From Deltaproteobacteria bacterium (GTDB lineage: Bacteria; Desulfobacterota; Dissulfuribacteria; Dissulfuribacterales; UBA5754), in contig JAINCN010000021.1 of the NCBI GenBank assembly GCA_036574075.1, positions 64,652 to 128,651 on the forward strand: a stretch of DNA of 64,000 bases. Reading direction: 5' to 3'. This document shows positions 1 through 64,000 of the stretch, in pieces. Made by a program: the position numbers and the translations under genes. Under the pieces are notes generated by a model that was not told where the DNA came from, made no database searches, and worked only from the letters and a program-made list of their open reading frames with translations. The stretch's first letter is position 1, and the number at the start of each line of letters is the position of its first letter.

Positions 1-120
1 CATATCCGCAAGGGTCACTCCCTCGACCTCGCCGCAGAAACCCCTCGGGTTTCCCTTAGGAAACGGGAAATCCCCGCATCCCTTTGGAATATCCAGAGTC
101 ACCCTCGAGGCAGCGTTCAT
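1..120 (-). CDS. hypothetical protein, 5' end only (continues off the left edge)
   Basis: The ATG at 120-118 overlaps the TGA stop of the upstream CheB-like gene (ATGA at 117-120). The frame MNAASRVTLDIPKGCGDFPFPKGNPRGFCGEVEGVTLADM stays open to position 1. No motif recognised. Confidence 0.3.
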   Translation of the reverse strand, partial: MNAASRVTLDIPKGCGDFPFPKGNPRGFCGEVEGVTLADM

Positions 121-1244
121 GGCCTGCTCCACTCCTGGATGACCGCTACGAGTTCGGGCAGGAGCCCAGAGCGGGCCTCCACGGCATCCATGACGCTGCG
201 GACGAGGAAAGGAGAAAGGCAGGTATCGGGCCGCTGGACCCAGATCCTCCCCCCTATACGCTCGACTTCCCGGGCCCCGGAGACCCCCTCTTGCAAATCC
301 CCTGAAAGATAGATGGCCAACGTCCCTTCGCTGAAGTGTTCGCTTGCGGAAAAGAGAAGGAGATCCAGGGGGCCTTCGCGATCAGAGAGATTCGTGCGTC
401 TGGTCACCCGCAGGGTCAGTCTGTCCCCAATTTGCTCAAAGGAGGAAATTTCGTCAGCAGATACGAAATAGGCACATCCTCGCTGGATCACGTCCCGGTC
501 ACGGACTCTCCTGAGGGGAAAGGGGGTATATGTCTGGAGATATTCGATAAAAGAATCGAGATACTGGCTAGACATACCAGCTACGACGATGATTGGCTCG
601 CGGGGCGGTACGGTAAAGGCCGGGAAAAGGCCCAGAAGCGAGGCGTATCCGCCAGTGGATGTCCCAATGACGGACACCCCGGCGGGATATCCCGTTTTCC
701 CTGCTGCTTCGAAAGACGGCGACCTAACGGCCGACCTTCCGAGTCTAAGGTAACGTGCAGCCCCCATGCTCACACCTGCAGCCCTCTTCACCTTCATTCT
801 CAGGACAGTCTTCTGCGCTTCCAGGTCCTCGCCTGATTCCTGGGACGGCTTCTGGAAAAAATCAACCGCGCCATAACGCAGGGCGTCAAATGTGATCCGT
901 GCGCCTTCCGAGGTAAAGGCGCTCACCATGAGGGCAGGCAACGGAGAACGTATCATGATGTGCTTGAGGAGGGTGATGCCGCTCATGCCAGGCATATTTA
1001 CATCAAGCGTACACACATCGACGTCACACCGGGCAAGTCTATCCATGGCCGATTGGCCGCTCATGGCCGTTCCGACCACCTGGATCTCGTCGTCATCCGA
1101 AAAGATCCTCTCAAGTACCTTGCACATCAAGGGTGAGTCATCCACGATGAAGACCCGTGTCCTTTTCCCTTTCTCCGGCCGAACAGTCGCGTCTGCAGCG
1201 CACTCCATGCAAGTCCTCCTCATATGCCTTATGAGATATGGCAA
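117..1244 (-). CDS. CheB-like response regulator (REC plus methylesterase-like domain; triad His apparently absent)
   Basis: 375-aa ORF. N-terminal receiver: VFIVDDSPLMCKVLERIF...CTLDVNMPGMSG...KP. C-terminal domain has a GTSTGG nucleophile-type motif, as in CheB GASTGG. AGM occupies the position where CheB has QHM. Confidence 0.8.
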   Translation of the reverse strand: MPYLIRHMRRTCMECAADATVRPEKGKRTRVFIVDDSPLMCKVLERIFSDDDEIQVVGTAMSGQSAMDRLARCDVDVCTLDVNMPGMSGITLLKHIMIRSPLPALMVSAFTSEGARITFDALRYGAVDFFQKPSQESGEDLEAQKTVLRMKVKRAAGVSMGAARYLRLGRSAVRSPSFEAAGKTGYPAGVSVIGTSTGGYASLLGLFPAFTVPPREPIIVVAGMSSQYLDSFIEYLQTYTPFPLRRVRDRDVIQRGCAYFVSADEISSFEQIGDRLTLRVTRRTNLSDREGPLDLLLFSASEHFSEGTLAIYLSGDLQEGVSGAREVERIGGRIWVQRPDTCLSPFLVRSVMDAVEARSGLLPELVAVIQEWSRP

Positions 1245-2230
1245 GGTCCGTCAGACCCCAGGCCCGTCCTCCCACAGGCCGACAGATAAAGCCTGCGCCC
1301 AAAGGCGCCTATCCTTGCCGACACGTCCCTGTCCACGACAAAACGCCTTGCAAGGGGATCGAAGACGTTTCCATCCGCTCCCTCCACGCCGAGCCGGACG
1401 AACATAACGGGCGGATCCGGGCGACAGGAAAGATTCCGTGCGTACTCGATGAAATCAAAGAAGGTCTCTTTGAGACGGAAGCATCCCCCCCCATTCGCTT
1501 CTATTCCCCTAAAACGTGCCCATGGGGCGAGGTAGCAACCGGCCACGCAAATCTCGTCGATCTCTGTGCAACAATACACGGGCCATGCGAAAACATCCTT
1601 GAGTCCAGCCCCGTAGGACCTGACGAGTTCCGGCACCATGTCGAGATGGGCCAAAACCGCAAGGGGCAGGTTTACATCCAGCTGGGAAAGGATCCTCATG
1701 AACTCCGCAGCACCGCCCTTGCCAACCGCTATCACGACCACCCCTGCTGCATGGTGATCCCTCCATCCCCTATCGCCAGCATGGAGGTGCAATCGGGCGC
1801 GCCTGATCTGGGCCGGCTCCACACCGGCGGCGATTTTCACGATCCGGGCCAGGGACTCGGCCTGTTCGTGGATATCGAGGGAGATGGTCCCGGAGGGTTT
1901 TGGGAAAAAATCCACGGCCCCGAGCCTCAGGGCATCCAGGGTGATTGCGCTCCTGTGGGCAAGTCCGCTCACCATGACCACGGGTTTGGGATACCTCACC
2001 ATGATATGCTTCATGGCCGTGATCCCGTCCATGACGGGCATGTCCACGTCAAGGGTGATGACATCAGGGTCGAGAATGGCGACCGCCTCCAAGGCCTCGA
2101 GCCCGTGCCGTGCCACACCCGCAACCTCTATCTCATTATCTCTCGAAAGGATCTCCACGAGGGCGCGCCTCATGAAGGAGGTATCGTCCACAACAAGTAC
2201 ACGGATCTTGCGTGCTGGCGCCTCAGGCAT
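1229..2230 (-). CDS. CheB-like response regulator paralog with degenerate active site (nucleophile Ser replaced)
   Basis: 333-aa ORF. Receiver: RVLVVDDTSFMRRAL...ITLDVDMPVMDG...KP. The C-terminal domain aligns by eye to the CheB fold, but the nucleophile motif is IAVGKGG (no Ser). AHLD and GADG-like positions are retained. It overlaps the next gene by 16 nt. Confidence 0.75.
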   Translation of the reverse strand: MPEAPARKIRVLVVDDTSFMRRALVEILSRDNEIEVAGVARHGLEALEAVAILDPDVITLDVDMPVMDGITAMKHIMVRYPKPVVMVSGLAHRSAITLDALRLGAVDFFPKPSGTISLDIHEQAESLARIVKIAAGVEPAQIRRARLHLHAGDRGWRDHHAAGVVVIAVGKGGAAEFMRILSQLDVNLPLAVLAHLDMVPELVRSYGAGLKDVFAWPVYCCTEIDEICVAGCYLAPWARFRGIEANGGGCFRLKETFFDFIEYARNLSCRPDPPVMFVRLGVEGADGNVFDPLARRFVVDRDVSARIGAFGRRLYLSACGRTGLGSDGPCHIS

Positions 2231-3092
2231 TGAGCACCCCCGACCATTGCTCTATGAGAAGGTCCTTGTCCTGGCGGAGGCGAAGGGCGATCTTCTTTAC
2301 CGTCTCTGGAGCGAGCCCGAGGGATCTCGGAACGAGCACCTTGTCCACCTCGCCATTTATGGTCCAACCGATGCCGAGTTTCTGACACAGGACATCGGCG
2401 AGAAATACTACGCCTACGGCGACCTCGTGGCATCCTGCTCCCTGGGGTCTGTGGTGATAGCGAAGGACATTCGCGAAAAAATCGCTGAGCCCCCACGAGG
2501 CGGCGAGATAGGCCCCAAGCTCGCCGTGGGTGAGTCCGAAGCGTTCCTCGGCCTCGATGAGGGTGATGCCATCCCTCTCCCTGATAGCAAGGATTTCTCC
2601 CAGTTCGTCAGGGAAATACCGGCAGAGGAGAAATCTCCCCAGGTCGTGTATGAGCCCGGCGGTGAAGATTTCGTTAGCATCCACGCCGGGCATGTTTTCT
2701 GCGATCATCTTTGAGGCCTTCGCAACCCCGATGGAGTGGAGCCATAGATCCCGCACGGCGAATCCCTCCATGTCTGCATACCCGGAAAACGCGGATATCA
2801 AAGACAGTCCGATGACGAGGTTTCTGACCTCCTCGAGGCCAAGCACCACTACCGCACGGGCAACGCTGTTGATCCTGCCGGCACCACCGTAGTACGGGGA
2901 GTTCGCAAGGCGGAGGATCTTCATGGTAAGGACGGGATCCTGCGCGACGATCCGTTCAATGTCGAGGGCTGTAGTGCTCTCCATGTCGAGAACATCAAGG
3001 ACCTGGTGGAACGTATGGGGAATCGGAGGAAGATCTTCCCGCAGGTCGAGCCGCTCCGTGTAGGAAACCCCCATGGACATGGACGAGCCCAT
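2223..3092 (-). CDS. HDOD domain-containing signalling protein
   Basis: 289-aa ORF. Typical HDOD N-terminus LPPIPHTFHQVLDVLDMESTTALDIERIVAQDPVLTMKILRLANSPYYG...VARAVVVLGLEEVRNL and HD-like HDLG. Overlaps the downstream CheB-like gene by 8 nt. Confidence 0.8.
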   Translation of the reverse strand: MGSSMSMGVSYTERLDLREDLPPIPHTFHQVLDVLDMESTTALDIERIVAQDPVLTMKILRLANSPYYGGAGRINSVARAVVVLGLEEVRNLVIGLSLISAFSGYADMEGFAVRDLWLHSIGVAKASKMIAENMPGVDANEIFTAGLIHDLGRFLLCRYFPDELGEILAIRERDGITLIEAEERFGLTHGELGAYLAASWGLSDFFANVLRYHHRPQGAGCHEVAVGVVFLADVLCQKLGIGWTINGEVDKVLVPRSLGLAPETVKKIALRLRQDKDLLIEQWSGVLNA

Positions 3093-3492
3093 CCCTTCTC
3101 ATGGATTTACCACTATTATCGACAGGGACGCGCCAGGACTTGAGAAGGGAGCGGATCGTGGCGGCCCTGCGCAAAAACCTGGTCGTTTCGGCCCCAAAAA
3201 ACGGGCAGGACTGATCACACTGCAAAAACCTCGAAATCTGATCCCACTCAAAAAGCCCTAGATGCAAGGCGCGAAATTTTCCAGGAATGAGGAGGGCGAA
3301 TCACGATTCGCCCCTACAGCGTACGCCGCATGGGCTGGAAAATTGAAGCAACGCCGCGAGAATCGGGTTTTTGAGCGGGATCAGGACTTAATCTTCCCCG
3401 CTTGGCTGTTCGATAAGAAAAATAACCCGCACCAGGGACCGGCATCACACGGGCCAACTCCACTCGAGAGGATCCATCCAAGGCAGGAACAA

Positions 3493-3897
3493 ATGAGCGA
3501 TTTTGTCCTTACCATACCTGTTCTCGAAAAGACCCGACGCGAGATCGAGAGCCACCTCATCGACGCAGGGGCACACACGGTCCTCATCGTAGACCAGGCA
3601 GGCAATATCATCACAAGCTGCGGCAAGACCAACAACAGCATCCAGGACTTCACATCCCTTGCCGCACTCACAGCGGCAAACTTTGCCGCGACCTCCCAGA
3701 TCGCCAGGCTCATCGGGGAGGACGACTTTTCCCTCCTTTTTCACAAGGGGAAAAAGGACAGCATCCATTTCACCCGACTCGGAGACGACTTCATCCTCGT
3801 CACTATCTTCGGGGATGACGTCTCCCTCGGCATCATTCGGCTCAAGATCTCTGAACTCATACATAGACTGTCTTCCATCCTCGGGATCAGCGTCTGA
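3493..3897 (+). CDS. mglB: Roadblock/LC7 family protein, MglB-like (putative GAP of MglA)
   Basis: Internal ATG at 3493 of the 3262-3897 ORF. Sequence MSDFVLTIPVLEKTRREIESHLIDAGAHTVLIVDQAGNIITSCG...FTSLAALTAANFAATSQIARLIG is Roadblock/LC7-like. The stop is 2 nt before the mglA start, matching the mglB-mglA order in Myxococcus. Confidence 0.8.
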   Translation: MSDFVLTIPVLEKTRREIESHLIDAGAHTVLIVDQAGNIITSCGKTNNSIQDFTSLAALTAANFAATSQIARLIGEDDFSLLFHKGKKDSIHFTRLGDDFILVTIFGDDVSLGIIRLKISELIHRLSSILGISV

Positions 3898-3899
3898 CC

Positions 3900-4523
3900 A
3901 TGGCCCTTATCGATCTGAGCAAGAAGGAAGTCCACTGCAAGATCGTCTACTACGGCCCGGGACGATGCGGGAAGACGACCAACCTCATCTATATCTATAA
4001 CGCTATGAGCGAAAAGACCCGGGGAAAGATGCTCACTATCGAGACAAAGGGAGACCGGACCCTGTTTTTCGATCTCCTGCCCATCAAACTCGGAAAGGTG
4101 GCAGGCTTTGACATCCGCATACAGCTCTACACTGTCCCGGGCCAGAGCATCTACGAGGCAACGCGAAAACTCGTCCTAAAGGGTGTGGACGGGATAGTTT
4201 TCGTGGCCGATTCCCTCAAAATCAGACAGCGCAAAAACATCGACAGCCTCCTCGAACTCACTCAGAACCTGAAGGAACTAAACCGCACCCCCTCCGAGAT
4301 TCCCCTTGTGCTCCAATACAACAAACGTGATCTCGTCACCTCGCCCATACCGACCCTCAGCATCGAGGAACTCGAGCGTGACCTCAACAACGGGCGGCGC
4401 CTCCCCTTTTTTGAGGCGGCGGCGATCAAGGGTATAGGGGTCTTTGAGACACTAAAGGAAATCAGCAAACAGACGGTCAGGCACGTGGCGAACAAGCATC
4501 TCTTCACCAAACCGTCTGGATGA
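3900..4523 (+). CDS. mglA: Ras-like small GTPase MglA
   Basis: 207-aa ORF. P-loop KIVYYGPGRCGKTTNL, MglA-specific switch II LYTVPGQ (instead of DxxGQ), NKRD guanine-specificity motif, LKGVDGIVFVADS. Close by eye to M. xanthus MglA. Confidence 0.92.
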   Translation: MALIDLSKKEVHCKIVYYGPGRCGKTTNLIYIYNAMSEKTRGKMLTIETKGDRTLFFDLLPIKLGKVAGFDIRIQLYTVPGQSIYEATRKLVLKGVDGIVFVADSLKIRQRKNIDSLLELTQNLKELNRTPSEIPLVLQYNKRDLVTSPIPTLSIEELERDLNNGRRLPFFEAAAIKGIGVFETLKEISKQTVRHVANKHLFTKPSG

Positions 4524-4565
4524 CTAATGCCACGCCAAAGGGGATTACGCCCTGAAGGAGTTTCC

Positions 4566-6236
4566 ATGAACGATAACACACCCATCCGTGACCAGGACGA
4601 TTTTCTAAATGAAATCGATGGATCGATCGACGCCCTTTTCGTTCCGACTCGACATATCGAGATCGATGCCCTGACAAACGAGATAAGAGAAAAGACGCCA
4701 CCGAACGATCCCTCCTCCGATGCATCCCCATCCCATCTGGAGGCCCATTCACCTGAAAACAGGGCTTCAGATACCCCCCTGACCCTCGAGCTGGAACCGG
4801 AGCCGGCATCCACGCCTGAGCAAGGCCCAAAGGAAGTCCCTTACGGAGACAACGGCCCAGCCCAAGAGGTGACTTCTTCGCTCAGCTCCCTTGACAGGCT
4901 CCGCCAAGGCATCCTTTCCATCGATTGGGAGATCTCGGACACCACTCTCAAGGAGGTGGAGCAATCCCTCGAGGCGATCGGCTCCAACGGGGCCTTTGCC
5001 GATTCAGCTGGGGCCCTTGGCATCATCGCCCTTCTCAAGGGTATATCCATGCAGCTCCGGAAGGATGTGTCCTCCCCCTCGACCCATATCGTTCGCGCCC
5101 TTCAGAAAGGGCTTACCGGGCTCGTCTCCATTGCAGAAGGACCGCCTGAAGACAGGGAAAAACGGATAGCCGCTCTCAGGGAAGAGCTCGAAAAGGTCAT
5201 GTTTCCCGCATCCGGCTTGGATATCGCCGAATCCGGCAGTACCCCCCAGGCCCCAGAACTGCAAAAAACCACTCCGCCACAGGGCGTTGACGCCATCTCG
5301 CTTGACATCGAACTGGAAGACGCCATCGATAAGGCCATACAGCCAAAAGCCGACACAAAGCCGATTATCGAGGCCCCTTTGCACCCCGTATCATCTGGCC
5401 CGCTGACTCAGGGTCTCTCCGCCTGCGTCCCCCCCCCACTCCTTACGCCGACCGAAACCATAGCCCATCCAGAGGGTGTCCTCGAGGCGGCCATCCTGGA
5501 ACACATCTCCCGCCTTAATAGGTGGATCGAGGGCATCCAGCCTATAGAAAGGCTTTTCTCCTCGACACGGGGCATGGAAAAGCTCAGCGCCTTCCATGCT
5601 AGGCTCATAGGAGACATGAGGCGCGAACGGGATCGCCTCGCTGGCATACTCGAAGGGAAAACTTATCAGGCGCCTGAACCCTCCTCCGCAGCACCTTCGC
5701 ATCCATCCGCCCCTGCAGCTCCTGTCAAATCGACGCAACCTGCCTCCCCATCCCCCTTGCCATGGAAAAATCTATGCGTCGTTTCCGGAAAAGAGGGCCT
5801 TATCGCACTGGTCCCTGAGGAAATCGCCTTTTCCGGCCCAAGCCCGTGGTGGGTCAGGCGCAAGGCATTTAAAGCCCGGAGCTTCCCCCTGAGGATGCTC
5901 AAACCCTGGCCATGGTCCCGCCTGAACACGCTTTTTACCGGAGAACTCGGAGAACTCGACGCCTCCGCCCTCTCATCAGCCGAGTTTCCCGTCCATCCGC
6001 TCACGCTCTCAGGAGAAAATGGCCCTGCGATTCCTCGGCGGCCCCACATCCTTGTCCTTTACGCACAAGGACGCGGATTGATCCTCTTTCTTGCAGTAGG
6101 CCCGAGGCCTTTTGCCCTCACGTCCGAATGGAGCTGGAATCCAGGCGATTCGTCCGAATCCGGCCCCATTGCCGGAGAACTCAGGCGCGGGGGGGAAGCC
6201 ATTCCTGTTCTGTCCGTCCGGAAAATCCTTACATAG
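4566..6236 (+). CDS. hypothetical Pro/Ser/Glu-rich protein with possible C-terminal CheW-like domain
   Basis: Strong SD GAAGGAG (4554-4560) lies 5 nt before the ATG at 4566; the ORF track starts at 4527. The long acidic/proline-rich linkers have no recognisable family. The last ~150 aa (LCVVSGKEGLIALVPEEIAF...PHILVLYAQGRGLILFLAVGP...IAGELRRGGEAIPVLSVRKIL) resemble the CheW beta-barrel pattern. Confidence 0.6.
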   Translation: MNDNTPIRDQDDFLNEIDGSIDALFVPTRHIEIDALTNEIREKTPPNDPSSDASPSHLEAHSPENRASDTPLTLELEPEPASTPEQGPKEVPYGDNGPAQEVTSSLSSLDRLRQGILSIDWEISDTTLKEVEQSLEAIGSNGAFADSAGALGIIALLKGISMQLRKDVSSPSTHIVRALQKGLTGLVSIAEGPPEDREKRIAALREELEKVMFPASGLDIAESGSTPQAPELQKTTPPQGVDAISLDIELEDAIDKAIQPKADTKPIIEAPLHPVSSGPLTQGLSACVPPPLLTPTETIAHPEGVLEAAILEHISRLNRWIEGIQPIERLFSSTRGMEKLSAFHARLIGDMRRERDRLAGILEGKTYQAPEPSSAAPSHPSAPAAPVKSTQPASPSPLPWKNLCVVSGKEGLIALVPEEIAFSGPSPWWVRRKAFKARSFPLRMLKPWPWSRLNTLFTGELGELDASALSSAEFPVHPLTLSGENGPAIPRRPHILVLYAQGRGLILFLAVGPRPFALTSEWSWNPGDSSESGPIAGELRRGGEAIPVLSVRKILT

Positions 6237-6254
6237 CCTGCTGGTATCATTGCC

Positions 6255-8570
6255 ATGAATCCTGAATCCATTAAAGCCCTTTTGTACGAGGCGGATCTTT
6301 ACGCCAGCCAAGGCCTCATCTCCGAGGCCCGTCAACTCTATGAAGAACTCCTCGCAAAGGCCGTAAACTATCCACCTCCCCTTGCCACGACCATCAAACA
6401 GAGGCTGGAGGCCCTCACAGGCACACGGACGCAGGCCGTTTCTGCCAACGGCCGCAATCGTCCCGCCCACGATGAAACGGATCGCCATCTCCAGAATGCC
6501 ATCGGCCTCATGGAAGCCGGCTTCCACCGAGAGGCCGTGAGCGAACTCAAGCTCATCCTCGACAAGGGTTATCCCAATGGGGAAATCCATCTCATGATCG
6601 CCGAGGCATATCTCGCCTCCAATCTTCCTTTCGATGCGGTGGATCACTTAGGAGAGGCACTGAAGGACACAAAACTCTCCCCAGAAAAACGCATGGAATG
6701 CCTCTACCGTGCCGCCATCATCCATGAGCAGCTCGGTATGATACCCCAGGCCATAGAAAAATTGAGGCAGATCGTGAGGATCGACCCCGGCTACAGAAAT
6801 TGCCGGGAGCGGCTGGACGGACTGACGCAAAGCGCCCAGAAATTCGGCCAGTACTATCCCCTGATCGCCAAAAATCTCCTGCAGGAAAGCCAGCTCGAGG
6901 AGGCGCGAAGCGCCGCTCGGGCAGGGGGAAAAACCATCGAATCCATCCTTATGACGAGATTTTCTATCGAAAAGGAGGAAATCGGCCGGGCGCTCAGCGA
7001 ATATTACCGCGTACCTTTTATCGAGTTTAACGAGCTCGAGGTGGGAACGGCGCCCGCCTGCATCAAGGGGGTCAAGGAACACTTCTTCCGGGCCAACACC
7101 TGTGTCCCTATCAAGGAAGAACGGGATGTCCTGCTCGTGGCACTCGACAACCCGAACGACCTCGTCAAGATCGACAACATAAAGCGCGTCCTCAAGGCCT
7201 CCCAGTTCGAATTCGCTGTGGCCCTAAAGGAAGACATCGACAAGTTCATCGACTTTTATTTCGGAAAGCTCAGCCTGGGTGGGAAGCAAGGAAACGTCTT
7301 CGATCAGCTGGAGATTTCCGAAGGGGAGGAGGTGGAGACGGATGATGAGGCATCCGACGCATCTGAAGCCGACAGCGTGGTTGTCCAGATGGCGAACACT
7401 ATCATCGAGGACGCCTTTGCAAAAAACGCCTCAGATATCCACATCGAGTCCCTAACCGGGAGGCGGGGGGCTGGAATCCGTCTGAGGATAGACGGCGACT
7501 GCATCCATTACCAGAACGTCCCCTATGAATACAAGCATGCCCTCATCTCCCGCATCAAGATCATGTCATCCCTTGACATCGCGGAAAAGAGGCTCCCTCA
7601 GGACGGAAAGATCAAATTCAAGACGCGACAGGGAAAGACCATCGAACTCCGGGTGGCGACCCTTCCCACCATAGAAGGCAACGAGGACGTGGTCCTTCGT
7701 ATCCTATCGGCATCTGAGGCTATGCCCCTCGACAAGATCGGCCTCATGCCGGATAACCTGGCGGCACTAAAGGATATCCTTGCCATGCCGTACGGCCTCA
7801 TCCTCGTAGTCGGCCCCACGGGTTCTGGAAAGACCACCACACTTCATGCCGCCCTCGGCCACATCAACCGCCCTGAAAAGAAGATCTGGACCGCAGAGGA
7901 TCCCGTGGAAATCGTCCAGGAAGGGCTCCGCCAGGTCCAGGTGAAGCCGGCTATAGGGCTAACATTCGCCCGGGTCCTTAGGGCATTTCTCAGGGCCGAC
8001 CCCGACGTCATCATGGTGGGTGAGACCCGGGATGAAGAAACGGCTACTACCGTTATCGAGGCCTCTCTCACCGGACACCTGGTCTTTTCCACACTCCACA
8101 CGAACTCAGCACCCGAGACGGTCACCCGGCTCCTCGGGATGGGCATGGACCCCTTCAACTTCTCGGACGCACTCCTCGGGATCCTTGCCCAGCGACTTGT
8201 AAAACGCCTCTGCACCAAGTGCAAGGAACCCTACACACCGGACAAGGACGAGATCCAACGACTCATAACGGAATACGGCTCGCACCCATCGAGGCCCCTC
8301 GATCCATCCCGATTCGCATCGGCGACTCTCTACCGGGCGAAGGGCTGCCCATTCTGTAACAACACAGGCTACAAGGGGCGCCTTGCCATCCACGAACTCC
8401 TCATTTCGAACGACGAGTTGAAGAGGCTCATTCAGGAAAAGAGACCGGTCTACGAGATCGCGGATGCCGCCCTGAGGGCGGGCATGCTCACCTTGAAGCA
8501 GGACGGCATCCTGAAGATCCTTTCCGGCGACACCGATATCAAACAGGTCCGCTCGGCATGCATCAAGTAG
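6255..8570 (+). CDS. GspE/PilB-family type IV pilus / T2SS assembly ATPase with N-terminal TPR extension
   Basis: 771-aa ORF. About 200 aa of N-terminal TPR-like repeats (LYASQGLISEARQLYEELL, MEAGFHREAVSELKLIL, GMIPQAIEKLRQIVRIDP). Then a GspE_N-like region, Walker A GPTGSGKTTTL, Asp/His boxes, and a tetracysteine motif CTKCKEPY...CPFCNNTGYKGR. Confidence 0.9.
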   Translation: MNPESIKALLYEADLYASQGLISEARQLYEELLAKAVNYPPPLATTIKQRLEALTGTRTQAVSANGRNRPAHDETDRHLQNAIGLMEAGFHREAVSELKLILDKGYPNGEIHLMIAEAYLASNLPFDAVDHLGEALKDTKLSPEKRMECLYRAAIIHEQLGMIPQAIEKLRQIVRIDPGYRNCRERLDGLTQSAQKFGQYYPLIAKNLLQESQLEEARSAARAGGKTIESILMTRFSIEKEEIGRALSEYYRVPFIEFNELEVGTAPACIKGVKEHFFRANTCVPIKEERDVLLVALDNPNDLVKIDNIKRVLKASQFEFAVALKEDIDKFIDFYFGKLSLGGKQGNVFDQLEISEGEEVETDDEASDASEADSVVVQMANTIIEDAFAKNASDIHIESLTGRRGAGIRLRIDGDCIHYQNVPYEYKHALISRIKIMSSLDIAEKRLPQDGKIKFKTRQGKTIELRVATLPTIEGNEDVVLRILSASEAMPLDKIGLMPDNLAALKDILAMPYGLILVVGPTGSGKTTTLHAALGHINRPEKKIWTAEDPVEIVQEGLRQVQVKPAIGLTFARVLRAFLRADPDVIMVGETRDEETATTVIEASLTGHLVFSTLHTNSAPETVTRLLGMGMDPFNFSDALLGILAQRLVKRLCTKCKEPYTPDKDEIQRLITEYGSHPSRPLDPSRFASATLYRAKGCPFCNNTGYKGRLAIHELLISNDELKRLIQEKRPVYEIADAALRAGMLTLKQDGILKILSGDTDIKQVRSACIK

Positions 8571-8611
8571 GGAAAAACAGGCCTATCCGTCGCCCAGGCG
8601 AAGGCCGGCTC

Positions 8612-8643
8612 CAGGGCGGCGCATGGAGAATTGCACCGCCCTG
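8612..8643. terminator. hairpin between convergent genes (possible bidirectional terminator)
   Basis: CAGGGCGGCGCA (8612-8623) pairs with TGCACCGCCCTG (8632-8643): a 12-bp stem with 1 mismatch and an 8-nt loop. It lies between the ATPase stop (8570) and the pilin stop (8699). No clear U-tract. Confidence 0.4.
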
Positions 8644-8698
8644 AACCCAGAGCCAGCCCTCTGATTGGCTATTGCGACCACTTCAATCCTGCCATGCA

Positions 8699-9289
8699 TC
8701 AGAATCGTATGTATAAGCTAGCGATGTTTCCGGAAGCCGGTGCGTAGGCAGCAGTTGCCACCACGGAACCCGTGTCATAGACGGCGTCATCGAGCTTGGT
8801 GTCTATCTCGAGGGCTACATCCCAAGGCAGGTTATCCAGTCTGAACCAGTGGTTCGGGGTGGCTGCAGCCGGTGGGGGATCCGTCCAGTAAAGAACGATG
8901 ATGTCACCGAATGGGTGCCTGGGCAGGGTGTTTGGCGTTCTGTCGTAATTTCCGGAGATGATCTCGGCGAGCTGGAGGTCCCGGAAGAGCCACAGGTATT
9001 CGTTTCCGTTGATCTGACCGTCTCCGTTTCCGGCGTTGTCATCATTGGCCGGGATCGTGTTACCGGCCCCTCCCAGGGCCTCGTCTCCTGGGTATTGGCC
9101 GTACCTGTCATAAAAGGTGAGGACCGCTGCCCTTATGCCGTCCACCTGTGCAATGGTCTTTTTGACCTTGGCCTGCTGGATGAGGGCCTGCCCCTTCATG
9201 ACCGCCCCGAGTATGAGCCCGATAATCACAAGTACCATGGCCAACTCTACCAGCGTGAATCCCCTCTGCCCTTTCATGATGCGTTCCAT
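8699..9289 (-). CDS. prepilin-type N-terminal cleavage/methylation domain protein (candidate major pilin/pseudopilin)
   Basis: 196-aa ORF. Leader MERIMKGQRG followed by FTLVELAMVLVIIGLILGA (G-1/F+1/E+5 class III signal). SD AAGGAGG lies upstream. Confidence 0.85.
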   Translation of the reverse strand: MERIMKGQRGFTLVELAMVLVIIGLILGAVMKGQALIQQAKVKKTIAQVDGIRAAVLTFYDRYGQYPGDEALGGAGNTIPANDDNAGNGDGQINGNEYLWLFRDLQLAEIISGNYDRTPNTLPRHPFGDIIVLYWTDPPPAAATPNHWFRLDNLPWDVALEIDTKLDDAVYDTGSVVATAAYAPASGNIASLYIRF

Positions 9290-9354
9290 TTCCTTCGTAC
9301 CTCCTTTTTTTGATATTTGGATGGTTCGGATGCCATCCTGATATTCTTAGATAC

Positions 9355-10647
9355 TTATCGGTCTCGGACCCCTGTTGCTGTAAAACTCACTTGGCAGTCA
9401 CCATCTGCATCGGCCGATGCAGCCTGGCTGTAGGTTATTGTTGTCCGGGGTTGGAAGTTACAGGTTCCTAGTCTCGAGAATTGCTGGATGCTTCCCCCGC
9501 TGTTGAGACGCATCGAGTCGGTCGTGATCTCGCGGTTGTGACCGATATCATCCCTGCAGTGCCCATTATTGAACAGGAAGTCTGCCGTGAATCTCGTGAA
9601 GTTCCAGACCCTGATGCCCTGCGGGCACATCTGTGGCTGGCATGAGCCTGGATTTGAGCCTGCTGGATTGATGGTAATGACGAAATTCTTCGAGGCAATG
9701 TTGTCGTTTTCCCCGGATGGGTCGTTGTTGTCCCGGACGAAGATCCTCACAGGATATGTGCTCGATGTCCCCGCGGCAGGTGTGCCTTGGATGACGAGGC
9801 TTTTCGCCTGTCCCCAGGCGGCAGTGCCCTCGTCGGCGTGTGCGCAGTCCGAGCTCGTGGCGTTCGGGGTCAGGGAAAGTCCGTCGGGAACATCGCCCTG
9901 CACACTCCACTGCACACACCACTTGTACTCATTGCCGTCGGTGGTCTCGAACGGAACCCCTCCGTCGGCGATTACCTCTGCCATGTAGCTGTTTCCCTCG
10001 GAGCCGAACGGAAGTTCGTTGTTTACGATCCTAAGGGCCGGACCCACGCATCCCGCCTTGATCCTGAGTTCGTCGAGGGTGATCCAGGTAACGAGATCGT
10101 CGAAGGATTCGTTTCTTGACATATCGGCGGAATAGCCGTCAAGGTCAGGCGTCCCTGTGTCCCAGACCCTGATGCAGGTCTTTCCGGCGGGGCACCCCGC
10201 GAAGGCCCCTGTTCCCAACTGGATGTTCATGTTCTCGCCGCCGCTTGCAAGCACGAAGGCGGCGTTCTGGACGATGCGCGGGGTCGTGCATGCGGGGTCG
10301 GCCCCGCACTGGATGACCGACAACCCCGTGCTACTCCTCCCGCAGATATCAGGGGTGGTAAGGAGGCCGTCCGGGACGTAGAGAAGGTCCTTTTTCCATG
10401 AATCGCCCATGGTGCGGGCCACTGACGGGATCTCGGCCAAGGTGGGGATCTCCTTGTGTAGGGCGGCGTAGCTTACCACCCCTTCGGCAGCAGCGGCAAG
10501 GGTGTCTTTGGTCTCGTTCGTCTTTATCCGCTTGATCATGGGGCTGATCATGCCGGCACCAAGACCTGTCAGGATCCCGATGACAACAAGGATGATCGCC
10601 ATCTCGATAAGGGTGAACCCAGCATTTCGGGTGCGGTATGTTGGCAT
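9355..10647 (-). CDS. large pilin-like protein: prepilin N-terminus fused to Cys-rich and Ig-like (He_PIG-type) domains
   Basis: 430-aa ORF. MPTYRTRNAG/FTLIEMAIILVVIGILTG prepilin signal. Internal segment LRIVNNELPFGSEGNSYMAEVIADGG...DGLSLTPN...LVIQGTPAAGTSSTYPVRIFVRDNND matches the putative-Ig-domain pattern. About 14 Cys residues. Confidence 0.8.
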   Translation of the reverse strand: MPTYRTRNAGFTLIEMAIILVVIGILTGLGAGMISPMIKRIKTNETKDTLAAAAEGVVSYAALHKEIPTLAEIPSVARTMGDSWKKDLLYVPDGLLTTPDICGRSSTGLSVIQCGADPACTTPRIVQNAAFVLASGGENMNIQLGTGAFAGCPAGKTCIRVWDTGTPDLDGYSADMSRNESFDDLVTWITLDELRIKAGCVGPALRIVNNELPFGSEGNSYMAEVIADGGVPFETTDGNEYKWCVQWSVQGDVPDGLSLTPNATSSDCAHADEGTAAWGQAKSLVIQGTPAAGTSSTYPVRIFVRDNNDPSGENDNIASKNFVITINPAGSNPGSCQPQMCPQGIRVWNFTRFTADFLFNNGHCRDDIGHNREITTDSMRLNSGGSIQQFSRLGTCNFQPRTTITYSQAASADADGDCQVSFTATGVRDR

Positions 10648-10648
10648 T

Positions 10649-11461
10649 TCAGTGGCCCTCCCTTGTCATTGTTTTGGCAAGTTCCAGGTTGTACCTGATG
10701 TCTTCGTCGTCAGGGGCAATACTTATGGCCTCCTCGAGGATCTTCCTCGCCTCGTCTGGTCTTTTCAGCATGATCAAGGTGGCTGCAAGGTTGTTACCGA
10801 TCACCGGGTCTTTTTCCCGGCGCCATGCGGCCTGGTAAATCCGGCAGGCCTCTTCGATCCTACCCTGGCTGATCATAGCCTGCGCCTCCATGACGTCTGG
10901 GATGGGAGTCTCCTCTGCCTCGCTCATTTGGGCCTTCTTTTGGCTGGCAGGCGCCTGAAGAGCGGTCAGCTTGTCGGGGATGCGGATCTCCGCATCGGGC
11001 AAAGGCGCCTTGGCCGGCGGTTCATCGACTGCAGGAAGCAGTTTTGTCTCTCTGGAGTCCCGGGTTCCGATCCCGGATCCGGATTCGGACGGTATCGAGG
11101 GTTTCGGATCGTTGGATGCCGGCATGGATGATGCTGGAGGAGCATCCGCCAGTTGCTGCTGAACAGGGGGTGATGACGAGGGAGGCGATCCGGCATCGTT
11201 TCGGATGGCCCTGTCTGACGTCTCTGTTGTCTGTAGAGGCCGGAGGGTCTCACTGTTCATGCGTAGTTTCGAGGTGTCGATCCCCGAGACCGCCACTATG
11301 GCCAGGATCCCTGCCCCTGCAATGACGCCTACTGCGATAGACGAAAGGATCCAGGGGCCCTTCCATCGCCTTTTGGTCCTTTCCCTGAGGGCGAAGGGGG
11401 GCGGGTCTGCGCCGTGTTTCCTGGCCTCTATCCGGGAGATGGCATCAAACAGCCTGCTCAT
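10649..11461 (-). CDS. membrane-anchored TPR protein (MshN-like pilus biogenesis component)
   Basis: 270-aa ORF. One TM segment (WILSSIAVGVIAGAGILAIVAV), a Pro/Ser-rich linker and C-terminal TPR repeats (GRIEEACRIYQAAW..., DEARKILEEAISIAPDD). Positioned between the secretin and the pilins. Confidence 0.65.
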   Translation of the reverse strand: MSRLFDAISRIEARKHGADPPPFALRERTKRRWKGPWILSSIAVGVIAGAGILAIVAVSGIDTSKLRMNSETLRPLQTTETSDRAIRNDAGSPPSSSPPVQQQLADAPPASSMPASNDPKPSIPSESGSGIGTRDSRETKLLPAVDEPPAKAPLPDAEIRIPDKLTALQAPASQKKAQMSEAEETPIPDVMEAQAMISQGRIEEACRIYQAAWRREKDPVIGNNLAATLIMLKRPDEARKILEEAISIAPDDEDIRYNLELAKTMTREGH

Positions 11462-13121
11462 GGCCCATGACCTGTATCTGGAAAATGATCACCAGCTCGA
11501 CACGCTGGGAAGATTCCACATTGTGCCTGAAAGCAGGACCGATCACGGGAAGGGAGCCCAGGACCGGCACACCTACCCTGTTTTCCTTCTTTTTGTCCTG
11601 GATGAGGCCTCCGAGCATGAGTATCTCACCCGGCCTGGCCCGTACTACTGTAGATGCCTCTCTCAGGTTGACCCGAGGGAAGGTATAGCGATTTCCTCCG
11701 GTGAATTCGCGCTCCTCGAGGGAGATGAGGTCGCTCTTTATGGGCACGATATGGAGGTTCACGGTCCCGTCTGCCTCTATGATGGGGGTGATCCCAAGGA
11801 GCACGCCATCGAAGATGGAGCTTATCTCCACGTTTGTATCGGTGGTGGTAAGGTTGTCCCCGGATGTGGTCTCCTGCTCAAGGCTCCTTAGATACGAGAC
11901 CGACTGGCCCACGCTTATGACTGCTGACTGACCGTTCATGGCCTTCAGCCTGGGGTTTGAGAGGGTCTTGAGTGTCCCGTATTCCTCAAGGGCCTTGAAC
12001 ATGAGGCCGACGTCATAATAGCGCTGGGAGAGGTTCAGGCCGTACAGGAAGCCCGACTCCGTGATGTTGCTCGTCATGGTGAAGAGGGCCCCGGTATCCT
12101 TGAGCGCGTCCTTGCTGATGGTGAGTTCAAGCCTCCTCCAGTCGATGCCAAGTTCGTGTCCCTTGGAGAGCTCCACCTCAATGATCTTGGCCTCGATGAG
12201 GACCTGCCTTCTGTATTTTTCCCTCAGCGCATCGAGGTATGTGGCGATCTCCTCAAGGATCCGCGGCCGGGCCCTCACGAGAAGGGTGCCGGTCTGGCGG
12301 TTCAGGAAAAAGGTCCCTTCCTCCCCAAGCCTGGCCTTCACGGCGTTTTCTATCCCTGTGTATATATCGGTGACCGCGTCGGTCGTCTGTCCGGAAAGCT
12401 CGAAGTCTCCAGTGAGCGGGGTGAGGACGTTTTCGCTCCCTTCGCCGCCGCCCCCTCCACCACCGCCGCTGCTCCTGCCACCGCCTCCCCCGAGGACATC
12501 ACCGCCCACGGTGAACCGTGACTGAGGGACCGTGCCCAGGAATTCCAGGTGAAAGAGCCTCTGCGAGGTCCCGTGTATGTAAATGGTGCCCTCAGAATAG
12601 CTCCAGGAGATGTCCATGGCCTTTGTGACAGAGTCCAGGACCTCGCGCACAGGCCGTTCCTGGTAAACGGCAGTGAGGGTAGTCTTGTCACCGAGCATCT
12701 CGTCCACCTCCGGCCCGATCATGAGGTTTGCGCCTGCAGCATGCGCAAGGGCGTGGAGGATGTTCTTGTAGTTTTCATCGACGAAGGTTATAGAGACGAA
12801 CTTCGCGTCGAGGGGGGTTATGGTCTTGAATCGCGGCTGAGCAGAAGAGAGGTTTTTCTTGTGTTCAGGCCTGGTATCGGCAGGGAAAGGGGCATTGAAC
12901 CCCGATTGCGCTCCCAGGTCTTCAGGCATGGGACGCTCGCCCGTGCCGCCCTGCTGCCTGGCGCTGTCAGGGTGAGGCCCCAACCCGGCATTCATAGGTG
13001 CGCAGGCAGAAAACAGTGCCACAGAAAGGGCAAGCGCAATAAAGGGCAGTCCGCTTGTAAAGGTCTTTAAGGCAGACAGTTGCCTGGGCCGTCCGACTAT
13101 GACGTTTCGATGATGTCTCAT
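11445..13121 (-). CDS. secretin (MshL/PilQ/GspD family outer-membrane channel)
   Basis: 558-aa ORF. Secretin core QVLIEAKIIEVELS...NPRLKAMNGQSAVISVGQ...GEILMLGGLIQDKKKENRVGVPVLGSLPVIGPAFR...ELVIIFQIQV. Contains a Gly-rich insert GGGGGRSSGGGGGGGGEGSE. Confidence 0.9.
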   Translation of the reverse strand: MRHHRNVIVGRPRQLSALKTFTSGLPFIALALSVALFSACAPMNAGLGPHPDSARQQGGTGERPMPEDLGAQSGFNAPFPADTRPEHKKNLSSAQPRFKTITPLDAKFVSITFVDENYKNILHALAHAAGANLMIGPEVDEMLGDKTTLTAVYQERPVREVLDSVTKAMDISWSYSEGTIYIHGTSQRLFHLEFLGTVPQSRFTVGGDVLGGGGGRSSGGGGGGGGEGSENVLTPLTGDFELSGQTTDAVTDIYTGIENAVKARLGEEGTFFLNRQTGTLLVRARPRILEEIATYLDALREKYRRQVLIEAKIIEVELSKGHELGIDWRRLELTISKDALKDTGALFTMTSNITESGFLYGLNLSQRYYDVGLMFKALEEYGTLKTLSNPRLKAMNGQSAVISVGQSVSYLRSLEQETTSGDNLTTTDTNVEISSIFDGVLLGITPIIEADGTVNLHIVPIKSDLISLEEREFTGGNRYTFPRVNLREASTVVRARPGEILMLGGLIQDKKKENRVGVPVLGSLPVIGPAFRHNVESSQRVELVIIFQIQVMGHEQAV

Positions 13122-13582
13122 GGGATCCTCTCTCCCGATCTTATGAAGATCGACTGTTCCCCAGTGTCCACGGTCACCCCGTTTCCAGTGATGGATTTTA
13201 TCCTTAGCCCGGCGATCTCCTGGCCCTCATGCAAGATGTTTCCCTCGATGATGCAGAAACGGTCCGATCCGGTCACGGCCACGAGGCCAAGACTCAGGTC
13301 ATGCGCGACCCCTTCAGGTTCGGGTGGGGCGACAGGGATCGGCCTTTGATCCAGAAAGCCGAAGGGGTCGAGGGCGCCGATCCCTTCGATCTCCGTCTTT
13401 TCGGGAGACGCGGGCGCAAGCGCGGCAGGAAGTTGGGGCATGGCCTGGAATCCACGCGGGTGAGAACGGTAGGCCTGGGCGTTGAAGAGCATGACGAGAA
13501 GCGCGGTTGCCGCAGCAATGAATCCCGCCATAGGCAGGCAGACCGCAATCCATCTGACCGCCGGGTTCATGGAGCGAGACAC
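13118..13582 (-). CDS. pilus assembly protein, PilP/MshK/GspC-like (weak)
   Basis: 154-aa ORF with an N-terminal TM segment (WIAVCLPMAGFIAAATALLVMLF) and a C-terminal beta-rich segment RFCIIEGNILHEGQEIAGLRIKSITGNGVTVD. Call rests on position upstream of the secretin. 4-nt overlaps on both sides. Confidence 0.45.
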   Translation of the reverse strand: MSRSMNPAVRWIAVCLPMAGFIAAATALLVMLFNAQAYRSHPRGFQAMPQLPAALAPASPEKTEIEGIGALDPFGFLDQRPIPVAPPEPEGVAHDLSLGLVAVTGSDRFCIIEGNILHEGQEIAGLRIKSITGNGVTVDTGEQSIFIRSGERIP

Positions 13583-14037
13583 AGGAGATACCCCCGTATG
13601 CGGTATTCGAGGTGTCTGTCATCGTTCGTTTCGCCGGCCATGGCAGTTTTGATCCCGGCCTTTGCAGGTTCTTTTCTCGATGCGGAGAAGGAGACGGGGA
13701 CGAATACGCGGTCAGGGGCGCGCAAGGCGGAAAGACGGAGGACAAGCTCTGTAAAGGGCACATCCTGAAGGGTCATCTCCGTCTCCTGCCAAACTATAGC
13801 CGGGTTAGAGGTGAGATCCGGAAACGCGCCGCTGGTCCGTTCATCTCTGTTGGCCACATGGCGTTCGATTTCAGAGATGAGCTGTTCCTCCTTCAGGACG
13901 GCATCGAGGCCTGAGGCGAGTTCCTGTCTTTCCTTCCATGCAGCGACAAAAAACCAGATGGCGACGCAAAGGATCGACACCATTGCGGTCTGAAAAACAA
14001 TGGTTCTTGTCGGAGGGATGGGAGGGCCGTGGTTCAC
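13567..14037 (-). CDS. pilus assembly protein, PilO/MshJ-like (weak)
   Basis: 156-aa ORF with one TM segment (IVFQTAMVSILCVAIWFFVAAW) followed by a coiled-coil-like region. Operon position only. Confidence 0.45.
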   Translation of the reverse strand: MNHGPPIPPTRTIVFQTAMVSILCVAIWFFVAAWKERQELASGLDAVLKEEQLISEIERHVANRDERTSGAFPDLTSNPAIVWQETEMTLQDVPFTELVLRLSALRAPDRVFVPVSFSASRKEPAKAGIKTAMAGETNDDRHLEYRIRGYLLCLAP

Positions 14038-15503
14038 TGGTTCATCCTCATAGCGCCATTGCCGCGCGGAGAAATCGTGCAGGAGAGCACGCCCTCGGAC
14101 GTCTCTTCGGTGTAGCGTCTTTGGACGCGTTCGATGTCAAAGGCTGTCTGGAGGTTATGGATCGCGGCGTCCATCCGCTCGTTCGCCTCGCTAAAGGACG
14201 CAGAGGTGACGAGTTCGATTGCGATTTCCACGGGTTGGGCCAAGAGGGTGGCCGGGTCGCTGGAAACGAGATCCTGACCGGCGCTGTTCGCCATCCTAAG
14301 AGCCGGGGACGCGGCGGCCTTTGTCTCCCCGGATCCCTGGAGACCTTGGACAGCCCGGTTCAGGTCCATTTTTTTGATCTTCACCCCGTCAGGGAGCCTG
14401 TTTGCGAGGGTGACAAGGATCTCGTCCAGCCCGTGCTCGGCCCTGGCCCTGTTCCAGATGGCTGCAAGACGTTCGCGGGCCTCCCGTTCCGGTTGCGGCG
14501 GGAGTGTCTCCTCGATGAGCCGTCTTTTTGCCTCAACTTCCCGGGTACGATTGGCCAGATCGGCCTCAAGGGAAGAGTTCGTCCGCGCAAGGACAAGGGT
14601 GCCCGCAAGCAAAAGGGCGATTGCAGGAAGCGCGGCAAGGCTCGCCCATTTTGATACCTTCCCGATCGCGTAGGCCATCTTCCAGTCTTTAGGCACGAGA
14701 TCGTAGGCCGGGTCGGCGAACGCCACACCAAAGAGGTCAGGATGATCGTCCACCAGAGAAGGGTCCTGGACGTCCAGGATGGAATCCCACGCCGGTTGCA
14801 GGATATTCCGGCCGCCGAGCATGGCTGGGCACGAGCGCCGTTGCGGGCCGGTGGCGATGAAATGGCTGATATCGAGATCGTACTGCCTACGGGCCGTCTG
14901 GCTGACCATGTCGAAGGTCTGGGCCAGCATCGACTCCCGGAGGGATCCGTCCGTGTCAAGGGGGACAATCTGGGCGTGGAGAAGGACCGCGCCTGAAACA
15001 ACCATGATTTCAAGGAGTTCTTTATGGAAGATGGCAACGAGGACAGGTTCCTGGGTGAGGCGTCCCACGAGCCCGGCGATCGAGGCATGGCTGGGGATAA
15101 GGCCCGTGAGCCTCCATTCGCGCGCGCCGTGGCCGAGTTCCAAAATGGGTGCTACATCGCTTTCAGGCAGGGTGAGGACGGAGAGAATCTGATTTCCTGA
15201 GGCAGTGGTGCCGAGGGCCTTTATGCGATGGGCCACAGCCTGGCCTTCCGGCCACAGACCGCTCTGGCGGATCCGCTCAAGGACGCGGAGATTGAGGATT
15301 TCTTGTTTCGTTTTCGGGAACACTTCCCTGAAGATATGGATCTTCCTTGACGGGATGGTAACGGTCACTTCACCTGCGTTTACAGGCGCAGGGCCATGGA
15401 TCTCCTCGATCTGTCCGAAAGACGGCCTGTTAGGCGGTCCAGTGACGCGGACCCTGAGCCACGTCCCTCTTTCCTTTCCGGGTTTTGCGTAAAAACGGCC
15501 CAT
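14034..15503 (-). CDS. fused PilM-like / PilN-like pilus assembly protein (MshI-like)
   Basis: Start moved to the ATG at 15503 (MGRFYAKPGKE...) because the upstream part of the 15641 ORF lies inside the repeat element. About 330 aa cytoplasmic domain, a TM segment (WASLAALPAIALLLAGTLVLA), then coiled-coil and periplasmic domains. Confidence 0.55.
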   Translation of the reverse strand: MGRFYAKPGKERGTWLRVRVTGPPNRPSFGQIEEIHGPAPVNAGEVTVTIPSRKIHIFREVFPKTKQEILNLRVLERIRQSGLWPEGQAVAHRIKALGTTASGNQILSVLTLPESDVAPILELGHGAREWRLTGLIPSHASIAGLVGRLTQEPVLVAIFHKELLEIMVVSGAVLLHAQIVPLDTDGSLRESMLAQTFDMVSQTARRQYDLDISHFIATGPQRRSCPAMLGGRNILQPAWDSILDVQDPSLVDDHPDLFGVAFADPAYDLVPKDWKMAYAIGKVSKWASLAALPAIALLLAGTLVLARTNSSLEADLANRTREVEAKRRLIEETLPPQPEREARERLAAIWNRARAEHGLDEILVTLANRLPDGVKIKKMDLNRAVQGLQGSGETKAAASPALRMANSAGQDLVSSDPATLLAQPVEIAIELVTSASFSEANERMDAAIHNLQTAFDIERVQRRYTEETSEGVLSCTISPRGNGAMRMNQ

Positions 15504-15538
15504 TCTGGTTCTTTCGGCCTCAAGGCGTTTGCAAGAAG

Positions 15539-15712
15539 CCTGAATCCGTGATCCTACGCCCGGGATATTTGTTTCGTGCGGCAAATAGCCCCCGTCCATT
15601 GGGGCAGATTTGCCGACAGCGCCCATCCATGGGCGCTTCACTCCACAAATACCCCGGCCGTAGGCTTATGGTGTGAAATCGAAAGGGTGAGTGCATATCT
15701 CACGGATTCAGG
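15539..15712 (+). mobile_element. MITE-like structured repeat, full copy 1 (174 bp)
   Basis: 13-bp terminal inverted repeats CCTGAATCCGTGA (15539-15551) and TCACGGATTCAGG (15700-15712). Flanked by the direct repeat AAGAAG (15533-15538 and 15713-15718). The interior has nested hairpins and is near-identical to the reverse complement of 47303-47477. Confidence 0.75.
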
Positions 15713-16602
15713 AAGAAGATGGGCAAAGCCGGCAGCATGCGCCGCATAAAGGCGAAAAGACCCCCCTGACATGGTTCAGGCAGGGTCTCTCGCGCGCGAG
15801 CGATGTGCTCTGCTCCGATTTTGTGCGATCCAGAGGCCGCGACCATGAGGAGCGAGCGGTCCATGAGCCTGTTTATAAGCCTGGGGATCCCGGATGTTGC
15901 CCGTTGGATGCGGCCGACGGCCCTTTGCGAGGGCTTGAGATCGGCCCTTCCCGCCCGGGCGAGCCTGAAAGCGATGTATTCTTCGGTCTCCGCCCTTGTC
16001 AGGGGGCGAAGCCGCTCCTGCACGACAACGCGCTGTGAGAGCTGGCGGAGACGCGGGTCTTCGAGGAGCCCTTCCAGCTCGGGTTGCCCCATGAGGACGA
16101 TCTGGAGGAGTTTCCGGGATGATGTCTCCACGTTTGACAGGAGGCGCAGCTGCTCCAGGGTCTCGACCGGGAGATCCTGGGCCTCGTCCACTATGATGAG
16201 AAGCTCCCTTCCTTGCCCTGCAAGTTCAAGGAGCCTCGTCTGGAAACGCCTGAGAAGCGTGCCCAGGTCTTCGCCATCCGCGTCACAGCCCATGTCGTCA
16301 AGTATCAGTCTCAGGAGACCAGGAGGGTCCACAGCAGGGGTAAGTACCAGGACCGGCACCTTTTGGGTCCCGATCTCCTGGAGAAGGAGCTTCAAAAGGA
16401 GTGTCTTTCCGGTGCCCGGAGGGCCGGTAAGCACCATGAAGCCCTCACCCCGCCCAATTCCGTATTTCAGTGCCTCCTTTGCGGCAATGTGGGGCCGCGC
16501 CGGATAAAAGAAGGCCGGGTCAGGAGAGAGACGAAAGGGCGCATCCCTGAATCCTAAGCACCCCAGATAGTCATCATGGATGGTCTCCGCCATATCTTTC
16601 AA
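15700..16602 (-). CDS. ExeA/MshM-family AAA ATPase
   Basis: 300-aa ORF. Walker A LTGPPGTGKTLLLK and Walker B LLIIVDEAQDL, with ExeA/GspA/MshM-like architecture. The last three codons and the TGA stop (LNP*) are encoded by the terminal inverted repeat of the element. Confidence 0.85.
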   Translation of the reverse strand: MKDMAETIHDDYLGCLGFRDAPFRLSPDPAFFYPARPHIAAKEALKYGIGRGEGFMVLTGPPGTGKTLLLKLLLQEIGTQKVPVLVLTPAVDPPGLLRLILDDMGCDADGEDLGTLLRRFQTRLLELAGQGRELLIIVDEAQDLPVETLEQLRLLSNVETSSRKLLQIVLMGQPELEGLLEDPRLRQLSQRVVVQERLRPLTRAETEEYIAFRLARAGRADLKPSQRAVGRIQRATSGIPRLINRLMDRSLLMVAASGSHKIGAEHIARARETLPEPCQGGLFAFMRRMLPALPIFFLNP

Positions 16603-16616
16603 GGCCCCCTTATCCC

Positions 16617-17819
16617 TTATTTGATGGAACCCATGAGGTCGTAGATAGGACCAAGGAGGCCGATCGCCATCAGGACCATTATGAGCCCGGCGAAAACGAG
16701 CAGGATCGGCTCGATCATCTTGGAGGTGGATTCGACGAGCTTGTCCACGCGCTTCATGGAGTACTCACCGAGGGATGAAAGCTGCCTTGAAAGGGCCCCG
16801 GTCTGTTCACCCACGGAGATCATGCGGATTACAAAGGGTTCGAAGAGTTTGGTGGACATGAAGGCCTCCGATATCTGCTGGCCTGATGCAATGCCGTCCC
16901 GGATCTTCCTGATGGCGTTTTTCATCCTTTCGGAATTGGTCGAGGTTTCCATGAGCTCGAGGGCCCTTTGGAACTGGATCCCTGCCCCAACGAGAAGGGC
17001 GAGGTTATCGAAGAAGAAGGCGAGGGATGCGGTGCGTATTACATTTCCTATGACTGGCGTGCGCTCGATGCAGGTACCAAGGAAGCTTTTAAGGCGCCTG
17101 TTGCGTCTCGATACAGCAGCGAGCCCTAAAATGGCAATGATCAAGAGGGGGGCGACAAACCACCACTGCCTGCAGAAGGAAGAAAATCCCATGAGGAGTC
17201 GAGTGGCCAGGGGGAGACTCGTTAACCCCATCTCCTTGAAGAGTCCAAGTATCTGGGGAAGGACGACTATCATCCAAAAGGCAAGTGCCCCAGTCATGGC
17301 CACAAACACCACTGATGGATACACCAAGGCCCGCTTTGTGTTGGACACGATATGTTCCACCTTCTCTATGTGGCGCGCCCCGTCTTCGAGCGTTTTGTCC
17401 AGGCGTCCTGTCTCTTCCCCGATACGGACCAGGGAGACCACGATGCTGGAAAAGACACCCTTGAGGCCATCCATGGTCTCGGACAGAGGATTGCCGACAT
17501 GGATTCCACGCAGGATCCTCTTGACGAGCAGCCTGAGGGCCGGGTCTCCCGGGGTCCCAGCGATGTCGGTGAGGGCCTGCCTGAGGGGGATCCCGCCTGC
17601 AAGCATTATGGAGATGTTCCTGAGAAGCTCTACCTTGGCAAGACGCTTGAGACGCCTTCGGCCGGCAAGGCGGGTGAAAAGGGAGACACGTCCGTAGTTA
17701 ACGAGGGTGAGGCCTTCGGCCCTGAGGCCTTCGTACATTGCCCCTACGGAGGGAAAGGACCCTATGTCCTTTCTCAATACCCCGGCATTGTCCATTGCCT
17801 CGTAGGAATATAAGGGCAT
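16617..17819 (-). CDS. type II secretion / type IV pilus platform protein (GspF/PilC/MshG family)
   Basis: 400-aa ORF with two GspF repeats and three TM regions. Motifs ...LAGGIPLRQAL... and ...LVGAGIQFQRALELM... Confidence 0.9.
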   Translation of the reverse strand: MPLYSYEAMDNAGVLRKDIGSFPSVGAMYEGLRAEGLTLVNYGRVSLFTRLAGRRRLKRLAKVELLRNISIMLAGGIPLRQALTDIAGTPGDPALRLLVKRILRGIHVGNPLSETMDGLKGVFSSIVVSLVRIGEETGRLDKTLEDGARHIEKVEHIVSNTKRALVYPSVVFVAMTGALAFWMIVVLPQILGLFKEMGLTSLPLATRLLMGFSSFCRQWWFVAPLLIIAILGLAAVSRRNRRLKSFLGTCIERTPVIGNVIRTASLAFFFDNLALLVGAGIQFQRALELMETSTNSERMKNAIRKIRDGIASGQQISEAFMSTKLFEPFVIRMISVGEQTGALSRQLSSLGEYSMKRVDKLVESTSKMIEPILLVFAGLIMVLMAIGLLGPIYDLMGSIK

Positions 17820-19465
17820 TATCCTACCACCCGCATAAATTCTTCTATGCTTGTCTCGCCCCGCGCCACCATCCGGAGGCCAGAGGCTGTCAGATCCGTA
17901 AATCCTTCAGCCCTTAATCTGTCTTCGATGTGCCAGAGCGGGACATCGTCGGCTATGAGTCGGGCCACTTCCTTGCTCACCTTAAATACCTCGCATATCG
18001 CGGACCTCCCGAGATAACCCTTGCCCTGGCATTCTGGACAGCCCCCGGCCTTGAAGTAATTGCCGTCAGGTGAAAGACCGTATCGTTCCAGGATCTCCCG
18101 TGACGGGGAATAGGGCTTTTTGCAGAACGGGCAGAGTTTTCGGATGAGCCGTTGCGATATGACGCCGGCAAGTGTGGATGCAAGGATGAAGGGCGATACG
18201 TTTAGGTCCTTGAGGCGGGCGATCGCCCCGATGGCAGTGGTGGTGTGGAGTGTGGACAGGACCAGGTGTCCGGTGAGTGCGGCTGTGGCTGCGAGGGAGG
18301 CGGTCTCCTCGTCCCTGATCTCGCCTACGAGGATGACGTCCGGGTCCTGCCGGAGGAAGGTCCGTATGGCGGACGCAAATGTATAGCCGGCCTTTTCGTT
18401 CACCTGGGTCTGGCGTATCATCGAATACTCGTACTCGATAGGATCCTCGACGGTGGTGATGTTCTTACCGATGGCGTCCTGTTCCTTGAGGGCAGCGTAA
18501 AGGGTCGTGGTCTTGCCACTCCCTGTGGGTCCGGTTATGAGGACCATGCCGTCAGGGCGGGCGAACAGGCTGCGAATGGTATCGAGCTGACTGCCCTCGA
18601 AGCCCAGGTCCCGGATCGTGACGTGGTCCGTGCCGCGCGACGGGAGAATACGCATGACCACATTTTCGCCGTGGTTGGTGAGGACCGTCGAGACCCGGAT
18701 GTCGTATACGCTTCCAAGGAACTCAAAGCCCATGCGTCCGTCCTGGGGCCTGCGCTGTTCAGCGATATCCATGCCAGAGCGGATCTTGATGGTGGAGACC
18801 AGGCGGTTGTGGAGGGCGAGAGGAAAGACATGGGCAGGAGACAGGACCCCGTCTATCCTCAGGATGATCCTTGACGAGAGGCTACTCGGGGTGAGGTGGA
18901 TATCCGTGGTCCTGTGGCTTACCGCGGCTGCAAGCAGGATGTCCAGTATCCGGTTGGCGTCGATGTCGGCCCCCTGGTCGATCCTCAGACGGGCTATGGC
19001 ATCCTCGATATACCTTTCAGGCGGGTTCTCCAGTAGATAATAAAACTGTTCAACGAGTCTTTTCAGGATGTTGCGACCTGCCACATGGATCGTCGGCGCA
19101 AGGCCCGTGATCCTGAACACCGTCTCGGCAGGCAGGGGATCGTAGGGATCGTGCACCGCGATATGGAGCCGACCGTCCTTCATCATGATGGGCAAGACGC
19201 ACTGCTGGCGGGCAACAGCGGCAGGGATCCTTTTCAGGAGCTCCATGTCAGGGGTGAAGGCCATGAGGTCGACGAAGGGTCTTCCTGCCTGTTCCGCGAT
19301 GACCCTCGCAAGGTCCGAATCTGAGACGAACCCGATACGGAGCAGGCAGTCCCCGAGCCGTTCTCCAGTCGCCTTCTGTTCGGTGAGGGCGAACTCGATC
19401 TGGTTCTCCCTGACAAGACCGCTCTCGAAGAGGAGTTTACCTATCTGTGGCCTGGGGCCTGGCAT
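17819..19465 (-). CDS. MshE-like GspE/PilB-family pilus assembly ATPase with N-terminal MshEN-type domain
   Basis: 548-aa ORF. Walker A GPTGSGKTTTL and tetracysteine CPFCKKPY...CPECQGKGYLGR. The N-terminus carries two 24-residue RLGxxLLxxGLVxxxxLxxxLxxQ-type motifs separated by 5 residues. Confidence 0.9.
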   Translation of the reverse strand: MPGPRPQIGKLLFESGLVRENQIEFALTEQKATGERLGDCLLRIGFVSDSDLARVIAEQAGRPFVDLMAFTPDMELLKRIPAAVARQQCVLPIMMKDGRLHIAVHDPYDPLPAETVFRITGLAPTIHVAGRNILKRLVEQFYYLLENPPERYIEDAIARLRIDQGADIDANRILDILLAAAVSHRTTDIHLTPSSLSSRIILRIDGVLSPAHVFPLALHNRLVSTIKIRSGMDIAEQRRPQDGRMGFEFLGSVYDIRVSTVLTNHGENVVMRILPSRGTDHVTIRDLGFEGSQLDTIRSLFARPDGMVLITGPTGSGKTTTLYAALKEQDAIGKNITTVEDPIEYEYSMIRQTQVNEKAGYTFASAIRTFLRQDPDVILVGEIRDEETASLAATAALTGHLVLSTLHTTTAIGAIARLKDLNVSPFILASTLAGVISQRLIRKLCPFCKKPYSPSREILERYGLSPDGNYFKAGGCPECQGKGYLGRSAICEVFKVSKEVARLIADDVPLWHIEDRLRAEGFTDLTASGLRMVARGETSIEEFMRVVG

Positions 19466-19539
19466 GGTTCTTGTCCTTTTTCCGTTTCAAGGAACGTATC
19501 GGAACCATGCGGTTTTTTCTGAAGGGGGTAGAAGGGATC

Positions 19540-20967
19540 TTACAATCGGCCCGGTTGATCGATCCTCCTCCTCTTCCCCCTTCGAAGATGGATGGCGAAA
19601 AAACCGTCCGGGCCAGCGGGTGCCGGCAGAATCTGGAGTTCGCCGGAACTGGTCGCATATCTCCTTGCTGGACTATCAAGTATCTCGTCCGCCGGCACCA
19701 CGGTCCATCCCGGATACCGGGCAAGGAATGCACGTATCACCTCTGAGGTTTCTTCCGGCTCAATGGTACAGGTGGCATAGACGATCCGGCCCCCAGGCGG
19801 GATGAGGGTGGCTGCGGCCTCAAGGATGGCCCTCTGCCTCTCTGCCATGCGGCCGAGGGATGCCTCGTCCCGGTTCCATTTGATGTCCGGATGCCGCCTG
19901 ATGACGCCGAGACCCGAACAGGGGGCATCCACCAGGATCCTATCGTAGGCGGGTACGGTTTGGGAGGCAACAAAGGCCTCCACCTCCGCCGGGGGAAGTA
20001 TCCGGATGGAACGGATCCCGAGCCGCGCCACGTTCTTTCGAAGGAGCCCGAGCCGGGAGGCCTTGGGGTCGAGAGCATCCACCTCTCCTTCATCCCCCAT
20101 GAGGGCCGCGATGTGTGTGGTCTTCCCTCCGAGCCCGGCGCAGGCATCAAGGATCCGCTCCCCAGGGCGCGGGTCAAGGAGAAAGGTCACGAGCTGGGCG
20201 CCCTCGTCCTGCACCACAAAAAGCCCATCTCTAAAGCCTGGAAGGTGGGAAGGGTTTCCTGTGAAGCCCTCGAGGATCACTGCATCCCGAGAATACATCC
20301 CCGGGACCGGATGAAGGCCGTGGGAAGCCAACCTCTCCAGGAAGCGGGCCCGCGAGATTCGAAGCGTGTTCACCCGCAGGACGAGAGGAGCGCGGCTGTT
20401 GTTGGCATGAAGTATGGCCAGGGCCGACTCCATTCCCCACCTCGCCACCCATCGCTTCACCATCCATGCCGGATGGGCAGTCAGGACAGCGAGCCTCTCC
20501 ACTGGGCAGAGGGCATCCAGGCCTTCCGGGATGCGCGCGGCCTCCATCCCCTGGGTCAAGCGCCGATCGGCAAGCCGTCTCAAAACCGCGTTTGAAAGGC
20601 CCTTGGCCCAGGCCAGACCCATCCTTCCGAGGCCGGCCACGCACTCGTTCACAGCCGCATACGGCGGGACCCGATCGAGAAAGAGGATCTGATATGCAGC
20701 TATCCTCAGGGCCGTTCTCACCTCCAGGGGGATATCGGGGCCCTTTTTCAGGTATCTGTCGACGTGCCAATCGAGGAGGGGAAGCCAGCGGACCACGCCA
20801 AAGACGATTTCCCTGACAAGCCCACGATCCCTTTCCTGGATGCCTGGGGGTATGCGGTCCTCTGCCATGGAGGCAAGGGAAGGCCGCCTTTCAGGCAGGG
20901 TCTTCTCCCAGGCTAAGAGGATTTCGGCGGACAGATCCCGCGCGGACCTACCCCCCAAGGCACACAC
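19540..20967 (-). CDS. rsmB: 16S rRNA (cytosine967-C5)-methyltransferase RsmB
   Basis: 475-aa ORF. NusB-like N-terminus, SAM-binding DACAGLGGKT, catalytic DAPCSG and TCT motifs. Canonical position after fmt. Confidence 0.9.
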   Translation of the reverse strand: MCALGGRSARDLSAEILLAWEKTLPERRPSLASMAEDRIPPGIQERDRGLVREIVFGVVRWLPLLDWHVDRYLKKGPDIPLEVRTALRIAAYQILFLDRVPPYAAVNECVAGLGRMGLAWAKGLSNAVLRRLADRRLTQGMEAARIPEGLDALCPVERLAVLTAHPAWMVKRWVARWGMESALAILHANNSRAPLVLRVNTLRISRARFLERLASHGLHPVPGMYSRDAVILEGFTGNPSHLPGFRDGLFVVQDEGAQLVTFLLDPRPGERILDACAGLGGKTTHIAALMGDEGEVDALDPKASRLGLLRKNVARLGIRSIRILPPAEVEAFVASQTVPAYDRILVDAPCSGLGVIRRHPDIKWNRDEASLGRMAERQRAILEAAATLIPPGGRIVYATCTIEPEETSEVIRAFLARYPGWTVVPADEILDSPARRYATSSGELQILPAPAGPDGFFAIHLRRGKRRRIDQPGRL

Positions 20968-21934
20968 CCGGTGAAATGGGCCTGCCTCTAAGAAAATCTC
21001 CTACCCGAAGCCTCTTTTTACCCGGATAGAGGATCTCCCTTACGCCGAGGATACCGTCGCCAGTGGCCACAAAAAGGCCGAGATCGTCTGCACGGACGAC
21101 CTCGCCGGGGACGGCCGCCTGGGTCTTTCCTTCTTCGATGAAGGGCCGAAAGAAGCGGACACGATTCCCATCGAGGAGGGTATAAGCGCCCGGCTCAGGG
21201 TCCATGGCCCGGATAAGGCAGGCGATTTTTTTGGAGGGAAGCGTCCAGTCGATGCAGGCGGTCTCGGGACGAATGGGTGGGGCGTATGTAATCCCCTCTT
21301 CCGGCTGGGGTTTCTCCGTGAGCCTGCCTTCTTCGAGGAGATCAAGGGCCTGGCGAAGAAGCCTGGCGCCGAGATCCGACATCCGGAGATAGAGCTCGCC
21401 GAAGGTCTCGTCAGGTCCGATCCCGATCACCCCGGTAAGGAGCATGGGGCCTGTGTCCATACCTGCATCCATGCGCATGATGGTGACCCCGGTCTCTTTC
21501 TCGCAGTTCATGATGGCCCACTGGATGGGAGCGGCCCCCCGATAGGCCGGCAGGAGGGATCCATGGACGTTTATCGGCATGATCCGCGGGACTTGGAGAA
21601 GGGCCGAAGGAAGGATCTGGCCGTAGGCAGCGACCACAAGTAGATCAGGCTCAAGGGCCTCCATCTCGGCAATGAATCCGGGGTCCCGGGCCCTCTCTGG
21701 CTGGAGGACCGGGATCTCCCTGGCAAGGGCGAACTCCTTCACTGGCGATGGCACCACCCGCCTTCCCCTCCCCTGCGGCCGGTCGGGCTGGGTGACCACG
21801 GCAAGTACCGCGTCCGGTCCTTCCACAAGGGCCTTGAGGCTTGGGACGGCAAAAACAGGCGTCCCCATGAAGACGATCCTGAACCTCGGATTTTGAGGCC
21901 TTGCAGCGCGATCATGACCCGGTGGTTTTTGCAT
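20948..21934 (-). CDS. fmt: methionyl-tRNA formyltransferase
   Basis: 328-aa ORF with RIVFMGTPVFAVPSL, NVHGSLLPAYRGAAPIQWAI and a C-terminal Fmt domain. Confidence 0.92.
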   Translation of the reverse strand: MQKPPGHDRAARPQNPRFRIVFMGTPVFAVPSLKALVEGPDAVLAVVTQPDRPQGRGRRVVPSPVKEFALAREIPVLQPERARDPGFIAEMEALEPDLLVVAAYGQILPSALLQVPRIMPINVHGSLLPAYRGAAPIQWAIMNCEKETGVTIMRMDAGMDTGPMLLTGVIGIGPDETFGELYLRMSDLGARLLRQALDLLEEGRLTEKPQPEEGITYAPPIRPETACIDWTLPSKKIACLIRAMDPEPGAYTLLDGNRVRFFRPFIEEGKTQAAVPGEVVRADDLGLFVATGDGILGVREILYPGKKRLRVGDFLRGRPISPGVCLGG

Positions 21935-21946
21935 GGTTTTGCCTCG

Positions 21947-22954
21947 CTACCTGCCCCCGCCGGTCCTGATCCTCGGGTCTGCAAGGGCGTAGCCCACGTC
22001 CGCAAGGAGGTTCCCGAGGAGGGTAAGGACGGCGACAATGACAAGATTCCCCATGAGCACAGGATAGTCTCTGGCCATGACACTCGTCCACATGAGCTGA
22101 CCGATGCCGGGTATGGCAAAGAGGGACTCGAAGATGACGCTTCCGCCGATGAGGCCCGGAAGCGAGAGGCCCAGGATGGTGATGAGGGGAAGGAGGGCGT
22201 TTCGTAGGGCGTGACGATAGACGACCACCCGCTCTGGAAGGCCCTTGGCCCGGGCCGTGGTGATGAAATCCTGCCGCAGGACCTCGAGCATGGAGCTTCG
22301 CATGTAGCGCGAGAGCCCGGCGAGCCCCCCGAGGGCCGAGACGAGGACCGGAAGGATGAGATGCCGCCCCCAGTCGAGGACCTTTTCAAGGGTTGTCATG
22401 CGATCGTAGCCCATGATGCTGTGAAGGCCGGAGATGGGAAGGAGGCCGAGATGCACCCCGAAAAGGAGCATGAGGAGGAGTGCGACCCAGAAGGCAGGGG
22501 CTGCATAGAAGACAAATACAAGGACCGTGGAAAACCGGTCGAAGATGCCTCCAGCACGTACTGCAGAGGCCACACCCAGGGGGATCGAAACCACAAGTAT
22601 CAGGGCGATGGACAGACAGTTCACGAGAAGGGTCACGGGCAGACGCTCCCGGATCTTGTCCCAGACCGGTCTTCTGTCCGCAGAAAACGAGGTCCCCAGG
22701 TCAAGGGTGAGAAGGCCCTTCAACCAGTGGACGTACTGGATGGGAAGCGGCCTGTCGAGCCCGTACTGGGCCCGAAGCCTCTCGCGCATCTCAGGGGTCA
22801 TCTTGGGGTTGAAATCCGCCTGAACGGCCATGGGCTCTCCAGGGGCAAGATGCATGACGAAAAACGAGATGAGCGTGATCCCAAAAAAGGTCGGGATCAT
22901 CACGAGAAGGCGCTTTCCGAGAAAGACGAAAAGGGGCATGGCATTAAGGCACAA
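21947..22954 (-). CDS. ABC transporter permease, peptide/nickel type (OppB/DppB-like)
   Basis: 335-aa ORF. N-terminus LLVMIPTFFGITLISFFVMHLAPGEP and an EAA-loop region ...TARAKGLPERVVVYRHALRNALLP... Confidence 0.88.
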   Translation of the reverse strand: MCLNAMPLFVFLGKRLLVMIPTFFGITLISFFVMHLAPGEPMAVQADFNPKMTPEMRERLRAQYGLDRPLPIQYVHWLKGLLTLDLGTSFSADRRPVWDKIRERLPVTLLVNCLSIALILVVSIPLGVASAVRAGGIFDRFSTVLVFVFYAAPAFWVALLLMLLFGVHLGLLPISGLHSIMGYDRMTTLEKVLDWGRHLILPVLVSALGGLAGLSRYMRSSMLEVLRQDFITTARAKGLPERVVVYRHALRNALLPLITILGLSLPGLIGGSVIFESLFAIPGIGQLMWTSVMARDYPVLMGNLVIVAVLTLLGNLLADVGYALADPRIRTGGGR

Positions 22955-24626
22955 GCGTTCGTTGTTCGCTGCGGGGCACCCACCAACGGATAAAATTATG
23001 GCTGATGCCAGCTGGCGCGGGCTCTATCCCCTGATAACGTTTATGGATGATGGGAAGTGCCATGGGGACATAGAGAAATGTGTAGGGCTGGTCCTCGGCG
23101 AGGATCTCCTGGATGCGGAAATATATCTTCCGCCTCTTTTCGCGGTCAAATGTCCGCCTTCCCTCGATCAACAACCGGTCCACCTCAGGGTTTGCATAGC
23201 CGATGAAATTGAGCTCCTTCGGGCCGGTCTTGGAGGAGTGCCAGATGTCGAAGATATCCGGGTCCTGCCCGATGGTCCAGCCGAGGAGCACGGCATCGAA
23301 CCGGCGCTTGTCGATGAAGTCGTTGATGAAGGCGGTCCACTCGAGGGTGCGGATCTTCATGTCGATCCCGATCTTTCCGAGCCGGTACTGGATGATCTGC
23401 GCGGACTTCTCGCGCAGGGGATTTCCCTGATTCGTGAGCAAGGTGAAGGAAAAGGGCCTGCCGTCCTTGTCGAGGATCCCGTCTCCATCCGTGTCATGCC
23501 AGCCGGCCTGGGCAAGGAGGGCCTTGGACTTCTCAGGATCATAGGGAAATGAGGGAACGTCCGGGTTGTAAAACCAGGCATCAGGCTTGTAGGGACCGGT
23601 GGCCACAACCCCGTAGCCAAGAAGCACACCGCGCACGATCTCTTCCTTGTCGATGGCGTGGGCGATGGCCTGCCGGACACGCCTGTCCGAAAAGAGTGGA
23701 CTCCTTAGATTGTAGCCCAGATACGTGTAGGAAAAGGACAGGTATTCGTATTTACGAAAATTGTTCCGGAAAAACGGGGTATCTGTCTGACGGTCGAACT
23801 GGATCGGGGACAGCCCCATCCAGTCGAGCCCTCCTGACTTGAGCTCGAGAAACATGGTCGCCGCATCCGGGATGATCCGCATGATGAAACGGTCAAGATA
23901 CGGCCTGCCCTCGAAATAGGTCCTGTTTGCCTCGAGCTCGATCCGCTCCTGCGTCTTCCACTCGGAGAGACAGAAAGGCCCAAGCCCCACTGGCCTGCGC
24001 CCAAAGGGACTCTTCGTGATGTCCTGGCCCTCAAGGAGATGCCGCGGCAGGACCACCAGGTTTCCCCAGGAGCTGAGGGCCGGGGCAAAGGGCTCTTTAT
24101 ACGTCACACGGAATGTATAAGGGTCCGGGGCCTCGGCCTTTTCCACCACCAGATAGTCGCCGGCATAAGCAGTCGGCGTCTTGGGATCCGTGATGGTCCG
24201 AAAACCGAAAAGGCAGTCTTCAGATGTGAATTCCACGCCATCAGCCCAGCGGACACCCTTGCGGAGGTGGAACGTGATGGTGAGTCCGTCTGGCGAGACC
24301 TCCCAGGACTCGGCCAGATCCCCGACCAGGTTGAGGTCCTTGTCGTACTTCACGAGGCCGTTAAAAATGAGGCCGGCGATCTCGTGGGACGTGGCGTCCG
24401 TCGAGAGCATGGGGATGAGGGTCGAGGCGTCGCCTATGGAGCCGGTGACGATGTATCCCCCGTAGTCGGGTGTCCCGGCACGGCCCGAAACGGTCTGTCC
24501 CATGATGGCAAGCGTCAAAAAAAGGGCAATAATGACCTTCATGACGTGCATTTGACCCAAGAATTGGGCGCGAGGCAAGGCCCGGAGCGGCGTTCCATCC
24601 ATATACACTGCGGCAAGGGCCGGCAT
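22944..24626 (-). CDS. ABC transporter substrate-binding protein, family 5 (peptide/nickel)
   Basis: 560-aa ORF with SBP_bac_5-like sequence throughout. A signal-peptide-like MKVIIALFLTLAIMG begins at internal Met residues (24551/24542), so the true start may lie downstream of 24626. Confidence 0.85.
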   Translation of the reverse strand: MPALAAVYMDGTPLRALPRAQFLGQMHVMKVIIALFLTLAIMGQTVSGRAGTPDYGGYIVTGSIGDASTLIPMLSTDATSHEIAGLIFNGLVKYDKDLNLVGDLAESWEVSPDGLTITFHLRKGVRWADGVEFTSEDCLFGFRTITDPKTPTAYAGDYLVVEKAEAPDPYTFRVTYKEPFAPALSSWGNLVVLPRHLLEGQDITKSPFGRRPVGLGPFCLSEWKTQERIELEANRTYFEGRPYLDRFIMRIIPDAATMFLELKSGGLDWMGLSPIQFDRQTDTPFFRNNFRKYEYLSFSYTYLGYNLRSPLFSDRRVRQAIAHAIDKEEIVRGVLLGYGVVATGPYKPDAWFYNPDVPSFPYDPEKSKALLAQAGWHDTDGDGILDKDGRPFSFTLLTNQGNPLREKSAQIIQYRLGKIGIDMKIRTLEWTAFINDFIDKRRFDAVLLGWTIGQDPDIFDIWHSSKTGPKELNFIGYANPEVDRLLIEGRRTFDREKRRKIYFRIQEILAEDQPYTFLYVPMALPIIHKRYQGIEPAPAGISHNFIRWWVPRSEQRTLVP

Positions 24627-24682
24627 CCTGCGCCCTTCTTCATGGATTGGGCATGCGGGAACGTTTAACTTTGTGAAAAAAA

Positions 24683-25861
24683 ATGTATAATCATTCCTTA
24701 TCCATGACCTCCGCCTTTGATGTCAACATCTTCCTGGACCTCGTCGACGACGCCGCCGATATGGTTCAGAGCGTCTCGCAAGATGGCAGATTCCTCTATG
24801 TCAACCGGACATGGCTGGATACCCTCGGCTACAGCCCTGAAGAATTAAAAGACCTGACCATCTTCGATGTCGTATCACCTGCCTGCCGCGAGATGTGCAT
24901 GGAAAGATTCAGGACGGTCATTTCTTCTCGCCAGGCCCACAGGGTAGAGGCGGAATTTCTCGCCAGGGACGGCCGCATCATCCCAGTAGAGGGCATGGTC
25001 CGGACACAGTTCCGGGAATGCAAGCCATTCGCCACGATCGGCATATTCCGGGACATCTCCGATCGCATCCGCATAGAAAGGGAACGCCGAAGGATCGAGG
25101 AACATGCACGGACGATAGAACACCTGGAGGCGATAGGCCGTTTTGCAGGGGGATTCGCGCACCATTTCAACAACCTCCTCATGGCCGTCCAGGGGAACAT
25201 CGATCTTGCCAAGAGATACGTCCAGCAATCCCCAAAGGCCCTCTGTCATCTTGAAAAGGCGGAAAACGCAATCTCCTCCGCCGTCCAGTTCTCGAGAGAA
25301 ATCCTTGCCTTTGCAAATATGGATGGGCACAGGAGATGGATCCAACTGGTTGAACTCGATTCCACGGTAGCCTCCATGATGGAGATACTTCGCAGCATTG
25401 TACCCAGCCCCATTTTGATACAGCATGAATCAATCGGCCCAGCCGCCACCATCCTGGCCGATCCGCAAGGACTCCGGATGCTCTGCTTCCACCTCGTTAT
25501 GAATGCACAGGAGGCCATCGGCGACAGGGAAGGCCGGATCACCGTCAGGACAGGCCGCATGCCTGCCCCAGGTGCGTCAGAACAAGAAGGATACTTCTTT
25601 GGGATCCTGGAAGAAAAAGATTACGCATTACTCGAGGTTGAGGACAACGGGGCGGGGATGTCGCCCGAGGTGATCCAGCACATCTTTGAGCCTTTCTACT
25701 CGACCAAGAACCCGTCTAGACAGGGAATCGGACTCTCCTCAGCGTATCGGTTCATCATGGACATGGATGGGGCTGTCTCCGTCAAGAGCAGTCCAGGGGC
25801 CGGCACCGTAATCCGCGTCTTTTTCCCTATGCGCACGGCCCCGGAACCCCCTGCCGATTAA
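24683..25861 (+). CDS. PAS domain sensor histidine kinase
   Basis: 392-aa ORF. PAS region (MVQSVSQDGRFLYVNRTWLDTLGYSPEEL), HisKA H-box FAGGFAHHFNNLLMAVQGN, and HATPase_c N/G boxes (EVEDNGAGM, GIGLS). An alternative start at 24704 is plausible. Confidence 0.88.
   Translation: MYNHSLSMTSAFDVNIFLDLVDDAADMVQSVSQDGRFLYVNRTWLDTLGYSPEELKDLTIFDVVSPACREMCMERFRTVISSRQAHRVEAEFLARDGRIIPVEGMVRTQFRECKPFATIGIFRDISDRIRIERERRRIEEHARTIEHLEAIGRFAGGFAHHFNNLLMAVQGNIDLAKRYVQQSPKALCHLEKAENAISSAVQFSREILAFANMDGHRRWIQLVELDSTVASMMEILRSIVPSPILIQHESIGPAATILADPQGLRMLCFHLVMNAQEAIGDREGRITVRTGRMPAPGASEQEGYFFGILEEKDYALLEVEDNGAGMSPEVIQHIFEPFYSTKNPSRQGIGLSSAYRFIMDMDGAVSVKSSPGAGTVIRVFFPMRTAPEPPAD
24686..24691 (+). promoter_or_regulatory. 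candidate -10 box (TATAAT) upstream of the PAS histidine kinase
   Basis: A perfect TATAAT at 24686-24691 is preceded by an A-rich tract and a weak -35 (TTTAAC, 24664-24669). It overlaps the first ATG (24683) of the ORF, which argues for the downstream ATG at 24704. Confidence 0.35.
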
Positions 25862-26512
25862 ATGGGCATGGACACAGACCCTGTGTTGCTCACCGCCCCT
25901 ACTTACCGGGAGATGGCGTCCTTCACCACCTTGATCGACGGGGCAAGGATCATGGCGCTCGTCTGTGGGGTCGGCCCTGCTGCCGCCGCCTGCGCCCTCA
26001 CTCGATTTCTCGAACGAAACCCCGTCCGGGCCGTCCTCCTTTGCGGCATAGGTGGGACATATCCCCGATCGGATCTCGGCATCGGAGATGTCGCCCTTGC
26101 CGGATCCGAGGTCTTGGCAGACCTGGGACGATGCACGGAATCCGGGATTATACCCCTTGATCTTGCCGGTGAGACGGCCCGCATCCGGTTCTTTATGGAG
26201 GACACGGCCCGTCGAATCCTTGGGTCTGTGCCTTCCGGCATTACCATCGCCCCCATGGCCACAGTCTCCTGCACAAGCGGGACGATGGAGCGGGCCGAAC
26301 TCATCGCCCGCCACACCGGGGCCTGGGTGGAAAACATGGAAGGCGCTGCGGCCGCCCATGTCTGCGCGGAATACGGCATCCCCCTTATCGAGCTTCGCGG
26401 AATAAGCAATGTGGCAGGCCATCCAGACAGATCTGGATGGCGGATCGACAAGGCCCTTGACAGCACTGCCAAGGCGGCCGAACGTATCCTGACCTCCCTG
26501 CTCAAAACATGA
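25862..26512 (+). CDS. mqnB: futalosine hydrolase (MqnB)
   Basis: 216-aa ORF of the PNP/MTA-nucleosidase fold (LLCGIGGTYP..., ENMEGAAAAHVC). Lies directly upstream of mqnD. The start follows the stop of the kinase gene immediately. Confidence 0.75.
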   Translation: MGMDTDPVLLTAPTYREMASFTTLIDGARIMALVCGVGPAAAACALTRFLERNPVRAVLLCGIGGTYPRSDLGIGDVALAGSEVLADLGRCTESGIIPLDLAGETARIRFFMEDTARRILGSVPSGITIAPMATVSCTSGTMERAELIARHTGAWVENMEGAAAAHVCAEYGIPLIELRGISNVAGHPDRSGWRIDKALDSTAKAAERILTSLLKT

Positions 26513-26523
26513 AATGATCGCAA

Positions 26524-27372
26524 ATGACACGTCCCCCCCTGACCCTTGGCATCTCTCCCTGCCCCAACGACACGTTCATATTTGACGCCCTCATCCACGG
26601 AAAGACGCCCTCTCCCGTTTCCATGGTCCCTGTAATCCGGGACGTGGAGGAGCTGAACGCACTGGTACTTGCCAGATCGATCGATGTGTGCAAGGTCTCC
26701 TTCGCCGTCCTCCTCTACTGCATGGACGACTACATCGTCCTTCGCTCCGGGGCGGCCCTCGGCAGGGGCTGCGGCCCCATCGTGGTCATGCGGGCGGGCA
26801 AAAAGAAACCGGCATTCAGTCAGGCACGGATCGCCATCCCCGGCCTCCACACCACTGCCGCCCTCCTCCTTCGGCTCTTCGCACCAGAGGTCCGAAAGAC
26901 CGTCCCAATGCATTTTGCGGACATCGCCCCTGCCGTGGCCCGAGGGGATGTGGATCTCGGGGTCATCATCCACGAAACCCGTTTCACCTATGAATCCCAC
27001 GGCCTTACCTGCGTCCAGGACCTCGGGGCATGGTGGGAGCAGGAAACTGGCCTTCCCATCCCCCTTGGCGGGATCGTGGCGCGCCGCTCCCTTGGACATG
27101 AACTCCTCTTGAAAATAGAAGAGGCCATTCGTGAAAGCCTCCGATTTGCCTGGAGAAACCCCGAAGAACCCTGGACATTCATTCGTGCCCATGCCCAGGA
27201 AACAGAAGAGGGCGTGATCCGGGGACACATCGGGCTATACGTGAACGCATTCACCCTCGACATGGGCGAAGAAGGCGGCCGGGCCGTCGAGTGCCTCTTT
27301 GAAAAGGCCCGGGGCCTCGGCCTCGCCACCTTGTCCATCCCTGGAGAGATTGCCCGGATATTGCATAAATAG
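26524..27372 (+). CDS. mqnD: 1,4-dihydroxy-6-naphthoate synthase (MqnD)
   Basis: 282-aa ORF. LTLGISPCPNDTFIFDALIHGK... is the typical MqnD N-terminus. Confidence 0.85.
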   Translation: MTRPPLTLGISPCPNDTFIFDALIHGKTPSPVSMVPVIRDVEELNALVLARSIDVCKVSFAVLLYCMDDYIVLRSGAALGRGCGPIVVMRAGKKKPAFSQARIAIPGLHTTAALLLRLFAPEVRKTVPMHFADIAPAVARGDVDLGVIIHETRFTYESHGLTCVQDLGAWWEQETGLPIPLGGIVARRSLGHELLLKIEEAIRESLRFAWRNPEEPWTFIRAHAQETEEGVIRGHIGLYVNAFTLDMGEEGGRAVECLFEKARGLGLATLSIPGEIARILHK

Positions 27373-27428
27373 GGACTATTCCAGTATCCTTCGACCTGAT
27401 TTTCATCCATGTGGAGTAATTCGCACCA

Positions 27429-28142
27429 ATGAATGGACACGGCGGCATCCTTTCCATGATCATGGGCTCAGGCCCCATGGTCCAGTTCGTCCTCTTTACT
27501 CTGATCTTCTTCTCCGTCCTCTGCTGGACCATCGTGATTGCCAAGGCCATCCGTTTTCGGCAGGCCAGAGGCGGAAACGCCGCCTTTCTCGACGCCTTCT
27601 CCGAAGGGGAGTCCCTGGGAAGATGCGGGAAAACCGCAAGAAACCTCCCCGAGTCCCCTATGGCCCAGGTGTATCTTGCCGGCTTCGAGGAACTTCGCCG
27701 ACTCCAGGAAGGCTCCAAGTCACGGCCCCTCGAGCCTGGAGTCTGGCTCGCGATCCTGGAGCGGAGCCTCCGAAAGGGGATCCAGGAGGAAGTCGCATCC
27801 CTTGAGCGACGCCTTCCGATCCTTGCCACCATCGGCAACTCCGCACCCTTCATCGGGCTCTTTGGAACGGTCTGGGGGATCATGAGGAGTTTCAGCGAGA
27901 TCGGGCTTCAGGGCTCTGCGAGCCTTGCCACCGTGGCCCCTGGGATCTCTGAGGCCCTCATTGCCACGGCCACGGGGCTTGCCGCGGCCATCCCCTCGGT
28001 CATCGCATACAACTTCTTCATGAGCGCCCTCTCCCGAATGGAGACCGAACTCCAGGGATTTGCCGGCGACTTCATGAACCTGGTGGAGCGAAGGCTTGCG
28101 CCCTCGAAATCCAGCCCCACACCATCAAGAGAGGCCGACTGA
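27429..28142 (+). CDS. tolQ: Tol-Pal system protein TolQ (MotA/TolQ/ExbB proton channel)
   Basis: 237-aa ORF with three TM segments. LATIGNSAPFIGLFGTVWGIM and ...GISEALIATATGLAAAIP motifs. Followed by tolR-tolA-tolB. Confidence 0.88.
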   Translation: MNGHGGILSMIMGSGPMVQFVLFTLIFFSVLCWTIVIAKAIRFRQARGGNAAFLDAFSEGESLGRCGKTARNLPESPMAQVYLAGFEELRRLQEGSKSRPLEPGVWLAILERSLRKGIQEEVASLERRLPILATIGNSAPFIGLFGTVWGIMRSFSEIGLQGSASLATVAPGISEALIATATGLAAAIPSVIAYNFFMSALSRMETELQGFAGDFMNLVERRLAPSKSSPTPSREAD

Positions 28143-28143
28143 G

Positions 28144-28596
28144 ATGGGTATGGGAACAGGGCCTGCGCCCAGAAGCGGCAGGCGCAACTATGTCTCCGAG
28201 ATCAACGTAACTCCCCTCGTGGATGTCATGCTCGTCCTTCTCATCATCTTCATGGTGACCGCCCCCATGATGACCAAGGGCCTCGACGTGAAACTCCCGG
28301 AGACCGCGGCCAAGCCCATTCCCCAGAAGAAGGAGCCGGTCATCATCACAGTCCGGGCCGACGGCGCAGTGATCCTCGGCAAGGCCCCGGTGGACCTCGA
28401 ATCTCTGAAGACGACCCTTGCCCGCATGAAGGAAAAGGGGCAGGCCGAACAGGTCCTCCTCAGGGCAGACAAGGAGGTCCCGTACGGTGTGGTAGCTGAG
28501 GTCATCGGCGCTACCCGCGAGGCCGGGATCGAGGATCTGGGGCTTGTCACCGAGCCACCGGAAGATGATGTCCAGGGGAAGCCCAAGCAAAAGTAG
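28144..28596 (+). CDS. tolR: Tol-Pal system protein TolR (ExbD/TolR family)
   Basis: ATG at 28144, 1 nt after the tolQ stop. EINVTPLVDVMLVLLIIFMV is the canonical ExbD/TolR TM segment containing the Asp. Confidence 0.88.
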   Translation: MGMGTGPAPRSGRRNYVSEINVTPLVDVMLVLLIIFMVTAPMMTKGLDVKLPETAAKPIPQKKEPVIITVRADGAVILGKAPVDLESLKTTLARMKEKGQAEQVLLRADKEVPYGVVAEVIGATREAGIEDLGLVTEPPEDDVQGKPKQK

Positions 28597-28603
28597 GGAA
28601 ACG

Positions 28604-29650
28604 ATGGATTACATCACCCCTTCGAACGAAAAATGGACCCTTGCGCTGGTGCTGGCGCTTGCCATCCATGTCCTTGTGGCAGGGTTCGCCGCCTTCGGCG
28701 TGGACCGATGGAGACGCTACGAGCCGGTCATGGCCTCCTCCACTGTGAGGCTGGTGGATCCCAAAAGCCTCTCCCCTGTCCCCGGGCCATCACACCCGGC
28801 CCGTCCTCCCCAGACCAGGACCCCGGCGGCACAGAAAGAGCACCCACGTCCGTCTCCGCCTGCTGTGGAGGCAAAGGCACCCAAGTCGGAACCCATGGTC
28901 CAGATCCCGGAAAAGAAACCCGAGCCAAAGCCTGCGCCCAAACCCGAACCAAAGCCTGAGCCCAAACCCGAGCCAAAGCCTGCGCCCAAACCCGAACCAA
29001 AGCCTGAGCCCAAACCCGAACCCAGACCCGAGAAGAAACAGGTATCTGTCAAGACCGAACCTGAAAGGCCTCTGAAAAAGGAGGAGAAACCAAAGCCCCC
29101 GCCCGAAAAACCAGCTGAGGGGCCTTCTTCCCCCAAGAACGAACAGAAACTCCTTTCCGAACGCCTCAAGTCCATACAGGAAAATGTCGCAGAAAAACAG
29201 GCTGATGAGATGCTCAAGGAAAGGCTCAGCTCCATACAGGGAAAGGCGGATGAGGAGATGCTCAATGAGAGGCTCCTCGCCCTACGGGGAAAGGTCGGAG
29301 ACGTAGGTGAGGACGTACCCCCAGGCGGCGAGAAAGGCCCTGCGGGAAGCAGTGAATTCTGCAACATCTATCCCTGCACAGAACTCTACGACCGCATCCG
29401 CGAGGCATGGATCCTTCCTGAGCAGCTCCTTGACACAAAGAATCTCGTCTGCGTCGTGGTGATAGTCCTCGACCAGAACGGGACCGTCCTTAACGCGTCC
29501 TTTGAAAAAAGATCAGGAAATCCCGTCTTCGACCAGTCCGCCATCAAGGCCGTGCGCGAGGCCCGCAGGCTACCGCCGCTGCCCCGGGCCCTTGGCATGG
29601 GCCCAGTGGAGATCGGGATCAGATTCCGTCCCGGTGAGGTGGGAACATGA
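28604..29650 (+). CDS. tolA: TolA-like protein (TM anchor, KPEP-repeat linker, TonB_C/TolA C-terminal domain)
   Basis: Start at ATG 28604 (MDYITPSNEKWTLALVLALAIHVLVAGF). Long (K/A)PEP repeats, Lys/Glu-rich helix and a C-terminal ...VVIVLDQNGTVLNASFEKRSGNPVFDQSAIKAVREA... domain. Confidence 0.8.
   Translation: MDYITPSNEKWTLALVLALAIHVLVAGFAAFGVDRWRRYEPVMASSTVRLVDPKSLSPVPGPSHPARPPQTRTPAAQKEHPRPSPPAVEAKAPKSEPMVQIPEKKPEPKPAPKPEPKPEPKPEPKPAPKPEPKPEPKPEPRPEKKQVSVKTEPERPLKKEEKPKPPPEKPAEGPSSPKNEQKLLSERLKSIQENVAEKQADEMLKERLSSIQGKADEEMLNERLLALRGKVGDVGEDVPPGGEKGPAGSSEFCNIYPCTELYDRIREAWILPEQLLDTKNLVCVVVIVLDQNGTVLNASFEKRSGNPVFDQSAIKAVREARRLPPLPRALGMGPVEIGIRFRPGEVGT
28919..29014 (+). repeat. perfect 2 x 48-bp tandem repeat (12-bp sub-period) encoding the PEPKPAPKPEPKPEPK linker of TolA
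   Basis: 28919-28966 is identical to 28967-29014 (CCCGAGCCAAAGCCTGCGCCCAAACCCGAACCAAAGCCTGAGCCCAAA). Confidence 0.9.
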
Positions 29651-30936
29651 TGAAGACCCTATATCGAACCGTTTTTCTCCTTTTCATTTCTGTCTGTTAC
29701 ATGGCCCATCCGGCCGAAGCCATCGTTTACATCGACATCACGGCGCCTGGCATGCGCCAGATACCCATAGCCGTCCCCTATCTCGACACCCTTCCGCGCA
29801 CCTTTGAAAACGACCTCGTTGGCCGCAAACTCGCCGAGGTCCTCTCGAACGACCTGACGTTCCACGGATTCTTCTCCGTCCTCGATCCCATGACCTACGG
29901 GGGCAGGGCAAATGCGGACTGGGGGCGCTACCGGCTCGATTTCCTCGTCACCGGGTCTGTCACGGCGAACGGAGACACCATCTCCGTAGACTGGCGACTC
30001 CTCGAGATGCCATCTCAAAAGGTGCTCGAGCAACGCAACTACACGGGAAAAAGCGGGGACTACCGGCGCATGGCCCACGAATTCTGTGACGTCATCATCA
30101 AGGCGATCACGGGAGAGCACGGCGTGAGCCTTTCAAAGATCGCCTTTGTCGGGAAAAACGGCGCGTTTAAGGACGTCTTTATAGCGGATTTCGACGGATA
30201 CGGCCCGGTCGCAGTCACATCCGACAAGTCCGCCACCCTATCTCCCAGGTTCTCACCTGACGGAAACCGCATCGCCTACACCTCTTACAGGAGTGGGAAA
30301 CCCCACCTCTACATCAAGGACCTCCGAAGTGGGAAGGTGACCAAGATCGCAGGCCATCCCGGCATCAACATCTCACCGGCCTGGCACCCGAACGGAGACC
30401 GCTTGGCCGTCTCTCTCAGCAAGGACGGGCAGCCAGACATATACGTCATCGATCTTCAAGGCAGGGTGCTCGAAAAGCTGACTGGCGGCATCGGGATGAA
30501 GGTCTCTCCCACCTGGTCCCCAGACGGCACGAGAATCGCGTATGTCTCTGACCAGTCCGGCTCACCGCAGATCTATGTCATGAATCTGGCTACCCGATCC
30601 TCCAAACGCATCACGCACTCGGGTGACTACAACACCGACCCCCAGTGGTCGCCCAAGGGAGACCGCATTGCATACGTCAGCAGGATCGGCGGGCGGTTCC
30701 AGATCATGACCATCTCTCCCGACGGAGGCGCGTTGACCCAGCTCACCTCCTCAGGTAGCAACGAAAACCCGGTATGGTCCCCTGACGGCCGTCTCATCCT
30801 CTTCACCTCGAACCGGTTTGGACCCAAGTCTCTCTTTGTCATGCTTGCAAACGGGGATGCCCAACGTATACTCATGAGGCACAATGGCCCCGTGAGCACC
30901 CCATCGTGGGGGCCCAACCGGTCTCAGGCACAATGA
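29647..30936 (+). CDS. tolB: Tol-Pal system beta-propeller protein TolB
   Basis: 429-aa ORF with a signal peptide, a TolB N-domain and repeated SP(R/A)WSPDG propeller blades. ATGA overlap with tolA. Confidence 0.92.
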   Translation: MMKTLYRTVFLLFISVCYMAHPAEAIVYIDITAPGMRQIPIAVPYLDTLPRTFENDLVGRKLAEVLSNDLTFHGFFSVLDPMTYGGRANADWGRYRLDFLVTGSVTANGDTISVDWRLLEMPSQKVLEQRNYTGKSGDYRRMAHEFCDVIIKAITGEHGVSLSKIAFVGKNGAFKDVFIADFDGYGPVAVTSDKSATLSPRFSPDGNRIAYTSYRSGKPHLYIKDLRSGKVTKIAGHPGINISPAWHPNGDRLAVSLSKDGQPDIYVIDLQGRVLEKLTGGIGMKVSPTWSPDGTRIAYVSDQSGSPQIYVMNLATRSSKRITHSGDYNTDPQWSPKGDRIAYVSRIGGRFQIMTISPDGGALTQLTSSGSNENPVWSPDGRLILFTSNRFGPKSLFVMLANGDAQRILMRHNGPVSTPSWGPNRSQAQ

Positions 30937-30993
30937 ACCAGCGGGAGGAACGCAATGCACATAAACATTCGACACATATCAGTCGGAAACCCC

Positions 30994-31794
30994 ATGTCTG
31001 CGCGATCTGTCCTTCTCTCTGCCACTGCCGTCATCTCTGCGGCCTTGATTCCTGGATGCGCCCCGGTCGAACAGATCGATCTCCTTGAAAGGCGGGTCAA
31101 CAGCCTCGCCCTCGAGCAGGCGACCCTCAGGCAGGAGGTGCTCGGCAAAAAGACGGAGGAGGGTGCGGTACAGTCCAATGTGGCAAGCATTGGAAACAGG
31201 ATCGACGTCCTTCAGTCTGAGATCCTCCGTATCAACGGGCAACTCGAACAGCTCGCCTACGCCAAGGAACAGGACCGAGCACGCATAGAGGCGCTCGAAC
31301 AGAAAATCTCCGGTGGACAGGCCCCTCCTCCCCCACCTGGCGAAACCGGACCGGTAACCGGCACAGTTCCCGGCGCACCACCTCATGCCGCGGCCCCACC
31401 GCCCGCCGCTGCCGCTCCTCCCGCCGAGCCCAACTATTACGAGCAGGGGGTCGCCTTTTTCAAGCAGGGCCAGCACAAGGACTCCATCAAGAGTTTTCAG
31501 GCCTATCTCGAAAAGAACCCCAAGGGTGATCTGGCGGACAACGCCTATTTCTGGATGGGGGAAAACGAGTTCAAACTCGAACGATACGAAGAGGCGATCC
31601 TCGATTACCAGAAACTCCTGGATGGATTCCCCAACAGCAACAAGGCCCCTGACGCCATGTACAAGCAGGGGCTCGCCTTCATGAAGCTGGGTGACCATGT
31701 TGGGGCGCGGATCGTTTTCCAGAAGCTCGTGAAAAAGTACCCGTCGAGTTCTCAGGCCGCCCAGGCAAAGGAACAGCTTGCGAAGCTGAAATGA
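30994..31794 (+). CDS. cpoB: CpoB/YbgF-like Tol-Pal-associated protein (coiled coil plus TPR), lipobox-like signal
   Basis: Start at ATG 30994 (MSARSVLLSATAVISAALIPGC...); the ORF track starts at 30955. N-terminal coiled coil (LLERRVNSLALEQATLRQE...) and C-terminal YbgF TPR block (YYEQGVAFFKQGQHKDSIKSFQAYLEKNPKGDLADNAYFWMGE...). Confidence 0.8.
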   Translation: MSARSVLLSATAVISAALIPGCAPVEQIDLLERRVNSLALEQATLRQEVLGKKTEEGAVQSNVASIGNRIDVLQSEILRINGQLEQLAYAKEQDRARIEALEQKISGGQAPPPPPGETGPVTGTVPGAPPHAAAPPPAAAAPPAEPNYYEQGVAFFKQGQHKDSIKSFQAYLEKNPKGDLADNAYFWMGENEFKLERYEEAILDYQKLLDGFPNSNKAPDAMYKQGLAFMKLGDHVGARIVFQKLVKKYPSSSQAAQAKEQLAKLK

Positions 31795-31878
31795 GGTATT
31801 GGGCCTTCTGACACCTCACATGCCGACCTGGCAAATTTGATGAAGGCGATCGGGCAAAACCGCGGTCGTAGCAACGCC

Positions 31879-32658
31879 TCATGAAACCGGGGTACGGGCT
31901 ACGGTCAGGACATGGACCTCCTTAACTCCGCCTTTCTTGAGGACCCTCGCGCACTCGGAGACGGTTGCGCCTGTCGTGTAGACGTCGTCCAATAAGGTCA
32001 CCCGCCTTATCCCATAGGGAATGGGGCGGACGAGGGCGAACGCCCCCCGCACGTTTCCAGCCCTCTCGACGGCGTCGAGCCCGGTCTGGGGCCGGGTGTC
32101 GCGAACCTTGGCGACAAGATCCACGCATACCATGTCGGCGGAGAAGATCCCCCGGGCGATCCTGAGAGACTGATTGAACCCGCGGGAACGAAGCCTGCGC
32201 GGATGCAGGGGGACCGGCACGACTAGGCCTGAAACACGCTCATCACGCGCATCAAGATCTTCCTTGACAAGGGAACAGATCGCCCGCAAGGCATGTCCAC
32301 AACCGGCATACTTGACCCGGTGAACGAGTTCCCGGACCGGTCCAGCAAAGAGGAAAAGGGACCGTGCCCTGTCATAATGGGGAGGTGACGAAAGGCACCT
32401 GCCGCAGACGTGATCCGTACCAAAAGGTCCGTCAAAGGGTTGTCCACAGCGAAGACAGATGGGAGAGACGATCCTCTCGACCGATTCTCTGCAGGCTGGG
32501 CAAAGTCTTCCCACCCTGGAATCCGCTATGGGTTTACCGCACGCAGCACACGTAGGTGGAAAGAGGCAATCAAGAAGATGGGCGAAGGCAGGGGAGAGGA
32601 GTCCCCTCAGCCCGTACCCTACATGGCGGCGGTAATGGCCGCTGCGAACTCCGAGCAC
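31879..32658 (-). CDS. ComF family protein (phosphoribosyltransferase domain)
   Basis: 259-aa ORF with N-terminal zinc-ribbon Cys pairs (CAACGKP...CPACRE, CLRCGQP...CGRC) and a C-terminal PRTase motif [13 protein letters not shown]. Confidence 0.85.
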
Positions 32659-33836
32659 CTCACCTCTGTCGCCCCGTCGATCTGACGGGCAAGGTCATAG
32701 GTCACGGTCTTTCTGAGGATGGCGGCCTCGATGGCCCTGCGGACAAGATCTGCGGCCTCCCTCCAGCCGAGGTAGTCAAGCATCATGGCCCCGGAAAGGA
32801 TGAGGGAGCCGGGGTTGACCTTGTCGAGCCCGGCGTACTTGGGGGCTGTCCCGTGGGTCGCCTCGAAGATGGCATAGCCGTCTCCGATGTTGGCGCCTGG
32901 CGCCATTCCAAGCCCTCCCACCTGGGCGGCCAGGGCGTCCGACATGTAGTCCCCGTTCAAGTTGGGCATGGCAAGGACGCTGTACTCCCGGGGCCGCAGG
33001 AGGATCTGCTGGAACATGGCATCCGCGATCCTATCCTTGATGACGACCTTTCCCTCCGGGACCTTTCCGCCGTAAGAGTTCCAAAGGTCTTCTTCCGAGA
33101 CTGCAACGTCTGCAAACTCCCGAGCGGCGAGTTCATAGCCCCAGGCCCGAAACGCACCTTCGGTGTACTTCATGATGTTGCCCTTGTGGACAAGGGTGAC
33201 ACTCGGCCGCCCCGTATCCAATGCGTATCGGATGGCCTTTCTAACAAGGCGTTCGGTCCCGAAACGGCTGATGGGTTTGATCCCGATCCCTGAGTCAGGA
33301 CGGATCCGGCAGCCCATCTCCTTCTCGAAAAAGGCAATGACCTTTCTCGCATCTTCGCTTTCCGCCTCCCACTCGATGCCGGCATAGACGTCCTCGGTGT
33401 TCTCCCGAAAGATCACCATGTCCACGGCCTCCGGGTGCTTGACCGGGGATGGGACACCACGAAAGTGACGGACCGGACGCACACAGGCATAGAGATCGAG
33501 CTCCTGGCGAAGGGTCACGTTGAGACTCCTGATTCCGCCGCCGACCGGGGTGGCAAGGGGCCCCTTGATGGCAACGACGTGCTCCCGAATGCTTGCAAGG
33601 GTCTCCTCGGGGAGCCACGACCCCGTCTCCTTGTAGGCCTTCTCACCGGCAAGGACCTCGACCCACGAGATCTTTTTTCCGCCGCCGTAGGCCTTTTCCA
33701 CGGCCCAATCGAGGACCAGTTTCGTGGCCTTCCAGATATCAGGCCCGATCCCGTCTCCCTCGATAAAGGGAACGATCGGGCAGTCAGGGACGTGGATCGA
33801 TCCGCCTTCGCCTATGGTAATCTTGCCTGGTTTCAT
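32619..33836 (-). CDS. icd: NADP-dependent isocitrate dehydrogenase
   Basis: 405-aa ORF with [32 protein letters not shown] and [27 protein letters not shown] motifs. Confidence 0.93.
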
Positions 33837-33972
33837 CCTGTTTCCTCCTTCTCAACCTAATCGCGGATCAAGGCACTTCGGGGGATCGTAATCGTGAGCG
33901 GTGCCGTGATGGTCCTGCACCAGAACGGTGAACCCGCTCCGGGGCAGGACTGGCCCCACGAACAAGAACGAT

Positions 33973-34914
33973 TCAGATCCCCTCGGCAGCCCTGTAGTAC
34001 GTCTTGCCTTCGAAATCCTCCTCGCGGACACGCCCTTGGGCAAGAAGCCCTGTGATCACCCTCGAGACGGCATCTTCGCCGCAGCCGAAAAGGTCAGCAA
34101 TCTCGTCCTGCCGCATGGGCCTTCGCAAAAGCATGTCGAGGATCTCCCGCTCGAGAAGGGGGTGAAACCCTTCTGCAAGACCCTTTTTGCTATCGACCAC
34201 GATCTCGATCGGGACACCGAGACCCTGCTGGAGAAATGCCCTCGCCTCCTCGAGCTCATGCCCGATGAGAGGACGGGCCCAGGAAACTGCCGGAGGCCTT
34301 GCCACTGTGTTGAGCTGAACCGCATCGGGGCGAATACGGGCATAGGCATGGCGCAGGGCGGTCAGATCTTCTTCCGTGTCGTTCACTCCCTTCACGAGCA
34401 GGGTCTCGAGCCATATCCTGCCTGCAAATTCCTTTCTCAAGGACTCGAGTCCGGAAACGATCCCCTCAAAATCTACACATAAAGCAGGGCGATCCACCCT
34501 TCTAAAACTCCTTGCCAAGGCCGCATCAAGAGAGGGAAGCACGATGTCGGCCGGCGCCACGTCCCGGCGGACGGCCGGATCGACAAACAGGGTGCCGTTC
34601 GTAAGCACAGTCAGGGGCCGGTCCGTCAACGCCCTTGCACACGCGAGGATCTTTCCAAGGGAGGCATGGAGGGTCGGCTCTCCAGAGGCAGTGATGGTGA
34701 GGGCATCGAATTCCACTCCACCCGCAATTACTTCATTGATTTCACGGCATATTTCTAAAACAGGGGTATATTCAGCACGCACGCAGGCATAGGTTTTCGT
34801 CGGCCCCAATTCACAGTATATACAGTTGAGGTTGCAGGTCTTGCGCGGAAGGATGTCCACCCCAAGTGAGCGGCCAAGTCTTCTTGATGGCACGGGACCA
34901 AAACAGAACTGCAT
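33973..34914 (-). CDS. radical SAM protein with C-terminal winged-helix-like region
   Basis: 313-aa ORF with CNLNCIYC (CxxxCxxC) near the N-terminus. The C-terminal ~60 aa (ILDMLLRRPMRQDEIADLFGCGEDAVSRVITGLLAQGRV) resemble a wHTH. Confidence 0.8.
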   Translation of the reverse strand: MQFCFGPVPSRRLGRSLGVDILPRKTCNLNCIYCELGPTKTYACVRAEYTPVLEICREINEVIAGGVEFDALTITASGEPTLHASLGKILACARALTDRPLTVLTNGTLFVDPAVRRDVAPADIVLPSLDAALARSFRRVDRPALCVDFEGIVSGLESLRKEFAGRIWLETLLVKGVNDTEEDLTALRHAYARIRPDAVQLNTVARPPAVSWARPLIGHELEEARAFLQQGLGVPIEIVVDSKKGLAEGFHPLLEREILDMLLRRPMRQDEIADLFGCGEDAVSRVITGLLAQGRVREEDFEGKTYYRAAEGI

Positions 34915-34931
34915 TGTCTCAGGCGGAGTCC

Positions 34932-35246
34932 ATGGCGGAGAGCGCGAAATTTACGAAAAAAGACCTCTTGTTCATCGGAACGAATGTCTTGATTACCATC
35001 CTCTTCACCCTGCGGCAAGGCCCTATGGAGACAGTGATCTGGGATATGGCCAAGCGACTTTGGGCATACGGGATTTACAGCCTCGCCACTGTTCTCATCA
35101 TCGTAGGACTTACGAAAAAGATGTTCAAATACGAACCCAACAGGGTCCGGATCGCCAGATGGGCCGCTATGCTCGCGGCCTTTGCAGCCGTCTCCCAGTT
35201 CATCCACGAGGCCGTGACAACAATCATCAAGGGGGCATCTCCGTGA
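34932..35246 (+). CDS. hypothetical small membrane protein
   Basis: ATG at 34932 within the 34866 ORF. 104 aa with about three hydrophobic segments. No recognisable family. Confidence 0.45.
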   Translation: MAESAKFTKKDLLFIGTNVLITILFTLRQGPMETVIWDMAKRLWAYGIYSLATVLIIVGLTKKMFKYEPNRVRIARWAAMLAAFAAVSQFIHEAVTTIIKGASP

Positions 35247-35661
35247 GGGCAACATCACCCGCCTCTCCGCACGCCACAGCCCGCATCATCTCCTGGGCGG
35301 TCATCCTTCTTCTTTTCCTCATCGTGCTGCTCGCGTGGGGTCTTGCCGCCGTATCCCTGCCCCATACCTCAGGGCCAGGGGGACTCCAGACGCCATTCAT
35401 CCTCCTTTCGGTCATCGTCGGGGGCCTCGCCCTCTTCTCCGGCATCCTCATCTGGCGCATCCAGGCCGTCTCCTCTTCGTATTCACGGGCCGTCGCCCTT
35501 TTCAGGGAGAGCCGCGAACGTTATCGGTTTCTTGCCGAAGCCCCCCTACCATCGGCATCATCCGTTTCACCATCCACGGAACACGTTTTGCCGACGTCAG
35601 TGGACATCGACAAGGCATCCTCCGGCATTTCCCAGGCCCATTGAAGGATCCATCTCCATGA
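35243..35661 (+). pseudogene. remnant of a membrane PAS sensor gene (2 TM plus start of PAS), frameshifted and 3'-truncated
   Basis: GTG at 35243 overlaps the previous stop (GTGA). Two TM segments are followed by ...FRESRERYRFLAEAP. After a C6 run (35541-35546), the PAS-like sequence continues in the -1 (= +2) frame (PTIGIIRFTIHGTRFADVSGHRQGILRHF) and stops at 35661 on top of the mltG start. Confidence 0.45.
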
Positions 35662-36773
35662 AGATTCTGAAAGACCTTTGGTGGCTTTTTCTCGGCTACG
35701 CCATATTCCTCGGGATTTATGAGTCCGCGCTCACCCTGGACCGGTGGATGGGGCCAAAGGAACCCGGCTCAAAAGTGACGATCACCATCTCTATCCCGCG
35801 GGGAACGGGGCTTGTGGAAATCGCCCGACTTCTCGAGGAAGAAGGGGCCATTGCTTCACGCCACGCACTGGTCCTTCTCGCCCTTTGGGAAGGAAAAGCG
35901 GGGAAGATTCAGGCGGGGGAGTACCTTTTTTCACCTGCCCAAAGCGTTTCCCAGATCCTTGATGATCTCGTGGCCGGAAACGTCCTCAAACACATGGTAA
36001 CGATCCCTGAAGGGTTCACCATGTTCGACATCGCCCGGCTCATAGAGGAGGCTGGACTGGTCTCCCAGGAGTCGTTTCTGTTTGCAGCCCGGGACCGTCG
36101 GCTTCTCAATGACCTCCATATCCCCGCTGAAAGCGCTGAGGGATTTCTCTTTCCGGACACGTATGCATTCACCAGGGATGTCACCGCAGAGTCCATGATC
36201 AGGACCATGGTCGGCCGATTTTGGGAAGTCTGGCAGGAGGATTTTGCACGTCTTGCCGAGGAACGCGACATCAGCGCACATGAGACCGTCACCCTCGCTT
36301 CCATCGTGGAAAAGGAGGCGGCAGTTGCCGAAGAAAGACCGCTCATCGCAAGCGTCTTCTGGAACCGGCTCCAAAAATCCATGCCTCTCCAGGCGGACCC
36401 GACCGTATCCTACGGCATCCTGGAAGAGGAAAGCGCCGCCCCGAAACGCGTCACTGCTTCACTCCTTCGGCACCATAGCCCATACAACACCTATCTCGTA
36501 AAGGGCCTTCCCCAAGGCCCCATCTCCAACCCCGGACGAGATTCCCTGCGCGCCGTCCTGCAGCCCGCACAGACCTCCTATCTCTTTTTCGTCTCCAAGG
36601 GAAACGGAAGGCACCATTTTTCCTCCACACTTAAGGAACACAACCAGGCGGTCTGGAGGTATCTCAAAAAACCGATGGATGAGACGAAATCCAAATCCGA
36701 TACGTCTCAGGAAGACAAGGGCGTCGATTCCTTCTCCTTTGGAGAAAAAACCGATTCAGAGGCTGCGAAGTGA
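35658..36773 (+). CDS. mltG: endolytic murein transglycosylase MltG (YceG family)
   Basis: ATG at 35658 inside the long 35343 ORF. TM segment, LysM-like region (ITISIPRGTGLVEIARLLEEEG), then GKIQAGEYLF, TLASIVEKEA, SVFWNRL, SPYNTY and GLPQGPISNPG motifs. Confidence 0.9.
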   Translation: MKILKDLWWLFLGYAIFLGIYESALTLDRWMGPKEPGSKVTITISIPRGTGLVEIARLLEEEGAIASRHALVLLALWEGKAGKIQAGEYLFSPAQSVSQILDDLVAGNVLKHMVTIPEGFTMFDIARLIEEAGLVSQESFLFAARDRRLLNDLHIPAESAEGFLFPDTYAFTRDVTAESMIRTMVGRFWEVWQEDFARLAEERDISAHETVTLASIVEKEAAVAEERPLIASVFWNRLQKSMPLQADPTVSYGILEEESAAPKRVTASLLRHHSPYNTYLVKGLPQGPISNPGRDSLRAVLQPAQTSYLFFVSKGNGRHHFSSTLKEHNQAVWRYLKKPMDETKSKSDTSQEDKGVDSFSFGEKTDSEAAK

Positions 36774-37046
36774 TCTCCCCGGCTTAAAAGTGATACGTTT
36801 CCGTTTCCTGCACGGGAAAACGGCCCCAGACTTGGGGTTTCTAAAGACATCGGGACCGGACTCATGGACCTGAAAACTCCCGATTCCACGGATTTCCACC
36901 CGGTCTCCTGCAGAAAGTGCGCCCATGATGGCGTCAAAGACGATTTCGACCACGAGTCCCATATCGCCTCGGCTGATGTCTGTAAAATCCTTGCTCAAAC
37001 GATCTACGAGGTCCTTCTTTCGAAGGACCGTCCTGTCAGGGGACAT
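36756..37046 (-). CDS. HU/IHF family DNA-binding protein (IHF beta-like)
   Basis: 96-aa ORF with KKDLVDRLS...VVEIVFDAIMGALSAGDRVEIRGIGSFQV...RNPKSGA. Confidence 0.88.
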   Translation of the reverse strand: MSPDRTVLRKKDLVDRLSKDFTDISRGDMGLVVEIVFDAIMGALSAGDRVEIRGIGSFQVHESGPDVFRNPKSGAVFPCRKRKRITFKPGRSLRSL

Positions 37047-37980
37047 ATTCGTAGGAAAAAACTGTGGAAATCGGCGGGGCAGAGGCTACACCACCGGTAA
37101 GGACACCGGATAAAAGGGCAGAGACCTCCTCCCTGAGCATCTTCCGCAAGAGACGGAGACGATCTTCTTGCGGATAAACGACCTCCGGACGGCCGGTGAG
37201 CTTGGCGTATTCCGCACCCCTCTCGACGGCGCGCTCGAAACCTCCCAGTTCGTCCACAAGGCCCAGGTCAAGGGCCTGACTTCCGGAGAAGATCCGTCCG
37301 TCCGCCAGACGCTCCACGTCTTCCAGGGGGAGCCCTCGGCTTTCAGATACGGCAGAAATGAACTGGGTGTGGATGTCTTCCATGACCCCGGCAAGCACTT
37401 GGCGTTCCTGCTCTGTGATATCCCTTGTTATGGGAGAGAGGTCCTTCAGGTCTCCGCTTTTTATGACCGTTGTGCTGATGCCGATCTTGTCGAGAAGAGG
37501 GCCGATATTGGGAAGCTTCATGATTACGCCGATGCTCCCGGTGACGGTCCCAGGATTGGCGACGATGTGTCGGGCGCCAAGAGCGGCGTAGTATCCGCCG
37601 GACGCCGCCATGGAGGCAAGGGACGCAACCACGGGCTTTTCCGCATCCACGGCCCGTATCTCTTCGTACAGCTCCTGGGATGCGCCCACAGCCCCGCCAG
37701 GGCTGTCGATCCGGACTATCACGGCCTTGATGTCCGAGGCATCCCGGAAATCGCGCAGCATCTCGAGATAAGGCTCTACATCGGCGATCATGCCCGTGAT
37801 CTCCACGACCCCGATGCCTTGTCCGGAGGGCACAGGCCTCTCACCCACCGACCGCACGATCCATATGAAAAGGAGGGTGATAAAGAGAAATCCGAGGATC
37901 GTAAGGCCCCCGATAGTGGCCAGGACCGTCGTTAGGAGGCTCCGAGGCCGCTGCCTATCGTTTACATCCAAATCCGTCAC
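37036..37980 (-). CDS. sppA: signal peptide peptidase SppA, 36K type
   Basis: 314-aa ORF with a TM anchor, AVIVRIDSPGGAVGASQEL, and MAASGGYYAALGARHIVANPGTVTGSIGV (catalytic Ser region). Confidence 0.9.
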   Translation of the reverse strand: MTDLDVNDRQRPRSLLTTVLATIGGLTILGFLFITLLFIWIVRSVGERPVPSGQGIGVVEITGMIADVEPYLEMLRDFRDASDIKAVIVRIDSPGGAVGASQELYEEIRAVDAEKPVVASLASMAASGGYYAALGARHIVANPGTVTGSIGVIMKLPNIGPLLDKIGISTTVIKSGDLKDLSPITRDITEQERQVLAGVMEDIHTQFISAVSESRGLPLEDVERLADGRIFSGSQALDLGLVDELGGFERAVERGAEYAKLTGRPEVVYPQEDRLRLLRKMLREEVSALLSGVLTGGVASAPPISTVFSYEYVP

Positions 37981-38026
37981 GTTTTCCCTTCTCCTTCAGG
38001 CCTCTTTCACCTCGGCCCAAGTCCGT

Positions 38027-39826
38027 TCAGGAACGGCTGTTTCCGCGATGGACGAGTTCCTCCTGCAAAAGGCTGCCAATAGTCGCCCCTCCCTTGTTGC
38101 CTCGGGCCGATGAATACTCTGCGAACATTGCGCGTTCCTCGTCCTCGCCTATCCTCTTGATGGAAAGCCCGATGCGCCGCTCAAGGGGGGCTACATGGAT
38201 CACCTTTGCCGTCACCTCCGCCCCGGTCTCATACATGCCGACAGGGGTTTTCACCTTGCCTGGCCCGATTTCGGAGACATGGATCAGCCCTTCGACACCA
38301 TCCTCGATCTCGACAAAGACCCCGAAGTCGGTCACGTTCGTGACCTTTCCTGTCACAAGGGAACCAATAGGGTATCTGTCCGTAACCGACTGCCAGGGAT
38401 CCGGGGTAAGCTGTTTCACGCCCAGGGAAAATCTCTCTTTTTCGGCGTCGATATGGAGCACGACTGCCTGAATGACGTCCCCCTTCTTGTAGAGATCTCC
38501 CGGATGCTTGATGCGCTTGCTCCATGAAAGATCCGAGATGTGAACGAGTCCGTCTATGCCCTCCTCGATCCCGATAAAGATACCAAAATCCGTAACGTTC
38601 TTGACCGTGCCCTCGATGACAGTCCCGACTGGATAGCGTTCGTGGAGAAGTTCCCACGGATTGGGCTCGATCTGCTTTAGACCAAGGGAGATCCTTCGGG
38701 AGGCGGGGTCCACTTTGAGGACTACGGCCTGCACGTGATCCCCAGGCTTGAGGAGCTGGGAAGGATGCCTGATCCTTTTCGTCCAGGACATCTCGGAGAT
38801 GTGGACGAGACCCTCCACCCCCTCCTCTAATTCGATGAATGCACCATAGTCGGTCAGGCTCACCACCTTCCCCTCCACACGGGAGGCGACTGGATATTTT
38901 TCCTCGACTCGGAGCCAGGGGTCCTCAGTGAGCTGCTTTACCCCCAGGGAGACCTTTTCCGTGACAGGGTCGAATTGGAGGACCTTGACCTTCACAGAGT
39001 CGCCGACATGGAAACGCTTGGAAGGATGCTCAGTCCGCCCCCACGAGATATCAGTTACGTGGAGAAGACCATCAATTCCGCCAAGATCGACGAATACCCC
39101 GTAATCAGTGATGTTCTTGACGATGCCGTCTCTGACCTGGTCGACGGAAAGGGTCGAAAGGGTCTTCTCCTTTTGCTTCTCCCTCTCCCGCTCGATCAAG
39201 GAACGGCGCGAAACGACCACATTTTCCCGCCTGCGGTTACACTTGATGACAAGGCACTCCATAGCCTGACCAATAACGGAATCAGGATCGGCTACAGGGC
39301 GTAAATCCACCTGGGAAAGGGGAAGAAAGGCCTTCACCCCTGTGGCCGCATCCCCGATGATGAAGGAATACCCTCCCTTGACCCGGGCAACGGGCCTTCC
39401 CGAAACAGGTATCTGGTTTTCGTATGCAGCGATGATCTGCTCCCAGGCCCGGTTCCTCACCAACTTAGAATAGGAGAAAATCCGGATGCCCTCCGAAGGC
39501 CTCCATCTGTCGATGAGGAGTTCAATGCTCTGACCGGGTGCCACGGTCAAGGTACCGTCTTCGGCGAGAAACTCCGAGATCGGGATCTGCGCCTCGGTCT
39601 TGTAACCGACGTCCACCATGACTGTGTCCCGGTCGTACCGAACGACCTTGCCCTGTATGACTTCCCCTTCCTGAAAATCCTGGAAACTCTCCTCGAAAAG
39701 GGTTTCAAACTGGCTCATGTCCCCCGATTCCTCTGATGATGCTGATGGGGGGGCGTTTTGTTCGGCCTCCTTGCCGGAGGCCGGTTCTTGGGTATGCTCC
39801 TGGGTTACCTGATCCACTTTGTCCAT
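38027..39826 (-). CDS. rpsA: 30S ribosomal protein S1
   Basis: 599-aa ORF with six S1 domains (repeated G.V..VTD.G.FV.....GL.H.SE). FETLFEESF N-terminal signature. A shorter start at 39718 is possible. Confidence 0.93.
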   Translation of the reverse strand: MDKVDQVTQEHTQEPASGKEAEQNAPPSASSEESGDMSQFETLFEESFQDFQEGEVIQGKVVRYDRDTVMVDVGYKTEAQIPISEFLAEDGTLTVAPGQSIELLIDRWRPSEGIRIFSYSKLVRNRAWEQIIAAYENQIPVSGRPVARVKGGYSFIIGDAATGVKAFLPLSQVDLRPVADPDSVIGQAMECLVIKCNRRRENVVVSRRSLIEREREKQKEKTLSTLSVDQVRDGIVKNITDYGVFVDLGGIDGLLHVTDISWGRTEHPSKRFHVGDSVKVKVLQFDPVTEKVSLGVKQLTEDPWLRVEEKYPVASRVEGKVVSLTDYGAFIELEEGVEGLVHISEMSWTKRIRHPSQLLKPGDHVQAVVLKVDPASRRISLGLKQIEPNPWELLHERYPVGTVIEGTVKNVTDFGIFIGIEEGIDGLVHISDLSWSKRIKHPGDLYKKGDVIQAVVLHIDAEKERFSLGVKQLTPDPWQSVTDRYPIGSLVTGKVTNVTDFGVFVEIEDGVEGLIHVSEIGPGKVKTPVGMYETGAEVTAKVIHVAPLERRIGLSIKRIGEDEERAMFAEYSSARGNKGGATIGSLLQEELVHRGNSRS

Positions 39827-39924
39827 TGACCAAACTCTCCCTGTAAGTAAAGTATTTTTTTATACCAAGTGGGGGAATAAACTTCAACGTCGCCCTCAAA
39901 AATGCCACGGAATGGCCACAAGGC

Positions 39925-40611
39925 ATGACAAACAGTCACAAACCATGGGCAATCTGTCTTGTGAGCGGCGGCCTCGACAGTTGTGTCGCCGCCGCCATTG
40001 CTGATGAGACCTGCCGCCTCGCCTTTCTGCACGTAAACTATGGACAAAGGACAGAAAAACGGGAACTCGAAGCCTTTCGCGCCATAGCCGATCACTACCG
40101 CGTCCAGGAACGCCTCGAGACATCCATCTCATATCTCCGTGAGATCGGCGGATCGGCCCTGACTGACTGGCGCATCGCTGTTCCCCCGGGAAATCCCGCC
40201 AGAGAAGGGATACCGGCCACCTATGTCCCCTTCCGAAACACCCACCTCATCGCCATCGCCGTATCCTGGGCCGAGGTCTTAGGGGCGCGCTTCATCTATA
40301 TCGGAGCGACCGAGATGGACAGCTCCGGATACCCGGATTGCCGCGCTGCCTATTTCCAGGCATACAACCGGCTCATCGAGGAGGGGACAAAGCCGGGTAC
40401 ATCCATCCGGATCGTGACCCCGCTTTTACACCTCGACAAGGCCGGGGTCGTGCGCGAAGGCATCAAAAGGGCGGCCCCCCTTCACCTCACGTGGTCGTGT
40501 TATGCCCAAGAGGATAAGGCCTGTGGTCGCTGCGACTCCTGTCTCCTCAGACTCAAGGGCTTTCGGGAGGCCGGCGTCAAAGACCCTGTCCCCTACAGTA
40601 CAAAAACATGA
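39925..40611 (+). CDS. queC: 7-cyano-7-deazaguanine synthase QueC
   Basis: 228-aa ORF with PP-loop VSGGLDSCV and a C-terminal zinc Cys cluster CYAQEDKACGRCDSC. Confidence 0.92.
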   Translation: MTNSHKPWAICLVSGGLDSCVAAAIADETCRLAFLHVNYGQRTEKRELEAFRAIADHYRVQERLETSISYLREIGGSALTDWRIAVPPGNPAREGIPATYVPFRNTHLIAIAVSWAEVLGARFIYIGATEMDSSGYPDCRAAYFQAYNRLIEEGTKPGTSIRIVTPLLHLDKAGVVREGIKRAAPLHLTWSCYAQEDKACGRCDSCLLRLKGFREAGVKDPVPYSTKT

Positions 40612-41081
40612 GCCCTCACCAAAAACCAAACACCAACCCCTTAAAAGACCTCTCCACAGAGGGCACAGAGAACACAGAGAAAACCTATTTCATTAGCATG
40701 AAAAAGATATTTTCCTGCCGGTGCTGCGGGCACTGCTGTCACGGAGCAAGCACGGTCTCACTCACGCAGCGCGAGATCGAACGGATCGCAGCCTATCTCT
40801 CCCTGACCGTTGAGACGATGCGTTCCCGATACCTCGTCCAAAAGGGGACCCGCACTGAGATGAAGGTCGTAGATGGGCATTGCATATTCTTCGGGGAAGA
40901 CGGGCTCTGCGCCATCCATCCCGTCAAACCCTTTCCGTGCAGGCAGTGGCCTCTGCACCCGAGCATCCTTGATGACCGGCAGGCGTGGGAAGCGATCCGG
41001 ACGGACTGCCCGGGGTTCGAGCGGAACGCCACGTACGAGGATGCATGTAAACTGGTGAGGAACACACGCCATGGATCTTGA
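40608..41081 (+). CDS. YkgJ-family (CxxCxxCC) zinc/iron-chelating cysteine cluster protein
   Basis: 157-aa ORF with ATGA overlap to queC. CRCCGHCC motif plus a later C...C pair. An alternative start at 40698 (MKKIFSCRCCG) is possible. Confidence 0.75.
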   Translation: MSPHQKPNTNPLKDLSTEGTENTEKTYFISMKKIFSCRCCGHCCHGASTVSLTQREIERIAAYLSLTVETMRSRYLVQKGTRTEMKVVDGHCIFFGEDGLCAIHPVKPFPCRQWPLHPSILDDRQAWEAIRTDCPGFERNATYEDACKLVRNTRHGS

Positions 41082-41877
41082 AACACTCAAGACGAAGGTC
41101 TTTGTGAGCTGCCCCTATTCATTGCTCGTCACCACGTATCTGGACCGTATCAGGACCGAACGCCTCCAACCCGAAATCAGCCTGAATGATGGGTCCCTCG
41201 ACTCCTACACACTGCGAAGTTTTGCCGAAACGGCCCGGATCCTTGCCGAAGAAGGGCTTTCCTGTACGTTTCACGCCCCATTCCTGGATCTTTCCCTCGG
41301 GGCGATCGATCCAAAGGTCAGGCGGGTCACACAAGACCGGCTTGAATACACCCTGGAGATCGCCAGGATCTTCGGAGCGCGAAGCGTCGTCTGTCACACC
41401 GGGTTCGACCATCGGCACTACGGACCCTACACAAAGGCCTGGATAAAAAACGCGGTCCTGACCCTCCTCCCACTTACGGACCAGGCATCGTCTGCGGATA
41501 TCCCGATCATGCTCGAAAACGTCTTCGAACTGGATCCTTCGATCCATGCAGAGATCTTTACGCACATTCCGTCTCCGCACTTGGGATTCTGCCTGGACCT
41601 GGGGCACCAGACGGTCTTTTCCCGATCTGATCTTGCCACATGGATGAATGCATGCGGCAGGCGTCTCGGTCATGTCCATCTCCACGACAACCGGGGAGAA
41701 TGGGACGAACACCTTACCATGGGATCAGGGATCCTCGATTTCGACGCCCTCTTCTCTCGGCTCAAAGAGGATGGCCTCTACCCCATCCTCACCATCGAGG
41801 CCCACCGCTCGGAGGACATACTGCCGTCACTTGCCGCCCTTTCCAGCCTCCTCGATCGTTATCCCATCGGGCCGTGA
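41071..41877 (+). CDS. sugar phosphate isomerase/epimerase (xylose isomerase-like TIM barrel) family protein
   Basis: 268-aa ORF with the pattern FHAPF...VCHTG...MLEN...CLDLGH...HLHDN, typical of AP_endonuc_2 TIM barrels. Confidence 0.7.
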   Translation: MDLETLKTKVFVSCPYSLLVTTYLDRIRTERLQPEISLNDGSLDSYTLRSFAETARILAEEGLSCTFHAPFLDLSLGAIDPKVRRVTQDRLEYTLEIARIFGARSVVCHTGFDHRHYGPYTKAWIKNAVLTLLPLTDQASSADIPIMLENVFELDPSIHAEIFTHIPSPHLGFCLDLGHQTVFSRSDLATWMNACGRRLGHVHLHDNRGEWDEHLTMGSGILDFDALFSRLKEDGLYPILTIEAHRSEDILPSLAALSSLLDRYPIGP

Positions 41878-41983
41878 CCCTTATGGGACGCGGAGTCAGG
41901 GGGCTATTTGCCCTGTCTGCCCTGTCTACCGAAAGACTGGCTCACGATACAAATGCCCCGGCCGCCGGATTATCGCAAAAAAC

Positions 41984-42012
41984 TTGCACCCGCAACGACT
42001 ACAGGTTAAATA
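41984..42012 (+). promoter_or_regulatory. candidate sigma70-type promoter of rpmB
   Basis: TTGCAC (41984-41989), a 17-nt spacer, then TAAATA (42007-42012), about 40 nt upstream of the rpmB ATG. SD GAGGAG at 42039-42044. Confidence 0.45.
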
Positions 42013-42052
42013 TTTCCTTTCTTATCGGTCAACGAAACGAGGAGAATGAACC

Positions 42053-42247
42053 ATGGCCAAGACATGTGAAATATGCGGGAAAGGTCCTGTGACAGGTTGC
42101 AACGTGAGCCATGCCAACAACCACACAAAGAGACGATGGATCCCCAATCTTCAGCGGGTCAAGGCAGTGGTGGACGGTAAAACCTGTCACATCCGTGTCT
42201 GCACCCGCTGCCTCCGCTCTGGAACGGTCGTAAAGAAGGTCTCCTGA
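42053..42247 (+). CDS. rpmB: 50S ribosomal protein L28
   Basis: 64-aa ORF: [34 protein letters not shown]... Confidence 0.93.
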
Positions 42248-42257
42248 AAACCGAGTC

Positions 42258-42273
42258 GGCAGATCTGCCTTTT
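42258..42273 (+). terminator. weak hairpin plus T-run after rpmB
   Basis: Perfect palindrome GGCAGATCTGCC (42258-42269) followed by TTTT (42270-42273). Lies between convergent rpmB and relA/spoT. Confidence 0.35.
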
Positions 42274-42287
42274 GAGCGGGTTCGGTG

Positions 42288-44429
42288 TTACGAGGCGAAG
42301 ACCCGCCCCACCTGCCTAACCCCTTCCACACGCCGGATATTAGAAAAGACCCGGTTCAGGTGGGTGGAGTCGTTCACCTCGATCACGAAGTGGAAAATGG
42401 CCACGCCCTCGGGCTTGGTGGTGACATGAGCCTTAATTATATTCGACTCCCCCGCACTGATGGCGTTGGAAACCGCAGCAAGCATCCCCTTTTTGTCCTC
42501 GGCCCATACCCGAATCCTGACCGGATAGCCTCGTGGCTGGACCGGGGCCCAGCTCACGTCGACCTGACGATCGGAATCGAGATTCTTCACGTTCGGACAC
42601 TGTTCACTGTGAACGGTCACCCCTTTTCCGCGCGTAATGTAACCGATGACGTATTCTCCGGGTATGGGGGTGCAGCACCGCGCTAGATGGATCATGATGT
42701 CATCCATGCCCTGGATGAGGATCCCCCGGCCTGTCGGCCTTTCCGCTTCCGCAACGACCTTGGCCTCCGGAAGAGGCGGGACCTCTTCAGCAGGCCCTTC
42801 CTTGACGAATTTGCGGACGATCTGAATCGGAGAGACCTTTCCATAACCCACTGCGATCAGAAGATCCTCCACCGTCTTGAAGGAAAACATCCGGGCGGCA
42901 TCTGCCCCCTTTTCCTTCAAAAACTCGGCGAAGTCGATTTGGTGTTTCCGGAACTCGCGTGAGCAGAGATCCCGTCCGAGGGCGAGACCTTTTTCTCTCT
43001 CCTCCGCATGGATCCACTGGCGGATACGGGCAAGGGCCTTACTCGTCTTGGCGAGCTTGAGCCAGTCCCGGCTCGGTACGTGATGAGGTGACGTCACGAT
43101 CTCCACCACGTCCCCATTCTGGAGCACGTAGTTGAGGGGAACGAGACGTCCGTTGACCTTGGCTCCGGAACAGTGATGGCCGACCTCGGTGTGGACCCCG
43201 TAGGCGAAATCTATGGGTGTGGCCCCCCGGGGAAACTCCTTCACATCTCCCTGGGGGGTAAAGACATAGACCTCGTTTGGAAAGAGATCCATCTTTACAG
43301 ACTCGAGAAACTGCCTCGGGTCTTCTAATTCCTTCTGCCACTCGATGAGTTGATTGAGCCAATCGAACGAATGCTGCCTCTCCTTTGTGACGATCTCCCC
43401 TTCTTTGTAAAGCCAGTGGGCAGCTATACCCTCGCGGGCCACCCTGTCCATCTCCTCGGTGCGGATCTGGACCTCCATCCGCTCCCCGTACGGCCCGATC
43501 ACCGTGGTGTGGAGTGACTGGTACATATTGGCCTTGGGGAGGCTGATGTAGTCCTTGAATCGGCCTGGAACCTGCCTCCAGAGGGAGTGTATGAGTCCGA
43601 GGGCCTCGTAACACTCCTGAGGGGTATGAAGGATGATCCTGAAGGCTATGAGGTCATAGATCTCGTCGATCGTCACATTTCTGAGCCTCATCTTGCGAAA
43701 TATGCTGAAGAGGTGCTTCGGACGGCCAAGGACCCGGCCCGACAGGCCGTATTCGGCCAGTTTCCGCGCGATGATCTCCTTGACCTCCTCTACGTAGGCC
43801 TTCCTTTCACCGAGCCGCTCCTCAACCGCGGCCTTGAGGCTACGGTATTCATCCGGGTAGAGGTGTTCGAAGGCGAAATCCTCGAGCTCGCGCTTGATCC
43901 AGTCGATACCGAGCCGACCCGCAAGTGGTGCGTAGATGTCGAGGGTCTCCCTGGCGATGTCCGCCCGCTTTTGTTCCTTCTGAAATCCGAGGGTCCGCAT
44001 GTTGTGGAGCCGGTCGGCCAGCTTAACAAGAAGGACCCGGATGTCCTTGGACATGGCCAGAATCATCTTGCGGATGTTGTCCGCCTGCTTCTGGATCCGG
44101 CTTTGGACATGGATCTTGGAAAGTTTCGTGACCCCGTCCACGATCCTGGCCACATCAGGGCCGAACAGGTCCTCAATGGTCTCTATGGTCGCGAGGGTAT
44201 CCTCGACGGTGTCATGCAGAAGGCCCGCTGCGATGCTCGCGGTATCGAGCTTGAGCTGGGCAAGGATATGGGCCACGGCAAGCGGGTGGGACAGGTAAGG
44301 CTCTCCGGAGAGCCTCACTTGCCCTGCATGCACCTGGGCGGAATAGACGTAGGCCTTTTCAACGAGGGCGGTATCCGCCGTGGGCGAATAGGAGTGAATC
44401 TGGTCGATGATCTCGTTGATACGTATCAT
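42288..44429 (-). CDS. relA: bifunctional (p)ppGpp synthetase/hydrolase (RelA/SpoT homolog)
   Basis: 713-aa ORF with an HD domain (HPLAVAHIL...LHDTVEDT), synthetase domain (YQSLHTTV), and TGS and ACT C-terminal domains. Confidence 0.93.
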   Translation of the reverse strand: MIRINEIIDQIHSYSPTADTALVEKAYVYSAQVHAGQVRLSGEPYLSHPLAVAHILAQLKLDTASIAAGLLHDTVEDTLATIETIEDLFGPDVARIVDGVTKLSKIHVQSRIQKQADNIRKMILAMSKDIRVLLVKLADRLHNMRTLGFQKEQKRADIARETLDIYAPLAGRLGIDWIKRELEDFAFEHLYPDEYRSLKAAVEERLGERKAYVEEVKEIIARKLAEYGLSGRVLGRPKHLFSIFRKMRLRNVTIDEIYDLIAFRIILHTPQECYEALGLIHSLWRQVPGRFKDYISLPKANMYQSLHTTVIGPYGERMEVQIRTEEMDRVAREGIAAHWLYKEGEIVTKERQHSFDWLNQLIEWQKELEDPRQFLESVKMDLFPNEVYVFTPQGDVKEFPRGATPIDFAYGVHTEVGHHCSGAKVNGRLVPLNYVLQNGDVVEIVTSPHHVPSRDWLKLAKTSKALARIRQWIHAEEREKGLALGRDLCSREFRKHQIDFAEFLKEKGADAARMFSFKTVEDLLIAVGYGKVSPIQIVRKFVKEGPAEEVPPLPEAKVVAEAERPTGRGILIQGMDDIMIHLARCCTPIPGEYVIGYITRGKGVTVHSEQCPNVKNLDSDRQVDVSWAPVQPRGYPVRIRVWAEDKKGMLAAVSNAISAGESNIIKAHVTTKPEGVAIFHFVIEVNDSTHLNRVFSNIRRVEGVRQVGRVFAS

Positions 44430-46132
44430 CGGGCCAAAAGACTGGATACCCTCTCAGGCACCTCAACCATGGGACACATGACCACATCCCCGCTTCTCCG
44501 CTCACGTATCTCCACGATCCCGTCTGCCAGGAGCTTTCCCAAGGTTACCCGGACCGGGACCCCTATGAGGTCAGCGTCCTTGAACTTTACGCCCGGACGC
44601 AGATTCCGGTCGTCCAGGAGGACCTGGAAACCTGCCTGGGTAAGGGCGTGCGAGATCTCTTCTGCTGCCTGAATGTGCGCCGGATCCTCGGCCTTGACAG
44701 GGCAGACGATGACATCGAAAGGGGCGATCGGCCGGGGGAAGATGATGCCGTTTGCGTCGTGGTTCTGCTCGATGGCAGCGGCGAGCGTACGCCCGACCCC
44801 TATGCCGTAACAGCCCATGATGATGGGCCTCTCGGTCCCGTTCTCATCCAGGAACCGGGCCCCCATGGCCTCGCTGTATGCAGTGCCGAGCTTGAAGACG
44901 TGGCCGACCTCGATCCCCCGACGGATCTCGATCCGTCCGCCGCAGCGAGGACAGGGGTCATGGACCGTGATATTCCGGATGTCGGCGGTCTCAGGAACAG
45001 GAAGATCCCGGCCCCAGACGAGCCCGACGATATGATAGTCCTCTTCGCCAGCCCCTGCGACAAATCCATCCATGGAAAGGCAGGCGGGATCTGCTACTAT
45101 ACGCACACCGGAAAGCCCCACTGGACCAACAAAGCCGGGTATGACCCCTGCGGCAAGCCTCACCTCCTCGTCCGAGGCGAGCCGGATCTCCTCGACCCCG
45201 AGAAAACGGCCGAGCTTGATCTCGTTGATCTCGTGATCCCCTCTGACAAGGGCAGCGACCGGCCCCTTTTCCGTTATGAAGATGAGGGTCTTGACGATCC
45301 GGTCGGGCGGGATACCGAGAAACCCGGAAACCTCCTCTATGCTACGCTTGCCTGGGGTCGAGACCTTGCGCGCCTCCTCACGGGATTCAGAGGAAACCCG
45401 AGGCGGCAGGGAGGAAACGACCTGGGCGAGCTCTACATTCGAGGCGTAGGGGCAAGCGGTACAGCAGGCGATGGAATCCTCGCCGGTCTCGGCCATGACC
45501 ATGAACTCGTGGGAGGCATGTCCGCCGATGGTCCCCGTGTCCGCCTCCACGGGTCGGTAATCAAGCCCGCATCTCTCAAAGATCCGGCAATAGGCGTCGT
45601 ACATGGCCCGGTAAGTCAGATCGAGCCCCTCGTCGTCCACGTCAAAGCTGTAGGCGTCCTTCATGAGGAATTCCCGCCCCCGCATGAGCCCGAAACGCGG
45701 CCGGATCTCGTCCCGGAACTTGGTCTGGATCTGGTAGAAGACAAGGGGAAGATCACGGTAGGACCGGACCTCGCGCCGGACGAGATCCGTTATGACCTCC
45801 TCGTGGGTAGGGCCGAGACAGAACGGCCGGTCGTGCCTGTCCGTGAAGCGAAGGAGTTCACGGCCGTATTTCTCCCACCTGCCGCTCTCCTGCCAGAGCT
45901 CCGCAGGCTGGACCATGGGCATGAGGAGCTCTTGCGCCCCGACCGCGTCCATCTCCTCGCGGATGATAGACTCTATCTTTCGAAGGGAGCGGAGCCCGAG
46001 GGGCAGGTACGTATAGAGCCCGGAGGCAAGACGCCTGATCATGCCCGCCCGGAGCATGAGCTGATGGGAAATCACCTCCGCGTCCGCGGGTACCTCCTTG
46101 ACCGTCGGAAGGAAAAAACGGGAATATCTCAT
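44426..46132 (-). CDS. proS: proline--tRNA ligase
   Basis: 568-aa ORF with class II motifs, bacterial-type ProRS with an editing insertion. FLPTVKEVPADAEVISHQLMLRAG N-terminus. Confidence 0.93.
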   Translation of the reverse strand: MRYSRFFLPTVKEVPADAEVISHQLMLRAGMIRRLASGLYTYLPLGLRSLRKIESIIREEMDAVGAQELLMPMVQPAELWQESGRWEKYGRELLRFTDRHDRPFCLGPTHEEVITDLVRREVRSYRDLPLVFYQIQTKFRDEIRPRFGLMRGREFLMKDAYSFDVDDEGLDLTYRAMYDAYCRIFERCGLDYRPVEADTGTIGGHASHEFMVMAETGEDSIACCTACPYASNVELAQVVSSLPPRVSSESREEARKVSTPGKRSIEEVSGFLGIPPDRIVKTLIFITEKGPVAALVRGDHEINEIKLGRFLGVEEIRLASDEEVRLAAGVIPGFVGPVGLSGVRIVADPACLSMDGFVAGAGEEDYHIVGLVWGRDLPVPETADIRNITVHDPCPRCGGRIEIRRGIEVGHVFKLGTAYSEAMGARFLDENGTERPIIMGCYGIGVGRTLAAAIEQNHDANGIIFPRPIAPFDVIVCPVKAEDPAHIQAAEEISHALTQAGFQVLLDDRNLRPGVKFKDADLIGVPVRVTLGKLLADGIVEIRERRSGDVVMCPMVEVPERVSSLLAR

Positions 46133-46147
46133 GGGAAAACGCCTCTC

Positions 46148-47251
46148 CTATTTTGATGGACCAGAAGCCCGACGTTCGCGCAGGACCTCTTCAACCTCAT
46201 GCCAGAAGGCATCAAGGAGATCCTCCTCCTTCACCTTTCGTACGATCCTCTCACCCCGGAAGATGATCCCCACCCCTTTGCCCCCTGCCACACCCACATC
46301 CGCCTCCCGGGCCTCGCCTGGTCCGTTCACGACACAGCCCATGACCGCTATCTTGATGGGTTCGGCAATGGCCCTTGCCCGCTCCTCGACAGAACGCGCA
46401 AGGGAAAAGAGGTCGATCTCGCAGCGGCCGCACGTGGGGCAGGAAATTATTTCCGGGCCACGCTGCCGAATCTTCAGTGCACGCAGGATCTCATAGGCAA
46501 CGGCGACCTCTTCTACAGGGTCCCTGGTGAGGGAGACCCGAAAGGTATCCCCGATCCCCTCCCGAAGGAGCCCGCCGATGGCGATGGCGCTCTTTACCGT
46601 CCCGGGGATGAGACCGCCGGCCTCGGTGACACCGAGGTGGAGGGGGAAATCTGTCCGTTGGGAGAGAAGCCCATAGGCCTCCAGGGTGGTGAGAACATCG
46701 GAGGACTTGATGGAGATCTTGATAGCCTCCCAACCCCTTTCCACGATAAGGCCAACGTTTCGCAGGGCGCTTTCCACAAGGGCCTCGGGGGTTCCCCCCC
46801 CATATTTTGTGCGGATGTCCTTCTCGAGGGACCCGGCGTTGACCCCGACCCGGATAGGCACGCCCCGCTCCTTGGCCGCATCGACGACGCGGGAAAGCCT
46901 TTCCGCCCCTCCGATGTTTCCTGGATTGATGCGGATCCCGTCAGCCCCGGCCTGGATGGAGGCGACTGCAAGACGCCAGTCGAAGTGGATGTCTGCAATC
47001 AAAGGCACAGAAATTGCTTTCTTGATCTCTGAAATCGCTGCAGCAGCAGCACCGTCCAGCACCGCCACCCTGACGATCTCGCATCCGACCTCCTCGAGAC
47101 GCCGGATCTGGGCAACCGTCGCGGAGATGTCCCGAGTGTCCGTGTTGGTCATGGACTGGACGACGACCGGGTTGTCGCCTCCTATGGCGACAGGACCGAC
47201 ATGAATGACACGGGTCTTTTTCCGAAGGGCTGAAAGGCGTGGCGTTGACAT
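46148..47251 (-). CDS. ispG: 4-hydroxy-3-methylbut-2-en-1-yl diphosphate synthase (IspG/GcpE)
   Basis: 367-aa ORF with VVVQSMTNTDT, RINPGNIG and SCPTCGRC...GCVVNGPGE motifs. Confidence 0.93.
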   Translation of the reverse strand: MSTPRLSALRKKTRVIHVGPVAIGGDNPVVVQSMTNTDTRDISATVAQIRRLEEVGCEIVRVAVLDGAAAAAISEIKKAISVPLIADIHFDWRLAVASIQAGADGIRINPGNIGGAERLSRVVDAAKERGVPIRVGVNAGSLEKDIRTKYGGGTPEALVESALRNVGLIVERGWEAIKISIKSSDVLTTLEAYGLLSQRTDFPLHLGVTEAGGLIPGTVKSAIAIGGLLREGIGDTFRVSLTRDPVEEVAVAYEILRALKIRQRGPEIISCPTCGRCEIDLFSLARSVEERARAIAEPIKIAVMGCVVNGPGEAREADVGVAGGKGVGIIFRGERIVRKVKEEDLLDAFWHEVEEVLRERRASGPSK

Positions 47252-47302
47252 GAAAGGGCATGATATATCAAAGCTATATCACAGGCAATGAATGGAATTA
47301 TC

Positions 47303-47477
47303 CCTGAATCCGTTGAGATATGAACTTAACTTGGCAATTTTTCACAATAAGCCGACGTTCGGGGTATTTGTGAAGTGAGGCGCCCATGGACGGGCGCCGT
47401 CGGCAAATCTGCCCCCATGGATGGGGGCTATTTGCCGCACGGAACAAATACCCCGAACGTCGGCTCACGGATTCAGG
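47303..47477 (-). mobile_element. MITE-like structured repeat, full copy 2 (175 bp, inverted relative to copy 1)
   Basis: Terminal inverted repeats CCTGAATCCGTTGA (47303-47316) and TCACGGATTCAGG (47465-47477). Flanked by the direct repeat TTATC (47298-47302 and 47478-47482). A perfect 21-bp long-range stem GCCGACGTTCGGGGTATTTGT/ACAAATACCCCGAACGTCGGC encloses two hairpins. Confidence 0.75.
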
Positions 47478-47502
47478 TTATCACCATAGCGAGGTATCGA
47501 CC

Positions 47503-48078
47503 ATGAAAATCACACCCGAAATCGCCTCCCTGCTCGCAAAAAAGGGCACATCCTCACCTGCCGGCGAGGCCCCCAAAACCTCGGCGCAAAACTTCGTTGC
47601 ATTCTTCGAAAAGGCCCTCGCCAGCGAGGGCCCCTTTCCGTACAAGGGGTGCTCCGAACCCTCCCCACTCCTTGTCCCTCCATCGGAGACAGACGCACCT
47701 CCACAGACCTCCGCCCAGCACCTCGTCCATTTTTTCCGCAACGCCCTCGCGTACGAGTCGGCCTCCCTGGCCCCTGCCCCACCATCCCCTGACCCTGACA
47801 CAGCAGAATCATCCGGGCTCAGCCCGACCCAGACAGCCTCCCTTGCCGTTTTGGATCGAACGCTCTCTCTCCTTGACAGGATAGAGGGTCTCCTGATAGA
47901 CCAAAACAAAACATCATCATCGGATCTCGTGTCCGCCATCCGGGAAGGGGTGGAAGACCTGCGAGAACTGCGAGACCGGCTCGACCCTGCCGACCCCCTC
48001 CGGGAACAGATGGACGCGATCGGGGCCCTTGCCTATACGGAATCGGAAAAGGTAACACGGGGTGACTACGACACCTGA
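47503..48078 (+). CDS. hypothetical protein (Pro/Ser-rich, internal sequence repeat)
   Basis: ATG at 47503 is preceded by GAGG (47491-47494). 191 aa with internal repeat KTSAQNFVAFFEKALASE / QTSAQHLVHFFRNALAYE. No family recognised. Confidence 0.5.
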   Translation: MKITPEIASLLAKKGTSSPAGEAPKTSAQNFVAFFEKALASEGPFPYKGCSEPSPLLVPPSETDAPPQTSAQHLVHFFRNALAYESASLAPAPPSPDPDTAESSGLSPTQTASLAVLDRTLSLLDRIEGLLIDQNKTSSSDLVSAIREGVEDLRELRDRLDPADPLREQMDAIGALAYTESEKVTRGDYDT

Positions 48079-48229
48079 GAAGAAAAGGCGCATACCCGTC
48101 ATCGCCATCACCGGTTTTGGCTATTATGCGGAGGAGCTCGCCCACGAAAAGAAGGCCGACGCCATCCTAAGTAAACCGTTCGATGTCCAGCAGCTAAAAG
48201 AGACCGTCTCGGGTTTCCTCGAAAAATAA
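48062..48229 (+). pseudogene. receiver (REC) domain C-terminal fragment, probable gene remnant
   Basis: A short frame reads ...KKRRIPVIAITGFGYYAEELAHEKKADAILSKPFDVQQLKETVSGFLEK*. This is the beta4-alpha4-beta5-alpha5 part of a response-regulator receiver, including the conserved T and KP. No REC N-terminal half (DD pair, phospho-acceptor Asp) appears upstream in any frame. Confidence 0.5.
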
Positions 48230-48254
48230 CGGCCTTCTCCCGCCCCCCTTTCTC

Positions 48255-48767
48255 GTGGACTGCACGCAGATCTTTACAGGGCTCGCAGCGAGCCTCGTTC
48301 TTTCCCTCCTTGGACTCGTCGGAACCATCCTTCCCGCCCTGCCAGGGACTTCGCTCATACTCGCGGGCATCCTTGCCTACGGCCTCATGGCGGGCTTTTC
48401 CCGCCTCACTCCCGGCTTTCTCGCTGGCGAATTCGTGCTCACCTGCATCACCTTCCTCGTGGACTACATCGCAACGGCCTATGGGACACGGAGGGCCGGA
48501 GGCTCGCGGGCCGCGGTCTGGGGGGCGGTGGCCGGGACCTTTCTCGGCCTTCTGGCCGGTCCTTGGGGGCTCATCCTCGGCCCTCTCCTCGGGGCGGTTG
48601 CCGGCGAGCTCCTCATGGGAAAGGAACTGGCCGATGCCTTCCGCTCCGGGGTGGGGAGCTTTCTCGGTTTCCTTGGAGGGACCGTGGTCAAGCTCTTCAT
48701 TGCAGGCATCATGATCGCCTGGTTCCTCTGGAGGATCGGGCCTGACGTAAACGCCTGCATGCCCTGA
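48255..48767 (+). CDS. DUF456-like membrane protein
   Basis: 170-aa ORF with a GTG start. Four to five TM segments and Gly-rich LGLLAGPWGLILGPLLGAVAGELL, typical of the DUF456 family. Confidence 0.7.
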   Translation: MDCTQIFTGLAASLVLSLLGLVGTILPALPGTSLILAGILAYGLMAGFSRLTPGFLAGEFVLTCITFLVDYIATAYGTRRAGGSRAAVWGAVAGTFLGLLAGPWGLILGPLLGAVAGELLMGKELADAFRSGVGSFLGFLGGTVVKLFIAGIMIAWFLWRIGPDVNACMP

Positions 48768-48780
48768 AACGGCGGAATCC

Positions 48781-49737
48781 ATGCCATCTGACCATATCCC
48801 GGACATATCGGTCGTCATCCCCGTTTATAACGAGGCAGAAAACCTCATCCCCCTCGTCCACGCCGTAAGAGATGCCCTGACGCCAGAGCAGATGTCCTTC
48901 GAGGTCCTCCTTGTGGACGACGGGAGCACGGATGGAAGCGCCGAAATACTAAAGGACCTGGCACGAAAGTTTCCCGAGGTCAGGGCCGTGATCCTTCGCC
49001 GAAACTTCGGGCAGAGCGCGGCAATGACCGCGGGCTTCGACCATGCCAGGGGCAGGATCCTTATCTCCATGGACGGGGACCTACAAAACGACCCGAAGGA
49101 CATCCCGAGGATCGTCTCCCGCCTCAATGAAGGCTACGACCTGGTGAGCGGATGGAGGCGGGACAGAAAGGATCCTTTTCTCTCTCGAAGGCTCCCATCG
49201 ATCCTCGCAAATCGGATCATCGGAATGGCCACCGGGGTGAGGCTCCACGACTATGGATGCTCCCTCAAGGCATACAGGCGTGAGGTGACGGACAACCTCC
49301 TCCTCTACGGGGAACTCCACCGGTTCATCCCGGTGCTCGCCGATCTCTACGGAGTGAAGATAGCGGAGATGGAGGTCACCCACCATCCGCGGACAAAAGG
49401 CAGGAGCAAGTACGGTATCGGCAGGACCTACCGCGTCCTCCTCGACCTCCTCCTCATGCTCTTTTTTCGGCGCTTCGCCACCCGTCCGCTTCAGTTCTTC
49501 GGCCTGAGCGGAGGAGCGCTCTTTCTTGGCGGATTCGCCATCGAGAGCTATCTCGCGTGGGTAAAGCTCTGGCTCGGCGAGGACATCGGCTCGCGCCCGC
49601 TCCTCCTTCTCGGAGCACTTCTCATCATCACGGGCATCATGCTCTTCGGTACCGGACTCATCGCCGAACTCGTGATCCGTACCTACTACGAGGCCACAGG
49701 GAAACGGATCTACTCCGTCCGGGAGATCCTCGAGTGA
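48781..49737 (+). CDS. family 2 glycosyltransferase (polyprenyl-phosphate sugar synthase, ArnC/GtrB/DPM1-like)
   Basis: 318-aa ORF with SVVIPVYNEAENL, LLVDDGSTDGS and MDGDLQNDP (DxD). Two C-terminal TM helices. Confidence 0.88.
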   Translation: MPSDHIPDISVVIPVYNEAENLIPLVHAVRDALTPEQMSFEVLLVDDGSTDGSAEILKDLARKFPEVRAVILRRNFGQSAAMTAGFDHARGRILISMDGDLQNDPKDIPRIVSRLNEGYDLVSGWRRDRKDPFLSRRLPSILANRIIGMATGVRLHDYGCSLKAYRREVTDNLLLYGELHRFIPVLADLYGVKIAEMEVTHHPRTKGRSKYGIGRTYRVLLDLLLMLFFRRFATRPLQFFGLSGGALFLGGFAIESYLAWVKLWLGEDIGSRPLLLLGALLIITGIMLFGTGLIAELVIRTYYEATGKRIYSVREILE

Positions 49738-50675
49738 CCACGACACGTGCAAAATGGGGCCTGCGGGCCCGAATCGTATTGAGTTGCGCCCTCATCGCCT
49801 GGTTCCTTGCGTGGGCAGAGCCTGCGAACGTGATCGGGATCCTGAAGGCCATCCCCATCTGGTGCTGGTGCTCTGCCTTCCTCCTCCATCTTTTCTCCCA
49901 GATCGTAAGTGCGTTCAGGTGGCGCGCCGTCTCCCTCTGCATGGGGATCGACGGAACAGCAAAGACCTTTCTCGGCGTCTATTTCATCGGGATGTTCTTC
50001 AACCTCTTTTTGCCCACAAGCATCGGTGGAGACGTGGTCAAGGCCGTCATGATCGGAAGAGACGAGGGACGCGTGGTCCTGTCGGCCGCAAGCGTACTCG
50101 CAGACCGCCTCCTCGGCATCCTTGCCATGTTTATCCTTGGGGCCATCGCCCTCTGCGCGAGACCCGATCTCCTGGGCGAGCCCTTCCGCACCCTGCTCCT
50201 CTGCACCGGCTCCGCCTCGCTTGCGCTCGTCCTTTTCGCACCGCTTCTTCACTCCTGGCTGCAACCCCGGCTCCCCACCCTTGCAGAGAGGACCTCCAGG
50301 CTCCTTGCCGTCTGGAGGGACCCATGCGGCCTCTTCGAGGCATTCTGCCTCTCCCTTGTGGTCCAACTCACAGGCACAGGCATACTCCCCATTCTGGGAA
50401 AGGGGATCGGAATCGATGTGGCACCACCCGTCTATTACATGGTCTTTCCTTTCATCGCCCTTGCGACCTTTTTTCCCTTCAGCATAAACGGGATCGGCAT
50501 CCGCGAAGGGGGCTTCATCTCTCTCCTCGCCCTGTACCATGTGCCATCAGACGCCGCCCTTACACTGAGTCTCGCCTTTTTCGGCATCCATGTCATGGAA
50601 GGCCTACTCGGAGGGATCGTCTATGCGACCGGATTCCACAAACGCCCGTGCACTGCCCCCACACCATGTCCGTGA
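49734..50675 (+). CDS. flippase-like / lysylphosphatidylglycerol-synthase-TM-region family membrane protein
   Basis: GTG at 49734 overlaps the GT2 stop (GTGA). About 313 aa, polytopic, with the ...FRWRAV...GVYFIGMFFNLFLPTSIGGDVVKA... signature. Confidence 0.7.
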   Translation: MTTTRAKWGLRARIVLSCALIAWFLAWAEPANVIGILKAIPIWCWCSAFLLHLFSQIVSAFRWRAVSLCMGIDGTAKTFLGVYFIGMFFNLFLPTSIGGDVVKAVMIGRDEGRVVLSAASVLADRLLGILAMFILGAIALCARPDLLGEPFRTLLLCTGSASLALVLFAPLLHSWLQPRLPTLAERTSRLLAVWRDPCGLFEAFCLSLVVQLTGTGILPILGKGIGIDVAPPVYYMVFPFIALATFFPFSINGIGIREGGFISLLALYHVPSDAALTLSLAFFGIHVMEGLLGGIVYATGFHKRPCTAPTPCP

Positions 50676-52183
50676 CAAAGGACCCTTGGACACGGCGATT
50701 CATCGCCCTCCTCCTCTTCCTCCTCGGCCTTCGCATCCTCTTTCTCCTTGTCGCCCCCCTTGATCTCTCCCCTGACGAGGCCTACTACTGGGACTGGTCG
50801 AGAAGGCCAGACTGGGGGTATTACAGTAAGCCTCCCATGGTCGCATGGATCATCTGGGCCTCGACCTCCCTCCTTGGAGACACGGCCTTTTCCGTGCGCC
50901 TCCCGGCCGCCCTCCTCGCCACAGGATCCCTCGTCCCTGTCTATCTCCTCGCATGCCGTCTCTTCGGAGGCAGGGCGGCCTTCTTCTCGGCGCTCGGGGC
51001 GGCAGTCATGCCTGGGACAGCGGTACTTGGCCTTGCCATGACCATAGATCCCCCCCTTGTCTTTGCCTGGTCCATTGCCATGTATGCCTTCTGGCAGGCC
51101 GCGGACGGCCGGGACAGACCCATTTGGTGGATCGCAACCGGGCTTGCCTGCGGCCTCGGGCTCCTCTCCAAACAGACCATGGCGGCCTTTGCCTTCCTTG
51201 CCCTCATATTCCTCATCCTCACGCCCGGCCCCCGCTCGGCCCTCAAGGGTCCGTGGCCATACGCAGCAGTGGCCCTTGCCGCATCCTGCCTCATACCGGT
51301 CTGCCTCTGGAACATGGGGCATGGGTGGATAACCCTCGAACACACCGCCCACCACTTCGATCCCCATAAACAGACCTTTCTTTCCGTGACAAGCGTCCTC
51401 TCCTTCCTGGGATCCCAGGCCGGCGTCGTCTCCCCCATCCTCTTTTTCCTCATCCTGGCCGCAGGATCCGTCCTCCTCGTCCGTATCCGGTCCCTTGCCC
51501 CGGAGACGAGATATCTTTTCGTCATGAGCTGTCTTCCCCTTCTGGGGATCACGGTCCTTGCCCTTCGCCAGGACATCAACGCCAATTGGCCCGCCCCCTT
51601 TTACCTGGCGGCCCCCATCCTTTTGGCCGGACTCTTTTCCAGAAACGGGCAGGATCTCATGCCCCTGCTTTATCCACTGCGAAGGCTTTACATTCCGGGC
51701 ATCCTCCTCGGCGCCACCCTCACCGCCATCCTCTTCGCCTCCCCCTGGGCGGTTTCCATTTTTGGGATCGATGGGAAGAAAATGGATCCCACCGTCCGGC
51801 TGCGTGGATGGAAAACGCTCGGAGAAAGGATCGGCGCCGTCATCGACACCTTCCCAAATGGCGAAAAACCCTTTCTCCTCGGGGTCAGAAGACAGGTGAC
51901 GAGCGAGCTTGCCTTCTACTCTCCGGGCCGACCGCGGACCTACCGATGGACGCCGTCTCCCCACAAGGTCAAGACACAGTACGAACTCTGGCCGAATCCC
52001 ATGGAGGATGGTCTTGCGGGAAAGGACGCCCTCATCGTCCTGGACGAAAGGGACCGGCTCCCCCAAGGGCTTGCGGCGAGTTTTGAAATGGTCGAGGACC
52101 TGGGCAGAATCCGCATCCCCTTGGGCAGACACGGCGAACGAACCTACCGTCTCTATATGGGTAGGGTACTCCGCTCCTGGTGA
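50666..52183 (+). CDS. ArnT/PMT-like family 39 glycosyltransferase (polyprenyl-phosphate-dependent)
   Basis: ATG at 50666 inside the 809-aa ORF. LDLSPDEAYYWDWSRRPDWGYYSKPPMVAW is the GT39/ArnT-type first-loop motif. About 12 TM segments and a C-terminal soluble domain. Confidence 0.85.
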   Translation: MSVTKDPWTRRFIALLLFLLGLRILFLLVAPLDLSPDEAYYWDWSRRPDWGYYSKPPMVAWIIWASTSLLGDTAFSVRLPAALLATGSLVPVYLLACRLFGGRAAFFSALGAAVMPGTAVLGLAMTIDPPLVFAWSIAMYAFWQAADGRDRPIWWIATGLACGLGLLSKQTMAAFAFLALIFLILTPGPRSALKGPWPYAAVALAASCLIPVCLWNMGHGWITLEHTAHHFDPHKQTFLSVTSVLSFLGSQAGVVSPILFFLILAAGSVLLVRIRSLAPETRYLFVMSCLPLLGITVLALRQDINANWPAPFYLAAPILLAGLFSRNGQDLMPLLYPLRRLYIPGILLGATLTAILFASPWAVSIFGIDGKKMDPTVRLRGWKTLGERIGAVIDTFPNGEKPFLLGVRRQVTSELAFYSPGRPRTYRWTPSPHKVKTQYELWPNPMEDGLAGKDALIVLDERDRLPQGLAASFEMVEDLGRIRIPLGRHGERTYRLYMGRVLRSW

Positions 52184-52186
52184 CGA

Positions 52187-53053
52187 TCACTCAAGGCGAA
52201 AGACTACTGACGTCTCGCACCAGACCGGGACAGACCGTCCACGGAACCTGCCCGGCCGGAACTGCCAGCGCGGGACCACGTCCCGGACGGCCTCATCAAA
52301 GACACCTGACGGGGAACCTTCCACTATGCGGACGGATTGGACATGTCCGGACTCGTCCACGAGAAAACGGACACGAACCTCTCCGGTCAGATTCCTTCTG
52401 CGGGCCGCCAGGGGATAATGGGGGGCTGGACGGTGAACGGCCACAGGGGGCGTGTCCACTACACGCTCCTCAAAGCCGCCCTCAACAGGGAGTACGTCGT
52501 CAGACCTGGCCGCACCGCCCGAACCCGAAACCGCCGGGTCAGGCGCGGTTTCCGCGTGTCCGGTCAGCCCTCCGGCGGAGGGGGCTTGGTCTGCAGGAAA
52601 GGGATCCGTCTTTGGTCCTTCTGATGGATCGGGGTCGATCTTCTGAGGCGTGGACGGAAGAGCCGGCGCAACGGGATTCGCATCCCTTTTGGCCACTGGC
52701 GCAGGCCTTGGGCGGGATGGGGAAGTGCGCTGCCTGACCCGGGCACGGGCTGGGGTTTCCTGCGGCCTTGCCTCCGTACGCGGCAAGACCTGGGGTGTGG
52801 ACTGAGGGCCCGACTGATGCCCGATCTCGCAGATGCGGACAAAAAGGGGGCGCCCCGGACCGGGCGGGACAGAAAACTCCATGTGCCATCGAAACAAGAC
52901 CCCAGCCAGGAACGCATGTGCCACCGCAGCGACAAGGAATGCCGCCAGCCATGGTTCCCGAAAGGATGACGAACGCCCTTCGCCTTCTTCGCTCAGGTAT
53001 GCCCTGGGGCCTGAAATGGTGCATGGATCTTCGATGTCGTCCCAATAAGACAT
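52187..53053 (-). CDS. TonB family protein
   Basis: 288-aa ORF with an N-terminal TM segment, a Pro-rich spacer and a C-terminal TonB_C domain (PHYPLAARRRNLTGEVRVRFLVDESGHVQSVRIVEGSPSGVFDEAVRDVV..WQFRP). Confidence 0.88.
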   Translation of the reverse strand: MSYWDDIEDPCTISGPRAYLSEEGEGRSSSFREPWLAAFLVAAVAHAFLAGVLFRWHMEFSVPPGPGRPLFVRICEIGHQSGPQSTPQVLPRTEARPQETPARARVRQRTSPSRPRPAPVAKRDANPVAPALPSTPQKIDPDPSEGPKTDPFPADQAPSAGGLTGHAETAPDPAVSGSGGAARSDDVLPVEGGFEERVVDTPPVAVHRPAPHYPLAARRRNLTGEVRVRFLVDESGHVQSVRIVEGSPSGVFDEAVRDVVPRWQFRPGRFRGRSVPVWCETSVVFRLE

Positions 53054-53132
53054 GATCTCGATGAAAAACCCTTAGGAATTCGGGGCACGATTTTTAAAAA
53101 AATAACACAAAAGACAAAACCCGGCACATTCC

Positions 53133-53172
53133 CCTCCCACAAATACCCTGGCCGTAGGCTCACGGATTCAGG
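53133..53172 (-). mobile_element. truncated copy (solo end) of the MITE-like repeat
   Basis: CTCCCACAAATACCCTGGCCGTAGGCTCACGGATTCAGG matches one arm plus the terminal inverted repeat of copies 1 and 2. The rest of the element is absent. Confidence 0.6.
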
Positions 53173-53234
53173 ACATTGATAGAAAGGAAGCCAGGTTTTC
53201 GGAACTTGAATAAACTGCTATAGATAGGAACGGT

Positions 53235-53276
53235 CACGGTACCTGAGGAGGAAACCACGGTACCTGAGGAGGAAAC
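53235..53276 (+). repeat. 2 x 21-bp perfect tandem duplication containing the Shine-Dalgarno of divIVA
   Basis: CACGGTACCTGAGGAGGAAAC occurs at 53235-53255 and again at 53256-53276, immediately before the ATG at 53278. Confidence 0.9.
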
Positions 53277-53277
53277 C

Positions 53278-53895
53278 ATGGATCTGACTCCAAACGAGAT
53301 CCTCGAACATGAATTCGAGATCAGATTTCGGGGATACGATCGGGACGAAGTCCGCGCATATCTCGAGGAGATCGCCTCCCAGCTCACGGCCCTGCTCAAG
53401 GAGCGAAACGCGCTCAAGGGGCACTTGGCCACGCTCAGGGCCCAGGTGGACGAGCTCAAAAAACGGGATGAAGAGGTACGTATAGCCCTGACCACGGCCC
53501 ATTCCGTTTCAGAGGAGCTCAAACGCCAGTCCGAAAAGGAGGCCGAACTCATCGTGGAAAGGGCAAGGCTCGATGCAGAGCGCATTGTAGCCGACGCGCA
53601 CCGGGAGGCCGTTGTCCTTGAAGACCGAATCCGCGCCCTTAGAAGGCTAAAGAGGGAGACCATACACCGGATCCGGTCCCATGTGGAGGGATATCTTCGG
53701 ATCCTCGACGAGGAGGCACTCCCCGGGGAAGAAATCGACTCCCTCCTCCATGTCACCGCAACTGAGGCCCGTTCCCTCCAGGACTCGCCTCCTGTCCTCG
53801 AAGGTCCAGAAAAGACCCAAACACCTATGCATGGGCTTCCCGAGTCCTGGCAGGAGCGCCCTGACGACGAGAAAGACACCCCTGTCACGTCGTAA
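53278..53895 (+). CDS. DivIVA domain-containing protein
   Basis: 205-aa ORF. MDLTPNEILEHEFEIRFRGYDRDEVRAYLEEIA... is the canonical DivIVA N-terminus, followed by coiled coil. Confidence 0.9.
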   Translation: MDLTPNEILEHEFEIRFRGYDRDEVRAYLEEIASQLTALLKERNALKGHLATLRAQVDELKKRDEEVRIALTTAHSVSEELKRQSEKEAELIVERARLDAERIVADAHREAVVLEDRIRALRRLKRETIHRIRSHVEGYLRILDEEALPGEEIDSLLHVTATEARSLQDSPPVLEGPEKTQTPMHGLPESWQERPDDEKDTPVTS

Positions 53896-53949
53896 GGAGC
53901 CGGTAGATCTCAGGGACTTTCTGTGAGAGCCGGGAGACATCGTCCACGA
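53868..53949 (+). repeat. 82-bp direct repeat, copy 1 (upstream of kup)
   Basis: 81/82 identical to 55960-56041. It includes the last 8 codons and the stop of the divIVA-like gene. Confidence 0.9.
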
Positions 53950-53983
53950 GGATGTCTTCCACCCAAAGAAGGACTTCAAATTT

Positions 53984-55951
53984 ATGCACTTGTCCCCATC
54001 AGACGACATGCGCCCGTTAGCGCATGTTCCTGCCCAAACCGCTCCCCCGGAAGCCATCGGTCCCGACCTCCATAGCAACCCGTTACGAAAAACGCTCATC
54101 CTGTCCATGGGGGCGTTGGGCGTGGTATTCGGCGACATCGGCACGAGCCCCCTGTACACCGTGAGGGAATGCTTCCACGGTTCCCACGCGGTGGCCCTCA
54201 CCCCAGTCAACATCCTCGGCGTCATGTCCTTGATCTTCTGGTCACTCATGATTGTGGTCACCGTCAAATATGTGATCTTCATCTTGAGGGCGGACAACGA
54301 CGGTGAAGGGGGTATCTTCGCCCTTACCTCCCTGTTTTTAGGCAAAGGCGGCAAGGAGGTCTCGCAAGAGATAGTGAAGAAGCTCGTCACCCTGGCGATC
54401 TTCGGAGCCGCCCTTCTTTATGGAGACGGCCTCATCACGCCGGTGATATCCGTCCTCTCTGCGGTGGAAGGCCTCAATGTAGCCACCCGGGCAGCCGAAC
54501 CTTTCGTCCTCCCGATTGCATGCGGCATCCTGCTCGGCTTGTTCCTGTTCCAGAGCCAGGGGACAGAGCGCATCGGCAAGGTCTTCGGCCCCATCATGCT
54601 TTTCTGGTTTTGCTCCCTCGCCATCCTCGGGCTTTCGGAGGTGGTGAAAACGCCCAAGATTCTGGCAGCCCTGGACCCACGCTATGGAGTCGCTTTCTTT
54701 GCCGAAAACCGCCTCCACGGCTTGGTGGTCCTCGGCTCGGTGGTGCTTTGCATTACCGGTGGCGAGGCGCTTTATGCGGATCTAGGGCATTTCGGCCGGA
54801 GTGCAATACGTCTTTCCTGGACCATATTGGTATTCCCGGCCCTTTTGCTCAATTATTTCGGTCAAACCGCGCTCCTCCTGGAAGTTCCGGAGGCGGCCGC
54901 CAACCCCTTTTATGGCCTGGTCCCTAAGGTCCTTCTCTATCCCATGGTCGCCATGGCCACCATGGCCACGGTCATAGCCTCCCAAGCCATGATCACCGGG
55001 GTGTACTCCATCACCCAGCAGGCCATCCAGCTCGGCTATCTCCCTAGGCTACAGATCAGGCATACCTCGGTCGATACAAAGGGACAGATCTTCATGCCGT
55101 GGGTGAATACCGTCATGATGCTCGGCTGCCTTGCCCTCGCCCTCTCCTTCAAGGAGTCCAGCCGGCTTGCCTCGGCCTATGGCATCGCGGTCACCGCCAC
55201 CATGGCCATCACCAGTCTCATCTTTTTTTTCGTCACACGCCACAATTGGAAATGGCCAGCCTGGAAGGCGCTTTCGCTCTGCGTCATCCTGCTTTTCGTC
55301 GATCTTTCATATCTCGGCGCCAATCTTCTTAAGTTTTTCCATGGCGGCTGGTTTGCCGTGGCTGTGGCCGCGATCCTGACGGTGATCATGGTCACCTGGC
55401 GGGATGGCCGGGCCATCTTGGCAAGGCGCTTTGCGGATGAGCAAATCCCTGTGGAGATCATCCTGAATGACATCAAAACCTATAACCTCATCCGCACCCC
55501 AGGCACCGCCGTCTTTCTCGCGATTTCACCGGTCGGCACCCCCCGGGTCCTCCTGCACCTTCTCAAACACACCGAGTCCCTGCCCGAAAGAATCGTTCTT
55601 CTGTCCATCGTTTCTTCAGGCAACACCCCTTATGTAGCCCGGGAAAAACATCTTGCGATCACACACCTCGGGCAGGGTTTCCACCGCATCGTGGCCTATT
55701 ATGGTTTCATGCAAACCCCTTCTGTCCCGGAGATTCTGGAAATCGCAACGGCGCACGGCCTTGATCTGGATATTTACTCCACGTCCTTTTATCTCAGCCG
55801 TGAAACCCTCATCTGCAGCGGAAAGGGGGAAATGTCCTCCTGGCGCAAACAGATTTTTGCCTACCTCTCCCGCAACGCGTGGAACGTTTCCACCTACTTC
55901 GGCATACCCCCCAACCGGGTGGTGGAACTCGGCATCCAAGTGGAAATCTGA
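53984..55951 (+). CDS. kup: potassium uptake transporter Kup (KUP/HAK/KT family)
   Basis: 655-aa ORF with ALGVVFGDIGTSPLY, GGEALYADLGHFG, about 12 TM segments and a cytoplasmic C-terminal domain. Confidence 0.93.
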   Translation: MHLSPSDDMRPLAHVPAQTAPPEAIGPDLHSNPLRKTLILSMGALGVVFGDIGTSPLYTVRECFHGSHAVALTPVNILGVMSLIFWSLMIVVTVKYVIFILRADNDGEGGIFALTSLFLGKGGKEVSQEIVKKLVTLAIFGAALLYGDGLITPVISVLSAVEGLNVATRAAEPFVLPIACGILLGLFLFQSQGTERIGKVFGPIMLFWFCSLAILGLSEVVKTPKILAALDPRYGVAFFAENRLHGLVVLGSVVLCITGGEALYADLGHFGRSAIRLSWTILVFPALLLNYFGQTALLLEVPEAAANPFYGLVPKVLLYPMVAMATMATVIASQAMITGVYSITQQAIQLGYLPRLQIRHTSVDTKGQIFMPWVNTVMMLGCLALALSFKESSRLASAYGIAVTATMAITSLIFFFVTRHNWKWPAWKALSLCVILLFVDLSYLGANLLKFFHGGWFAVAVAAILTVIMVTWRDGRAILARRFADEQIPVEIILNDIKTYNLIRTPGTAVFLAISPVGTPRVLLHLLKHTESLPERIVLLSIVSSGNTPYVAREKHLAITHLGQGFHRIVAYYGFMQTPSVPEILEIATAHGLDLDIYSTSFYLSRETLICSGKGEMSSWRKQIFAYLSRNAWNVSTYFGIPPNRVVELGIQVEI

Positions 55952-55959
55952 GTAGGCGC

Positions 55960-56041
55960 CGAGAAAGACACCCCTGTCACGTCGTAAGGAGCCGGTAGAT
56001 CTCCGGGACTTTCTGTGAGAGCCGGGAGACATCGTCCACGA
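55960..56041 (+). repeat. 82-bp direct repeat, copy 2 (downstream of kup)
   Basis: 81/82 identical to 53868-53949. The single difference is CTCAGGG versus CTCCGGG. Confidence 0.9.
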
Positions 56042-56101
56042 TGACATAGTTCACCTCGCCTGACATGTGCGGGAGATATTCGTGGGCCTCCCTGTCGAGC
56101 G

Positions 56102-56587
56102 TTATACAGAAGGGTCGCACGCCCTGCTCTCTGGCCTCGAAGAGGGGGACGAGGGTCTCCTTTGGTTTAAGAAAATCTTTTTGATCGTTTGGCGGGTCCT
56201 CGCCTCCACGACGAGGCTGTCAAACTCGGCACGCGGGACCCATCGCGCATCGAGGGCGTCATCCCGGGCTTCAGGTTCCCCGCCCTGATATGACGCGCAG
56301 ACATAAACTACAAGATAGTGGTAGAGGATACCTCCGCTTCCGTCTTCATAGAGGGCATCAACGGCAGTAAGCACCCTCTCAGCCTGGACCGATACACCGG
56401 TCTCCTCCCTTACCTCGCGCTCCGCTGCCTCCAGGATGGTCTCCCCAAGTCGCATCTTCCCCCCTGGAAGGGACCAGGTCTTTAGGGCAGGCGGCGTCCC
56501 GCGCAGGACCATGAGGATCTCTCCGTCCCGTTCCACGAGCACGGCAACCGCCGGAACGGGCCGTTCAGGATAAGAATGGGGAGGCAT
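56102..56587 (-). CDS. NUDIX hydrolase
   Basis: 161-aa ORF with Nudix box GGKMRLGETILEAAEREVREETGV. Confidence 0.9.
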   Translation of the reverse strand: MPPHSYPERPVPAVAVLVERDGEILMVLRGTPPALKTWSLPGGKMRLGETILEAAEREVREETGVSVQAERVLTAVDALYEDGSGGILYHYLVVYVCASYQGGEPEARDDALDARWVPRAEFDSLVVEARTRQTIKKIFLNQRRPSSPSSRPESRACDPSV

Positions 56588-56667
56588 GCTGTTTTGAATC
56601 GGGATGAAAGGGGCCTGATGTGATCATGTCCTTGAAGACCCGGCGTATGCTGCTAAAGTTAGTCACC

Positions 56668-57615
56668 ATGACAGGAAAAAACAAATTGCGACTCGCCCTT
56701 CTTGCCGGAGGACGCTCGGCCGAACGAGAGGTATCACTTGCCGGCGCCCGGGTGGTCTCCGCGGCCCTCGACCCAGAACGCTACCATGTCCGCATGTACG
56801 ATCCTGCAACGGATCTCGAGCGCCTGGTCCACGACTCGTCACAGATTGACGCCGCCTTCATCCTCCTCCATGGCCGATTCGGGGAAGACGGGACGATCCA
56901 GGGCCTCCTCGACCTCTTAGACATCCCATACCAGGGCTCAGGTGTTTTGGGTAGCGCCCTCGCCATGGACAAACACCTCTCAAAGGTCATCTACCGCGAG
57001 GCAGGCATCCCCACACCTGCCTGGCTCCTGACAGAAAAGGACTCACCCCTTACCCATGAAGAGATAAGGCAAAGGCTCGGCCTTCCGGTCATGGTGAAGC
57101 CAGCGACACAGGGCTCGAGCGTCGGTATAACCAAGGTCTCGAGTCCCGAGGATGTCACCAGGGCCCTCGAGAAGGCCTTTTCCTTCGACCCCCGCGTGGT
57201 CGTCGAGGCCTTTGTCCCCGGCCGGGAGATCACTGGCGGAATCCTTGGGACAAGGCCCCCGACTCCCCTTCCCCTGGTAGAGATCACACCCGGAGAGGGA
57301 TTCACCTTTTTTGACTATGAGGCCAAATACCGACATGGGGCCAGCCGGGAAACCTGTCCCGCGGATCTTACCCCTGATATCACCCATAAGGCACAGGGAC
57401 TCGCCCTTGCCGCCCATAAGGCCCTCCAGCTCACCGGCTACAGCCGGACCGACATGATCCTCTCCCCGGCTGGAGGGCTCTTCGTTCTCGAGACAAACAC
57501 CATCCCAGGCATGACCGAGACGAGCCTCTTTCCGCTGGCAGCGCGGGCCGCGGGCATCACCTTCGGAGAACTCCTCGACCAGCTCATAGAAATGGCACTC
57601 GAGGGCAGGTCCTGA
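56668..57615 (+). CDS. ddl: D-alanine--D-alanine ligase
   Basis: Start chosen at ATG 56668 (MTGKNKLRLALLAGGRSAEREVSL); the ORF track starts at 56620. ATP-grasp motifs throughout and C-terminal LETNTIPGMTETSL. Confidence 0.9.
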   Translation: MTGKNKLRLALLAGGRSAEREVSLAGARVVSAALDPERYHVRMYDPATDLERLVHDSSQIDAAFILLHGRFGEDGTIQGLLDLLDIPYQGSGVLGSALAMDKHLSKVIYREAGIPTPAWLLTEKDSPLTHEEIRQRLGLPVMVKPATQGSSVGITKVSSPEDVTRALEKAFSFDPRVVVEAFVPGREITGGILGTRPPTPLPLVEITPGEGFTFFDYEAKYRHGASRETCPADLTPDITHKAQGLALAAHKALQLTGYSRTDMILSPAGGLFVLETNTIPGMTETSLFPLAARAAGITFGELLDQLIEMALEGRS

Positions 57616-57700
57616 AAGAGGCCTAATAGAGAAATGCCCCTCCTGACGCCCCTGGTCCACGGCGATAGGACTCAGGATGGTGACATCTGACCGCTTTGTG

Positions 57701-57728
57701 TTGATTTTTGGATTTTCGAAACTACAAT
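57701..57728 (+). promoter_or_regulatory. candidate sigma70-type promoter of argS
   Basis: TTGATT (57701-57706), a 16-nt spacer, then TACAAT (57723-57728), about 60 nt upstream of the argS ATG. Confidence 0.4.
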
Positions 57729-57788
57729 ATCTGAACCCGCGCCGTTCTCCTTTTCCATACCACTGGGGCAGCCCATAAGGATCTTGAC

Positions 57789-59453
57789 ATGTCAGACCGA
57801 GTTCGTGCCGCTCTCGAGGCATGCTACCGGGAGGCCGTGTCTCGGGGTTTCTTCCCCGAAACACCTATCCCGTCCTCCCATCAGATCGTTCCGTCGAAAC
57901 AGACCGAACATGGTGATTTTGCTAGCAATCTCGCCCTTATCCTCGCGCCTGTTCTCAAAAGGCCACCTCGGTCCATCGCCGAGACCCTCAAGGGCCTTTT
58001 GACAAACGATCCGCTCTTCGAACGGGTGGACGTGGCAGGTCCGGGGTTCATCAATTTTTTTGTCTCCAAGGATGCATGGACCCAGCAGGCCGCATCCATC
58101 TATGCCCAAGGAGATCAATACGGAGAGTCCCAGGAAGGGAAAGGGAAAAGGGTCCTCGTGGAGTTTGTGAGCGCAAACCCTACAGGCCCCTTGCACGTAG
58201 GGCATGGCAGGGGGGCGGCGGTCGGCGACAGTCTCGCCCGCATCCTTAAGGCAGCGGGCTATCGAGTCGAGACCGAGTATTACATCAACGACGTCGGAAA
58301 CCAGATGAGGACCCTCGGCTCCTCGGTCTATCTCCGCTATCAGGAGATTCTGGGCCGGACGATCGAGTTTCCTCCAGACTATTACCAGGGGGATTATATC
58401 CGGGATATTGCAAACAAGATCCTGGTGGAACAAGGCGAACGATACCGGGATGTCCCCTTAGAGGAATGTCTGCCGTTCTTCACGTCCGAGGCCGTGCGGG
58501 AGATCTCAAGGGGCATCCGCAAGGACCTCGAAGACTTCGACGTATCCTTCGATTCCTGGTTCAGCGAGGCCCGCCTCCATGAGGAAGGCATCGTGGAACA
58601 GACCATCCGTGAACTCCGGGATGCAGGGTACATCTATGAACAGGACGGGGCCTTGTGGTTCCGGACCACCGCCTTCGGTGACGAAAAGGACCGGGTCGTC
58701 AGGCGTTCGAACGGCGTCCTCACCTACTTCGCCGCGGACATGGCCTATCATCGCCACAAGCTCGAAAGGGGATACGACATCCTCGTGGACATCTGGGGCG
58801 CGGACCACCATGGATATGTCCCCCGTATCAGCGCCGTCGTCCAGGCCCTCGGACACGATAGTTCAAGGCTCCGTGTCCTCCTTGTCCAGTTCGTGAGCCT
58901 GATCGAGGGAGGGGTCTCAAAGGGGATGTCCACCCGCTCTGGGGAGTTCGTCACCCTGAGGGCCGTCCTGGATGACGTGGGCCCGGATGCGGCGAGATTC
59001 TTTTTCCTTATGAGAAAGGCGGACAGCCATCTTGACTTCGATCTGGATCTTGCGAGGAAACAGGGCCAGGAAAATCCCGTCTATTACGTCCAATATGCCC
59101 ATGCACGCCTTGCGAGTGTGGCCAGAAATGCCCAAAAGGCTGGCTACCTCCCCCTCGCGCCTGAAAACGTGGATACGAGTCGGCTCAGCGGGGCGGACGA
59201 CATCGCGCTCATCAAGCTTCTCGACGCCTTTCCGCGGACGGTCGCAGAGAGCGCACGCGCCATGGAACCCCACCGCGTCAGCTTCTACCTCACAGAGCTT
59301 GCCTCATTCTTCCACGGCTATTACACGAGAAATCGTTTTATTAGTGACGACCCCGATCTCACCCGGGCGAGACTCCTCCTCGCCGAGGCGACCCGCCGTG
59401 TCATCCGCAAAGGCCTCGGCCTTCTCGGGGTCTCGGCACCCACTCACATGTAA
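57789..59453 (+). CDS. argS: arginine--tRNA ligase
   Basis: 554-aa ORF with a class I HIGH region (SANPTGPLHVGHGR), an MSTRSG (KMSKS-like) motif and a DALR anticodon-binding C-terminus. Confidence 0.93.
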   Translation: MSDRVRAALEACYREAVSRGFFPETPIPSSHQIVPSKQTEHGDFASNLALILAPVLKRPPRSIAETLKGLLTNDPLFERVDVAGPGFINFFVSKDAWTQQAASIYAQGDQYGESQEGKGKRVLVEFVSANPTGPLHVGHGRGAAVGDSLARILKAAGYRVETEYYINDVGNQMRTLGSSVYLRYQEILGRTIEFPPDYYQGDYIRDIANKILVEQGERYRDVPLEECLPFFTSEAVREISRGIRKDLEDFDVSFDSWFSEARLHEEGIVEQTIRELRDAGYIYEQDGALWFRTTAFGDEKDRVVRRSNGVLTYFAADMAYHRHKLERGYDILVDIWGADHHGYVPRISAVVQALGHDSSRLRVLLVQFVSLIEGGVSKGMSTRSGEFVTLRAVLDDVGPDAARFFFLMRKADSHLDFDLDLARKQGQENPVYYVQYAHARLASVARNAQKAGYLPLAPENVDTSRLSGADDIALIKLLDAFPRTVAESARAMEPHRVSFYLTELASFFHGYYTRNRFISDDPDLTRARLLLAEATRRVIRKGLGLLGVSAPTHM

Positions 59454-59473
59454 CAGGAGGTCCTTGACCTGCC

Positions 59474-60352
59474 ATGACACAACCCCCTCAAAAAAAAGGA
59501 AAGATCCAGTTTCAGTTGGGATGGGGAGGGCTTTTCGCCGTCTTCGCAACGAGCGTCTGCGTCCTTCTATGGGTCTTCATCCTCGGATTCTGGGCGGGCC
59601 AGAAGGTAATGCACCGGGGATCACCCCCGTCATTGCCGGAGACCCAGACATCCATCCCCGCTGAGCAGTCTGCACCCCCCATACCGCCACCGACACATGA
59701 AGCCCTGCCTCCGGTGGCTCCCACTTCCCCTCCGAAGGCTCCCACTTCCCCTCCGAAGGCTCTTACGTCCCCTCCGGAGGCTCCCACTTCCCCCCCGGAG
59801 GCGCCAGCCCCTGAACCGCCTCCAGCGCAAGATGCCGAGGTGTCACGGGAGACCACAAAAGAGACCCTCCCCCCGCCGGCACCTGCCTCACCCGTTGCAA
59901 GGCCCGCACCCGAGACTCCCAAGGAAATCCCGCCTCCACCAGTTGAGACGAAACGCCCTTCAGTAAGCCCCCCACCTCCTGCGCAGCCAACCCCGCAGTC
60001 CGCCTCAACTCCCGTTGAGACGAAACGCCCTTCGGTAAGCCCTCCACCTCCTGCGCAGCCAACCCCGCAGTCCGCCTCAACTCCCGCAAAGACAAAAGAT
60101 ACGGCTGTCGGGACCTATTTCACCCTACAGATCGCCTCCTTCAAGGATCGTGCCCAGGCGGAACATGCGGCCCAAAACTGGGCTGACAAGGGGTACCGGG
60201 CACGTGCAACAGGTGTGGACCTCGGGGCCAAAGGCACGTGGTACCGCGTCTATATCGGGCGATTCGAAACGCTTGACGAGGCCAAGGCCTTTGAGAGGAT
60301 CATCTCCAAAAAGGAAGGGATCAAGGCGTATATCGTCTCTGTAAAGGACTGA
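59474..60352 (+). CDS. SPOR domain-containing protein (septal peptidoglycan binding)
   Basis: 292-aa ORF with a TM anchor, a long Pro-rich repetitive linker and a C-terminal SPOR domain (YFTLQIASFKDRAQAEHAAQNWADKGYRARAT...WYRVYIGRFETLDEAKAF). Confidence 0.88.
   Translation: MTQPPQKKGKIQFQLGWGGLFAVFATSVCVLLWVFILGFWAGQKVMHRGSPPSLPETQTSIPAEQSAPPIPPPTHEALPPVAPTSPPKAPTSPPKALTSPPEAPTSPPEAPAPEPPPAQDAEVSRETTKETLPPPAPASPVARPAPETPKEIPPPPVETKRPSVSPPPPAQPTPQSASTPVETKRPSVSPPPPAQPTPQSASTPAKTKDTAVGTYFTLQIASFKDRAQAEHAAQNWADKGYRARATGVDLGAKGTWYRVYIGRFETLDEAKAFERIISKKEGIKAYIVSVKD
59717..59800 (+). repeat. 4 x 21-bp tandem repeat (APTSPPK/E heptads) in the SPOR protein linker
   Basis: Units lie at 59717-59737, 59738-59758, 59759-59779 and 59780-59800. 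The first two are identical (GCTCCCACTTCCCCTCCGAAG). Confidence 0.85.
59942..60085 (+). repeat. 2 x 72-bp tandem duplication (VETKRPSVSPPPPAQPTPQSASTP) in the SPOR protein linker
   Basis: 59942-60013 versus 60014-60085 differ at 2 of 72 positions, both synonymous (TCA/TCG, CCC/CCT). Confidence 0.9.
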
Positions 60353-60357
60353 TCCCT

Positions 60358-60810
60358 ATGATCCGCAAGGCAAAGATCACGGACGTCAATGAGATCCATG
60401 CCATCCTCACCCATTTTGGGCAAAAGGGCCTCCTCCTTCCCCGGTCACGAAGTGAACTTTATGACCAGCTCAGGGATTTTACCGTATATGAAACCGATGA
60501 AGGACATATAGCCGGCTGCACGGCCCTCCACATCTGCTGGGAGGACCTTGCCGAGATCCGCTCCCTGGCTGTACTGGAAGGGCACCAGGGCAAGGGGATA
60601 GGCCGAAGGCTCGTCCAGGAGTGTCTCTCCGAGGCGATCGCCATCGGCATCTATCGGGTCTTCACTCTCACGTATCAGCAAGGATTCTTCCTGCGTCTCG
60701 GATTCCGGATCGTGGACAAGTCTCTCCTTCCACATAAGGTATGGTCCGACTGCATCAAGTGCCCCAAATTCCCGGACTGCGACGAAACCGCCATGTTGAT
60801 GGAGATCTAA
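60358..60810 (+). CDS. GNAT family N-acetyltransferase (short ArgA-like amino-acid acetyltransferase)
   Basis: 150-aa ORF with acetyl-CoA motif A LAVLEGHQGKGIGRRLV. Lies in an arginine-related neighbourhood (argS, argJ). Confidence 0.8.
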   Translation: MIRKAKITDVNEIHAILTHFGQKGLLLPRSRSELYDQLRDFTVYETDEGHIAGCTALHICWEDLAEIRSLAVLEGHQGKGIGRRLVQECLSEAIAIGIYRVFTLTYQQGFFLRLGFRIVDKSLLPHKVWSDCIKCPKFPDCDETAMLMEI

Positions 60811-60813
60811 TCC

Positions 60814-63354
60814 ATGATCAATGCCGTAATCTCTCGAATATTCGGGACCAAACACGAGCGGGAAATCAAGAAGCTCTCTCCCCTCGTGGACCAGATAAAC
60901 AGCCATGAATCCGCGATCTCGTCCCTCTCAGATCCGGAGCTTCAGGCAAAGACCGCCGAGTTCAAAGAAAGGATCGAAAAAGGCGAGTCACTCGACTCCC
61001 TTCTGCCAGAGGCATTTGCCGTGGTCCGGGAAGCGGCCCGTAGGACCCTGGGCATGCGGCACTACGACGTGCAGCTCATCGGCGGCATCGTCCTGCATCA
61101 GGGAAAGATCGCCGAGATGAAGACCGGCGAGGGAAAGACCCTCGTGGCCACCCTGCCCGTTTATCTAAACGCCCTCACGGGAAGGGGAGTCCATGTCGTT
61201 ACGGTAAACGACTACCTCGCCCGCCGGGACTCCGAATGGATGGGAAAGATCTACCGTTTTCTCGGTCTCGAGGTCGGAGTCATCGTCCACGGGCTCGACG
61301 ACCGGCAGAGAAAGGCCGCCTACGCAGCAGACATCACATACGGGACCAACAACGAATTCGGTTTCGATTACCTCCGGGACAACATGAAGTTTTCCCTTGA
61401 TCAGATGGTCCAGAGGGACTTCCACTACGCCATCGTGGACGAGGTAGACAGCATCCTCATAGACGAGGCCCGGACACCCCTCATCATCTCGGGACCGTCG
61501 GAACAATCCACGGACCTCTACTACCGGGTGAACCAGATCATTCCGAAACTCGTCAGGGACGAGCACTTCACCGTGGACGAAAAGGCACGTTCCGTCACCC
61601 TGACGGAAGAGGGCATAGGAAGGGTGGAAAGGCTCCTCGGCGTGGATAACATCTACGCCGCCGGCCAGACCGAACTTCTCCACCATGTTGAGCAGGCGCT
61701 CAAGGCCCACGCCCTTTTTCAGCGGGACGTGGACTACATCGTCAAAGACGGCCAGGTCATCATTGTAGATGAGTTTACGGGACGGCTCATGCCAGGACGG
61801 CGGTACAGCGAAGGTCTCCACCAGGCCCTCGAGGCAAAGGAGGGGGTCAAGATCGAGAGCGAGAACCAGACCCTTGCCTCCATCACCTTCCAGAACTACT
61901 TCCGCATGTATGAAAAGCTCGCCGGCATGACCGGCACCGCCGAGACCGAGGCCGAGGAATTCGCCAAGATCTACCGGCTTGACGTGGTCGTGATCCCCCC
62001 TAACAAGCCCATGATACGCCAGGACCTTCCTGATCTTGTCTTCAGAACGAAAAAAGAGAAGTTTGCAGCGGCTGCAAAAAAGGTCAAGGCCCTCCACGAA
62101 AAGGGGCAGCCCGTCCTCGTGGGGACGACGAACGTCGAGACCTCCGAACACTTCTCATCCATCCTGAAGGGCATGGGCATCCCCCACGAGGTCCTGAACG
62201 CCAAGTACCACGAACGTGAGGCAGAGATCGTGGCCCATGCAGGTGAGCGCGGAAGGGTCACCATCGCGACCAACATGGCGGGCCGCGGCACCGACATCGT
62301 CCTCGGCCCCGGAGTAGTCGAGCTCGGCGGGCTTCACATACTTGGGACCGAACGCCACGAATCGCGCCGCATCGACAACCAGCTCCGTGGACGTTCCGGA
62401 CGCCAGGGCGACCCAGGCTCGTCCCAATTCTATCTCTCCCTTGAGGACGATCTCCTCCGCATCTTTGGCTCCGACAGGATCTCCGGCATCATGGAAAAGC
62501 TCGGCATGGAGGAAGGGGAGCCCATCGAACACCCTATGCTCACAAAGGCCATCGAAAACGCCCAGCGAAAGGTGGAGGCCAGAAACTTCGAGATCAGAAA
62601 GCACCTCCTCGAATACGACGACGTAATGAACAAGCAGCGTGGGGTCATCTACTCCCAGAGGCGTCAGATACTCAAGGGCGAAAACCTTCGAGAAGAGATC
62701 TTCGGCTTCATAGACGACATCTCTTCCTCCCTTGCCTCTACATACGCAGACGAAAAGACCCGTCCCTCCGATTGGGACTGGAAGGCGCTCGAGGAACGTC
62801 TCATCGGCCAATTCGGCGTGGCATATACCTTCACACCCGAAGAAAAGGAAACAGCCCAACCAAAAGGCCTCAGGGAGCGTATCGCCAGTCTTCTCAAAGA
62901 GGCATATGCCGCTCAGGTCGAACGGTTCGGGGATGAGGCCATGGCCTCGATCGAGCGTTACGTCATGCTCCAGAACCTGGACACCTTCTGGAAGGACCAC
63001 CTCCTCAACATGGATCACCTCCGCGAGGGTATCGGTCTCAGGGGATACGGCCAAAGGGACCCCCTCCAGGAATACAAGCGGGAGGGATACGATCTCTTCA
63101 TGGCCATGATCGAGGGCTTTCGTATGGAGACGGTCGGGATCCTACTGAGGATCCAGCCCGCACCTGCCAACGAGGCCAGGATCGAGGAACTCGAGGAGAA
63201 AAGAAAACGTGAGCAGGGGCGTATCACCTTCAACCGCGAGGGGGACCAGACGCAAAAACCTGCACATAGGACCTCTGACAAGATAGGACGAAACGCACCG
63301 TGCCCATGCGGAAGCGGGAAGAAGTACAAAAAATGCTGCGGTCGTCGGGTATAG
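60814..63354 (+). CDS. secA: preprotein translocase ATPase SecA
   Basis: 846-aa ORF with [15 protein letters not shown] (Walker A), [19 protein letters not shown] (DEAD-like) and a C-terminal zinc finger [14 protein letters not shown]. Confidence 0.95.
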
Positions 63355-63355
63355 C

Positions 63356-64000
63356 ATGAAGATCCCCGGATTTCTCGCATCCGCCGTACCAGCAGGCATA
63401 AAATATCAAAACCGGCTCGACCTCGGCCTCATCCTTTCCCGCGTCCCCGCGGTTATTGCCGGGGTCTTCACCACGAACGCCGTAAAGGCAGCCCCGGTCA
63501 TTGCCGGGATCGAAAGGATCGCCCATGGCCCATCGTATGCACGGGCGATCGTCGTGAACAGCGGAAACGCCAACGCATGCACGGGCGATCAGGGCATGAA
63601 AGACGTGGAAACAACGGCTCGACACGTGGCCCAGTCCCTCGGGATAGAGCCGAGGGATGTCCTCGTGTCATCCACAGGGGTAATCGGACGCCCCCTGCCC
63701 ATGGAAAGGATCAAGGCCGCCATCCCTAAGCTCGTTGCCGGACTCTCCGAGGACGGCCTGGAGCAGGTTGCCAAGGCCATCCTCACAACGGATCTCGTCC
63801 CAAAGACGGCGATCCGGCAGATCCGCATCCGCGGCACGAGCGTGACCATCGGGGGGATCGCCAAGGGCTCGGGCATGATCGCGCCGTCCATGGGCCCACC
63901 TCATGCGACCATGCTCGCATTCCTCATGACCGACGCTGACCTTGATCCCGCTTGGGCCCGGGCTGCCCTGGCCAGGACGACCGATGCCACATTCAACCGC
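63356..64000 (+). CDS. argJ: bifunctional ornithine acetyltransferase / N-acetylglutamate synthase ArgJ (3' end off window)
   Basis: ATG at 63356, 1 nt after the secA stop, with the frame open to the window end. MKIPGFLASAVPAGIKYQNRLDLGLI...VFTTNAVKAAPV...VVNSGNANACTG...GIAKGSGMIAPSM...ATMLAFLMTDA includes the ArgJ self-cleavage region ATML. Confidence 0.88.
   Translation, partial: MKIPGFLASAVPAGIKYQNRLDLGLILSRVPAVIAGVFTTNAVKAAPVIAGIERIAHGPSYARAIVVNSGNANACTGDQGMKDVETTARHVAQSLGIEPRDVLVSSTGVIGRPLPMERIKAAIPKLVAGLSEDGLEQVAKAILTTDLVPKTAIRQIRIRGTSVTIGGIAKGSGMIAPSMGPPHATMLAFLMTDADLDPAWARAALARTTDATFNR

Follow-up and report, generated by a model that had tools for sequence, protein, structure and literature searches.

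The kup gene in the DNA analysed here (a stretch of 64,000 nucleotides, referred to as the window) is bracketed by two nearly identical 82-bp direct repeats, R1 and R2. These repeats are probably the scar of a single, long-past insertion of kup that duplicated a gene junction, with one copy on either side, and the locus is a product of ordinary genome history, not an active mobile cassette. Near-perfect repeats around a single gene mimic a young mobile cassette; here they appear to be an old scar that was re-homogenised by gene conversion. The features concerned are:

53278..53895, plus strand: divIVA-like gene, 205 aa (Pfam DivIVA, E = 3.3e-31), its last 8 codons and stop lying within R1
53868..53949, no strand: R1, left copy of the duplicated divIVA/VWA junction; the working end of divIVA comes first, then the final ~21 codons of the VWA gene as a dead copy
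53950..55959, plus strand: inserted segment, 2010 bp, made up of a 34-nt leader that carries a ribosome-binding site, the kup ORF, and 8 nt, possibly just 3, past the stop codon
53984..55951, plus strand: kup, K+ uptake transporter, 655 aa (Pfam K_trans 3e-184, K_trans_C 3.9e-41)
55960..56041, no strand: R2, right copy; a dead divIVA end (the overlap and 17 nt besides) precedes the native VWA 3' end

R1 (53868-53949) and R2 (55960-56041) are identical at 81 of 82 positions (blastn, E = 2.5e-36), the sole mismatch being an A at 53912 versus a C at 56004, and they lie 2092 bp apart from start to start. Both carry the divIVA terminus, 8 codons plus stop (EKDTPVTS*), and on the minus strand both read ...VDDVSRLSQKVPEIYRLLTT*. 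Identity, spacing, divIVA content and the C-terminal peptide shared on the minus strand had all been given in a preliminary description of this DNA and could be reproduced. In the 64-kb window each half of the 82-mer has exactly two occurrences, a count that does not rise when 3 mismatches are permitted; 100 shuffles gave none. A repeat search extended the pair weakly to 99 nt at 92% identity (53865-53963 and 55957-56055). To the left, 3-5 further duplicated bases explain some of this extension; the part on the right is an unrelated hairpin arm. The many copies, non-coding origin and inverted termini of dispersed repeats (REP/MITE) were not found for the 82-mer, and this class was rejected: there are 2 copies in the window and 1 at the orthologous site of the outgroup contig L118, and two genes have their native ends in this sequence. 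An Rfam search of the whole window gave no match. When scanning 53100-56700 we detected no promoter-like site and no terminator within or beside the repeats, which leaves a role of the repeat as terminator unsupported.

The 82-mer corresponds to the junction of divIVA with a convergent VWA gene of the NorD/CbbO type, the two overlapping by 11 nt. Judging from the homologous tail in the outgroup (EKDDNVTS* in L118, EKDTPVTS* in the window), the divIVA end carried by the repeat is native. R2 is collinear with the 3' end of the intact VWA gene (794 aa) of the relatives L084, L086 and L087. The copy after kup had been described as a non-functional duplicate of a gene end; this holds for the dead divIVA end, but R2 is at the same time the native end of the VWA gene. 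The VWA family was assigned solely via homologues and the PDB entry 9qhd_G (NorD), which is matched by P0001, a homologue of the VWA relic in this genome (E = 8.3e-21, residues 530-643), and by the intact orthologue of L084 (E = 6.9e-51). The C-terminal VWA domain is homologous to NorD, and the adjoining MoxR-type AAA+ partner (CbbQ/NorQ) is present in L084-L087 and L002, where cbbQ (268 aa, AAA_5 and CbbQ_C domains) is located immediately upstream of the VWA gene. In this genome the frame is not intact and only ~54 of the 794 codons are left. Searching Pfam and NCBIfam with the 80-codon VWA fragment alone yielded no match, and the window contains no VWA paralogue. By exact look-up neither the DivIVA of the window nor the 47-aa ORF annotated in the relic is on record. 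When metagenomes were scanned with the intact VWA protein, the cbbQ-VWA operons recovered were all distant (at most 65% identity), and none of them lay beside divIVA, kup or NUDIX.

Close relatives from two lineages (L084-L086 and L087; 93-96% DNA identity) share the gene order TonB, divIVA, R1, kup, R2, VWA (794 aa), cbbQ (268 aa), NUDIX. The repeat boundaries are identical across the kup-bearing relatives, those of R1 being unchanged in L084, L086, L087 and L083. The polarity of gain versus loss is based on two short outgroup contigs, both without kup. In L118 (DivIVA 80% identical) divIVA (172-795) overlaps the 3' end of the VWA gene (785-1141) by 11 nt and the 82-mer is present as one copy; the left flank aligns to divIVA of the window, the right flank to the VWA gene of L084. 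In L119 (DivIVA 65% identical) the convergent divIVA and VWA genes overlap by 8 nt. Because the relatives have the same arrangement and the same boundaries, kup would have entered the divIVA/VWA junction in their common ancestor; on these alignments the insertion predates the split of the sampled close relatives and is not recent. An insertion of kup with duplication of the target had been proposed in the preliminary description, and the empty sites in L118 (a single repeat copy) and L119 bear this out. The target was another one than assumed, namely the overlapping 3' ends of divIVA and the 794-aa VWA gene instead of a divIVA-NUDIX spacer. Likewise, the arrangement anticipated for relatives, divIVA directly followed by NUDIX, was not observed: VWA and cbbQ lie in between, and L118 and L119 have the divIVA-VWA overlap. 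A ddl-anchored scan of species-representative genomes gave best matches of just 55-61% identity. By tblastn these genomes showed no conserved synteny except for NUDIX-ddl in L003, and a DivIVA homologue at 61% identity, located in a yggT-divIVA-dus context, is too distant to inform.

Alternatively, kup and its repeats could be older than the splits of L118 and L119, with kup lost there by homologous recombination between R1 and R2. Such recombination would leave one repeat copy, precisely the structure of L118 and L119, and the two copies demonstrably interact (see below). We nevertheless consider this history unlikely. It takes one gain and one or two losses instead of a single gain, and the Kup homologues of other lineages are located elsewhere. 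In addition, R1 decays fast when unconverted (L084, 11/82). For the kup-bearing clade, however, the inferred ancestral copies of R1 and R2 were almost identical, so that the duplication should not be much older than the clade.

The divergence of the repeats was compared within genomes. R1 and R2 differ at 1 of 82 positions in the window, at 3 in L087 (79/82 identical) and at 11 in L084 (71/82 identical), where R1 has decayed relative to its own R2 and divIVA stops 6 codons earlier. An ancient and conserved arrangement with diverged repeats had been named as an observation that would speak against the earlier model, and in part this is what we found: the relatives share arrangement and boundaries, and their repeats have diverged (71/82 in L084). 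Both copies of the window carry T at two sites (53918 and 53922 in R1, 56010 and 56014 in R2); all other copies, the outgroup L118 included, have C at the equivalents of these four positions. The shared derived bases point to gene conversion between R1 and R2, judged from two sites and, for comparison, five further copies sampled from three sources (L084-type, L087/L083, L118), and re-homogenisation of this kind would account for the near-identity of the copies in the window. Conversion is evident in one of the three sampled lineages. The pattern resembles concerted evolution between short dispersed direct repeats, in which the copies of one genome share derived substitutions lacking in the orthologous copies of relatives, but here the tract is very short (82 bp), the evidence comes from two sites and a single lineage of three is concerned. 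Of the proposal that the repeats are a substrate for recombination, the interaction of the copies stands, indicated by the two common derived bases, whereas present-day excision or amplification is without support. Possibly RecA could delete or amplify kup by acting on R1 and R2.

The region beyond R2 differs between this genome and its relatives and comprises the following features:

55977..56141, minus strand: VWA relic, the last ~54 codons and stop, including the 29-codon ORF of the preliminary description and the 47-aa ORF of NCBI (K6360_03355)
56142..56162, minus strand: deletion junction, with 12 unassignable nt (56142-56153) and a remnant of the cbbQ start, ATG changed to AAG (56154-56162)
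56102..56587, minus strand: NUDIX hydrolase ORF (Pfam NUDIX 3.6e-20), extending 26 codons into the relic

The window lacks the equivalent of positions 12158-15180 of L084, about 3 kb comprising cbbQ and 93% of the VWA gene. As the alignment indicates, this loss is a later event in this genome. This deletion is the reason why NUDIX adjoins R2 here, and the apparent divIVA-NUDIX target is a product of it. The 29-codon ORF at 56066-55977 exists as described, but it is no small gene: it is the tail of a longer frame, the relic of the VWA C-terminus. The native NUDIX stop, a TAA within 56167-56173, is out of frame in the window, which reads TTCTTAA where L084 has TTCTAA and its protein ends in ...TIQGMF*. 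Owing to this 1-nt difference the ORF runs on into the relic for 26 codons.

With these data the preliminary model can be assessed as a whole, taken here in its literal form as a recent insertion of kup into the divIVA-NUDIX spacer, forming a young cassette that can now be excised or amplified. The near-perfect repeats (81/82), the position of NUDIX directly past R2 and the breaking of k = 31 assemblies exactly at the repeat would all fit. The model is highly improbable all the same: in the relatives, which share the insertion, intact VWA and cbbQ genes lie between R2 and NUDIX and the repeats have diverged further; the VWA gene has its native end in R2; gene conversion accounts for the near-identity; and kup is composed like its neighbours. 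Independent insertions in the relatives are argued against by the identical boundaries.

A number of assemblies from short reads end at the repeat, with contigs of 2070, 2085 and 2102 nt, as would be seen if the structure stemmed from a chimeric join or from a repeat that had been collapsed or duplicated. Logan contig L001 equals the inserted segment plus 30 nt of repeat per side. In practical terms, the 82-bp repeats split short-k assemblies exactly around kup. An artefact has next to no probability, however: contigs of four other assemblies, from several samples and two further lineages, cross both junctions in the same order, assemblies at k = 141 and k = 127 among them, and R1 and R2 differ at one base. 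We regard an assembly artefact as ruled out by these independent assemblies.

The limits of the inserted segment are set by the repeat boundaries, and it is missing from L118 and L119. Its only ORF with a Pfam match is kup, which the preliminary description had identified as a 655-aa Kup gene and which has the K_trans membrane domain (E = 3e-184) and K_trans_C of Kup/HAK/KT potassium transporters at full length. The comparison of its composition with that of the adjoining genes, suggested earlier, gave no foreign signal: GC3 (0.729) and codon usage equal those of the neighbours, and no compositional signal of mobility was seen. Kup homologues of other lineages (73-76% identity) are found in unrelated gene contexts. 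The contexts of homologues at 73-75% identity did not reveal a locus from which kup could have been donated, nor any similarity to the 34-nt leader. A shared CTGA suggested that the duplication might extend to the kup stop codon; this was rejected because the outgroup Kup homologues end at the identical residue.

Known mobile systems describe the locus poorly. No mobility gene (transposase, integrase) was present within about 10 kb in L084, and no recombinase, integrase or integrase relic within about 10 kb in L084-L087; neither the 82-mer (0 matches in viral contigs) nor kup was matched in viral contigs or plasmids, and the cassette had no match in plasmids. As in transposase target-site duplications, target sequence is directly duplicated on either flank of an insertion, which filling in a staggered break could produce. 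Those of bacterial IS elements and transposons are typically 2-14 bp long, compared to 82-87 bp here, and terminal inverted repeats, a transposase or MITE-like ends were not found. We therefore rejected a transposase target-site duplication: the duplication is at least 82 bp long, the insert termini (GGATGTCT... and ...GTAGGCGC) are not inverted repeats and there is no transposase. The earlier remark that 82 bp is far too long for such a duplication is upheld. An integron gene cassette was likewise rejected, as the gap from the kup stop to R2 is just 8 nt, too short for attC, and no integrase is nearby.

The closest resemblance in form is to the attL/attR repeats of genomic islands, ICEs, IMEs and CIMEs, where relocated or foreign DNA is flanked by repeats of tens of bp that restore the 3' end of a gene and remain recombination substrates. 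Here too the direct repeats include target 3' ends (that of divIVA in R1, that of VWA in R2), a hallmark of integrative elements, and CIMEs retain attL and attR after losing their integration genes (PMC5704250). R1 and R2 could be the att sites (attL and attR) of a site-specific, integrase-mediated islet that brought along a copy of its target gene's 3' end and has decayed to a one-gene, CIME-like remnant. This is quite unlikely. Neither an integrase or relaxase nor a relic of one, nor a related element with the same att sequence, was found in L084-L087, viral contigs or plasmids. The cargo is one promoterless gene with almost no flanking DNA (34 nt, the ORF and 3-8 nt), so that trimming would have had to remove all else of the element precisely up to the att sites. 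Moreover, att systems restore one target gene, in contrast to two overlapping convergent genes here.

For the preferred reading, an old single insertion into the duplicated junction, we propose the following history. Ancestrally, divIVA on the plus strand and the VWA gene on the minus strand, followed by cbbQ and NUDIX, would have been convergent with an 11-nt overlap. In the common ancestor a 2.0-kb segment (34-nt leader, kup, 3-8 nt after the stop) would have been inserted and about 82-87 bp across the overlap duplicated to either side of it. The divIVA end would have been retained in R1 and the VWA end in R2, the remainder of each copy being dead. Both convergent genes kept their ends because the overlap was duplicated; a simple insertion would truncate one of them. 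The locus may serve as a worked example of how a gene can insert into a convergent-gene overlap and damage neither partner. Afterwards, and in this genome only, a deletion of ~3 kb would have taken cbbQ and 93% of VWA and brought NUDIX to R2, NUDIX would have lost its stop and read into the relic, and conversion between R1 and R2 would have restored their near-identity. In an uncultured Thermodesulfobacteriota lineage one could in this way trace a short, datable succession of events: insertion, conversion, deletion and loss of a stop codon.

The duplication and the insertion might also have been separate steps, a short tandem R-R first uncoupling the overlapping ends and kup later landing between the copies. 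Short tandem duplications do occur in this genome (21 nt, upstream of divIVA). We find this very unlikely, considering that kup sits exactly at the R|R junction between two complete copies although an independent insertion had about 70 nt of dead sequence available, and that no relative has R-R without kup.

As to the mechanism of the single insertion, the anatomy of the locus suggests that an illegitimate, recombinase-independent event is the most likely one. In one model a staggered break would have been filled in at its overhangs and joined to a linear fragment. At the left junction a short piece of repeat sequence is present in inverted orientation, which would fit snap-back templated synthesis. 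The hairpin at this boundary is:

53932..53960, plus strand: hairpin with a 10-bp stem spanning the R1/insert boundary, GGGAGACAUC..GAUGUCUUCC

Its folding energy is -18.3 kcal/mol in the window, -17.0 in L087 and -9.8 in L084, and it is missing at R2 and at the empty site. With 14 of 3000 shuffles folding equally well (p about 0.005-0.02), the hairpin departs only modestly from expectation; it may have a function or have arisen by chance.

It is chiefly from eukaryotes that long target duplications and templated (snap-back) filler have been described at end-joining junctions. The locus shares with them the long target duplication, a compact insert devoid of mobility functions and an inverted copy of ~10 nt at one junction. 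We know of no documented case of end-joining capture as a route of gene gain in bacteria. Tentatively, and with considerable doubt, the locus may be read as a well-preserved fossil of recombinase-independent gene gain, in which a linear promoterless kup was captured at a staggered double-strand break in the 11-nt overlap, with a fill-in duplication of 82-87 bp that preserved both gene ends and so made the insertion tolerable, a snap-back copy of ~10 nt at one junction and repeats that afterwards remained recombinationally active, as their conversion indicates. If true, this would be a bacterial route of gene acquisition with no previously known description.

As a minor observation, a perfect 21-nt tandem duplication is located just 5' of divIVA and is specific to this genome.

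The kup gene is flanked by two direct repeats, R1 (53868–53949) and R2 (55960–56041), which are identical at 81 of 82 positions and spaced 2092 bp apart; the sole mismatch is A at 53912 versus C at 56004. With up to 3 mismatches tolerated, both repeat halves are found at precisely two places in the 64-kb window and at none in 100 shuffles, and R1 aligned with R2 by blastn at E = 2.5e-36. The DivIVA-domain gene ends inside the repeat, which includes its final 8 codons and stop codon, and the minus-strand reading of R1 and R2 alike is ...VDDVSRLSQKVPEIYRLLTT*. In all these points, near-perfect repeats around kup, a gene end inside the repeat and a common minus-strand C-terminal peptide, the preliminary description of the locus was confirmed.

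53278–53895, plus strand: DivIVA-domain gene (divIVA; Pfam, E = 3.3e-31)
53984–55951, plus strand: kup, 655 aa (Pfam K_trans, E = 3e-184)

An open minus-strand frame of 80 codons follows the NUDIX gene and is recognized neither by Pfam nor by NCBIfam. Its few database homologues are C-terminal pieces of VWA-domain proteins, and P0001, which is among them, aligns to the C-terminal end of the solved NorD protein (PDB 9qhd chain G, E = 8.3e-21, residues 530–643 of 646). These matches make 55977–56141 a gene relic, the remaining 3’ end of a NorD/CbbO-type VWA gene; an intact VWA protein of a relative matches NorD with E = 6.9e-51. The 29-codon ORF previously noticed after NUDIX does exist, its nature being the tail of this relic, which is also annotated by NCBI as a 47-aa hypothetical protein (K6360_03355, P0002). 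The 82-mer is made up of the last ~21 codons of the VWA gene, its stop and 17 nt past the stop, with the stop TGA complementary to 55977–55979 in R2 and 53885–53887 in R1.

The Kup protein of the window belongs to a six-member cluster at ≥90% identity. Contigs were retrieved from four other assemblies of two further lineages (L084 and L085 from ENA, L086 from JGI, L087 from NCBI GCA_973317295.1), with a DNA identity to the window of 93–96%. They share the gene order divIVA, kup and then, on the opposite strand, VWA (794 aa) and cbbQ (268 aa, AAA_5 and CbbQ_C domains). NUDIX is located beyond cbbQ in L084–L086, the contigs long enough to reach there, and TonB upstream of divIVA in L084 and L085. 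All four contigs carry kup with both repeat copies, and the left and right boundaries are identical. The share of positions at which R1 and R2 of one genome differ is 1/82 for the window, 3/82 for L087 and 11/82 for L084. Since the relatives keep both copies at the same boundaries beside an intact VWA gene, R2 is the native end of this gene, and the duplication predates the divergence of the window, L084–L086 and L087 lineages.

Sites lacking kup were present in two outgroup contigs. A search with DivIVA led to P0132 (80% identity) on the 1381-nt Logan contig L118, where divIVA (172–795, plus strand) and the VWA 3’ end (785–1141, minus strand; P0001) share 11 nt. On its left side L118 can be aligned with the window divIVA through the end of R1, on its right side with the L084 VWA gene from R2, and the two alignments have ~90 nt in common, i.e. 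one repeat copy. In the more distant L119 (DivIVA 65% identical) divIVA and VWA overlap by 8 nt, with cbbQ beyond and no kup. Because divIVA ends with EKDDNVTS* in L118, similar to EKDTPVTS* in the window, the repeat-encoded tail is native. Kup homologues of other lineages (73–76% identity) are located in unrelated neighbourhoods. The most parsimonious explanation is that a 2010-bp segment (53950–55959) was inserted once where divIVA and VWA overlap and that 82 bp were duplicated; the duplication may comprise 85–87 bp, as the bases directly left of R1 and R2 resemble each other and L118. Both divIVA and the VWA gene have complete 3’ ends because the overlap was duplicated. The earlier proposal of a kup insertion with target duplication is therefore supported by the empty sites, whereas the divIVA-NUDIX spacer as its target is not: L084–L086 have VWA and cbbQ between R2 and NUDIX. 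The locus represents the scar of an old insertion that duplicated a long stretch of its target; gene conversion and an adjacent deletion altered it later.

A single duplication-creating event is favoured by the two full repeat copies that directly border the insert on either side; a tandem duplication first and a second hit later is less likely. In the single event we prefer, a staggered break would have left long overhangs that were filled in, and the filled-in ends would have been joined to a linear fragment. The insert begins, at its left junction, with 11 nt (GGATGTCTTCC) that are complementary in inverted orientation to repeat sequence lying 9 nt upstream (GGGAGACATC), and the two form the following structure:

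53932–53960, plus strand: hairpin with a 10-bp stem, –18.3 kcal/mol, spanning exactly the point where R1 gives way to the kup leader

The hairpin reaches –17.0 kcal/mol in L087 and a weaker –9.8 in L084. Three lineages retain it, despite five L084 substitutions in one arm, and neither R2 nor the empty site has it. It is unusual at p ~0.005 by shuffling and p ~0.02 versus genomic 19-mers. Repair may have left it as a snap-back templated patch, it may be an RNA element under selection upstream of kup, or it may be due to chance.

Apart from kup, the insert has just a 34-nt leader, in which a ribosome-binding site lies, and 8 nt past the kup stop. It lacks terminal inverted repeats and leaves too little space for attC; no transposase or integrase was found in the insert or within ~10 kb in L084, and a search of plasmids and viral contigs returned nothing similar. 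The composition of kup is unremarkable (GC 0.574, GC3 0.729, synonymous codon usage r = 0.88 with its neighbours), so that the comparison suggested in the preliminary description does not set it apart. The nearest known structure is the attL/attR pair of an element in a gene 3’ end, including decayed CIMEs, which keep att sites only (PMC5704250); the defining membership features of this family were not found here. The locus is no known mobile element. Rare deletion or amplification of kup, as put forward earlier, could be mediated by the 82-bp repeats, but no evidence of cassette activity was found.

Between the kup stop and R2, L087 contains a 159-nt insertion (6426–6584) absent in the window and L084. 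An 8-nt direct repeat (AAATCTGA) borders the insertion, which has inverted repeats inside (GATCCCGCTCAAAAAGCCCG ... CGGGTTTTTTCAGCGGGATC) and therefore looks like a MITE. The end of a further contig, L083, appears to fall inside the same element.

Both window copies have T at repeat positions 51 and 55 (53918 and 53922 in R1, 56010 and 56014 in R2), where all other sampled copies have C (L084 and L087 R1/R2, L083 R1, the single copy of L118). In R2 the T changes turn the conserved ...SRKVPEIY... into ...SQKVPEIY.... Two mutations and one conversion explain this pattern, which would otherwise require four parallel mutations. At 53912 the A is a later, R1-specific change. Because the derived T’s are common to R1 and R2, the near-perfection of the repeats reflects concerted evolution and not youth. 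In L084, R1 is decayed and divIVA has an earlier stop (199 aa); R2 remains conserved under VWA coding constraint.

The divIVA-R1-kup-R2 arrangement is no assembly artefact, since k = 141 and k = 127 assemblies of other samples cross both junctions. Logan contig L001 (2070 nt) corresponds exactly to window 53920–55989 and comprises the unique 2010 bp and, to either side, 30 nt of repeat; a k = 31 graph that branches at a repeat is expected to give such a contig. Further short kup contigs (2085, 2102 and 2661 nt) agree with this pattern. The short contigs are consistent with a repeat at both kup ends in the reads; the order of the pieces comes from the long contigs of the relatives.

Relative to L084, ~3.0 kb (L084 12158–15180) are missing from the window, namely the first ~740 VWA codons and cbbQ except for its first three codons; this loss is why NUDIX adjoins R2 here. 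Two short segments lie at the deletion:

56142–56153, minus strand: 12 unassignable nt between the cbbQ remnant and VWA sequence
56154–56162, minus strand: cbbQ start remnant, AAGGAGACC, ATG changed to AAG

The stop codon of NUDIX no longer lies in frame (TTCTTAA at 56167–56173 versus TTCTAA in L084), and the NUDIX ORF therefore extends 26 codons into the relic. Synteny with L084 ends just past NUDIX (window 56588 onward, L084 15658 onward), where the window has ddl and argS and L084 has genes unrelated to these (FlgM, proteins of 82 aa and 359 aa, and others). This makes a second breakpoint of rearrangement, <0.5 kb from the deletion. In the region 56620–56670, the listed ddl ORF begins at a GTG only 32 nt from the divergent NUDIX start; the true start is probably an internal Met ~16 codons downstream (MTGKNKLRLALL...). 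The cbbQ-VWA pair also looks damaged in other lineages: stop codons or frame breaks interrupt L118 (785–1381) before its last 118 VWA codons, L119 (1920–3495) lacks ~350 internal VWA codons, and in L002 (2696–5073) the VWA gene is split (678 + 103 aa). Repeated decay of the operon may be the cause, or short-read contig errors.

A perfect 21-nt tandem duplication (CACGGTACCTGAGGAGGAAAC, two copies, 53235–53276) ends 1 nt before the divIVA start codon and doubles the GAGGAGG ribosome-binding site. It is specific to the window genome, as L084, L087 and L118 have a single copy. A repeat scan of the whole window revealed three further coding-type tandem repeats:

28916–29047: 12-nt period, AAACCCGAGCCA-like, encoding Lys-Pro-Glu-Pro
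59708–59812: 21-nt period, 4 copies
59939–60082: 72-nt unit, 2 copies, 96%
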